A stretch of DNA of 59,294 nucleotides, filler included, from Squatina squatina (lineage: Eukaryota), in NCBI GenBank assembly GCA_031763465.1. It is 3 parts of 3 records of this genome, joined end to end, with 100 filler letters (N's around TTAATTAATTAA, not from the genome) between each part and the next. Parts side by side here need not be neighbours in the genome. Positions count along the whole stretch, not along the records: positions 46,676 to 59,294 come from JARFOE010000046.1; 2 more parts are not named here. One strand, written 5' to 3'. Below, piece by piece: positions 1-59,294 of the stretch. The number at the start of each line of letters is the position of its first letter. Position 1 is the stretch's first letter. The notes beneath the pieces were generated by a model. That model was not told the DNA's origin, ran no database searches, and was given only the letters and a program-made list of their open reading frames with translations. Position numbers and translations under genes: made by a program.

Positions 1-3000
1 GCAGTGTGGTGCAGTATGTCAAGTCCAAAGCGCTGCCACAAGAATGATCAGATGCAGTTTTACAACTGTTAATGACCCACAAGCTCAGTCACCAATTTTA
101 GCCATAATGGTTTAGGGAGGTACACAAGACAGGGGAAAATCATTTCCAGGTCATGGTCAACCTCAGCAAAAAAATCAGAGCAAGTCATCCACTTGGCTTC
201 TCAGGCAAGAGCAGTGCGTAGTGTGAAGGGACCAAAGAGACGAAAATAACTGGGAAAAAACAGTATGAAAACTGAACCATTTATATTACCAATTATTTCT
301 TACACAATAGATGTATTTATTTTAGAAACCTGGCAGTTCTCAGCTTAGTTATTATCCATATCTTGCATATAACACATGCCATTATACACTTCTTGCAACA
401 CTTTTATGTTAAATTTCTTGCATTAGTAGGATTCTGCCAGTTGAGTAGTGAATTGACTCACAACTGGAGGGGTCGATCCCATTGATGTAAAATGGTTTTT
501 CAGTTCCTTTCCAAGTTTTTCCAAATTATTTGAAAACAGTCTGCCGAACAAATTTTCCAGTTCCAGTTTCATGTTACCAACTGTTAAATTTGATCTCAGA
601 GTGGCTGCATAGGTCAGAGACAACTAGCCACTCGGTAGAAGAAAGAGAGGGAGAAAAAAACTTCCACCCCGTTCAGGTCCCTCTCTCCTCTTTCCAGGTC
701 CATCAGAAGTCCCGGGACAAACTGCAGCAGACAATAAGGATAAGAAAATGCATCGTCACTTCCTCTCACCCTCACAAGTCCCCAGCTTGGCATCCTCAAT
801 ACTGTAGAATCAGAAACCAGATAACTTCATTATGCATCAAGGTTAAGATCATTTTAGCTTCAAAAGTATGAGTTGTTATTAATTGATTGAGAATTAACTT
901 TTGTCCATGCTCCTAAACTTGCTGCTAGGGCATACCCAGTTCGATTTCCAGTTATTTTTGGCATGCATATGCTTCATCATCTTCTGCTCCAAATCACAGA
1001 ATTGCCCCTGCTGCCCCCACTCCACGCTCCATAGTTGCACTTCTGTCCTAGAAGTAAATATTTCTAACACATGGTAATGCACAAACCTGACATCATTGAT
1101 TGTTTTGCTCATTAACAGCTTGTTAAGCAGCAGTTAATGTGAAACATGCAAATTTACTCAGGATTTACTTAATTCACACATTCCATTAAACTTTCACGGT
1201 TGGAACTGGTGTAAAAATCACAACAGGGAGCAGGCAGAGTTCCAGCAGTAGATAACTTATGAGATAAGTTCAAGATGATTTTTTTTCAGTGAGCGCAGCA
1301 GCATGGGTAAACAGCAAATTTGTATTTTGGTAGATAGGTTGTAGGTGGAGGTGCAGCAGGAACAACAGCAGACCATAATCCAGGAAGTTTGAGAGCATTG
1401 TACTACTATCCAATGCAGCCAGAGTATTCCTGACAGATGCTGCAACTGTAGCACACTCCTTGTGTGTCTGAGGGCTCCTTGCTTTCCCGTGGCAGTCTGC
1501 AGAGCAGAGGATCTTTGCTCCATGACATTGCCCAATTGGGTGATAGAATTTACAGCTCCACCCCAAATCAGCTTTCATCAACTTGTACAACAAGGCTTAT
1601 TCTCCTGTTCATGCTTATGAGACTTCCTCCATTTCCTCAGTGACCTCATGAGGTTAGCATCACAAAGGACATCAGCAGAAATGGCCTCCATATAGAACAG
1701 CTAGCCCATCTTTAACCAATCCCTTCCTCATCCATCATCAAACCTGTTTTGCCTCTTGAAATTCACCAAAGCCCTTTGAGGGAAGTTCCTGCTTCAAATG
1801 ATGTGAGTGCTGCAGAGTACAAAGTGGTTTTGTTTTCTGCCAGTATCTTCCACCAGGGTTTGTGGCTTTTCAGAAAAAAAAGGTACAGAATGGGAATTCT
1901 ATAATAATGGTCCCGCACAAACCCCTAAACAAATTTGAATTGAGTGATCTACATACAAACAAAACCATTGTCCATGCTCATTCTTCACAGCAGACTGTGG
2001 TCCAAATAGCATGACTTGGCAGTCTGGTTCTGGTTCATGATTCATGGTTCACTATTTGAGAATCCTAGCTGCACATCATGCACCAGTTTCACCTCCTTCC
2101 TGCTTTTGAAAAAGGCTGGGTTGGACATTCAACCAGTTAACTCTCTTCCCCCCTTTCTGTTTTCTTTGCTCCATCAAGGAGCTCNNNNNNNNNNNNNNNN
2201 NNNNNNNNNNNNNNNNNNNNNNNNNNNNNNNNNNNNNNNNNNNNNNNNNNNNNNNNNNNNNNNNNNNNNNNNNNNNNNNNNNNNCACCTTATCAATTTTG
2301 TGTTTAATTTTTGCTTGTTAATACTTGAACAATTATATATTAGGAAAGTATATTGGTTTTAAAGTTAAAGTGTATCGGGAGTAAGTATGTTCTGATTCTG
2401 AATTAGCGACATATTTTGGGTGGTATTAGTCTCCTCTATGTGCAACTGAGCAACATAAATGATAAGAAAAATGGGTGAGTGTAATGTAGCTATATACATC
2501 TATTCCACATTTTGCAATTGATCATTCCATGTTTTGTGACAGATGCAATCAGCTAAGTGACTAACATAGGAAGTGTTTACAGAGGTGTGAGCTAGTAGCA
2601 CAGGGCTGAGGAAGATGGTGTAATGAATTGCATACACAACATATTTGAGTTGTTTAAAGCAAAAGTGTGTCATGTGACATTTACTAAATTCACTAAATAA
2701 GGCGAACCATTTGTCCTAATCTGCAGTACATTTGTATTAAAGTTGCTTTGTTTCATTTGAACTCAGTTACTGCTATATTTTCAGGCTGCATTGTGACTGT
2801 AATACTGAGTTGTTGGGACCATTCGCTGCCAGGGCTGTGGATCGAAAAGTACTTAGTAACAGATGCAAAAGCAGACGATTGATTCTCAAAAAGCCTCTGT
2901 TCCAACCCGAAGAGTAACAGCATCTAATGTACTGTGGTTGATAGAACACTGTATCATTCAATATTAATCACACCACAAGGCTTTTTACTACATGCATATT

Positions 3001-5024
3001 AACCCAAATTAAGAACTCTANNNNNNNNNNNNNNNNNNNNNNNNNNNNNNNNNNNNNNNNNNNNNNNNNNNNNNNNNNNNNNNNNNNNNNNNNNNNNNNN
3101 NNNNNNNNNNNNNNNNNNNNNNNNNNNNNNNNNNNNNNNNNNNNNNNNNNNNNNNNNNNNNNNNNNNATCCGAGTGTCCACGATGCATCAAAGCACAAAT
3201 GAATCATTTTAGATGCTATGTTGGCATGGGCAAAAAAAATGCTTCTAAATCCTGCTGCATTTATGACTGTGTAAGGATCAAATTTAAGATGTAGAAATAG
3301 CTTGCAGCTCTCAGGCTCTTGTCAAGATTTTGCTTATATCAGGATTACACAAGCTATATATTATCAAAAAACAATAGTGAAACATACTGAGTTTTTCAAC
3401 AGAACAAAGAACAATTTCTACTTCATTGCCAACATAATCATTTCAGCCTTGCACACTTTGCAATGAATAATACATAAGCATTCAAGCTCCACTTCTTCCC
3501 AAAAGGAAGTGCCTTTTCTCAGCAGTGTCACAGGATATGAGTGACTAATTCATTATTTAAACATGTCAGTGGTTGCAGTTCTTAAAACCTTTGATTTCCT
3601 TTACACTTCTTGAACTGTGCAATAATACATGTACTCATTTTAAGCTATGAACTTCACAACTTATCACACTTTTTACGTGAAGTGATTCTTTTTCACTATT
3701 GTGGTAACAACTAAGTGCGGCATATACTGTTTCATAAGCTTCATGTATTGATTTCTTTGTCTGCATTGGATGATTACCTATATAACTGTTTCAATCAATA
3801 AGTCTGGTTGTATAATCAAGCCATCTTAGCCACACTAGCTAGCTACCCCGGATGTCTTAGTTAAATTAAGCTAATGATTTAACAGTGCTGACATTTTGTC
3901 AAATTATGGCATATACTGGTAATTGGTACTCACTTAGTTAACAGTGCATTTTGGATGAAACTGGATAGTATAATAATGTATAAAAGTATCCAGCAAAATG
4001 GTTACTGTTCCTTCTATCTTGCACGATAAATAGGAGCTGGTAGCAATCATACAAAGGATGTAGTACTGGAAGTTTTTATATAGACCTCACTGATTGGGAT
4101 AAATACTTGGTAACTAGGAACAGCCAGGTTTTGCAGCTTGGGTCGATTCGCTTTGATGTGCCCTTTGAAGCTGTGTGAAGATTTCTGTATTGTGGCCAAA
4201 AAATAAGCAAAGGATAGTTCTTTTGTGAAATGAATACTTTATTGGATTTTTGAAATTTTGTGTTATATCAAATAGTACTTAATAACATAAAGTTCTATAC
4301 GATATTATCATTCCGTTTTATAATGCAGTGCTTTATATTTTAGTTTTGTTTCAAAATGCACTGTGCGTAGCATGCTTCAAAGGGAAATTCAGGAGAGGAA
4401 GTGTTAAAGATCAGACAATGGTGCTTTACTCCTACACTGTTGTAATCAGACCGGACACTGCAGAACTGTTTTCGATCGTGACAGTAACACTGTACTCAAT
4501 TCAACACTTCAGACATTGATCCCAACCTGGACACATTCTANNNNNNNNNNNNNNNNNNNNNNNNNNNNNNNNNNTAATCCCATCTGTATCCAGGCAAAGG
4601 AAAGGAAAGAGAGAGAGAGATTATTTTAAAGGCACAGGACATCAGGGAGTATACTAGTAAAGAGCTACATGCTTGATAGAGAGCATGGAAGTCAATTTCT
4701 CAATGTCAGTCATTTAAGGCATTTTTTTTTTGCAGTTTTTTGTGCAATCTGCTCAACTGTTCCTATGTGTGATTATAGCACTTTTTGATCAGCATCATTG
4801 TGACTCCTAGGTGGTGGTTAAACCCTGAAATCAGAGCACAGTTGCTGTAACCACATTTTAGCAGTTTAACGAGCAGGAAATAAGCGTCTTGATTACTCTT
4901 ATAAACTAGGCGGGTGATAATCAGAAAATTGCAATGTAATGGCACAGAAAACACAGAAGGCATGTTTTACTAAGTTAGAGGTGGTCTTATTCTTAAGGTG
5001 GTCCTATCCAGGAGGACAACAGCT

Positions 5025-6238
5025 TAGGAACATAGGAACAGGAGTAGGCCAGTCAGCCCCTCAAGCCTGCTCCACCATTCAATGAGATCATGGCTGATCT
5101 GTATCCCAACTACATCCATCCGCCTTTACTCCATATCCCTTAATATCCTCAGATTTAAAATTATTAATTGAGCTAGCATCTGCTGCTATTGGTAAGAGAG
5201 AGTTCCACACTTGTATCACCCTGAAGAAGTGTTTCTTAACTTCTCCCCAGAATGGCTTGCCTCTGATTTAAGGTGATGTCCCCTTGTTCTAGAATTCCCC
5301 CACCAGCAGAAAAAGTTTCTCTCCATCCACTCTATCAATTCCTTTCAATGTCCTAAAACCTCAATATTGCAGGGAATATAAGCCTAGTTAATGTAATCTC
5401 TTCTCATAATTTAACCCTTGGAACCTAGGTAGCAATCTCATACATCTGCGCTGTACTCCTTCTAAGGCCAATATACCCTTTGTAAGGTGCAGTGCCCAGA
5501 ACTGAATAGAGTACTCCAGATGTGGTCTAACTGTAACAAAGCTTCCTCTCCTTTATATTCCAACCCTCTAGTTATAAAGGCTAACATTTCAAGGCTTTTT
5601 GATGATTTTTTTGTATCTGACTATTACATTTTAGTGATCTATGTACATGGACCTCTAAATCTCTTTGGACCCCCACTGTTCCTAGGTTTTCGCCATTAGA
5701 AATAATACTTCAATCTATCCTTTTTTGGTCCAAAATGGATGACCTCAGATTTACCTGCATTGAAATCCATCTATCACAGTTTTGCCCACTCATTTAATCT
5801 ATCAGTGCCTCTGTAATGTTATGCTCCCATCTACACTCGCTATACCACCAATCTTTGTGTCATCAGCAAACTTGGATATCTGGCTCTCTATTGTGTTGTC
5901 TAAGTCATTAATAAATGTAGTGAATAGTTGAGGCCTGAGCACAGATCCTCGTGGGACACCACTAGTCACTTCCTTTCAATTCAGGTACATACCCATTATC
6001 CCTACACTCTGTCTTCTACCACTTAACCAATCTCCTATAATATAATTTGCTTTCAATTCCATGAGATTTAATTCTAACTAACAGTCTCTTACATGGAACC
6101 TTATCAAATGCTTTTGGAAGTCCATATAAACTACATCCATAGACTTTCCCACTACAGACATTCAACTATTTTAGTTACTTACTTAAAAAATTCAATGAGG
6201 TTCGATAGACATGACCTACCCTTTACAAATCCATGTTG
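5025..6238 (-). mobile_element. CR1-clade LINE, 3' part (decayed RT plus 3' UTR/tail)
   Basis: The minus-strand peptide QHGFVKGRSCLSNLIEFF (6179-6238) is a CR1 RT motif. The element ends in a short-repeat tail (+ strand aggaacataggaacaggagtaggcc...gatcatggctgatc) shared with copies at 26662, 47585 and 58306. Confidence 0.92.
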
Positions 6239-6338
6239 NNNNNNNNNNNNNNNNNNNNNNNNNNNNNNNNNNNNNNNNNNNNNNNNNNNNNNNNNNNNNN
6301 NNNNNNNNNNNNNNNNNNNNNNNNNNNNNNNNNNNNNN

Positions 6339-6806
6339 CTCCTGACGACATCCCTGTTTGTGCTCTCCTGTGTCATGTGCAACTAGGCTGCATTGGTGTC
6401 CTGGGGAGGTCTCTTCTGCCCATTGGAAGGGAAGAGAACCTCCCTGCGGACTGTGACTCAATGCGTAAGCATATGGACGGAGTCATTGGAGAGGCTGGGT
6501 CAGCCGTGCACCTCTGCGCAGGGTTTGTCATTGTTTGAAGCCCCTCAATGCTGCAGAACACTGACAGCACAACTGTCAAAATCAATGTGGACACGGTCCC
6601 TTTTAGGAAACTGGCTGATAAGGCGTCATCAAATGACATCATCAGACCCGCTTCCTTTTAATTGGCCGGGAACCTCGCAGGGCGGGCTTAACAAGCCCCT
6701 GCAACGGAAGATTCTTCTCAGAGCATGATGGAGCTGGGAGCGGGGTCGCAAACCGCCACCTGCCTCAGCTGCACTGAGCCCGCCTCAGTAGGCAAAATTG
6801 TGGCCA
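6339..6806 (-). mobile_element. PIF/Harbinger element end with decayed Myb/SANT-like DNA-binding ORF
   Basis: A frameshifted minus-strand reading gives SNDSVHMLTH*VTVRREVLFPSNGQKRPPQDTNAA*LHMTQESTNRDVVR, similar to the ORF at 43245-43454. The GC-rich end reads GGCCACAATTTTGCC near 6806. Confidence 0.65.
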
Positions 6807-9124
6807 TTAACAAATAGGTAAAATGCAATACTATGGTGGAAGGGATTACACTTGCTGATTATCAGAATTGAAGGTCTAGTAAGAAAGTAGTCACAGTCTC
6901 TGTTATAAAATGTGTTACCCCTAGAAATATGGAAATATTTTCATGACTGATGACTGGTCTAACTGGAATTCCATTCAAAAGTATATGCGTTTCCTTTTCA
7001 AAATCAATACTAATGTAACTTTTGTTTCACCAGGTATACTTTGTCTCATGGAATTTGGTCCATGTCATATTCTGATTGTCTATTAACCTACATGCATCAC
7101 TGCATAAAAGCAGGCATACAGAAAACAAAATCAATGAGATGCCACTAAATTTTTGTGGAAATGCATCTCTAGCCACCTAAGAATAAAGGTATTATCCTGT
7201 GAATATGGCGCTATGCCATACTCTATTGCCTATGCTTCACTCCCAGTATCCTATTCCTAACTTTCCCTGACAAGTTCAGGGTTCTCCTTATGCAAGAGGT
7301 TTCTGGAATTAAAATGTGGATGTTGGCAGCTATGCAATAGGTATCCATCTAGTTTCGTAACACATCCAAAAAGTAACTGTAATTATTAAAAACACATGCG
7401 CACAAAGTTAAACTATCAAATGATTCATTGTATACATTTGACGCCAGTTAATGGGAATGTGGTTAATGAGGGCATTCTGTTACAGAGGAATAATTTTAAG
7501 GCACCAGCAGATTGTTAAAATGCAACTCTTTTGCTTAACGGGGACAATCTGATCAACAGGACAATCTGATTTCCATTTGGGTACACCAGGTTTTTTTTAA
7601 CAGGGTTCAATAATNNNNNNNNNNNNNNNNNNNNNNNNNNNNNNNNNNNNNNNNNNNNNNNNNNNNNNNNNNNNNNNNNNNNNNNNNNNNNNNNNNNNNN
7701 NNNNNNNNNNNNNNAATTGTTATCCATGCTTGGATATCATTATTTTCCTAAATGTTTCGAGATCTAGGTTAATATTATTAGCCATCCTGCTTGTTCCAGT
7801 GATGTCCTACAGTACCTTGAAAACTATATGTTCAAGTATGCATTTAATTTGTTCTGAGCCTTTTTGTTGAGGCTTGTAGATCTGTCTAGAGATTAACTGG
7901 TGCCGAAAAAGCTTGAGGCCACTTACACCTTTTGTGATGTACCATCTGTTATTGCGGCCTGTTACAGGGAAACAATATATTACTTTACAGGAGTGCCCAC
8001 GTGATGCCCTTTACCACCGATTCCTACCCACTATTGCAAATGTCAGGCTACTGGAAACAGTATGATTATTAACAAAGACACTGGCTTCAATTGCAAACCC
8101 GCTGAATAGACTGAAGTTACTGTTTTTATAGTTAAACTCATGGAAAGAGGCCGTGTGTTTTGCATAAAACAGTGACTATCACTAGAGATAAATGAGACTT
8201 AACAGATCTGGTTCTGTGACATTGTCATCTCGATTACTATTTCTTGTAAGTCATAGTGCTTACAATAACACATTCAGTGTTATTCAGTGTGCTTTTACAC
8301 AGGAAGGAAGGCTGCAACGTCATTTTTTTCAAAGTATAAGCCGTGCTCACAGGGAGTGCAGGTCAGGATATTGCAGACCTAGTGCTCATGATTTTTCATG
8401 CTTTAAAACTAATAGACAGGAACCTTGGGCTCATGCATGTAATTTTCTGACTTTGCTCCCTGCGAGACAAATCACCCCCAATATTCCAAATATGTGCATC
8501 TCATTGGACATAATTAATTATTCTTGAGATACATCCCAGTGTTTCCTTGTTGACAACATGCTGACAGAAGACTTTCAGTAACAGTCAATAATCTCACTCA
8601 GACCTTTTCTTTCCACTTGTCAATGCACATTCATACATTGTACACACATTTTATCTTTCCTCTATCAATTCACATTACCTCACTTTTTTTCCACAATCAT
8701 TTTCATCATCTATCTGAGAGATCTGTTGAATTTTTCCAGCTCCCTCTGAATGCTATAAATCTTCCCTGCACTGGGCTCGGGGCCATTTTAGCTTGGTGTC
8801 ATAAGCAGTTTTTGTAATATTTCTGGAGGTGTTCGTTTCCATACTATTCACAAGTCAGGTAAACAGCAGAGACCCAGAACGAATCCCCATAGGATGGAAC
8901 TGGAACTTATTCACTTAATTCATTTAACACATCTGCTATTTTCTGGTTCCCCCATGATTCTTCTACCCAATAATCCTATATGGTCTTCAAGACTCAAATT
9001 AATTTCCAGCGAAGTAACATCCTTATGATCCTGTCAAGACAGCCATTTTAAATAACAGGCTGAGCAAAGTGCAGCCTGAATCCAAGGTACTCGCAAACAC
9101 CCCAACAGACACAGTGGGCTCGGT

Positions 9125-9250
9125 ACAAATGCAAAATACTGCGGATGCTGGAAATCTGAAATAAAAACAGAAAATGCTGGAAATACTCAGGTCAGGCAGC
9201 GTCTGTGGAGAGAAAAACAGAGTTTCAGGTCGATGACCTTTCGTCAGAGT
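9125..9250 (-). mobile_element. Penelope-like element terminal fragment
   Basis: Near-identical to 40735-40860 (gcaaaatactgc.gatg.tggaaatc.gaa.taaaaacagaaaatgctggaaa.actcag...tttcaggtcgatgacctttc.tcag) and carries a hammerhead core. Confidence 0.75.
9222..9247 (-). ncRNA. Minimal hammerhead ribozyme core, probably inactive (cleavage-site segment deleted)
   Basis: The minus strand reads CUGACGA-A-AGGUC-AUC-GACCU-GAAAC, i.e. CUGANGA, a 5-bp stem II and GAAA. The GUUAA segment seen in the 40.8-kb copy is missing. Confidence 0.7.
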
Positions 9251-9922
9251 GCTCAATGTTGTGTCTGTCACTCTAGCTTATCTGCAAGGAGGATCAGCTA
9301 TGTTAGAAGTGTATTACAGCAACTGTATAAGCAGCAATTTCTGTTGATCAATATGGTGATTCAATATGATGCAAATCTGAGGTACTGTAACTAATAGATA
9401 ATGACTATAGTGTCTAAACAGAAATCCCATACACGCAGAAAATTTGTAATTTGAATTGAAACCAAATTAGCAGCTGAGTTGAATCAAAACACTTCACATA
9501 TGCTTTGCAAAGTAGCGCAGATGGGCCTAAGTCCAAATGTAAAATGAATGTTTCCAGATCCTGATTTTAAATTAATTTGAAACAAAAGTTTTCCACAGTG
9601 GAGCTCGTTTACATAACCCTTGATGCTCTGTGCCTGATGCTTTGTGTAATAACATCCAATCCCATGATGAAGCAGCTGTATAAACCATTACGTAGACTGC
9701 AAGTACATGCAAGTTCGCTTCTCTGAATTTAACCCTGTTGTCTGTATAAATGGTACTGACCTAATTCTAACATCAGTATTAACTATTTAGCTGCTGACTA
9801 GTTAAGGATTTACTAATTCTACAAACTTGTTCTCTTTAAAATTTTGTTTTCAAGTTTTAATATTCTAAATACCTGTTTTTCAAGAGTTGCAAGCCTTCAG
9901 GCTGGGCTGGTGGCACCACCCC

Positions 9923-10370
9923 ACATAGAATCATAGAATAGTACAGCACGGAACCCATCGAATCTGTGCTGGCTCTTTTGAAGAGCAGTCCAGTTAGTCC
10001 CACTTCCTCGCTCTTTCCCCCTAGCCCGACAAATTTTTCTCCTTCAAGTATTTATCCAATTCCATTTTGAAAGCCACTATTGAATCTGTGTCCACCGTCC
10101 TCTCAGGCAGTGCATTCCGAATCCTAACCACTCGTTGCGTAAAAAACTTTTTCCTCATGTCGCCTCTGGTTATTTTGCCAAACCACCTTGGATCTATGCC
10201 CTCTCATTATTGACCCTTCAGCCATTGGAAACAGTTTCTCTTTATTTACTCTATCGAAATCCTATGATTTTAAGCACCTCTGTCAAATCTCTTCTTGGCT
10301 TCTCTGCTCCAAGGAGAATCACCGCAACTTCTCCAGTCTACGCAACTGTAATCCCTCATCCCCGGAACCG
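9923..10370 (-). mobile_element. CR1 LINE 3' end (second subfamily)
   Basis: The tail catagaatcatagaat reads (ATTCTATG)n on the minus strand, the canonical CR1 terminal repeat. The reverse complement of the ORF2 C-terminus follows (ctctcaggcagtgcattcc...aaaaaactttttcctcatgtcgcctctgg). Confidence 0.85.
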
Positions 10371-10702
10371 TTACAGTTTTGATGTTACCAACACTTGCCC
10401 AGGGTGAGAGCACAATTGACCAATTCTGTCCGACAACACAACATAGAAGCTGAAGGTTATTTTACGAGTAAGCAGTGAAATATATGGTAAGACCACAATG
10501 TCACTTCATTGCATTAGGGGGCAGTGTTGCCTTTAGTTCAAGTTGCATGTTTTGTTTAGTATTATAAGTAAGGTCATTTTTATGGAGCAACTGCTGTTTT
10601 TTTTCCTGAAGCACTAGAGGTTGGGATTTGTGTTCTATATGACTGCTTTGAATTTCTACTTGTTAATATTGAATCACTGAAGCTTTGTTGACACTGTAAA
10701 CA

Positions 10703-10823
10703 GCCACTCCGTCCACCATGGCTGCAGTGTGTGCCATCTACAGGATGCACTGCGGCAACTCACCACAGCTTCAATAGCATCTTCCAAACCCGCGACCTCT
10801 ACCACCGAGGAAGACAAGACAGC
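10703..10823 (+). mobile_element. LINE (CR1/L2 group) ORF2 C-terminal fragment
   Basis: Decayed reading AVCAIYRMHCGNS...HLPNPRPLPPRKTR, resembling a recurrent fish/shark LINE C-terminus (from recall). Runs into a gap. Confidence 0.5.
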
Positions 10824-11427
10824 NNNNNNNNNNNNNNNNNNNNNNNNNNNNNNNNNNNNNNNNNNNNNNNNNNNNNNNNNNNNNNNNNNNNNNNNNNNNN
10901 NNNNNNNNNNNNNNNNNNNNNNNGAAAACGTGGCGCTACATGGTGCCTCTGCAACTGGCTGCTAAGAGAGCATACTGAGATTACTCAATTTCCATGTAAT
11001 CATTGGCAAGTGGGGAAAACATCTGGCTCAGGGGTGGCCAACCTTTGAAAGCTTAAGGTTCAAAAACATTAATTGTGTAGTGACAAAGAGCCAGAAAGTT
11101 TAAATATAACTAACTGATCTCCTGCCCCAGTTAGTCTAGGGTCTAGAGGTCAGTTGAAATAGTTAGCTGGAAGCCTGTTCTATGATGCCTTTAAGGCAAT
11201 TGCTTAGGTACTCCCTGTGGGGACATGCTCTAAATTGGCCCTGAGATTAATTAGATGCTTATTATTGTTGTTGTTACTGAAAGTTTATCTGGATTGGCAG
11301 CTATTTAGTTTTCTCAAATACTCCTCTAGATTATCTCAAGGTCAGAGAGTACAGCAAGAATTAACTGAGTTTCTTTCTGTTGTTGTGCACTGTTTTAAAG
11401 ATTGTTCAGTCATGACTTGGGGGGGAA

Positions 11428-12213
11428 GGGGCGAAATTGCCCCACACCTACTGGGGCCGGGACATTTAGTGTCCGCTGTGAAAGTCCTGCCTCCAATGCG
11501 GAATTGCCCTTAACTCTTCGGAAAGGAAGCGGAGCACTGTCTCCGGAGCTCCGCTTCCTTTGATGGCGGTAACGAGGCGCTGCTGGGGCCCATTGTGCAG
11601 CGCTACGTGGTTGCTCTGCGTAGCGCTAATGTGCTACAACGAACCTCCCCTTGAATGAAAGGAGAGGGCCGCTGTGCACTCTATACGGCTTCTTATGGCT
11701 GTCACTGGGTCATCAGGGGACTGTGCAGCCTGGCCTGCAGCCTGACACCCCAGTTGGCATGCCGGGTTGCACAATGACAGCCCGGAACACACTAGGGCCG
11801 CCACTGGTCGGTCGACCCAAGAGTCGGCTGACAAAAAGGATGGTGACCCAGGGAGCTGACACCCTCCCTGTCAGGGAGTGTCCCGGAAGCTGATGTCCGG
11901 CAGATTTGCGACCCTCGAAGATGGCGTTGCCATTGGCTCACGCTGGGCTCGCATCCCACAGGGCAATTTCCCCCGTGGGGCGTCAAGTGGTCGCTGTGCA
12001 CGGCGATGATATCATTGCTGGTCGTGCAGCAGCCTGTGGCGCTAACCGTGGGGTGCGGCACTCTTGTGCCAGTGCCTCCGCAACCTCCTGGGCAATTTCC
12101 CGGGAGGCGGTAGTGCCCCCGCCCCCCCCACTCCTGGGCAAAAAGTAATTTATGCCCCATTAGTGCCCCTCGGAGGAGCTATCAGGGCTATAAAATTGGG
12201 GCAATTTTGCCCC
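11428..12213. mobile_element. GC-rich non-autonomous DNA transposon (MITE, Harbinger-like TIRs)
   Basis: The left end GGGGCGAAATTGCCCC (11428-11443) and right end GGGGCAATTTTGCCCC (12198-12213) form a 15/16 inverted repeat. The interior is much more GC/CpG-rich than the flanks and has no transposase. Confidence 0.8.
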
Positions 12214-12269
12214 CCGGACATTTTAGTTAAGTGAAGCCTGGAGTGTGATGGATACTCTGAAAACGTTTA

Positions 12270-12585
12270 TATAAATCAATATACCCATATTAAAGAATTA
12301 ATACATAATTTACAACAAACATATATTCCTTTAAGGCACAAAAACCCAACAGGAAAAGTGGTCCAACTGTGGCTAACAAGAGAAGTTAAAGATAGTATTA
12401 NNNNNNNNNNGCCAAAAAGAGCAGTAAGTCTGAAGATTGGGAAAATTTTAGATTTCAGCAAAGGAGGACCAAGAAATTGATAAAGAAAGGGAAAATAGAA
12501 TGAGAGTAAACTAGCAAGAGAGATAAAAACAGACTGTAAAAGCTTCTACAGGTATGTAAAAAGGAAAAGATTAGCAAAAGTAAAC
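12270..12585 (+). mobile_element. CR1 ORF2 internal fragment (EN-RT linker)
   Basis: Reads IHNLQQTYIPLRHKNPTGKVVQLWLTREVKDSI...SKLAREIKTDCKSFYRYVKRKRLAKVN. Confidence 0.8.
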
Positions 12586-12954
12586 TTGAATTATGCCCCT
12601 ACTTCAGTAACACTATTAAGCTTCCTTTCTGATGCAGAGGCCAGTGTTTGTACTTGTGTCTATGTGGCAATAGTGCTTTCAGTTTGCCTTTTTGCTTGGA
12701 TGAGTGTGTGGACAGTTGGGGTGCCCAATTGGCACTCCGGCGCTAGCGCTAAATCGGGTGTAGAATGGGCGTTAGGGGTCTAACGCCTGATTTTGGCGCT
12801 AAATTAAAATTTGCGAAATTGNNNNNNNNNNNNNNNNNNNNNNNNNNNNNNNNNNNNNNNNNNNNNNNNNNNNNNNNNNNNNNNNNNNNNNNNNNNNNNN
12901 NNNNNNNNNNNNNNNNNNNNNTACTTCTGTGCAGTACTTGGGCATGCTAAATTA

Positions 12955-13272
12955 GCAGAGGTGTCATTCTTTGGATGAAATGTTAAACTGAGGTCCCACC
13001 TTCCTGTTTAGGTAAATGTTCAAAATCCCAAGGAATTATTTGAAAAGCAGGGAGCTCATCTGGTCCTGGCCAACATTCTTTCCTTAACCAACAGCACCAA
13101 AAATAGATTAACTGGGCAGTTATCTCATTACCATTTATGATTCTATCACCATAAATGGTTGCTGCATTCACCTTTATAGCAACAATAAATGCATTTCAAA
13201 GAAATGTGTTTGTAGAGCACTTTGGCATGCCATGGGAGATACAGTAAGGCACGATATATATGCAAATTCTTA
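12955..13272 (+). mobile_element. Decayed DeuSINE (SacSINE1/AmnSINE1-like)
   Basis: Contains ggtcctggccaacattctttccttaaccaacagcaccaaaaatagattaactgg and an L2-type tail (gcactttgg...gatatatatgcaa). Confidence 0.6.
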
Positions 13273-14650
13273 AGTTTTAAAAGTTTTGTATTTTTAATTT
13301 ATTAAAAATTTATTGTTAATGTAGTAAAGCTACTCTGGTATTTCACCGATACCATCACCATATGTGTTGATTTACATGTCAAAGTATAAGCTAAAAACAC
13401 ACAGAACTGGCCAGCTCAGCAAAACAGTACAATGTAAGGGTTTCTTATTCAGCATAACCTCATTTAGCAAATTTATAATTGGAAAGACTGTACAGCTGAA
13501 ACAATTAATTTTTAAAATAGTACTATAGGAAGTTACCTCAGCCAGCTCCTGCCACAAGAAGCAATTTTTAAATTGCTGTAATTTACTTCTATACCTAGAG
13601 ATCACTATTACAAATTAAGGGAGAAAGCCAATATTTCTATACTGAAATTCAGTTTTTTTGGTCATACATTTTGGAGCTGCAAACACAATAGCATTTCAAA
13701 GTATTATTCAACAGTGACATAGCTGCATAACAATGATGACATTAATGTTTATATATAATGGCTAGAGTTGTCAAGAAGAACTTGTCTGACGTCATCCTAG
13801 CTTGAGAGGTGTAAATGCAATCAGCTGAATATGAACAAGAAAGAAGTGCTTTGTCTTGTTGGTATTCTGGCAGACTCAGTCTTTTCCTTCATTTCTATGT
13901 TTATGCTAATATGACGACTCTAGAGAAAAGTACATCAAGATGATTAATGTAAGTGTTTTTAAAGCACAGCACATTGAATGATTATAGTATTGGTGCTGCA
14001 ACTGAGGTTGACTAGTATTTGTTTATGCCTCATGAGACTATTTGTAATATAAGAAACTGGAAATAAACACATTCTAACTTGAAGATCCTTTTGGTTTCAC
14101 CCTCAGAGGCATGTAACAACATTCTTCACATTGCCATTGCAATACTCAGCCATTTTTATTTCATTTGCAATGAAACACATGTAGTTGGCTCTCAATGTGC
14201 CACGAAGCTCACAATGTTATTTGTGTGTACAGTGGTGCTGTTCTGGGCTATGCAGCAAACTTCTGTGCTGTGGCTGTATTTCCCCTCAGAAAACCCAAAT
14301 AGAAAATGCTACCAAACTAAATAATCATCCAATACTTGCAATTTGAAAATTGGGTGCTTGCTGCAAAGCTTTGATTGGCTGCTGCATGTTACTCTCATTT
14401 ATAGTATAGTGCATATATAAAAAAATAATTATAAGTACAAAATTTTTCCCAATAACTTAGTGGGTAAGGTGAGCTACCCAGTGTGTGGCAATATAGAGGA
14501 TAGATGGTGCTCGGTTGTCTCTCTGGTCTGTGCCACGTTGGGTGAAGCGCNNNNNNNNNNNNNNNNNNNNNNNNNNNNNNNNNNNNNNNNNNNNNNNNNN
14601 NNNNNNNNNNNNNNNNNNNNNNNNNNNNNNNNNNNNNNNNNNNNNNNNNN

Positions 14651-15285
14651 TTCCCTCTCTTCTGTCTCCCTGCTCAAGTTCTCATCCCCCTGCCATTCTA
14701 GTTTAAACCCTCCCCGACAGTACTAGCAAGCACCTCCACGAGGATATCGGTCCCCATCTTGCCTGGGTGTAACCCATTCGGCTTGTACAGGTTCCACCTT
14801 CCCCAGAACCAGTCCCAAAGTCTCAGGAAACTAAATTCCTCCCGCTTACACGATCTCTCCAGCCACCTATTCATCTGATCTATCATCATATTTCTGCTCT
14901 CGCTCGCAAGTGGCACAGGGAGTAATCCTGAGATTACTACCTTTGAGGTCCTGCTTTTTAATTTATCTCCTAACTCCTTATATTCAGCTTGCAGGACCTC
15001 ATCCCTTTTTTTTAAAAACCTGTGTCGTGGGTACCGATATGTAGCATGACCACTGGCTGTTCTCCCTCCCCCTCCAGAATGCCCTGCAGCCGCTTCGTGA
15101 CATCCTTGACCCTAGCACCAAGGAGGCAACTTACCACCCTGGAGTCACATCTGCGGCCACAAGAAAACGCCTATCTATTCCCCTTATGATAGAATCACCT
15201 ATCACTATAGCTCTCCCACTCTTCTTCCTCCCCTCCGGTGCAGCTGAGCCACTCGTGGTGCCATGGACTTGGCTGTTGCTGCATT
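14651..15285 (-). mobile_element. CR1 ORF1 (SGNH/GDSL esterase domain) fragment and ORF1/ORF2 junction
   Basis: RAIVIGDSIIRGIDRRF (GDS block) and FWGRWNLYKPNGLH...GEGLN* (decayed DGLH block), with frameshifts between them. Confidence 0.88.
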
Positions 15286-16319
15286 CCGAATAGAGGAGAG
15301 AAAACAAGTGTGAAAAAAGAAAAGGAAACATGCTCCAGTTCCCTTATCATAAGTAAGTATACTAAAATAATGGCCAGGATTGTTTAAAAAAAAGCTTGGA
15401 GGAAGAGTGCACCGAGCCCATGTCAGTGGGCAGCCTCAATATGCTGAAAGTCCCTCAACAGCTGTTCCAGCGCTGTTAGAAGATGTTGCAGTGAACGGAA
15501 TCAGCATAAACAAATAAATCAACCCAAAGCACTCTGCAAAAGGGGAGAAGACCTTGATTTAAAAGAACAATGTAGCCTACTGAATGACTGTACAGCAAGA
15601 GGGAGTCGATTCATCGTTTAAATTCCAATCATTAATTAATTTATATGTTCCATAAGTGGAGTGGACTTGAAGCAGTGATTTGCGGTGAGATTTCACTGTA
15701 ATGCGATTTTAATTGTGATAAGCGCATTACCTACTGTGCAATAATACTAAACTAACATTAAAGTAAATGGATATCAAAATGTTAGAAAAAAAAGGTCTTA
15801 ACTTAGTCTTACTATGGCAATTTTCCTGTTCAAAGGTCTTTTGAACATATATTAGGCATAACGATAGGTTTAAAGAGCATTTCATGCACAATTAACTTTA
15901 TGCATATGGTAGTGTGTAATGAAATGTTCTGTAAAATAGCATAGTTCTTGCACTGAAAACCAATGCTGAACATTAAGCTGTTTACAAAAGCAGCAAAGGT
16001 CTATTCTGTCTTAACTTGGGTTAATTTTAACTATTTCTGCTGGCACAAGAAACAACTCAGACAAGCATTAATATTGATAATAATATCCCACTATATTTTG
16101 AAATCTAGGGGACACAATTGGATTGCGCCACGCTGGCAACTTAAGCTGCTGAACAGGGCTGGTTTTTGCACCATTTCTGCTTCGTTGCCTTAAGCTGCGG
16201 TATTGGCCTCTTAAAAAAAAATTTTAGGCGGGGTCTAAATGGGGCTGTAAATCAGTGTAACTGGGTGCAGGTGTGGTGCTAAGTGGGTGAGAAGACCAAT
16301 TTACTGAACGCGGACACCC

Positions 16320-16387
16320 GGTGCGGAGGGGAGAAGGGCGGTCGGAGGATCTCCTCGTGAACCTGCTCCTGGGCCTGGCCAAGCTGT
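16320..16387 (+). mobile_element. Tx1/L1-clade ORF2 C-terminal fragment
   Basis: Reads RRGEGRSEDLLVNLLLGLAKL and is truncated by a gap. Confidence 0.6.
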
Positions 16388-17323
16388 NNNNNNNNNNNNN
16401 NNNNNNNNNNNNNNNNNNNNNNNNNNNNNNNNNNNNNNNNNNNNNNNNNNNNNNNNNNNNNNNNNNNNNNNNNNNNNNNNNNNNNNNCATTTTGATTTTG
16501 ATTAAGTCAAAGTAAATTAAAATCAGGAGAGATGTATAATCGATAGCACCCATTTTCTACTACCTTGTTTTAAGGGAGACTATGTACACCGATTCTTCTG
16601 GTCAAAAATAAATATCTGCTCGTTTATGCACCCTCAGACCATTTGAATAATATTTACATAATAATTTCTTTCCTTCTCTGCACTTGGAGGGAAAATTGAC
16701 ATATCACACGTTTACACAAATCCATTTGTGACAGTGAGGGGTGGGTCACTGTTNNNNNNNNNNTTCACAATTCTTACTTATCCCTGGTTGCGTGCTCGTT
16801 GGCAGTCTAAGCCAAAAAAAGATTAATCAGGTCTCTTTAATACCTGGAGATCATAATTCAAATTGAGCCCAGCTGCAGCTGTTTCTAACATGAAATGAGT
16901 TGCTCTTAGTCTTCATTTACCCCAGTAAAAATAAATAAGCGATACAAATTATTAGGCTCAAAATCTCTCGCATGGTGCAAGGCTTGTGGTATTCAGTCAC
17001 AATGTTAATGCCGCAGGATTGTATCAACTAAATCTATAGCTTCACTGTATTTGTGAAATTGTGTCCTTTGATGTCTTTTGTATTGAATTTGCCAAATTTA
17101 TATTGTTTTCTGCCTGGCTGTGAGGACATTCATGGCCTCTTAGATTTGATTATCTGTAAGGAAAATTCACCAAATCTAATTCCCTCCATAGATTCCAGCT
17201 TCAGGTAATGCTGCGTAAAACCAAAGAGAATAATATGCCCAGAATAATGTTTCTCATTTTGTACTGCAGTCCTTAAAACTCCCCCCCAAAACTTTAGAAA
17301 ATAGATGTCAGCAATTTGGGACT

Positions 17324-17423
17324 NNNNNNNNNNNNNNNNNNNNNNNNNNNNNNNNNNNNNNNNNNNNTTAATTAATTAANNNNNNNNNNNNNNNNNNNNN
17401 NNNNNNNNNNNNNNNNNNNNNNN
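17324..17423. other. Artificial contig/scaffold-join linker
   Basis: 44 N + TTAATTAATTAA (17368-17379; stops in all six frames) + 44 N. An identical construct sits at 46576-46675. Confidence 0.97.
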
Positions 17424-18600
17424 GTGTTGAGCTTCATTAGAACAATGTACAAGGCCAATGTCATGGAGATCAGAGTGGGATGGAGAATTGAAATGGCAAG
17501 CAACAGTGAGCTTCAGAGGTCTCACATATGGACAGAACAGAGGTGTTTAGCAATAATGTGTGTTTGGTTTTCCTGATTAGAGGAGACTGAGCAACAAACA
17601 CCGTATACTAGGTTGGAAGAAGTACATGTAAATGGCTGTCTCACAGAAGGAACGTTTCACAGCCCGACAATGATGTGTGATGAGGTGAATGAGCAGGTGT
17701 TGCATCTCCTACTCTTGCATGGTAAGATTCCAGGGGATGGAGAACAGGTGCTGGAAGAGTGAACCGAGATGTCAAGGAGGGAGGGGAAGATGCATTTGGT
17801 GGTGGCAGAAAGTAATCGGTCAAATGCAGAGACTGGTGTGGTGGAAGGTGACCCCATCATGAATCTGATAGGGGAGAAGGGGCAAGGGCAGAAGCACAGG
17901 AAGTTGGACAGATGTGGTCAAGCACTCTGTCCACCATGGTGGAGAGGAATCCTTGGCTGAGGGAAAGGAAGGAGCTTTGGAAGGCCTTGGTTGGTAGGTG
18001 GCATCAAAGCAGATTCAGCAAAGATGGAGAAACTGTAAGAAAGGAATGGAGTCCTTACAGGAAGAGGGGTCTAAAGAAATATAATCCATAGTTGAGAGTT
18101 AGGGGACTTGTAATAAATCTCAGTGAACAGTCTATCTCCAGATATAAAGACCTTGAAGGGAAGGGACGATTCAGAAACAGACCACTTTAAAAAGGTGAGG
18201 GAGGAGTGGAAATTTGAAGCAATGAAATCCTCCAGATCAAGGCAAGAGCAGGAGGCACCACTAACAGTCATCTATGTAATGGGAAAAAAAAAATCAGGGA
18301 GTGGACCCAAGAAAGACAGGAACAAAGTGTTCAACATATCCTACAAAAGACAGGCATGGCAAGGACCAATGCAAGTTGCAGCAAAAATTATTACTTGTGA
18401 GAACAAGTTCTGCCAGACAAAGGAGAATGGTGGTATTTGGAGATTGGGTGGGTCGCTGTTCAAGGAGAAGCAGGTCTTCTTGGTGGGGACGGACGTGTAG
18501 AGTAACTGCACTTCCATAGTGAAAATGAGATAGTTCGGGCCAAAAGTGGTTAGTGATTTTTCTCATCCATGGTCTGGGACACAATGGCCAATTGTAGTGC
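17424..18600 (-). mobile_element. Penelope-like retroelement, decayed RT and the Cys linker preceding GIY-YIG
   Basis: LEDFIASNFHSSLTF..WSVSESSLPF..FISGDRLFTEIYYK matches the PLE RT C-terminal part. SPGILPCKSRRCNTCSFTS is the Cys linker typical of PLEs. Many stops and frameshifts. Confidence 0.88.
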
Positions 18601-19081
18601 ATCCATCACTTAGAAGAAATTAGTTAACCCACCACAGACTACAGATTGAACTTGGAAATGTGTTGCTCGTACAGCTTAACACCTTTACCTACCAAACCAA
18701 GCTCATTTTTAATGTAAAATAATGCATGGTAGATAGAAATATCAGATTGGTTTACATGTCTGTTCTACATGTAACATGCAATTTTAGCTCCTTTTAAGTT
18801 GAAAGTAGTATACACCAGAAGGATAGATTTTATGAATTTATACTTTGGCTGCTAATTGACAAAATATTCTGTGCCTAAATTCCCAATATGCTCTGCTGGA
18901 AAGCAAAGTTGTAAAATATACACTTGTGTATAAAGTGTTGCAGTATTGTTACTACAATTAAGGTGCCACTCTAGCACAGCTAAAAAAGTTTAGGACACTG
19001 AATTAATTGTTCATTTAGTGATTTAAGCATTACAGGATGCATCCTCCATTTATAATCAGCTAAAAGAACATTGTATCCTAC

Positions 19082-19193
19082 CTGCCATTGCAAATCCTCC
19101 AATAGGAGTCTCTTGTTGGTGGTCACACACCCATTGTTCACAACACTCCCCTGGCATCTGTACTTGTTTGGGAAATGGGCAATCAGGACCAGG
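19082..19193 (-). CDS. CCN3: CCN3 (NOV) VWC-domain exon, 3' part (5' part lost in gap)
   Basis: The minus strand translates to PGPDCPFPKQVQMPGECCEQWVCDHQQETPIGGFAMA+G, followed by a phase-1 donor GCAG|GTAGGA at 19081. It closely resembles recalled avian NOV (PGPDCPFPRKIEVPGECCEKWVCD...GGFAMA). Adjacency to MAL2 favours CCN3 over CCN2. The supplied ORF track misses it. Confidence 0.9.
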
Positions 19194-20145
19194 NNNNNNN
19201 NNNNNNNNNNNNNNNNNNNNNNNNNNNNNNNNNNNNNNNNNNNNNNNNNNNNNNNNNNNNNNNNNNNNNNNNNNNNNNNNNNNNNNNNNNNNNTCTTAAA
19301 GAGTTAGATGTTAAAATGACTAATATTTACTTTGGACACTTGTATCCTTTAAGTTCCAAGGTGTGATTCATTCTCAATTCTGCCAATAAACATTCCCACT
19401 ATCTGATTTCAGAATTTATGTTTTTGCTCAGTTAACATTTTTTCAGCTTCTGCAAACCACTTCTTAAAATCGTTTAATTTTTCCTTTAATATTTATATAT
19501 TGATGATTATTATTAAAGGTGTCCCTGCCAAAGATGGAAATAATACTTCATTTCCAATGGCATGTCTTTTCCATTTTGTGCAGAAGAATGTTAAAAGCAA
19601 CAAATCAGCAGTGTGTGAAAACAGTGATGTGTTGAATATAAACCTTCTGCCTAGACAAGATCCTATTGAGCAGCCGCCACCAACACAAATATTTTCTCTT
19701 TAAACATCTTCTAACTTGAAGAAGAGGAATGCTGACCTGCTTTGTAAATCTATCAAGAGTGCAGTATCACATGTTTCAACACAAAGTTTAATTGCATATG
19801 CAACACTCTATTCTCTTGTTCTGTCATTTGTTTTACTTCTTGGATCTCTAACTTAATAGATTGTCAATATTTGGCTACTTCTCCATTATCCACTTTGTTT
19901 TCATTTTTTTTAAGGCCAAAGTGCAGAGAAGTCCACAATCCTCTTTGAACAATATAACATCTAGTTGTGCTAGGAATAGCACTGTGTAATATGTCTAAAC
20001 GTGTTTACATGAAATTATTTTGTTCCCTATTTTATGGGTGCACTAACCTGTTTAAGATGGATTAATGTCACCAATATATCATTTAATTGTAGTGTAATTA
20101 GTGGGTTTTGATTTGATTTAATTTAAGATAAGTAAAGGGTAAGTC

Positions 20146-20242
20146 ATGGCAGCACAGCTCGGCCCCGTGGCATGCTCCTGCACTATGTGTGCAGGAAGCG
20201 TATCCAGCTGCAGGTACTGGCTAACTGCATTACGGAGCTAGA
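20146..20242 (+). mobile_element. CR1 ORF1 N-terminal Cys-motif/coiled-coil fragment
   Basis: MAAQLGPVACSC...CRKRIQLQVLANCITEL, internally deleted and ending at a gap. Confidence 0.55.
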
Positions 20243-21182
20243 NNNNNNNNNNNNNNNNNNNNNNNNNNNNNNNNNNNNNNNNNNNNNNNNNNNNNNNNNN
20301 NNNNNNNNNNNNNNNNNNNNNNNNNNNNNNNNNNNNNNNNNNCTGAAAGAATATTAAAATTTCAAGTTAAATATAGTGCTAGCAAAAATTCAATGTTGTT
20401 GCTGCCGTTATGCTTGAGAATTGGAGGTTGGCCATGTCTGCAGCTGAGAGTTAAAGGGGCCAGTGCCCCAACTAAAGTGGGTTTTTCGTAATGTATTCAA
20501 AGAAAATGGAATGACCATTTGGAGTCCATACCTTGTGTGTGTGATGGAGGGGGAGGGTGAAGGGTCAATATTATTTTATTTTACAGAGAAAATTAGAAAG
20601 TTGCTGTGCCATCTCTAAGGTCACAGACACTATGACTGCCACATTGCAAGGACAGAGTGTTGCTGAAGGGTGTTGTGCCCTGAGTAAAGCTGGTCATGAT
20701 GCATTAAAGTTGTACGGTCGTCCTGCATGAACACTAATCAAAGAATACAAAACACTGCTGTGTTTACATGCTGTTGAATAGCATAACATAGTACCTAATC
20801 TAATTAGCTGCACTTTGTAGTCAATACCATTCTGCCCTTTGTAGAAGAATCTATGGAGACACCACTGTGTCAGCCAATGAGTTGGAGGGAGGGCGAGATT
20901 GTGGTTTTATTTTACAGAGTCTCCGAACTCATGACCAAAACTATAGTAAACAGAGTCTCCTGAGTACAGTAGGATTATTTCTCCTGCAGAACGCAATGAG
21001 TGGAGGATAGTTACATAATATAAATGATGTGCATAAAAGCAATGCCAGTTATAGCAGTGCAGTCTCGAGGCGCAATTGCCAGGGAAATTACCCAATCATC
21101 TCCATTATGATTTGACATTAATATGATATTGTAATTGTCACCTAATAAATTATAATTGACATCTCTGCTGCCCATAGCCTAA

Positions 21183-21658
21183 GGCGCACCAACTGCCACT
21201 CGCCCATCACCCCTAAGCTCGCTGATCTACATTGACTCCCGGTCTAGCAGTGCCTCGATTTTAGAATTCTCATTTTTGTTTTCAAATCCCTCCATGGCCT
21301 CACCCCTCCCTGTCTCTGTAACCTCCTCCAGCCCTACAACCCTCCAAGATCTCTGCACTCCTTCAATTCTAGCCTCTCACGCATCCTCGATTTTCATTGC
21401 TCCATCGTTAGCGGCCGTTCCTTCAGTTGCCTCGGCCCTTATCTCTGTAATTCCCTCCCTAAACCTTTCCACCACTCTACTCTTCTCTCTCTTCCTTCAT
21501 GTTTCTCCTTAAAACCTACCTTTTTTGACCAAGCTTTTGGCCATCTGTTCCAATATTTGTTAGGTGGCTCGGTATCATATTCTGTTTGATAATGCTCCTG
21601 TGAAGCACCTTGGGATGTTTTACTCTGCTAAAAATGCTATATAAATGCAAGTTGTTAT
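21183..21658 (+). mobile_element. L2-clade LINE 3' end
   Basis: ITPKLADLH*LPV*QCLDFRILIFVFKSLHGLTPPCLCNLLQPY (the LHWLPV motif), followed by the tail gtgaagcaccttgggatgtttt...gctatataaatgcaagttgtt. Confidence 0.88.
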
Positions 21659-21961
21659 CCTTATTTTAAAACTTAATTTAAAAGTTTTTCTACATATTAA
21701 TGATCTGCTATTTAAATAATCTTCAGTACAATCCTACATGTGGAATAGTTTTGATTTTACTGATTCTGTTTCAATAACATTTGTCATCCCGTCCATTGCT
21801 CCTTTGCAATCCCACAAGCGATCAAGACAAATGGGCTGATACATAACTTGGTCTCAAACTAGCTTTGGAGTGGTCAGTTAAAATGAAGTCATACTTTGTA
21901 TTCAAATGATCTTGTGTGAATAGTTTAAAAGCACTGAAAAAGTTCTAGTTTTAAAATATAC

Positions 21962-22674
21962 TGGCCCAGGATTGATGGCAAAACAGACAGCAACTTCCGA
22001 CATCTGCACATTTGCAGCTAAACACGAAAATCCGGAAGTTGCTGCCAGTGATTCCCCGCCTCTCCACAGGGTGCTCTGTTCAAGTCCTTGCAGATGGAAA
22101 TCTTAGAAATCACTTGAATTGATGTGAACTTCTACTTTTTATGCTCTAATCTCACTGTAAAAGTCCCTGAAAAGGTTGAGTTGTGGAATGAGGAGTAACT
22201 GGGTTTTTAACAGCATACTAAGTCATAATTAATGCTGAACAACCTCTCTGGCCATGAAAAACTTTTTTTTATAAGTATGGCGTCTCATTCCCTCAGATGA
22301 ACATGCAGATTTTGTAAACAATAAATTTTTTTTTAGATTTTTTAAAAAGATTGTTTTATGATATTTAAGCTTTTTCCTTAATCCCATGTGTATATCTCAA
22401 TCTTTATTTTGCTTTCTGTACAATGAATTAAATGTGAATAATATTCCCTGCTTTTTACTTCTTGCTTTGTTGGCTGTGAGAATTCTTCAATCTGATTGGC
22501 TGATCAGCCTTCCTGACCTGCTGGTCGCAGAAGCCCTATAGATGGCGTCAAACTCAAAATGACATCAGAAATGAGGAAATCTATGCTCTAAAACCCGCTA
22601 AATTTTTGTGGGCAGCTTTTTGAGGTCAGTGGCGAACGTTGTCCCTTCGCCGCTGACCGCAAAATCTGTGCCAT
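21962..22674. mobile_element. Non-autonomous DNA transposon (MITE-like)
   Basis: Degenerate inverted ends (TGGCCCAGGATTG / CAAAATCTGTGCCA) and an internal cagcaacttcc...ggaagttgctg inverted pair. A related copy lies in the opposite orientation at 55300-55790. Confidence 0.55.
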
Positions 22675-23355
22675 TATACTGAAGGTAGAGAATCCAATTT
22701 GTTCTGACTATTGTCTGCCTTTTCTTGTGTGGTGGCCCTTGCAGGCAACTATTACTGGTATCATTTTAGTTTTTCATTGAACTATATTTAGCAGTGATAA
22801 GCTAAAAAAGAGCTTGTTATACTTTGATTCTGTCAGCTCTCTACAGTAACAAGGGATGTCATTCTATTAGCGCCCATGGACTTTTTGTTTCCCTTTAGCT
22901 ACAAACAGGGGACATAAAAGCTTATGAAAATTAATTTCTCCCTTGCGTGCACTTCTTTTGAATTTGATTCAGGGATGCAGCCTGAATTTTCACTTCATCT
23001 AAAGAATAAAGATGGAAGAAATAGGGGTTAATTGGGAGAGGAAAGAATGAGAACTAAGTATGATTGATGAAGCCCTACGATTCTTTTTTTGGCTCCGGCA
23101 TTTGGATTGGTGTCTGGTTTGTAGCAGCCTCCCTAGCTGGCAGTTTGCCACCACCACTTCTGGGTTGGCTTAACTGCAAAACATTCCATTATGGCTCTCA
23201 GGGCTTCAATTTGTGATTCATTTCCATCAGCCTTCTTCCATTATATAACCTACAGNNNNNNNNNNNNNNNNNNNNNNNNNNNNNNNNNNNNNNNNNNNNN
23301 NNNNNNNNNNNNNNNNNNNNNNNNNNNNNNNNNNNNNNNNNNNNNNNNNNNNNNN

Positions 23356-23668
23356 GTTTAAATCTCTCCATGGTCACACCCCCTTCTATCTATGTAACCT
23401 CCACGAGTACTACAACTCTCCCAAACTCACTGTTCCTCTAACTCCGACCTCTTGTTCATTCTCCCTTCTTTTGCCTCAATTTGGGGTTCAGCTGCCAAGG
23501 TCCCAGCTTGTGGAATTCCCTCCACTTCCCTCTGCTCCTTTAAGACCCTCCTTAAAACCCACTTCTTTTAGTTACCAATCCTGATCTCTCCTTCAGTAGA
23601 TCAGAGTCCATTTTCCTTATACTTCTGCGAAACACCTCAGGACATTTTTCTACATTAACATTGTTGTT
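23356..23668 (+). mobile_element. L2 LINE 3' end, more decayed copy
   Basis: Homologous to 21270-21658 (FKSLHGHTPFYLCNL..., cctccttaaaaccc, gaaacacctcaggacattttt). Confidence 0.7.
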
Positions 23669-23674
23669 AATAAA

Positions 23675-23830
23675 GAACAAATTTACATTTATATAGCACT
23701 TTTTATGATCCCAGGTCACCCAAAGCACTTCATAGCCAAAGAAGTACTTTTGAAGTGCAGGCACTGTTGAAATGTAGGAAAATGTGGCAGTCAATTTACG
23801 CTCATCAAGCTCCCACAAACAACAAGGAGT
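23675..23830 (-). mobile_element. DeuSINE 3' half
   Basis: The reverse complement gives TGTTTGTGGGAGCTTG...TTTCCTACATTTCAACAGTG..CACTTCAAAAGTACTTC...GCTATATAAATGTAA, matching the recalled DeuSINE central/3' sequence. Confidence 0.75.
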
Positions 23831-25274
23831 TAAAATAACAAACAAAACCCCATTACTGAAGGAATTTTGTCCCCTGAAACACTGAAAAATGCTGTCACAC
23901 TTAGCTGAGGCTCCTCAGCCTGAGACCACAGACTAAGCCTTAGAACATGCCAGCTTCAACCTCAGGCTAAGCTCCAACACAGGGTTTGTATACAGCAGGG
24001 ATCTGTACTATCAAGGAGACTAAGGGGTAAAAATCAGATCTCATTGCGCCTGTTCTGTGGGTTTAAAACAGGTGCATCAAGGGCAAATTTCTGGGGACTG
24101 TCCTCTCCCACAAGGATGCCTGAAAGACATCAGAATAAATATTAGATCTGGCCATTTTTCAGTAGTCAAGGGCTGGTAAATGTTGAGTCTTGCATATGTT
24201 AATGAGGGGCCTAACATCTGTTTTAGGACCCCTCTGCCAAATTGGATTTCCTGGAGTAGAGCAGGTGCTGGGCCTGCCCCACTCAGCATTTCCTGTTGTG
24301 GATGCAGCCTCGCAAGTGGCCACCACCAAAAAGAGAAGTACATGATTTTTCACAACTTAATGTGGAGCCAGGAGGAGCAGGAGTGCTTCTCCTAGCTATA
24401 TAGCACTCCTGAGGACCACTGCTGGTCCCAATTAACCCTCCTTCCATTGTTCTCTCCCCAGGGGTCCAAAACTGATTGCTTGGAAATGAGCCAGCTGTCT
24501 CTGGAGGTCTCCAGTATTGAAATGAGGCCTGAGGCCCAATTTAGGGCAAGTATCAGGCCTCCTGGTTCAGGCACATGCTGTGTGTGCCTAAAATAGTCCA
24601 TAACCAATTTCTCTCCTCTAGACTCATATCCTCTCTGGCTGGCTACAGTAAAACAGAATCCATTAGTCACCTCTTTGGTTCCAGAAACTACATCAAGAAA
24701 AAATTCACTGGAAAATTCATTAATTATAGTGTTGAGATCTGGTAGTGACGTTGTAAATTATTTGAAGTTATGTGTTGTCTCAGCAACACATAGAACAGTG
24801 CAGGTTTCAGTCAGAACACCAGCTAAAGCCAGACCTCCCTAAAGCCACACACTGTCTGGGCTTATTTTAATTCCTTTGAAAGTATGTCTGCTTTTTTTTG
24901 CTAAGATGCTTAAGGATAAGATTATGGGGCTAATTCAGCATCTAGACATAAACACTTAACTATGTGGCAACCAGCCATACAGAGAAGTGAATGAGTACAT
25001 CACCAAAACAGTCCTGCATGGCCAATAACTGTACAAATTGGCTAGATTAGTGTTGGAGTGTCATTCAACTTGAACGAAGGAACAGAAAGTTACAGAACCT
25101 AGTCCAATAAATGGTATAAAGGCCATAGATTAAAAACGGTTACTTGTTATTCTATCTGCCTATGGAATAGAGCTNNNNNNNNNNNNNNNNNNNNNNNNNN
25201 NNNNNNNNNNNNNNNNNNNNNNNNNNNNNNNNNNNNNNNNNNNNNNNNNNNNNNNNNNNNNNNNNNNNNNNNNN

Positions 25275-26662
25275 CGCTAGTCAGAATGAGTGGACACTCA
25301 GGTTTGTGTCTCTGGCTGGTTTCCCACAGGTGCAGGGCGTCATAGTCTGCTCACATGTGGCAATCCGTACACTTCACTCCTAACACTCTGCTGGCGAGCA
25401 GCTTGGTGCAGATCAGCGATGCGCTGTAAGTTGCTGTAAGTGTTTGCCATCCTATTTAAAGCACCAGACATGTCAATATCCAGCGCCTGTATGGTCATGT
25501 TCAAGGCCTGCATGAACTTATTTGATTGCTGCGATTGATGTTCATGGAGTTGGCCACTCTATCAAAGAAATCATCCTTGCAATGCCTTGAGACACCAGCC
25601 CACTCATGCTTGAGCTGGACTCCTCCATTCTCTCTGCAATCATGGACAGTGCATGTGGAATCCAGCCTGTCGGTATGTTGCAGATTTTCTGCTGCCTCTC
25701 AATGATTATCCTTTTCGTCGATGGACTCCGGGCTGCAGTATCTGTGTCCAGCTGAGCAGAGCTTGGAGCGGGTTGCACGCTCCAATATGAACTCTCCACA
25801 ATTGTCCCTGCCACCATTGTCTGCTCTTGCTCAATTGTGAACTGTGAGTCACCAGGTGACAACCCAACTATCTGTCTAACTGGGCCCACCGAGTGCGAGT
25901 ATCTGCACTGGTGCATGGTAAGCATAAGACCTGTGATGGTGCACCCTCAGATGGAAACAGCTCCGGTGAGGATTCGTCATCCGGGAGGTCCACTGAGTGC
26001 TTCTGTACACGTGAAGGCCCAGGCAGAGAGAAAGATGTGAATTAGTACTGGCAAGGTAAAAATGTTGCAACTTAGCATTATGAAGATGATCATATTTTAC
26101 TTGCTGCTGAAATAAAGTCAACATGAAATAAAGTGTTGTATGATATATGGGTCGTTGATATTTAATTCTGTCGCCAGGTCACCAGGAGGTTCCAATCTCC
26201 CCATCTCTGATGGTTAATGACGCTGAAACACCACTGATCTCCAGTGCTTCCTCCTCTGCAGTTGTAAACTGTGAAATCTGTGGAGGACCACCTCTGGTCC
26301 TTTCCCTCTCCCTAGTGCTTTGCGCTCATCTCCTGCAACGGGGGAAAGAACAGACCTATGAGTGACTGGTTGGCATGTGTTACTCGATAGACACAGTGCA
26401 TTTGGTGAGGGTGACTATCAGGGAGAGGCATCAAATTGCATCAAGATCAGGGTGGGTGGCAGTGGTGAATGGATAGATGGGGATGTGAGGAAATGCATAA
26501 AAAGAGAACGATGGGTGCACTTGCAAGGTAAGTGGGTGTGAGGAGCAAAGTGTTGGAGTAGGCTTGACAAGGCAGCGTGAGGGAGTAGGGTGATGTGCAC
26601 AACAGAATGTGTATAAACGTGCAACTGTATTCACCTTTTCTGACCTGGTTAGCTCATTAAAC
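25275..26662 (-). mobile_element. Harbinger accessory (Myb/SANT-like) gene remnant with introns
   Basis: MFNELTRSEK|GTGAAT donor (26629-26634), then a polyY-CAG acceptor at 26333-26335, then AQSTRERERTRGGPPQISQFTTAEEEALEISG, then a downstream low-complexity exon. The 5' end abuts a CR1 tail. Confidence 0.75.
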
Positions 26663-27112
26663 ATAAGAACATAAGAAATAGGAACAGGAATAAGTCATTG
26701 GGCCCCTCAAGCCTGCTCTGCCATTCAATGAGATCATGGCTGATCTGATTCTGGCCTCAACTCCACTTTCCTGCCAGTTCCCCATAACCTTTGACTCCCT
26801 TGCTGATCAAAAATCTGTCTATCTCAGTCTGATTCATCCTCCACAGCTCTCTGGGGTAAAGAATTCCAAATATTCACAACCTTCTGAGAGAAGAAATTCC
26901 TCCTCATCTCTATCTTAAATGGCCGACCCATTACTCTGAGACTATGCTCCCTAGTTCTAGATTTCCCCATGAGGGGAAACATCCTCTCAGCATTTACCCT
27001 GTCAAGGCCCCTCAGAATCTTTTATGTTTCAATAAGATCACCTCTCATTCTTCTAAACTCCAATGAGTATAGGCCCCACCTGCTCAATCTTTTTATCATA
27101 AGACAACCCTTC
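26662..27112 (-). mobile_element. CR1 3' end
   Basis: The cataagaacataagaa tail reads (TTCTTATG)n on the minus strand. Same family as 5025 and 47585. Confidence 0.9.
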
Positions 27113-27114
27113 CA

Positions 27115-27712
27115 CTATTTTGAACAAGGGTGGAACATTTGCAATCGTCTAGTTCTCTGACATCACTCCTATATCCAAGGAGGATTGAAAGATTGTGACC
27201 AGAACCTCTGCTATTTCCACTGCCACTTCCCTTAGCAACCTAGGACGCAGCTCATCCAGTGACTTTTCTACTTTCAGTGCTGTCAGCCTTTTAAGTACCT
27301 GCATTTTAGCTATTTTTATCCTATCCAATTTCTCTATTCCCTCCTCCTTTACTGTGACATTAACAGCATCATCTTTTGTGAAGACAGATGCAAAATACTC
27401 ATTCAGTACCTCAGCCATGCCCTCTGTCTCCACAAGAAGATTTCCTTTTTGGTCTCTAATTGGCCTCACCCTTCCTTTGACTACCCTTTTAGTATTTATG
27501 TGTTTATAACAGAATTTAGTTTTCCTTTTCATGTTATCCGCTAATCTTATCTCTTGACCCCTCTTATTTCCTTTTTCAGTTCTCCTCTGCACTTTCTGTT
27601 TCAGCTTGATTTACTGTTTTACAACCTGATATTTATCATAAACTCCTTTTTCTGTTTAATGTTAATCTCAGTTTCTTTAATCATTCAGGGAGCTCTAGCT
27701 TTGGGTGCCCTT
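27115..27712 (-). mobile_element. CR1 ORF2 internal fragment
   Basis: ORF 27149-27592: RLADNMK..TKFCYKHIN...GMAEVLNEYFASVFTK...LKVEKS...PRLLREVAVEIAEVL. Confidence 0.92.
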
Positions 27713-28697
27713 CCCAGCCGTGCTCCCAAACAGATGATGACTGTTGCACTCTTGCTATTTTCTCCAGGGGGGTGTCTCATGCTTCATTTTACATCTACAA
27801 AACACTTGTGTCTTATTCCATGAGCAGATCTATAAAAGCAACAAGATGAGGTCAAATTTGAAAGTCAGCCAAAGTAAACTCAGGGAGGAAAAGGTATTAC
27901 GTTTCTCTGGTTCAAAACATTTTGATAAATGCCCATTAATTATGTGTTGTGGGAATTGCTGTCATTGTGGTTTTCTGAAACACTTTATTGTAGGATTTTT
28001 GATGCCAAACATTACAAATTCCTACCGACTTCACCTTGTAGTCAAAGTGTAGCTCTCTAAGATTAAATCATGTAAAGGACGTGTTTATTTGGGTTGTTAA
28101 ATATGGATCTAAACCAAGGTTAAATGCTTGGCCAGCAGGGCCAATGGATAAGTGTACTGCATGAACCCTATGAACCACGCAAGTCCCAGCTTCAGTCCTA
28201 CTACTCTCTGCNNNNNNNNNNNNNNNNNNNNNNNNNNNNNNNNNNNNNNNNNNNNNNNNNNNNNNNNNNNNNNNNNNNNNNNNNNNNNNNNNNNNNNNNN
28301 NNNNNNNNNNNTTCAGGTTCTGAAATTGATAAATTAAAAAGGAAAGTTTCACAGCAGCAAACCTGCCCTGCTACAAATCAAAGTAAAATCGCTCCCTGCA
28401 ATACCACTGTACACCGACAATCAAACAATCTGACTTCTTGCTTCACAAAAGATGAAACGCAAAAGGTCGTTTAGTTTTGAAGCTTCCAGATGCTGGATTT
28501 TACAGACCGGTTTAAAACTAGTGGGTGGATCATTTTCACGAGTTTGCAGACAGGTGATTCTGCGCTGGCTCCGGGTTGCACCTTATGGTCCTGGTGCTGG
28601 GCTGAGATTTTTTTACCCGCAGCGAGGGACGGACTACTTTCACAGGGCGCTGGGATCCCCAGTGATTACTGGTTGACAACAAGCGACATTTACTTAC

Positions 28698-28811
28698 CAC
28701 CAAATTCCAGTCGGTATCCACTCTGTACGCCAGTCCGCACAGATACACAGACAGGTACAGAGACGAGCACACGAACATGGTGACGGACACAAACATCACC
28801 CAGCCTTGCAT
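28698..28811 (-). CDS. MAL2: MAL2 (MARVEL-domain proteolipid) exon 2, 3' part
   Basis: [38 protein letters not shown] versus recalled human [38 protein letters not shown]. A phase-0 donor GTG|GTAAGT (28692-28697) sits at the expected MAL-family boundary. The 5' part is in a gap, and the Met here is internal. Confidence 0.93.
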
Positions 28812-28911
28812 NNNNNNNNNNNNNNNNNNNNNNNNNNNNNNNNNNNNNNNNNNNNNNNNNNNNNNNNNNNNNNNNNNNNNNNNNNNNNNNNNNNNNNNNN
28901 NNNNNNNNNNN

Positions 28912-30105
28912 TCATGTTACCGAGTTCAGGGCACGCACAGCGCTCACATTACCTACATCAGAGACAGCACAGCGCTCACATTCGCGCGTTCAGAGAACAC
29001 ACAGCGCTCGCATTACCGAGTTCAGAGAACGCACAGCGCTCATGTTACCGAGTTCAGAGAATGCACAGCGCTCACATTACCTACATCAGAGACAGCACAG
29101 CGCTCAAATTACCGCGTTCAGAGAACACACAGCGCTCGCATTACCGAGTTCAGAGAATGCCCAGCGCTCGCATTACCGAGATCAGAGAACGCACAGCCTC
29201 GCATTACGAAGTTCAGAGAACGCACAGCCTCACATTACGAAGTTCAGAGAACGCACAGCGCTCATATTACCAAGTTCAGAGAACGCACATCACTCACATT
29301 ACTGAGTTCGAGAACGCACAGTGCTCACATTACTGAGTTCACAGAATGCACAGCGGTCACATTGCCGAGTTCAGAGAATGCATAGCGCTCACATTACCAA
29401 TTTCAGAGAACACACAGAGCTCACTTTAGCGAGTTCAGAGAACACAGAGTGCTCACATTACTGAGTTCACAGAATGCACAGCGCTCACATTACAACGTTC
29501 AGAGAACGCACAGCACTGACAGTACTGAGTTCAGAGAACGCACAGCGCTCACAATAGCAAATTCAGGGAAAACACGGCGCTCACATTGCTGAGTTCAGAG
29601 AACGCACGGCGCTCACATTGCCAAACTCAGAGAACGCACAGCGCTCACATTGCCAAACTCAGAGAACGCAGATCGCGCACATTACTGAGTTCAGAGAACA
29701 CACTGCCCTGAGATTACCGAGTTCAGAGAACCCTCAGCGCCCACATTACCGAGTTCAGAGTACACGCATTGCTCACACTTCCGGGTTCGGAGCATGAACA
29801 GCGCTAACATTGCTGATATCAGAGAACGCACAGCACTCACTTTACTGAGTTCAGAGAACGTATAGCACTCACATTACTGAGATCAGGGAACGCACAGCAC
29901 TCACATTACTGAGATCAGGGAACGCACAGCGCTCACATTGCCAAACTCAGAGTACACACAGCGCTCACATTACCGAGTTCAGAGAACGCACAGCGCTCAC
30001 ATTGCCGAGTTCAGAGAAAGCACAGCACTCACATTACCGAGTTCAGAGAACGCACAGCGCTCACAATACCAAGCTCAGAGAATGCGCAGCACTTACAATA
30101 CCAAG
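28912..30105. repeat. 32-bp minisatellite, about 37 units, bounded by gaps
   Basis: Consensus ACCGAGTTCAGAGAACGCACAGCGCTCACATT repeated head to tail with no spacers. Confidence 0.97.
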
Positions 30106-30561
30106 NNNNNNNNNNNNNNNNNNNNNNNNNNNNNNNNNNNNNNNNNNNNNNNNNNNNNNNNNNNNNNNNNNNNNNNNNNNNNNNNNNNNNNNNNNNNNNN
30201 NNNNNTTTTAACCTCTGCCACACACTGTACCTGCCTGGTAGGAGGTTAAAATCAACCCCAGACGAAGAGAATTGCCTTAGTCTGCAAACTGCTATTTTGT
30301 GGTAATATCTGCTATGTTGATGAGAATTTGGTAGCGTTGTGATGTCAATATTAAATACAGTAAGAAATGAGCTGATGCTTAACCCCTTAGGCACACACCT
30401 TGGTGAGAACAGATTATAGAAAAGGTCCAGATTGTAAGGGGCAAGGCTTGCTTATGAAATCTGCTGTTAGACCATGGAAGAGACAACAGTACTAAAAACC
30501 ATGAAGTTATAATAAGAAGTAATGGACCATGCCAGAGTACAGGGAAAATTTTTGATTATTC

Positions 30562-30567
30562 TTTATT
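30562..30567 (-). promoter_or_regulatory. Candidate polyadenylation signal of COLEC10
   Basis: TTTATT on + reads AATAAA on -, about 290 nt downstream of the stop codon in AT-rich UTR-like sequence. Confidence 0.5.
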
Positions 30568-30853
30568 AAATTGCACAACATACTAAAAAAATAAATAAAA
30601 AGTTATTGTCCAATAAACAGCAAAATTCCAGATTGAAAATGTATATCTTTGATCAATGTTTTCCACCAACATCCTCCTTTTAAGTTGAAAATCTTCATAC
30701 ATAGTTTTATGAGTTAATATATAATTGGTTGATCTAATTAAGTGTTTTTAATTATGACCCAATATGTTACAAACCAAAGATATAGACAGCCGTTATCTTC
30801 TTATAAGCTACTAGTGACTGTTATCTTAGGTGAGATGCAAGTCTCCTTTTAGA

Positions 30854-31245
30854 TCACGAAATCTTTTTTAAAAATTCACAGACAAAGTATATGGTGAGGT
30901 GGCACTCCACATCATTCCAACCTCCGTCACTTACCATTTCTACACAGTCCTCACCACCAAACGCATTGTTGGGTTCTCCTGGTCTCCAATGGCTGTAATT
31001 CTNNNNNNNNNNNNNNNNNNNNNNCATGAATTGCCTTTCCTTTTCTAAGTCATTCACCCCAATGAACACTCGAGATAAGCCAGTCTTGTTCACATAGGCA
31101 GCAATCAGCGTGTTTGTCTCTTCGTCCTTTGGCATCGCCAGTGATCCTCCTCTGTCTTTGCAGTGCACAAGAGCAGCATTGTAATTCTTCCCTTCTTTCA
31201 CAATCAGGTAGAATTTCTCCTCTGTCTCTTTGATGCCTGCTATAA
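30854..31245 (-). CDS. COLEC10: Collectin-10 (CL-L1) terminal exon, C-type lectin CRD
   Basis: Acceptor tttattcttttacag|TTATAGCA (phase 1) and 392 nt to TGA. Peptide [18 protein letters not shown]...[14 protein letters not shown]...[12 protein letters not shown]...[39 protein letters not shown], with four CRD cysteines plus EPN and WND. It lies next to MAL2, as human COLEC10 does. 22 N fall inside the exon. The N-terminal ~66 aa of the listed ORF are intronic. Confidence 0.92.
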
Positions 31246-31334
31246 CTGTAAAAGAATAAAGCAGAGAATGTATTTTGTTTTTCAACCAATGGCCAGTGGT
31301 TATGACTGCTTGGTGACTGAGGACTCTGCATGTT

Positions 31335-31540
31335 GGCAAATTGGCAATAGAACCAGAGGGGAGATGAGAACAAATTATTTTATGCAACAGTTTGTTATGA
31401 TCTGGAAAGCACTGCCTGAAAGTGAGGTGGAAGCAGATGCACAAGTAATTTTCATAAGGGGAAGTTAATATATAATTGAAAAGATATAATTTTCAGGGCT
31501 TCAGGGAAGGAGCAAGAGAGTGGGACTAATTTGATTACTT
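31335..31540 (+). mobile_element. CR1 3' fragment in COLEC10 intron
   Basis: [32 protein letters not shown] is the CR1 ORF2 C-terminus. Confidence 0.8.
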
Positions 31541-32087
31541 CATTATCTGATAAGACTTAACATCATCAATGTAAAAAGGTTTCAATAATAATCCCTTTAA
31601 ATCCATTTGCGTTCAACTTATAGACAGGCTCTGTGTGCCGCATATCCTTGTTCCATTTAAAGGACACTAGGCTACTGAAAAGATTTGGTAAGTCTTTTTT
31701 GTTTGTTTCCTAATACAGTGGCAAGTGAATACTACATATGTTAAAATACGTAATTGTATCATAATCTGTCAACAACTCTCTTGTAACAAAAATAATACGA
31801 GACCTTGTCCCCCTGAGTTCTTTAAACTACTACGGGATCTTATGACATTCCCTTGAATTTCAAATACCTGTAATCATAATGGGAAACGTTCTAAAGGACA
31901 TTCTAAAGAATCAATAGCATCATACCGCACAGAAAGTGGCTATTTGGGCCATTGGGAGAAATTTAATCCCAAAAAAGGGCAAGTTTGNNNNNNNNNNNNN
32001 NNNNNNNNNNNNNNNNNNNNNNNNNNNNNNNNNNNNNNNNNNNNNNNNNNNNNNNNNNNNNNNNNNNNNNNNNNNNNNNNNNNNNNN

Positions 32088-32240
32088 TTTTGATTTCTAG
32101 ATGTTCTTCTATTTTCTCCTTTAGTAGGGATTCCATTATTTTTCCTACCACTGAGGTTAACCTGAATGGTCTATAATTCCCGGGACATGTTCTATCCCCC
32201 TTCTTAAATATAGGTATTACATTAGCTATCCTCTTGGGTC
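32088..32240 (-). mobile_element. CR1 RT N-terminal fragment
   Basis: Reads PGNYRPFRLTSVVGKIMESLLKEKIEEHLE. Confidence 0.85.
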
Positions 32241-32825
32241 TACTTTTCCTATCTTCAAAGTAATATTCTGAGTCTACCTATCTCTATTAGTTAATATTTC
32301 AAATATTTCAATAATATCCCCACCTTAACTGTCTTCCTTCCAGACATCAAAGCTTAAGCTTCTCTAATCTGTCCTTATACCTCGGCCCTTTTATGTTTAT
32401 CACATCAGTCTTGATGCTCTTCTCTCTATCCCTTCTAATGCATGTACAGTGCTTGAGCAAATATACCATTTGCCAGCGAGTTTTATTCACTTAAATAGAC
32501 TATTTTTCCAAATTATCTGGGATATAACTGTACAGACCCATTGGGCTGTCACCAGCCTGAACTTCAATAATTCGCAATTGGCAATGTTTAGCTTCTGATA
32601 TGAATATTAAATTTGTTGAGGATATCTCGAGGTAGGCGTTCATCTCGGGCAGTTTCACAAAATAGGTTGTAGAAGGACGGATTAATGCCACATAATGCAG
32701 CTTTGTAGCAGATGAATAAATGAAGNNNNNNNNNNNNNNNNNNNNNNNNNNNNNNNNNNNNNNNNNNNNNNNNNNNNNNNNNNNNNNNNNNNNNNNNNNN
32801 NNNNNNNNNNNNNNNNNNNNNNNNN

Positions 32826-33520
32826 GGACGACCGCCAGTCCTATCAACCTCTTCCCCAAGAGGCACAGGAAAGGCTCCATGCCAATGGCATATAACTGGC
32901 CGGACATGGGGCATCCGTGACGCACCCCTCTCCCGAAGCAAAGGGGCGCCATCAAAGACCTTAATCAGACACTCCACAGCGGAGTACAGAAGTCGGATCC
33001 GGGTGACAAAATGCGTCCTCAACATGAATGTGCTCAGTCCTGAAGAGGTACTCGTGATCCACCCTGTCGAACACCTTCCCCTGATCCAGAGAAAAGAAGG
33101 CGACTGACAGACCATCTCTCTAGGAATGGTGGACCAGGTCGCAGAGCAGATGGATGTTGTCGTGGATGGTCCGGCCTGGGACTGTGTAGGAATGGTCGGG
33201 GTGGATCATGTGGGGCAGCGCAGTGCCAACATAAGCAAAGATCTTGTTGTCCATGCCGAAGAGGGAGACCGGGTGCCAGTTTTTAAGTGGGCAGGGATCG
33301 CATTTTGGGCAGCAGGACGATGAATGCACTTCGCCAAGAGAGGGGCATCTCCCTGGTCGGCAAACTTTTCTCCAGGACTCATGCATAGCCGTTCCCCCCC
33401 ACCAAGGACATCTCAGAATGCCCTTAGGAACTCCATAGTCTGCCCGTTCAGCCCCAGGAACTTGCCCCTCGAGATCTGGCCGAGGGCATGGTCAGCTCCG
33501 CCAGGCTTAGATGAGCATCA
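32826..33520 (-). mobile_element. Tx1/L1-clade LINE reverse transcriptase fragment
   Basis: LKNWHPVSLFGMDNKIF...IHPDHSYTVPGRTIHDNIHL, DQGKVFDRVDHEYL and GRGVRHGCPMSGQLYAIGMEPFL, with frameshifts. Confidence 0.9.
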
Positions 33521-35135
33521 NNNNNNNNNNNNNNNNNNNNNNNNNNNNNNNNNNNNNNNNNNNNNNNNNNNNNNNNNNNNNNNNNNNNNNNNNNNNNNNN
33601 NNNNNNNNNNNNNNNNNNNNGTAATCCAGTGTAGTCCAGTGCAGAAATGTAGTCTTGATGTCCTGAGAAGTCCAGGAATTCAGAAACCAATTTTGAGAAA
33701 CGGAGAGTAGGGGTCGGGGATGGATAATGATGGTTTAAAACAGGTAACTTCTGGTTTACATGTAGTTGGGACTAAAATGCAGCAACTGATCAAGCCAAGG
33801 GAACAGTGGAAGCGAGAAGATTTGGGAGAGAAAGGGCAACAGATGGCTGAAGATTTTCATGGATAGAAGTGAAGAGCACCAGAGCTCATTATGGAACTGC
33901 CAGCCAAGCGGCAGCCATCTTAAAAAAAAATCTCAAGGTCCTTATTATCTCCTGGGACTTGTTTTGATTGCCTTCAGGGTTCAGTGAACAATTTCTGAGA
34001 ATTCTTTATTGGGTCTGAATGGGTCTGGGAATTTTTTTTTCCTCTCCCAAGAGATTGCATGGCTACTGCAAGGTGGGAAGAATTGGAGATTGTGTTGTCT
34101 AGTTGCAACATGCGGCCTGAATGGGATAGACTCCTTTCACCAGCTGTTTTGTTTCTGTCTGTCTTTTTTGTATGTTTATATCCAGTATTTTAGCCCGTTG
34201 AGCGTTTAATTCTGCAGAGACGGAGTAAAGAAAAGATGCAGCTTCCAGATTGTTGGTGATAAGAACCTCTCACAACAACTGCAGTTTAAACTGTAAGAGA
34301 AAACTGTCTACAACCATAAAACTACAACAGTGAGACTCCATCTTGAAGGAGGCTCTTGTGCGTATGCTTATGTATTCAGGTACTAATGCTATTAGATGTC
34401 ATGCTGTATAAACTGTGACATTCAACAGGTCTGAGTTCTTCAAAAACAGGCAACAATATTTTTGTGTCTGATTCAATGCTGCCTATTTTAGCATATTAAC
34501 ACTGAAGGTCTGCTTGTTGATAAGACACAAAATAAAACATGCAGGCCAACTGAGGGAATTCCAATGACTGTCTTTCATTTTGATTAGCCCTGTGATGATC
34601 TATGTCAGAAACTGTAATAACATTTAAAGAACTGTTCTGAGCATGAGAATGAAATACATTGCTGAGAAAATGCTGTCTTGTTCATACATAGAGAAATCTT
34701 AAATTGTCTCTTTCTCTCACATTTGCTCTAATACAAAATGCAAAAAGAAATAAATGCAGGGATAGCTTGACCATTTTATTTCTTAAATATTCTACTAATC
34801 ATCAACTGAAGTTGGTTATACATAAAATAAGTAATGTGGTCAAGACAAGATTGTGGAAATTAACCTCATTATAGTGGTAGTCCAGCATTCTTCTACAAGT
34901 ATATCCTAATATTTAGAAATGGCAATGTAATGTTTCATGTTCTACTATTCTGTGGAGAAAGGGGTTGCTTAACTACCCATTTGAGATCTAAATCCATGTT
35001 AGAAAAAGTATGGAGTGTTTTCCATAATGGGATTTTTTTTTTTGGCCTAACTGTAAATACAACTTATTTTTCAGTTGATGGTAGCCAAGTTGAAATGCTT
35101 ATTTATGCCTCATTTATTAAACTTCCATTTTGCAG

Positions 35136-35314
35136 CTGTTCATTGTAATCTTAACCAGAACGGTGTGGATCATGCTGTTTGTACTGAAGATGTGAGCCTG
35201 CAAGTACTTGGTGATCCAGAGGTCTTGAATTCAAATGATGAAAAGATTTTGAGGATAGTGGAACCAAATGACATTCCAAAGAGTCTACATGTGCCAGAAA
35301 CCGAATCGGCGAAG
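35136..35314 (+). CDS. SAMD12: SAMD12 exon 2 (179 nt)
   Basis: Acceptor cttccattttgcag| and donor AAG|GTGAGT, phase 1 in and phase 0 out. Peptide AVHCNLNQNGVDHAVCTEDVSLQVLGD...PKSLHVPETESAK versus recalled human ALHCGLNPRGIDH..EGIKLQIEG...PKRLQAEAETAK. Opposite strand to COLEC10, as in human. Confidence 0.88.
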
Positions 35315-36158
35315 GTGAGTGTAGCTACAATCTGATGTATAGTTGAAGCATTTGAGAAGAAAAAGGTGTTCAGTCAAAAGTATTTACTTGATGGATTGGA
35401 TATTAGGCCTGAAATCGTGATCCCCCAGGTGGGAATGATGTTCCCACGCACCCGGGGAGACCTCGCAAATGCTGAATCTGTGATTGTTCAGCGCAAGCCC
35501 ACAGATCCAGCACTTGCAATCTGTCAAGATCGGTCTTGACAGATCCAATGCTTAGGCAGGAAAAGTGATATCCAGCGCTGAGCTTTGTGAGATTTTCACA
35601 ACGCTTGCATTGGAAATCTCTTAAACTATTTTATGCATGGTAAATCCAACTTGCTTTTATCAGCTTAAGAGTTGTAACAAAATTTTAAAACAAAAAAATG
35701 AATGGTACATTACTTTAAAACTATTCCCATTAANNNNNNNNNNNNNNNNNNNNNNNNNNNNNNNNNNNNNNNNNNNNNNNNNNNNNNNNNNNNNNNNNNN
35801 NNNNNNNNNNNNNNNNNNNNNNNNNNNNNNNNNNNNNNNNNNNNNNNNNNNNNNNNNNNNNNNNNNNNNNNNNNNNNNNNNNNNNNNNNNNNNNNNNNNN
35901 NNNNNNNNNNNNNNNNNNNNNNNNNNNNNNNNNNNNNNNNNNNNNNNNNNNNNNNNNNNNNNNNNNNNNNNNNNNNNNNNNNNNNNNNNNNNNNNNNNNN
36001 NNNNNNNNNNNNNNNNNNNNNNNNNNNNNNNNNNNNNNNNNNNNNNNNNNNNNNNNNNNNNNNNNNNNNNNNNNNNNNNNNNNNNNNNNNNNNNNNNNNN
36101 NNNNNNNNNNNNNNNNNNNNNNNNNNNNNNNNNNNNNNNNNNNNNNNNNNNNNNNNNA

Positions 36159-36250
36159 ATGAAATCAGTATTTGTAGGGAAATGGTGTTAGGGAAATTGA
36201 CAGGATTGAAGGCCAATAAATCCCCAGGGCCTGAAAATCTACATCCCAGT
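36159..36250 (+). mobile_element. CR1 ORF2 fragment
   Basis: Reads VLGKLTGLKANKSPGPENLHP (KSPGPD motif). Confidence 0.8.
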
Positions 36251-38513
36251 GTTGACCTATGAAGAGAGTTTGTGTAGATCTTTTATAGATAATTAAAGTA
36301 TTTGGTGGATTCCTACTTTAAATTCCTATTGCCTCAACTAGAACTGTCCAGGAGGATAGTGAATTTATAAAGCTCTGGAAAACTCATCATATACGTACTC
36401 TAACCAAATAGTTCTAGCTGAACACAACTTTTCAAGAAAGGTATAGTCAACGTAGTGGAAAATATTGACCTGTAGGCAAATAACAATTCACATTAGAAAA
36501 GCTTCTGCTAGAAGCCTTTGGTGTTTCCATACAATCCATTTTCTGCTCATTCTATTAATGGAACAGTGTTGCATTGGCATCTTTTTTGAATATCTGAACA
36601 ATTGTTTGTACCATTTTGAGAAGAGGTGCTATCTTGCTGTAATTAGTTTGTGCCACATAATTATATACACAGCCAGTACAAATCGGTTTAATGAGCATTG
36701 AAGAAAGGAGGGTTGATAACCTAATTATAGTTTGTATTACATTATGATAAACACATTTGCCAAGATTGGCACAATGAACTGCCAACTAAAGGGTATAAAT
36801 GAACTAAAATGAAGAGCTCTTAAAGCTCGACTTCCCTATAAGGTCTCATTCAATTTATAAACCTTTATTTAGAAAACAAAATGTATAAATTGCACTTTTT
36901 GATGCCTTAAAATTACTGTCAATATCAACCACTAAATTTCTTTGACTGGTCATTCGCTTGTTGGGCTAATTGTGAATTCTCTCTCTCTCTCCCCTCCCTC
37001 CCACCCCACTCAGCCAATCTAATTTTTCTTAAGTATATTTTAGAAGCACATCAGCAGTACATTTTTTGTAGTTTAAACATCTGCAAGAGAATTTATATAC
37101 TTGGTGTTGTTATCAAAGTGCTCTTGTTCTAAATCTTTTAATAGTTGTTAATGGTAGTGTGAAAAGAAACTATCTCTTTGAAATAAAGGTAGATTGTGGT
37201 GGAATTTTATCCGATACCAAAGCCATGATATCTTGATTGTGTAGGCTAACAATCAAAAATCATATCTGCATTATTTTCCTGGTTGGGAGAAATGGTGAGA
37301 GAGAACATTCCAATATTTTTAGTCTGGATGATTTTTCATCCCAATTGCTGGCCTTTTGCAGGTTTCAAGTTTTAAGTGTGGGTGTGGGATGAAAAACCAT
37401 CTTGCCGCTGTAATTTTGAGTATTGCCAACCACCTGGGCTTTCTAATTTGCCTAAATTTTAAAATCCTTTGCCAGCTCAAAGTCTATGAAGATATTTTCC
37501 ACGGTTTATAATCCTATATGGGAGTGGAACTTGCCTATTTTCTTTTTACCTTTTCTCCCCCTTCCCCCTTCCCCCTTCCCCTTCCTCACCACACCTCCCC
37601 AGTTGACTTAGTTCCCATTGGATAGCAAATCAGTATAATTGATTGTAAATAGTCTTTGTACTTCGAGAGAAATTATTTGCTAAGCTATTTTATGAGAAAT
37701 CTGGGATATCCTTTACTATAATTGGATGTGCATGAATAAAAAAGCAAACTTGCACTGTACATGTGAAGAAACATTACCAAATTAAACCTCCAGCTGAAGG
37801 CTGTAAGGTTTATTGTGGTGATGATAAAAGGGATAATTTTTAAATTGATCCAGGTTTTTAACTTTACTATTGATAGCTTATTTCTGAACAGAGCAGAATG
37901 TGTAATATAATAACAAGAAGAACAGAAATGACAAGGTCAAAGAGTGAGTGAATGAAGAAACTCTTTTTTGATGGTGTTGATTGTGGGAAGAATTTTGACC
38001 AAACATCAGGAAAACTCACAGCTCTTTCGAATAAAGCTTTGATATATTTTGTCTATTGAAACAGGCAAATGGGGCCTTGGTTTAACATGTGATCCAAATT
38101 TGACATCTGATCCAAAAAATAGTACAATTGCATTTTTTTTGTTTTTTTAAGCATTGACTGTCCTAGGTGAGCCCTAGTTCCCTATGTCCTCACTTATCCT
38201 GATATCTAGGTAAGTCTCAGCATCCCTAGGCTAACAAAGCAAAAGCACCTTTTAAAAAAAAAACTACTTTAGCTACCAATTCTATACAATGTCTCTCGTC
38301 AAGATTTTGATCATCTTCAAAATGCAGTGGAATAACACTACTCGGGACCCTGTTTTAGATAGTAACCTTAAAAAAACATGTTTTATAGTAGGNNNNNNNN
38401 NNNNNNNNNNNNNNNNNNNNNNNNNNNNNNNNNNNNNNNNNNNNNNNNNNNNNNNNNNNNNNNNNNNNNNNNNNNNNNNNNNNNNNNNNNNNCTCAAAGG
38501 TACTTTTTTCCCT

Positions 38514-38760
38514 TTACTCCTCAGATGAGGTCTTCACATGCTGCCCCTGCAGATCGATCAATCTTTCCTTCTTCCCAATATAACCCAGAAACCCCTCACC
38601 CTGTCTGCTGTCGAGTGTGACTAATTGCTCCTTCTGCACATAGATCCTCTGCTCTGGTGACTCAGATTTCCTACACTTGGTGCAAATGCCGTGTGAATAT
38701 ACTGGAGATATGACAATCCACATATCTCAAACCACACGCATCACAAGAGCTCCATGTGGG
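38514..38760 (-). mobile_element. Old CR1 ORF1 N-terminal zinc-finger/coiled-coil fragment
   Basis: MWIV...GICTKCRKSESPEQRI...EQLVTL...GEGFL resembles the CxxC-MW...CxKC...E.RI..LE.L..E.FLD pattern of CR1 ORF1. Confidence 0.5.
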
Positions 38761-40431
38761 TCTAACTGCCTTGTAAAATAATTTTCCACTAGTACCAAAC
38801 TCTTTCAACCATTAAACTCCACTTACACACCCTAACAGCATTATTTGTTTTAAGAAGATAAAAAGCTCTTGTCCAGTCTCAACTTTGAGGTCAATCTCCA
38901 TGCTTTTTTGGCCTTTCATTTTAAAACTGAGAATTGGCTTTTCAAAAGTAAAAGTATAACTAATATGAGCCCATCATATCCATATCAGGATAGCCTCATG
39001 TGCCACCAGGCACTACAGATATGGACATTTTCTTTCCCTTTTGATTCATACTTTTAGCTGAGACTTGAGAATTATCATTCTTGAATGCCCCTCATTTCCA
39101 TGTTAGGACAGGTTGATATTCTTGCCTTGTTCGAGGGTGATATTCTCGCCTTCCTTTGTGCTCCTTTTCAAGCTTTTTGCACTATCTCCCAGACCCTGAA
39201 AGTAGTCACCACGGGTTCAATAGAGATTTATTGCCAGGCTTGCTCAGTCCAGGGGATGATCTGAGCCAGGTCCCTGGACTAAAAGATTCAGTGCATTTCA
39301 GGAAATTATGTCAACAAAGACTTCTGTGTTATCATCCATAAAATGGGCTTTTTGTTTTGTTTTGTTTTATCAAAGGTTTGTACACTTGGCCAATTAACTT
39401 GAGAATTATTTGTGGCTTATATCATTTAACTGCTAATTGAAGAGATGGAGAAGCAGTATGTCCAGATTGGCTGATTTTCATCCATTAACACTAATGGACT
39501 TGGACTGCATGAAATAAGCGCATATTGGAAATGTGGACATATGCTTTGTATGATCAGAAAATCATGCACAGTACATAACCAGATTTCTGGTATGTGCTGC
39601 CAATGAATACAGTGTCTGATAATTATTCCTAGCATCTTATTTCAGTTGCTGTGTATTAATGAAAACATTTTCTGCAAGAAAAGCATCGTTAATTTCCAAG
39701 ACAGTATCAGTTACTTAAGATAAAGGTCCCAGAAGTGTCAACATTTGCAGGAAGTCTCCAAACAGGATAAAGCTGAAGTATCAGATTTAAAATCATTCCC
39801 TCATTTCCTTCCATTGGTTTAGTATTAACTTACAATACATACTAGCTTTATTTTTCGTATACATTTTTCTTTAAATACTAAATTACAAGATTTTAACTGA
39901 AGTATATCATGACTTTCTTATGGCAAGTGGGTTCTTGTGGGGGATTGATACTTTTATGATTAAGCAGTAATTGAATCAAATTAGAATGCAATCTAAACAA
40001 CTAATTGATAAGTTTTAACACTAATAACTTTCAGTCAGAATGCAAAACAGTTCAACATTTTTATTGAAAATGTGTAAACTTGAAGCATTAATCAAATGAA
40101 AACATAAATGCTACTTTGTACCTATGCTGATAAGAGGCATAAAAGATTTGTGCCTACACTGTTGATTTATCCAAGACTGAGCATTACTTCATTTTCACTG
40201 CAGAAGTGCAAACATAACACATTTCTTGCTGTCACTCTACTGAATTGATGTGGAGTTAAGTATGCAGTAAGAATCCAATTGCATTTTTCTGAATCAGCAA
40301 ATCCACCACTGCCATATTTTCACTTCAAACAAAAGGTACTAGCTACAAATCAGTCATATCCTAATGAATAACCTTTCCTCTTTCTCCCAGAAAAATGGTG
40401 AGGGTTTATTTTAATTACATCTTCATAAACT

Positions 40432-40585
40432 TCACCACTACCAAAACAGATGAACTGGTCATTTATCTCACTGCTGTTTGTGGAACGTTGCTCTGTGCAA
40501 ATTGGCTGTCTCGGTTGCCTACAAGCATAACTACACTTCAGAACTAAGTTGACTGTGAAAGGATGTGAAAGATGCTATAAAAATC
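40432..40585 (+). mobile_element. DeuSINE central/3' fragment
   Basis: Contains aacagatgaactggtcatttatctcactgctgtttgtggaacgttgctctgtgcaaattggctg...gtgaaagatgctata. Confidence 0.75.
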
Positions 40586-40729
40586 TCTTTTAGTTACTCA
40601 AACTTTTTGTTACCATTTTACTTCTATCTCTTTTTAAGGACCCCTAATGCTAACTCCTTTATTGAACTAAAAACACTGAGCTGATCTACTCTAAGATCAT
40701 TGCTAGTGTTTTGTCTACAATCTGTACCT

Positions 40730-41104
40730 AAAAAGCAAAATACTGCAGATGTTGGAAATCAGAATTAAAAACAGAAAATGCTGGAAACACTCAGATCAGG
40801 AGAGAGATCTGTGGAGAGAGAAACAGAGTTAACATTTCAGGTCGATGACCTTTCATCAGAAATGGAGTAGTTAGAGATGTAACAGATGTTAAGCAAGTGT
40901 AGGTAGGGGCAGGGAAAGGGGGGTGGGGGGGGGGGGGAAGAACAAAAGGGAAGATCTGTGATAAGGTGGAAGACAGAAATGATTAAGAGACAAAAGGGAT
41001 GGTAGTACAAAGCAAAAGGAGGTGGTAATGGGCAGGTTAAGAAACAAAAGATGAGTCTAGATAGGGTGCAAATGAAAATGGCAGAGTCATCAACAGCTGC
41101 CATG
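40730..41104 (-). mobile_element. Penelope-like element terminal region
   Basis: A longer copy of 9125-9250 with a pyrimidine-rich minus-strand segment and a hammerhead core. A CR1 tail (aatcatagaag) abuts it at about 41106-41180. Confidence 0.78.
40826..40864 (-). ncRNA. Minimal type-I hammerhead ribozyme (Penelope-associated), degenerate
   Basis: The minus strand reads AUUU-CUGAUGA-A-AGGUC-AUC-GACCU-GAAAU-GUU/AACU: complete core, 5-bp stem II, near-palindromic very short stem III, and one mismatch in stem I. Confidence 0.75.
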
Positions 41105-43199
41105 GGAATCATAGAAGTTTACAGCATGGAAGAACACCATTCGGCCCATTGTGTCCGTGCTAGCTGACAAAGATATCCAGNNNNNNNNNNNNNNNNNNNN
41201 NNNNNNNNNNNNNNNNNNNNNNNNNNNNNNNNNNNNNNNNNNNNNNNNNNNNNNNNNNNNNNNNNNNNNNNNNNNNNNNNTGATTTAGCATGTTAAACCA
41301 TCTTGGGCCGAGGAGAAATTTTAGAAGCATGGACAATAATGCACTAATGTCCCATTAATGCTAGCACACCAAATTGCTGCATAATAATGAATGCTCAGCA
41401 TATATGTTGGTTCTAATACCTGGTAATTTCACCCCTCTGTGACTAACTTGGAAAACTAGCAACAAAGAAAAAGAAATGATTTATCACGTTCTCCTATTAA
41501 AAGGGAGACAATTTAAGAATAAGTTGGTATCCCCCCATAAAGGGGAAGCACTCATTGATGCAAACCCTGTAGGGTTTGGGCCTTGCCCACAATTTACTGG
41601 TGTGCTTAAAATGAGGCCTTTCATCATGTACGCACGTTTCCGATATGCAATATGTTACATTTACATCTCAATCAAAATTCATCTGCTATTGCTCAGCCTA
41701 TCCGCTTAGTTTGATTTCTGAACTTTTTCTAATGCTGTTTGTTGACCTTTACATTTGTTGCCGAGCAATGCTAGATTTCAGAAAAGGCCTGTCTCCAAAA
41801 CCAGTTCTGGATAGTGTGAACAGCAGGGGACTTGTAAAAGATGCAAGTGTAATTTGTTTAGTCACTGCACAGACAGCTTTTTGTATTTTATTTTTCACTT
41901 TTTTGTTTCCTATACCAAGCCTGTTGTCAATCCAGTTAGTTAATTTGCTGTTAATTCCAGAGGACCCATTTTTGTNNNNNNNNNNNNNNNNNNNNNNNNN
42001 NNNNNNNNNNNNNNNNNNNNNNNNNNNNNNNNNNNNNNNNNNNNNNNNNNNNNNNNNNNNNNNNNNNNNNNNNNNTGACAATTTGTTGCTCTTCAAATAA
42101 CTCAATAACTTCAATTGAAATAAAAATTGGGAGAGATGTCAAACAGGGTGTTTTACATTATTACACAAAGTTAAAATTTAGCGCAGTATCTTTCCTCCTC
42201 TGACCCTCTCAGCTTCTTCAGGTTCCTGATGCTTCTGTGTCCCACCTGCTATTTTCTGGCTCCTGCTGCTTCTCTTCCATGCTGGCTTTCTCCAGTTTTC
42301 TGTTCTGTCTTTTCTCTTTACAGATGCTGCTGGACCTGTTGTCTATTTCTAGAATTTTCTGTTTTTGCCTTCAGTTTCCAGCTCCAAGGCAAGTTAGTGA
42401 TTCCTGGTACTTCTCCAAGCCCATTACCACCCACTCCTCCAGCCTACAGCACCAGTGAAGCGCTGACTGTTGACATATATGTATTACTTCCCTGGTTGTA
42501 TATTTTACATCTCTCCAGAGAGTTGAGTACATAATCTAGGTTAACACTTCAATGCAATGCGGAGTGCTGCACTATCAGATCTGCCGTCTTTCGAATGAGG
42601 CGGTGAACTTTCTGAGGNNNNNNNNNNNNNNNNNNNNNNNNNNNNNNNNNNNNNNNNNNNNNNNNNNNNNNNNNNNNNNNNNNNNNNNNNNNNNNNNNNN
42701 NNNNNNNNNNNNNNNNNCCACTGCTGGTGCAATTCTATGCATTTCTGGAGCTTTCCTATACTTTCTGTAAAATTTCAGTAGTTTACAGTGAGCTGTCTGG
42801 ATGGTGCTGAAGTGCTTTATTGATCATTTAAAAGCTTTTGCTGAGTCAAGTTGCTTCCAGACATGGGTGGTCTGATCGACCTTCCTCTGGGAATTGAGCC
42901 TGGCTGGATAATGAAGATAGGCCATCCAGAGCAGGACAAGCTGTTCGAAGAGGGAGGAGGGGGAAAAGGGATCTCAGCAGTTGGCCATATCCGCTGAGTG
43001 TCTTTATGTTTGTGTGATGTGGCTGTCATGGTTGAATAGCTGCCAGTGAGTGAGAGCTGCAAATTGTGGGTGCAACACTTGCAACAATGCTAAATGTGTG
43101 AGGGTGCGGTAAAGCATAAGAATTTTAGGATTGAGTACTGATTGATAGAGATTGTTGGTAGGTGGGTGATGGGGATTGAGTAATGGATGAGGTTAGTGG

Positions 43200-43460
43200 T
43201 AGGATGTGCCATTTGAAGATGACTCATGTGAGATTGTGAAAATTCTACCTGCACTGTATCCATTTTATTGGAGCAACACACCAAGCATTGATCTCTGCCT
43301 CTATTTCTTCCCACTGCTTCCTGAGCATCTGTCTGGAGGGCCTCCTGCTGCCCTTCGGATGCAGGATGTCACACCTTCTCTCCAATTCTTCCATCAAGGC
43401 CTCCAGTGCAGTGACTGAAAAATTTGGTCCATGCTCTCTCACATGTTCAGGCATTGTTCA
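43200..43460 (-). mobile_element. Harbinger Myb/SANT-like DNA-binding ORF, decayed
   Basis: PNFSVTALEALMEELERRCDILHPKGSRRPSRQMLRKQWEEIEAEINAWCVAPIKWIQCR*NFHNL fits the W..I...VN...QC..(W/F).NL signature. Confidence 0.85.
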
Positions 43461-43752
43461 AAGTATCAGAGCACAGATTTAGTTTTCATATGACTCCCAC
43501 CACTTCTTACAGCCACAATGCACCCCCCCCTTTAAGAGGTGCAGGCTGCCTTTAAGTAGTGCTAGACTCTCGCAATATTGGGCCCCTGCTGATGTGTGCA
43601 GCTATTGAACAGCATGGGCAGTGCTGGCTGCATGCTGCAATTGTATAAAGCANNNNNNNNNNNNNNNNNNNNNNNNNNNNNNNNNNNNNNNNNNNNNNNN
43701 NNNNNNNNNNNNNNNNNNNNNNNNNNNNNNNNNNNNNNNNNNNNNNNNNNNN

Positions 43753-44946
43753 AGAGTGTATGAGAAGAGAATAGTGGCTAACATAAAAGGGAACCCAAAA
43801 GTTTTTTTTTTATAAACATATAAATAGTAAAAAGGTCTTCAAAAGGAAGGGTGGGTTCAATTAGGGACCAAAAAGGTCTTCTTGTGAAGGAAGAGGACAT
43901 GGCTGAGTACTTAATGAGCACTTTGCACCGGTTTTCACTAGAGAAGATGAGGCTGCCAATGGAGTAGTAAAGGAGGAGGCAGTAGCAATGATGGATAGAA
44001 TTAAAATAGATAAACAGGAGATACTTAAAAGGGTAACAGTACTCAAAGTAGAAAAGCCACCTGATTCGGATGGGATGCATCCTAGGTTAGAGGAAAGCAA
44101 GGGTGGAAATTGCAGAGGCTTTGGCCACAATCTTCCAATCCTCCTTGGATATGGCCAGAGGCCTGGAGGATTGCAAATGTTACACCTCTGTTCAAAAGAG
44201 GAATAAACCCAGCAATTACAGGCCAGTCGGTCTAACGGTGGTAGTGGGGAAACCGAGTCAATAATCCAGGATAAACTTAATTGGCACTTGCAAAAGTATA
44301 GGCTAATAAATCAAAGCCAGCATGGATTTGTTAAAGGCAAATCATGGTTGACTAACTTGAACGAGTTCTTTGATGAAGTAACAGAAATGGTTGATGAGGG
44401 TAGTGTAGTTGGTGTGTTTATGGACTTTCAAAAGGTGTTTGACAAAGTACCACAAATTAGACTGATTAGCAAAATTAAAGCGGAGGGAAGTATACAGTAG
44501 TGATCCCCAGGGGTCAGTATTAGGAGCACTATTTTTTTTGATGTATATTAATGACCTGGACTTGGGTATACAGGACATAATTTTAAAGTTTGCTTAGGAA
44601 ACAATGAGAAGGATAGTAACAGACTTCAGGAGGATAGACTAGACAAGACGGGCTGGTAAAATGGGCAAGCACATGAAATTTAATGCTGAGAAGTATGAAG
44701 TGATGCATTATGGTAGGAAGAATGAGGCAAGGCAATATTAACTAAATGGCACAATTTCAATGGGAATGCAGAAAAAGTTCAGAAGACTGTTAAAAAAAGA
44801 CATGGGATCCTTGGCTTTATTATTAGAGGCTTAGAACACAAAAGCAAGGAAGTTTGCCAAATCAATATAAAACACTGGTTAGGCCTCAGCTGGAGTATGG
44901 TGTTTAATTCTGGGCACTACACTTTAGGAAGGATGTTAAGGCCTTC
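43753..44946 (+). mobile_element. CR1 ORF2, decayed with internal deletions
   Basis: Reads RIVANIKGNPKVF..., SQHGFVKGKSWLTNLNEFFDEVT...MDFQKVFDKVP and PQGSVLGALFFLMYINDL. Confidence 0.93.
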
Positions 44947-45548
44947 NNNNNNNNNNNNNNNNNNNNNNNNNNNNNNNNNNNNNNNNNNNNNNNNNNNNNN
45001 NNNNNNNNNNNNNNNNNNNNNNNNNNNNNNNNNNNNNNNNNNNNNNGCACAAGAACCAATTTGTAATTCAAAAAATGAATCAAAAATCGATCCATGCTTG
45101 CTGACACTGTAGGAGGAATATTAGAGTTGCCCTTGGAGACAACTCTTCTGACTCCTTCCTTTTCTCCTCAGTGATGAGACACCTTGGCCAACTCTTGGTC
45201 CCTCCCTATTTTGTGTGGCTGAGATCAGAACCTCAGAAGAGTTTCACCTACTTGTCATGATTAATTTATATTTGGGTGGCATATTAAGTGGTGAGAAAAA
45301 TATGTAAACAAAACATGAAGTAACAGTGAAAAGAAAATAGGAAAATAATTCTTGTCAATGTCTGTGCAAATTTTCTCCCTCCCTACTTGAAGGAGTTGAC
45401 CCTTTAGAGGATACATTACCTCAGATGATGCTCAGCCTTCAATACTTTGCAAGGTGCCTATTATGTGTGAGGTGTGAGCCTTGACGATAAATGTTGGCAA
45501 GATATTTGCTTTCAAGAGATGTCACAGCCAAATACAATCCCATCCCGT

Positions 45549-46575
45549 GAAGTAACAGAGTATTGATGAAGGCAGTTCAGTTGATATGTATATGGTCTTT
45601 CAAAAGGTGCTTGATAAAGTACCACATAATAGACCTGTTGGCAAAATTGAAGCCTGTGGAATTAAAGGGGCAGTGGCTGTGTGGATACAAAATTGGCTAG
45701 GGGACATGGAGCAGAGAGTAGTGGTGAACAATGTTTTTCACACTGGAGGCAAGTATACAGTGATATCCCCCACAGGTTGGTGTTGGGACCACTGCTCTTT
45801 TTGATGTATATTAATGACCTGCACTTGGGTTTACAATGCATAATATCAAAGTTTGCAGATGACACAAAACTCCAAAATATAGTAAATAGTGACGAGGATT
45901 GTAACAGATGTCAGGAGGACAAAGACAGATTGGTGAAATGGGCAAAGACATGGCAGCTGAAATTTGGCGCAGAGATGTGTGAAGTGATACATTTTGGTAG
46001 GAAGAATGAGGAGAGGCAATATAAACCAGATGGTACAATTTTAAAGGGGATGAAAGGACAGAGAAACTTGGGGGTGTATGTCCACAAAACTTTGAAGATG
46101 GCCAGGACAAGTTGAAAAGACTGTTAAGAAAGCATATGGGATCATTGACTTTATAAATAGAGGCATAGAGTACAAAAGTGAGGAAGTTATGCTGAACCTT
46201 TATAAAACACTGGTTAGGCTGGAATATTGTGGCCAATTCTGGGCACCACACTTTAGGATGGATGTCAAGGCCTTAAAGAAGGTGTAGAGGAGATTTGCTA
46301 GAATGGTACCAAGGATAAAAGACTTCTGTTACGTGGAGGGACTAGAGAAACTAGGGTTGTTCTCCCTGGAGCAGGGAAAGTTATAGGGAGATTTGATAAG
46401 GGGTGTTCAAAATCATGAAGGGTTTTGATAGACTAAATAAGAGGAAACTCTTTCCAGTGGCATAAGGGTTGGTAACCAGAGGACACAGGTTTAAGGGAAC
46501 TGGCAAAAGAGCCAGAAGGGAGATGTGGAAAACAAATTACGCAGCTAGTTGTTGTGATCTGGAATGCACTGCCTG
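45549..46575 (+). mobile_element. CR1 RT to C-terminus, decayed
   Basis: Reads FQKVLDKVPHNR and VLGPLLFLMYINDL...ISKFADDTKL...CEVIHFGRKN. Confidence 0.95.
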
Positions 46576-46675
46576 NNNNNNNNNNNNNNNNNNNNNNNNN
46601 NNNNNNNNNNNNNNNNNNNTTAATTAATTAANNNNNNNNNNNNNNNNNNNNNNNNNNNNNNNNNNNNNNNNNNNN
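46576..46675. other. Artificial contig/scaffold-join linker
   Basis: 44 N + TTAATTAATTAA (46620-46631) + 44 N. Confidence 0.97.
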
Positions 46676-47351
46676 AAGACTATGAGGTCCAACTACAGTT
46701 CTTGGAAATCCTGTTCCGTACTTCGTCTCATTTATTTTCAAGTGCCAGGAATGACTGATCTAGGAAAACACTGCTATACCCACAGGCACCAGATGCATGT
46801 TTTTAAAACCACAATGGTTCAGATTATTTTCTGCCATTTTTCAGAAGTTTCAAGGGATGTGATCTTTTGCTCTTTTCACACATTCACAACCTCTCTCATT
46901 CATCTGGCCACCGACAGAATTGGCTGTTGTTCTATTGTTCATCTCAAGTGCTCACAATCTGTAAACCCGTGACAGCTGGAGATTGTACAGTTTAGAGGTC
47001 AGACATTGTGCTATTGTACCAGCACTGGCTGCCGCACTTCAATTATCCATGGTTTGACCTTGCTTTGATTTTACTACACTGCTCCAATTTTCTCCCCCTT
47101 CTCCTGGCGTTGCTGACTCATGCTAGAATATGGTTCACGGGTGCCAGGGAAATACAATGGCCCGCCCTTGTCGCTATTCTTCATGTATGAGCATTTACAG
47201 TGACTGTTTGCAGGTATATTACCATGGGGGCCATCACAGCTGAGCCTTATCCTATCCTCACTTGATATTCACACATATTCAAACAGGCATCAGACAGTGA
47301 TCAGGAATGGGAATCCTTGGCTGATATTTGTCAGCGGTGTCATGGCGTCAC

Positions 47352-47585
47352 CCGTGCCTCATTTGGTAACACTCTCGCCTGTGAGGTCAGAAGGTCATGG
47401 GTTTAAGTCCCATCCTGGAGACTGGAGCACAAAATCTACGCTGACACTCCAGTGCAGCACTGAGGGAGCGCTGCACTGTCGGAGGTGCCGTCTTTCAGAT
47501 AGGACGTTAAGTCAAGGCCCCGTCTGCCCTCTCAGGTGGATGTAAAAGATCCCATGACACTATTTCGAAGAAGGGCAGGGGAGTT
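47352..47585 (+). mobile_element. tRNA-headed DeuSINE (SacSINE1-like), 5' half
   Basis: A-box-like TGCCTCATTTGG (47355-47366), B-box-like GGTTTAAGTCCC (47400-47411), then gctgacactccagtgcagcactgagggagcgctgcactgtcggaggtgccgtctttc. It ends where a CR1 tail begins. Confidence 0.8.
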
Positions 47586-48200
47586 AGAACAGGAGTAGGC
47601 CATTTGGCCCCTCGAGCCTGCTCCACCATTGAACAAGATCATGGCTGATCTTCTACCTCAACACCATTTTCCTGCACTATCCCCATATCCCTTGATGCCA
47701 TTAATATCTAGAAATCTATCAATCTCTGTCTTGAATATACTCAATGACTGAACCTCCACACCCCTCTGGGGTAGAGAATTCCAAAGATTCACCACCCTCT
47801 GAGTGAAGAAATTTCTCCTCATCTCAGTGCGAGATGGGCTACCCCTTATTCTGAGACTGTGTCCCCTGGTTCTCAACACTCACTCCCAGCCAGGGGAAAA
47901 ATCCTCTCTGCATCTACCCTGTCGAGCCCTGTAAGAACTTTGTATGTTTCAATGAGATCACCTCTCATTCTTCTAAACTCTGGAGAATACAGGCCTAAGG
48001 TGTGGTGCCCAGAACTGCTCACAGTGCTCCAGGTGTGGTGCCCAGAACTGCTCACAGTGCTCCAGGTGTAGTCAACCAGGGCTTTGTACAGCTGCAGCAT
48101 AACTTTTACCCGCTTGTAATCGAGTCCTCTCGATGTAAAGGCCAGCATTCCATCAGACTTTTTGATTATTTTCTGTACCTGTTCATGACATTTTACTGAT
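47585..48200 (-). mobile_element. CR1 3' end plus upstream ORF2 piece containing a 33-bp tandem duplication
   Basis: Reads RMRGDLIETYKVLTGLDRVDAERIFPL and RTRGHSLRIRG...RRNFFTQRVVNLWNSLPQ. AGGTGTGGTGCCCAGAACTGCTCACAGTGCTCC occurs twice at 47998-48063. Confidence 0.93.
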
Positions 48201-48207
48201 CTGTAAC

Positions 48208-48345
48208 TAACCCATGCTGTACCTGTCCTGGGAGTGTTTGCTGGGATAGTGCAGAGGGAGCTTTACTCTATCTAACCCGTGCTGTACCTGCTCTGGGAGT
48301 GTTTGCTGGGATAGTGCAGAGGGAGCTTTACTCTATCTAACCCGT
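48208..48345. repeat. 65-bp tandem repeat, more than 2 units, running into a gap
   Basis: TAACCCGTGCTGTACCTG...GAGGGAGCTTTACTCTATC units start at 48208, 48273 and 48338. Confidence 0.9.
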
Positions 48346-49428
48346 NNNNNNNNNNNNNNNNNNNNNNNNNNNNNNNNNNNNNNNNNNNNNNNNNNNNNNN
48401 NNNNNNNNNNNNNNNNNNNNNNNNNNNNNNNNNNNNNNNNNNNNNATATTAAAGTGAAAGGTTTGGACCATCTGACTTCATCAGGTGCTGCACATTAACA
48501 GTAAAATCAATCGCGCCCACCCACTGATGATGTACCATTTTGTAAACTCTCTCTGCTGCAGATCCCGATAGTTGCTGCCGTAGCAGTTCCGCAGCACTGT
48601 GACTCCCCCTCTCCACCTCAAGTCGAGTGGCCATTCTGTGTGCGTGCGCAACAGCAGGCCATTCTACCAGGGGAGGCAGCGGCCAATCAGCCTCCTGCTG
48701 GATGCCCTGGCTCGCGATCGTGGGGGGGGTGGGGGGAGGGCAGAAAGCCTGACTGATCATTTGTTTACCCTTTCTCGCGCCTGGTTAACGCCAGCGGTAA
48801 CTGTAGGTCACAGCACGGGCCAGGAATGGAGACGGAGATCCTCCTGGTCAGAGTGGCTCACCGTCAGCCGGTATGTTTAATGACTTAAAGGGGCAAAGCG
48901 GATGATGCATTAAGTCAAGGTAGCAGGAATACTTACTGCTTACTGTCACCAATAATATCGACACTTAATGTGTTTGCAGTTATCATTCAATACCAATTTA
49001 ATGGAATTAGACTCGTCGACACGCCATTAAAGTTTCACTGTTACAGCAACGTCAATTCTTTGCAGCACTCCTTCATCCTCAAGAAAATTCCCTAACATTC
49101 CATTCCATTGACTTATCTTCGCAATACTCCCCTGCAGCCCAGATATTTGTACAATGACCTCCTGCTGACCCAACAAATGAAGTTTACTCTTTAGTGGCAG
49201 TCTTCACTGTTGAGCTAAAACAGTCAAAACTTTGATCTACTCTCCACCCCTTCTCCCCCCTCCCCACGCTATGGTTTTCAGGTAGGGAGTGAGTCACTGT
49301 ACTTGTGTAAAGAGATGCTGCAACTTTTATGGGGTTTGTCGTACACACAGCTCGTTCAAAGAGACATACATTACCAGGTGTACCATTTGTTTTGCTGGAG
49401 ACTAGCACCTGACGATTCTCATTCTCAC

Positions 49429-49553
49429 CAGCAGGGGCCACTGCTGTTCACATCTTCAGTCTGGGCTAGCCCTCTATCAGCTGCTGCTGAGCATCCAGAA
49501 TAGAAACATCACTTACCTGTGAGAGAAAGAGGGAGAGAGAGAGAAAAAGAAAA
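49429..49553 (-). promoter_or_regulatory. Candidate recursive splice site with 88-nt RS-exon
   Basis: On the minus strand, about 33 nt of pure pyrimidines, ACAG (CAG 49517-49519), GTAAGT immediately after (49511-49516), and a downstream donor CTG|GTGAGA (49423-49428). Confidence 0.6.
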
Positions 49554-52500
49554 CACACACATTTTAAAACATTAACAGTTACACAGAATCATCAAAAACT
49601 ACCTTTGGACTGCCTACTGAGCGGCACTATCTTAGAGGNNNNNNNNNNNNNNNNNNNNNNNNNNNNNNNNNNNNNNNNNNNNNNNNNNNNNNNNNNNNNN
49701 NNNNNNNNNNNNNNNNNNNNNNNNNNNNNNNNNNNNNNGAACCTGAAGAGAAAGTTTGGTCGAACTCATCTGACAAGCATCTAGTCACCAGCAAAAGCCA
49801 ACGGCACAGTTAGGAAGATCAGTCACTGGAAAAGCAGTTTTTAAAAAAGATATAAACTGGAAGAAAATAACAGCTGACTCTGCTTTTAAGAATCTTTTTA
49901 AACATCAAGCGGGAGAGACTGACTTCACAAATTACTACAGTTTTAGCGATCCAGCTGGGGAAACGCTCATCCCCGCTTTCTGCAGCATAAATATTTAATA
50001 CGTGTTCTATCATCTTTATAATTCATTAGTTGAGCTCGCCACTATGAATTGTACACAAGCAGCAGGATGCTACTAATATACTGCAATTGGCCAAAGTAAT
50101 TAAACTGTTTTTAAAGAGTCGCTGCATGCAGTTACAATACTTAAAAATATATATATATCGCGAACAATGACACCCAAAGTAAAATGACACATGATCTTGG
50201 ACTGTGCATACTGGAGCCAAGCAGGATTTAAAGTGCTCCACGCACCACTGCAGGCACTGCCTTTACTAACAATTATAGATTTCTAAAAGTACTGTGGAAA
50301 AAGGGCTGCAGCAAGGCACTCTGGTTATGTCATTCTATTTTTTCACTCCCTCATTTCCCCCCCTCCCGCCGGCCCTTCCTTCATACACTACCTTCTGTGT
50401 AGCAGCTGGACGAGAAGATGGTACTGGGAGGTCTGAAGATGTAAGGCAGGTACCGAGAGAAGCATTTCATCTTCCCAAAAAGAAAATAAGTAAGCGAAGC
50501 CTCTTCAGTCCACGTGAATGGTACTTTTCATTCTCCCCTAGGCAAGGCGCAGGTTTAGGCTTTCACAGCTCGGGTGGGCTGCTGGGGCTGTGCACTGGTC
50601 ATGACTCGGTGTGTACAGTTTTACCATGCTTGCCTCTTCAGACACCAGGGCACAGAGCCTCGCATTTCGGTGGGAATGCTGTACAAGTCCCAAGGCACCA
50701 GGATGCTTAAACCATTGGCCGTTGTCCGCCAGATCAGGAAGTGCTGACTAAGGGGCACTATACAACATTCCAAGCAATGCTGCTAAAACTCACTCCTATG
50801 TCACAAGAACTGCAAGTTAGTAGCAGCCAAGTCAATATTTAGCCTTTCTGAATCCAACTGAATAAAAATGTAGCAGAATCAAATTTTTTTTTAAAAAATG
50901 ACTACACCAAAAGCTTTAATCTTCAGGCAAACGTAAAGTTAAAAAAAAACCTTTAAAAACAATTCACTGTCTGGAACCCTAGTCGTTTGTACGCAGTATA
51001 ATCGAGACGCTTATAGCCATCTCCCTTCTCCAATTTCAAACCACGCAGTCTGCAAATCTTGCTGAAGCCTGCTCCCATTAATCTAAGCAGTCACGTTAGA
51101 GGCTGTACAGTGGGAGAACCTTGCAACCAATTACCAGCACCTTACGTAGCAACAGTGTTAAAAAAAAGCAATACTGCTCTGGTCACAGCAGTGCCAGCAT
51201 TCACTCTTCAACACCCCGCCCCGAGAAGCAAAATTTCAACCAGTATCCTGGTTTTAAAGATTACCTCGACGACAACAACTTGCATTTATATAGCATATNN
51301 NNNNNNNNNNNNNNNNNNNNNNNNNNNNNNNNNNNNNNNNNNNNNNNNNNNNNNNNNNNNNNNNNNNNNNNNNNNNNNNNNNNNNNNNNNNNNNNNNNTT
51401 TAGCCCACAGCAAAAGCAAAGGGCTTAGATAAATCTGAAGTGCATGAAACAACTCAGAGAGCTGATTTTGTGAAGGGCTGTTGTACAGTTACTCCCTTGG
51501 GGAAATAATTTATTCTTTCCAAGATGCACAGTCATTGTCACACATTGAACTGCCAAACTACAAAAAGATTGCCACCCCTCATCTTACAGAAGGCACAATA
51601 ATGGTCTTGGGCATTATAACCACTGAAACCTTAAGGTTTTATAGCCCTCAACTGCAGTCAAAAACCATGTATTGCCGCCGCTGCTTTTACAGTAAGAATC
51701 TACAAAGTGTACATAAAACTGCACACTGTTTCTTAGGTTAACAGTTAAGGTCAGCAGCTCACTACCACACAACCTAGAGTTCAGTCAGCATGTAAAACAC
51801 ATAGCAGTACAGAAATACACATAACCTGTAGCTGTGTAAACTAAGCACCTTATTTCCTCTTACAACCTATCATTGCACAGGTTCAAGGGACCCTGTCAAG
51901 GGAGTCTGGTGTTGACAGTTAGACGCATGTTCAACCTCCTATTATTATTATTATTTTTTTTTAAGAACACGAACACTTTTGTTTTATGCAACCAATGACA
52001 TTTGTAAACAAGCAATTAGCTAGCGCAGCAGCAACAATTACACATCAGTGCTACGATTGTAAAATTTGCATGCAAAAAAAGTCTTTCATGATTTTATGAA
52101 CAAACTGGGATGGGTGGTGGGGGTGGGGGGAGAAGGGGCTTTTAATAATTTGTATGCAATGCTGCCATTCAAAAGGTTACAGCTCTACATGGCACGGAGG
52201 AAATCCGCTCACACAAACGCTCTCCTGTTTTAGCCAGCACCATCAGGGAGGAGGCAGAAGTTGTCACTGTATTACATTACATTTCATATTCGTCTTGTGG
52301 AGTGGGTGGGGGAAATACAATAGGTTTACCTTCTGACACATCCTCGTCAATAGTTCCTTTAACCTGAGAGAAACACCACTGCATTTCGTTTGNNNNNNNN
52401 NNNNNNNNNNNNNNNNNNNNNNNNNNNNNNNNNNNNNNNNNNNNNNNNNNNNNNNNNNNNNNNNNNNNNNNNNNNNNNNNNNNNNNNNNNNNTCAAGCCT

Positions 52501-53145
52501 GCCCTGTCCAGATATACTTTACCCTATCGTGGACTGTCCCCCACTTATTTAATTACTGCAGAGAAAGGTCTACATAAATACCACTTCCCAAAATGAATGA
52601 GGCAAAATTCTGGAATATCTATCCTCCCTCAAATCTCCATCATGCAGTTTTTACCAATTTTCTTCCAGGCGCCAGTCTGCTAACCTAGTTGCTGTGCTGG
52701 GGACGAGCTTCAGTAGGTCAGGATGTCCTTTCTTGTACATGACTTTTCTCAGTGACTTATATAAAGTGAGAAGAATAGTCAACATTGGAAATCCATACTT
52801 TGTGTTCTTTTCTTGCGGAAAGATCTTCAATTAGTGTTAAACACACAAGGTCCGGGCTGATTGTGTTCAGTTTAAATATTTGCTGGTCCTATTATTTTTA
52901 TGTTAGTGTACAACTGAGACGAGATAAGTCATAGTCTCGGTTTTCAACAGCATCATTGAGCAACACTTAATGAAACGATCAAGAGGATTTGTACCATAAT
53001 GATGAAAACACTGAGGAAATTTAAATTTGTTCAATTGTATGAAGANNNNNNNNNNNNNNNNNNNNNNNNNNNNNNNNNNNNNNNNNNNNNNNNNNNNNNN
53101 NNNNNNNNNNNNNNNNNNNNNNNNNNNNNNNNNNNNNNNNNNNNN

Positions 53146-53305
53146 ACAGTATTGTTACTAATTTGGTTAGCCCAATCTATGTGTAGATTAAAGTCACCCA
53201 TGATTACAGCTGTACCCTTATTACACCTGTCTCTAATTTCCTGTTTGTTCCCATCCCCCTGCCATTTTAGTTTAAACCCTCCCCAACAGCACTAGCAAAC
53301 ACTCC
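53146..53305 (-). mobile_element. CR1 ORF1-end/endonuclease fragment (internally deleted)
   Basis: gccattttagtttaaaccctcccc matches 14692-14715, and the minus strand reads AVIMGDFNLHIDW (APE GDFN motif). Confidence 0.8.
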
Positions 53306-54802
53306 CCCTCATAACACTCCTGTGAAGTGTCTTGGGTCGTTTTAATATCTTAAATACAAGTTGTTGTTGTTATATGTTTAAATAAGATGTAATTCAACTG
53401 TAATAAAAAAAAACTTAGTTTCCTTCTCTGTTATCAAATTCCTAAGCTCAGCAAAGACTTCTGCCAGATCCAGCCCTGTGGTGCCTTCAATTGTTAAATC
53501 CAAGTAAATGTTGTCTTTTGCAACTTGAACTGTTCAGATGTCTGTGCTTAGTACCTTCCGAGTGTGCGTTGTCCCGTGTACAACCCAATATGGTTGAATG
53601 ATACTTAGTGATGTGCTGTAACTTGCAGTTACAAATGTGATATTAGCTGAATCAGTAAAATTTAAATAACTTAACCTAGGGAGTGATTTTTCTATCAATT
53701 TAAATGCAATTCGAGTATTCTGGCATAATGGAATTAAACTCGGCTGAGTTCCACTTGAACAAGAGAGTTGTTGGAGTTTAGCACAAAAAGATCATTCACA
53801 CTGCTACACAGAGCTACATTTGTTTCATCCAAGTACTGCATAATAGTTAACTCATGCTCAAGCACAGCTGTCCAGTAATAATATTCTTCCCCTGCCAGCC
53901 TCTGCTTGAAATATATAGAAATCCTTAGGTTCTTATATTATAATTATGCTTTAAGAATGCTCTGAGATTGTTACGTCCTATACAGTCGCTACATGGGTAA
54001 TAGGGATGCTTTGCTTAGATACATAACCAAAGAGGTTGGACAATGTACTACAGTCTACTCTTACTTCTAATTCACTCAATTCAAATGATCTGATTTTGAT
54101 GCAAAAATTCTTTAGCTCCAAATTCCGACTTCCCTATGTTATTCATGTCTCTAGATAATTCAAATGCTTTTTCATGCAAAGGTGACATTGAATTATCAGT
54201 AGGTTGCACATGGAGTGTTATAAAGCAAAGAATGGCTCTACAACTTATAGTCACCATGCCGTTTCTGCATTAATATGCCTCTTAAATGATGCACATACAC
54301 ACTGCAGTGCTAATAATTCCCATTTACTCTCGCTTATTCCATTGCCATGTACTCTGAATGAGCTATGGTACTATTTTGAACGTTAATTATGCCATGACAG
54401 GTGAACAGTGTTTGCAGTGTAAAGGTTATTGCTAGCTGACAGGATTACAACAAAATCTAGCTGTGGGGATTAGAATAAAGCAACCATCTACAGCTAACAT
54501 TTCCTAGTTTCAAAGTAGCCTACAATGGAGAATTAGCACTGTGACTTTGTTATGCACAGGAGAATCAAACCTATATCACTTAATTAGGATCTTGCTAGAT
54601 TAGGTAAAACTCTGTTGTATAAACAATCACTTCTGTACCAGGAAATCTGAATGTTACAGAAAGTGGGCCTCCATTACGTATCTCTAATGATGAGTTAAAT
54701 CAGAAGGAACGTAGCCCAGATGTAAATAATGCTGTTTCTAATCATGAACCCTGTATCCCACTTTTTGACCAAATGCAGTGTCTATAGGCCTGCTCCCATA
54801 AT

Positions 54803-54935
54803 CAGATGCTTCTAAAGAGTGCAGATTGGGAAATCATGGTCCTGCAGCCTATGATTTCCCACCTATTAATTTTAATAGGTAGAAAATCAGTCGGTGGGCC
54901 TGCGATTTCCTGATCTGCACCCCGTGGGAGCACTG
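54803..54935. repeat. Imperfect palindrome of about 130 bp (old hairpin MITE)
   Basis: Outer arms gtgcagattgggaaatc / gatttcctgatctgcac and inner arms acctattaa / ttaataggt. Confidence 0.7.
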
Positions 54936-55299
54936 CTCTGTGCTGAGAATGCTTGATTGCAGAATCAGCCCTTATATTCAGTTTCTGAAATTAGATCAGT
55001 GCAACAACCCTCTTCTTCCACATTCTGACTCACATTACTTGTGGTTTGGCTGAGCTGATCTCTCAAAAAACCTTTCTTGGGTTTCTTGACTTTTGGCTTT
55101 TGCTGTTCTATACAAGTATATTCACCTGCAGAGTTTTTTTTCTCCAATATTCCCTCCGATTATCACCCCTTTCTGCCTTGTAGGCAGTGATACATGCCAN
55201 NNNNNNNNNNNNNNNNNNNNNNNNNNNNNNNNNNNNNNNNNNNNNNNNNNNNNNNNNNNNNNNNNNNNNNNNNNNNNNNNNNNNNNNNNNNNNNNNNNN

Positions 55300-55790
55300 A
55301 GAAAGCCACATTCAGTGAGGGAAAGAAAGATGGGATAAAAAGAGACATAAAAGAGAAAGACAGAAATAAAGTTTAAAAAAAAATTCACCACTTTTTGTAA
55401 ATCTCCAACAATAATTCAATTTTGAAGGAATGAAACTCCACATTTCTAAAATTAAATTTTCAGCGAGGTTGTTTGGCAGTAATTAAGATTTATCATGCTG
55501 TTAAAAATTCACTTACACTTGAATGCACCAGTCCTAACTTTTGCTGGTGTGTTCAGTGGATCACTAATGGGTAAGTACAGCAACTTCACACCCTTACATG
55601 GATTGTAATGCCAAGTCTATCGATAAGGTAGAGTAGTTCATGGAGGAGTAGGGCAAATCGAACAGCAACTACTTGCTTTCCATGTTGAATTGTGTGTGTG
55701 CTGACTCTGGAAGTTGCTGTCTGGTTTACTGTGTAATAAGGGTCAGTGCTAATAGCCTCACCGTTTTTCCTATTGCAAATTCCGGGCCAT
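55300..55790. mobile_element. MITE-like element related to 21962-22674, inverted
   Basis: Shares cagcaact...ggaagttgctgtc and ends in gcaaattccgggccat. Confidence 0.5.
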
Positions 55791-57355
55791 TGTGAAGTAG
55801 GAACTAAGCTTTAAAACTTTCATTTGATTCATGAAAGAGTATAATGACTTAGTCATAAAATGCTGATTACCTGTATTATAGTCACACTGTCCAACATACT
55901 GTTTTGGTTTTTGCCTCAACCAGTGCATTTAGTACTACCTCTTGAATTCAGCTATTTTTTCCAATTATAAGCATAAGACTGAAATATGTCTTTGAAATAT
56001 GTTTCAGTCATTTGCTTCCTGCTTCACTACCTGACCACTGCTTTCGAGATTATTTTTCTATGTTTGTATTGTCAAGCACTTGTTTTTAAATACTGCAGTT
56101 TATCTTTTTATACTATTTGCATTTTTAGCATCTGCCTTGATGGGGACTCAAGGACTTGCCAGTTCTTGTCACATGCCCCAGCCTTCATGCCCCAGCAGCT
56201 CTCTCAGCCCAATTACCTAATTCTCTTGGCTGCTAGTTTACTTTCAGTGACCTCACCGCTCCCACTGCCTGCTTACACTTGAGGGCTTGCCAACACAGGT
56301 GAAGGGGTAAAATGGAAAAGTAAAGGACGAGGAGTGCAAAACGGGTTGGTGATTTGCTCTTGCCCGTTTTCCGCTGTCGCCAAAGATCATTTCCAACTCC
56401 TAACACTTTTACAATATAAATTATAATCAGCGAAAATGAAACTCGATTATTTTTTATCTGTAGGCTTTTTATTTTATACTTTTCTGTTACAAATTTCATA
56501 AATTGTACATAATTCAGTCACCAAGAAAATGCAAACATCAGTTAAAAAGGCCGAAGGTGTCACCTTCAGTGATGGTCGCCAGTGGACCACAAGCCAACCT
56601 CAGAATCATGAAGGCTCGAAGGCATTCCAAACAATAGTTTACATTTTGATAGAAGCTTGACTCCCAAAAAGTATTAGCGACTTTCCCCAATGACTCAGTG
56701 GTTNNNNNNNNNNNNNNNNNNNNNNNNNNNNNNNNNNNNNNNNNNNNNNNNNNNNNNNNNNNNNNNNNNNNNNNNNNNNNNNNNNNNNNNNNNNNNNNNN
56801 NNNTGGTCAGTGTTAGGGGTATGCAACCTGTACAATTGCACAGTCGGCTCCGCATAGGGGGGACCGTGAAATTGCAATCACTGGGCCCCAGTTGGACTCA
56901 GTTCCGAAGCCAAACCTTTGTGCGGAGGGGCCCTCACAAGGCAAACTCCAACAGGCAAACAGCACCCACACTCACAGCAGGAGCAGAACAAATTAAGTAT
57001 CCCCACTTTTCACTGCAGGATAATATACCTTTAGTACCAATTTACACCTCTGTAAATGATTTGTGCTGACAACAGGCCCCGGGACTCACAGCCTTCTCCT
57101 CGCACTTGGTAATATTTTTGGAGCAGTTCTGTTCAAGCAGAATGCCACTGTTTTCACTGTATGTTTTCCTGCCACTGAATTATGGGCTGTTTCTTTTACA
57201 GGGAGACAGGATCAAAAGGAGCTTTTTAAATAAATCAATATCAACTGATTCAAATCCAGCCTCCTCCTAAAATGTCCAGGACACAAATCGAATGATGCAA
57301 AACGGCTGTGCAATTGGGAATTTGATGCATTGGTGAACTGAAAGGCACAGTTAGT

Positions 57356-57520
57356 GGCTGGGATTCCCTTTCGGATTCTCTGGCGGGAGATCAGCGGATC
57401 CTCCAGCGAAATGGCGCCAACCCCTAAAGATGGCCGTTGATGTGCGTCCCTGGCAGTTCAGCTTCTCTCCCGCCAAAGTTCTGGTGACAGGTCAGGAGCA
57501 TCCAATGGAAAATCGAGGCC
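57356..57520. mobile_element. Short GC-rich palindromic MITE
   Basis: Ends GGCTGGGATTCCC / GGAAAATCGAGGCC, with an internal inverted pair tggcgggaga / tctcccgcca. Confidence 0.55.
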
Positions 57521-58305
57521 AATATCTGCAGCTGCTTTAAGTCTATAAACTCCGTTCATTTTTCCAGGTCACGAAAAGATTGAACGGTTTATACTACTGA
57601 TTAATAAGCTGTGACAGTAAATAACCTTTTTCATTACAATTTAGAACTTATTTTTATGTAATATATATTTGTGTGTATATAATATATGTACACCTACAAG
57701 AAGCCAAACACAATTGGATAGAAATTGAAGTCTTGGTTTATAAGAGTCCTTTCAAACTGTCATGATCCCATTGATATGGGATTGCCAGTATTCCATGAAT
57801 AATGTCACCACCCCATACTGTTTTCCTGAGCTTCAGAAAGTCAGCCTGTTAAATTAGCCCTTGACAGAATGTTGAGACAAATTGTTCTGTGGTAATGAGT
57901 GTATTCATTTCTAGTTTGCTGCTTTGCACCTGTTCACAGACCAAAATAGACCTGTACAATATCAAAAGCAGTTAGTGTAACATGAGAACTTGGTACTTAA
58001 CTGTTCCCAGTAACACCTGATCCTCTTAACCTGCTTGAACAGGGGATCTCTTTTCTCCAAGCTACTGCTCTTCAGCTTTTGGTTGGTAATTATTGATGAC
58101 TTCTGAAAATACCGAGGGCTGATTCAGATTTAGAGTCAAATGTTTAACGGCAAATGTGTCTTTTTGTCTTCACAGTAACACACTACATTCAGCAGTGCCG
58201 TGAATATTAAAATCGCACACTGCAGAGTTAGCCACACAAGAAAGAGACAAAACATAATCGTGCAGAATAATTAAAACAGTCACTGCAACATCACGTTGTT
58301 GTTTT

Positions 58306-58499
58306 GGGAACATTGAACGGGAGTCGGCCATTCAGCCCCTCGAGCCTGTTCCACCATTCAATTAGATCGTGGCTGATCTGTATCTAAACTCCATCCACCC
58401 GCCTTGGTTCATAGAAACATAGACATAGAAGATAGGAGCAGGAGTAGGCCATTCGGCCCTTCGAGCCTGCTCCGCCATTCAATGAGATCATGGCTGATC
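58306..58499 (-). mobile_element. Two stacked CR1 3' tails
   Basis: ggccattc(a/g)gccc.tcgagcctg.tcc.ccattcaat.agatc.tggctgatc occurs twice. The second copy is preceded by catagaaacatagacatagaa. Confidence 0.85.
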
Positions 58500-58599
58500 N
58501 NNNNNNNNNNNNNNNNNNNNNNNNNNNNNNNNNNNNNNNNNNNNNNNNNNNNNNNNNNNNNNNNNNNNNNNNNNNNNNNNNNNNNNNNNNNNNNNNNNN

Positions 58600-59113
58600 A
58601 CCATATACAGCACATCATGCAGCTCAATGCTCAGTATCCTGGCAGCAGCCATGATGCTTTCATTCTGCGGCAGTCCACTGTGCCATCTGTATTTGATCCA
58701 CCATGACAAACCAGAGGGTGGCTACTGGGCGACAAGGGCTATCCACTGACCACCTGGCTCATGACTCCAGTGCGCAACCCATGCACACGTGGGCAGCATG
58801 CAAAAACGCAAGCCATTCTGCCGCACAAAATCTGATGGAACAGACCATTGGCATGTTTAAACAATGCTTCCGCTGCCTGGACCCCTCTGGATGATCCTTG
58901 CAGAACTCACCAGTGCACGTCTCAAGATATGTCATGGTCCGCTGCATGCTCCACAACCTCGCCATCATGAGGCCTCAGCCCTTGCCAGCATGTTTATGGC
59001 AAAGAGCTGAGGGGGAAGAGCTGGAGGAGGAAGAGGAAGGGAGGAGGCAACCAACACAGCCTCTATTTGGCCAGTCTGTCTGTGATCGACTCATTCGACA
59101 GCTGCACCAGTGA
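58600..59113 (+). mobile_element. PIF/Harbinger DDE transposase (HARBI1-like) C-terminal half, pseudogenised
   Basis: [58 protein letters not shown] and an acidic tail, with in-frame stops and a frameshift. Confidence 0.95.
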
Positions 59114-59294
59114 ATGTAACCCCAATTCCCCGTTCACCAACAGTCCCACACCTTACCTTCGCTCTGTCACTGACCATCACAGTGTCCTCTTGGCCACAAT
59201 GCAAAAATAAAAGCCACCAAAAACAAAGACTCCAAACTAAATGTTATAAATCAAACCATCCAATACTACACACCAAAGTCAACTAAATCACCCT

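Follow-up and report, generated by a model that had tools for sequence, protein, structure and literature searches.

We have found a candidate recursive splice site on the minus strand of a 59,294-nucleotide stretch of Squatina squatina DNA (the window, by which we mean the whole of the stretch analyzed), where a long pyrimidine tract and a CAG are followed directly by GTAAGT and, 88 nt further on, by a second 5' splice site. The sequence may represent a cryptic recursive-splicing exon (RS-exon) of a minus-strand transcript, probably that of COLEC10. We hold this reading at somewhat less than an even chance, and recursive use is nevertheless the single most likely of the readings set out below. 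The splice module itself is probably functional, likely in COLEC10, and on the evidence of its signals it would likely let an intron be removed in two steps.

In the mechanism that we propose, the limits of the 88-nt exon would be set by the tract on one side and by the GTGAGA donor on the other, and an upstream exon would be joined to the CAG, making at the joint an NNN/GTAAGT donor that is predicted to be stronger than GTGAGA. If this rebuilt donor were used next, the exon would be removed along with what remains of the intron and would leave no mark on the mRNA; splicing from GTGAGA, where it happened now and then, would retain the stop-bearing exon. We infer that the site would belong to an intron of COLEC10 that precedes the neck exon, and that this exon was likely lost in an assembly gap. 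In mammals, skipping or re-splicing is favored where the rebuilt donor is the stronger of the two (PMC6224609; PMC8797253; PMC5126111), and it is because the rebuilt donor outscores GTGAGA, the order that favors exon loss in mammals, that we prefer the RS-exon reading. This reading also draws on an outlying score, an 80-nt AG-free zone, a good second donor, conservation in one homologue and agreement in strand with COLEC10. Against it stand the facts that no upstream exon is present in the window, that COLEC10 is unlike the known hosts of recursive splice sites, that the body of the exon is its best conserved part, and that a homologous sequence has a frame in which no stop is possible.

Splice signals and their rarity

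The features of the site, and those of the gene to which it probably belongs, are collected in Table 1. The TTAAT, the tract, CAG/GTAAGT, the GTGAGA at +88 and the GTAATG at +142 are all found on the minus strand at the places named in the original prediction, which had been made by inspection of the same DNA.

Table 1. Features of the candidate site and of the likely host gene (positions in the window; scores in bits are from approximate weight matrices)
Feature	Position	Strand	Basis or remark
Last exon (exon 6) of COLEC10, coding part, C-type lectin domain	30854..31245	-	Pfam Lectin_C
Branch-point-like TTAAT	49571..49575	-	Predicted; candidate branch A ~56 nt before the junction
AG-free zone before the acceptor, 80 nt	49519..49598	-	Sequence scan
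Polypyrimidine tract, 33 nt without interruption, CT-rich, with a short TG run ahead	49521..49553	-	
Candidate 3' splice-site CAG	49517..49519	-	Junction between 49517 and 49516
GTAAGT abutting the acceptor; predicted strong 5' splice site once spliced	49511..49516	-	
Candidate RS-exon, 88 nt, stops in 3/3 frames	49429..49516	-	
Second donor CTG/GTGAGA, closing the exon (+88, GT at 49428)	49423..49431	-	9.1 bits
Third donor CTG/GTAATG (+142, GT at 49374)	49369..49377	-	5.9 bits, weaker
Conserved block, branch region to ~30 nt past the second donor	49396..49592		P0090 codon matches

Scored with approximate weight matrices based on textbook values (and not with MaxEntScan), the overlap of acceptor and donor at the site reaches 19.7 bits, versus 7.6 bits for the runner-up among the 401 AGGT sites of the window, and this supports the earlier proposal that the layout is of the recursive-splicing type. 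Before splicing, CAG/GTAAGT reads as a perfect donor (12.9 bits). After joining to any of five assumed upstream triplets, the rebuilt donor would score 9.9-12.9 bits on the same approximate matrices, as against the 9.1 bits of the downstream GTGAGA. What the sequence test for an RS-exon looks for, namely a pyrimidine-rich tract and a YAG abutting GTAAGT, is present at the site, and the downstream donor at +88 falls inside the 350-nt limit within which such an exon is defined. The candidate exon is not an evident coding exon: an open frame through its 88 nt, as would be needed in a protein-coding cassette exon, was sought and none was found, the three sense frames being closed by stops at nt 49 and 67, at nt 2, 38, 41 and 59, and at nt 6, respectively. 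The peptide that had been quoted as evidence of an open frame joins two frames, and that claim falls; the companion claim, that the exon would act as a frameshifting or poison-like exon, is supported in the window by a length that is not a multiple of three and by the closure of every frame.

Locally the site stands out, and a multi-Gb genome will hold some sites of this kind by chance. Its tract, with pyrimidines at 24 of 24 positions, ranks at the top of the 3610 YAG sites in the window. Among 70 good acceptors the AG-free zone has a median length of 32.5 nt and extends to at least 79 nt in only five, and a donor of at least 9.0 bits is found within 30-250 nt of 3 of 71 good acceptors. The pattern Y16-N-YAG-GTRAGT occurs once in the window when up to two mismatches are allowed, and was found in 5 of 100 shuffles. 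Taken as a rate, the chance expectation is 0.0004-0.008 sites per window, or about 7-140 per Gb, and demanding a good second donor as well lowers it to 0.5-10 per Gb. Absence of repeats had been claimed for this DNA as well; in partial accord with the claim, no second copy of the site region occurs within the window.

We note that a transposon remnant occupies positions 58600-59100 of the window (a match to DDE_Tnp_4 that falls under the curated cut-off). At 59020 this remnant carries an equally strong acceptor and, at +110, a donor of 10.5 bits, with no GT after the acceptor, indicating that pairs of a strong acceptor and a donor arise by accident. A look-alike of the candidate site is also present on the plus strand at 49282; it is weaker and sits in an indel of the alignment to the homologue described below.

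COLEC10 as the likely host gene

The window is fragmented, with 31 gaps of 100 N and pieces of ~1.6 kb at the median, and the piece that contains the site is 1193 nt long (48446-49638). The last exon of COLEC10 is the sole cellular gene found in the 59-kb window. It is 86-91% identical to collectin-10 of sharks and rays, shows no difference from the collectin-10 of Pristiophorus japonicus over 121 unmasked residues, and is two residues apart from that of Heptranchias perlo, an agreement that marks the animal as a shark and likely a squalomorph. It is on the same strand as the candidate site, which lies upstream at a distance of 18.3 kb, counted in assembled DNA and with 10 gaps in between. Exons 1-5 of COLEC10 were not found in the window, either by tblastn with 15 and with 52 proteins or with five exon profiles (best E 0.4). 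A whale shark contig of 9,318 bp yields a partial protein made up of exons 5 and 6, and in human COLEC10 exon 5 is ~2 kb from exon 6 (PMC4339841); exon 5 has therefore probably disappeared into one of the 10 gaps that separate exon 6 from the site. The site would then probably belong to an earlier intron of COLEC10, or lie upstream of its coding part.

COLEC10 is the likely host gene, whereas the original prediction had spoken of an unidentified long gene. That description is not supported by what we find: COLEC10 is the only gene found in the window, and in humans it is a gene of ~39 kb with six exons, expressed mainly in liver, in which the longest gap between the exon SNPs listed is ~22 kb (PMC4339841). 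In sharks, the isoforms of COLEC10 have several different N-terminal extensions, that is, alternative upstream exons. Of the 52 COLEC10 proteins from cartilaginous fish that were compared, none matches the site region; untranslated, non-coding and degraded forms would be invisible in such a set.

Conservation in a homologous sequence

A search of 1.84 billion proteins with phmmer, using as query a spurious plus-strand ORF that covers the exon, yielded one match. This protein, P0090, is a spurious antisense translation of homologous unspliced DNA present on one Logan contig of 2203 bp. It aligns with frameshifts to positions 49190-49616, and in both the tract region and the distal flank the alignment outscores 60 of 60 controls; an apparent continuation of the match across the gap at 49639-49738 was discarded, as 29 of 60 controls score equally high there. 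No second homologue was found among proteins of 30-115 residues, and P0090 stood alone among 567 candidates.

Codons that match P0090 are concentrated around the candidate exon, with 45 of 61 matching in the conserved block versus 28 of 69 outside it, a comparison in which the limits of the block were picked after the data had been seen and the block is in part the search query itself. The exon matches at 23 of 29 codons and the distal flank at 20 of 49 (Fisher p 9e-4), and outside the frame of the query the count is 24 of 35 against the same 20 of 49 (p 0.011). Expressed as estimated divergence, the exon is at ~0.11 and the distal flank at 0.34. The body of the exon is the best conserved part, its 3' half matching at 13 of 15 codons; beyond the branch region the match drops to 2 of 8, and it drops as well at more than ~30 nt past the second donor. 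The conserved block has the extent of an exon-definition unit. Judged at the protein level from one homologue, and for those bases that it resolves, the block appears to be conserved.

The splice signals can be followed in part through the residues of P0090. Nine signal positions are forced by these residues, namely the C and A of the acceptor, the G, T and +4 A of the first donor and four bases of the second donor, and all nine are identical to the window (chance 0.02-0.13 for divergences of 0.34-0.2). The G of the acceptor and positions +3 and +6 of the first donor fall on wobble positions, +5 permits a G, and the positions of the second donor beyond the four forced ones are compatible with P0090, as is TTAAT. 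A different branch candidate, TAAC (49581-49578), is altered in P0090 and was rejected, and the same is true of the third donor, at which two positions differ and which is probably incidental. The tract of the homologue is 12 nt shorter, and of the 24 bases that precede the CA at least 16 are forced pyrimidines. The exon of the homologue would measure 86 nt, versus 88 nt in the window, a difference of 2 nt that argues against selection on a reading frame. We also note that one sense frame of the homologue, frame 0, leaves no room for a stop in any of 28 codons (chance 0.24), 23 of which permit the residue found in the window. Since the wobble positions of this frame and of the antisense frame of P0090 coincide, coding constraint could mimic the conservation signal.

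Other identities were sought for this DNA. A structured RNA was rejected, since folding of the sequence is not stabilized (198 of 200 shuffles fold equally well). Rfam gave no matches in the window and none at E 1 in the contig, a search for tRNAs found none, and short open pieces had no match in Pfam or PDB. A metagenome scan with the 18-nt junction piece returned seven matches, all of which are ascribed to chance, none of the seven showing similarity in its flanks.

Alternative readings and known recursive splice sites

The acceptor, donor and conservation evidence on which we rely would also be explained if the exon were an included one, of a 5'-UTR, lncRNA or poison type, that starts with GTAAGT, is protected by the EJC in the manner of an 'expressed RS-exon', and is closed by GTGAGA. 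We think this unlikely. It would fit with the exon body being the most conserved part of the block and with the alternative upstream exons of shark COLEC10, and exons of this type outnumber fully cryptic sites by far in vertebrates, more than 6,400 being possible as against nine cryptic sites in mammals (PMC8605326); 46 of 84 mouse candidates proved to be unannotated exons (PMC8797253). Nevertheless, a rebuilt donor that outscores the downstream donor predicts skipping, and the exon is in none of the 52 COLEC10 proteins, even if UTR and decay-bound forms would escape notice among these. We also give a low probability to the idea that the element is conserved in some other capacity (for instance as an enhancer-like element), or only mildly, and that its splice layout arose by accident from a CT microsatellite lying next to GTAAGT, either silent or silenced by repressors of the PTBP type. 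Chance sites do exist genome-wide, the tract exceeds that of the homologue by 12 nt in the way of a microsatellite, and the type of the host gene is unlike that of known RS hosts. Moreover, cryptic exons repressed by PTBP1/2 are marked by CU repeats ahead of their 3' splice site (PMC5959245), an arrangement that the shark site shares. The same paper describes PTBP-repressed cryptic exons as non-conserved, whereas the shark block stands out as conserved when compared with P0090, and conservation that runs from the branch region to the donor, with nine of nine forced signal positions kept, speaks against an accident. An enhancer-like role could be seen in a CTCF-like motif that overlaps the 3' end of the exon with one mismatch to the consensus, but this motif is without a core G in both species, and it was rejected as a CTCF site because it is weak and because the window holds two such one-mismatch sites.

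A protein-coding exon, running from phase 0 to phase 2 in an unrecognized gene or isoform and with its frame broken in the window by an assembly error or a mutation, seems to us improbable. The stop-free frame 0 of the homologue and its agreement with the window would be accounted for in this way, and, with the wobble position held in common, so might the conservation signal. The frame is closed in the window, though, and an open run as long as that of the homologue has an appreciable chance of arising without selection. Exon 6 of COLEC10 is entered in phase 1, in which the candidate exon stops immediately, and the 59 kb contain no further coding exon, so that a gene other than COLEC10 would be needed; the 27-residue open piece is without a match in Pfam or PDB, and conservation reaches into the tract and branch region. 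Very improbable, in our estimation, is a reading of CAG/GTAAGT as the ordinary donor of a CT-rich untranslated exon upstream, the 88 nt then being the conserved start of an intron. This donor is perfect as it stands, and alternative upstream exons of COLEC10 are known from sharks. Such a reading would, however, make coincidences of the 33-nt tract, the AG-free zone and the second donor, and for COLEC10 it would require that gaps in 18 kb of assembled DNA conceal each of the remaining five exons.

On our preferred reading, that of a cryptic RS-exon, the shark site is by its layout and by the sequence tests a candidate member of the vertebrate recursive splice sites. Cryptic sites of this kind have been described in CADM2, HS6ST3, ANK3, CADM1 and LSAMP (Sibley 2015, via PMC5126111, PMC6224609, PMC8797253 and bioRxiv 2025.08.14.666599), and the shark site resembles them in its strong tract, its AG/GTAAGT, a weaker downstream donor, a short exon that in the window bears stops, and, as judged from P0090, conservation above that of the flanks. 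It differs in the evidence, which for the vertebrate sites consists of junction reads, saw-tooth coverage or lariats and for the shark site of sequence, and in its setting, which is likely COLEC10, whereas the sites described in mouse are housed by first or second introns of more than 51 kb, in brain genes of more than 294 kb (PMC8797253). Work on lariats, on the other hand, points to recursion in shorter introns too (PMC10156609). The shark exon would likewise qualify as an expressed RS-exon under the definition of Blazquez 2018 (PMC6224609), which takes in every exon whose joining to the exon before it restores a donor. Exons of that class are annotated and mostly included, however, whereas the shark exon has stops in every frame, is missing from the 52 COLEC10 proteins and would rebuild a near-perfect donor.

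Use of the site would bring cartilaginous fish into the range of recursive splicing and would place a fully cryptic site in a class of short, liver-expressed genes where such sites have not been described. In the literature searched, no full text linked recursive splicing to COLEC10, which is also absent from the supplements of two papers on recursive splicing, and the only text in which recursive splicing and 'shark' occur together is a general review. We consider it somewhat unlikely that a recursive site is conserved across distant sharks or rays in COLEC10, a gene of innate immunity and craniofacial development that is modest in size; were this true, the site would be the first of its kind in a cartilaginous fish and one outside the giant brain genes, and competition between the two donors would switch the output of collectin-10 on or off. 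The mechanism as such is already known, and the gain would be one of evolutionary range and of a testable site rather than a new kind of system. The closest parallel in layout outside the vertebrates may be provided by those ratchet points of Drosophila that have cryptic RS-exons (PMC8605326), at which, as at the shark site, an acceptor and a donor stand in tandem ahead of a short out-of-frame exon with a donor at less than 100 nt. The bodies of the Drosophila exons are poorly conserved according to the same paper, whereas in the shark it is the body of the exon that is conserved best.

An internal donor in COLEC10 exon 6

Exon 6, the last exon of COLEC10 (collectin-10, the likely host gene), contains a perfect donor, ATG|GTAAGT. 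Because some cartilaginous-fish isoforms diverge there, directly past that point in P0092 and P0097 and one residue later in P0014, their protein sequences suggest that this donor is used, or is predicted to be used. The Narcine bancroftii collectin-10 models (P0001, P0002, P0092, P0094 and P0095) carry a long unrelated extension at the N-terminus, which we take to resemble a retroelement Gag piece. About 750 nt beyond the stop codon of COLEC10 in the window begins a minisatellite. No match to exons 1-5 was found by tblastn and exon profiles across the 28 kb upstream of exon 6 (31246-59294), a region with 17 assembly gaps, each of 100 N, into which these exons probably fell.

Motifs around the candidate 88-nt exon

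A weaker mirror-image splice site, with a 96-nt open frame reaching a weak donor, lies within an indel in the homologue P0090 (a spurious antisense protein from one contig) and has no Pfam match. A CTCF-like motif, with one mismatch to the consensus, overlaps the 3' end of the candidate exon.

Mobile-element remnants and duplications

One of the LINE-like fragments gave a weak RVT_1 match. The broken transposase remnant is presumably Harbinger-like, and by chance its Glu-rich tail gives rise to a strong minus-strand acceptor at 59020.

Minor features of the window
Feature	Position	Strand
ATG|GTAAGT donor, exon 6	30929-30937	minus
Minisatellite (32-bp unit, 37 copies, 80% matches)	28917-30102	
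Mirror-image site (tract + CAG|GTAGGG at 49282)	49240-49377	plus
CTCF-like motif (starts 49428)	49415-49428 region	plus
CTCF-like motif, another	10744	minus
DDE_Tnp_4 remnant	58600-59110	
LINE-like retrotransposon fragment	26682-27610	
LINE-like retrotransposon fragment	44207-46272	
LINE-like retrotransposon fragment	47587-48262	
Tandem duplication, 33-bp	47998-48069	
Tandem duplication, 65-bp	48207-48345
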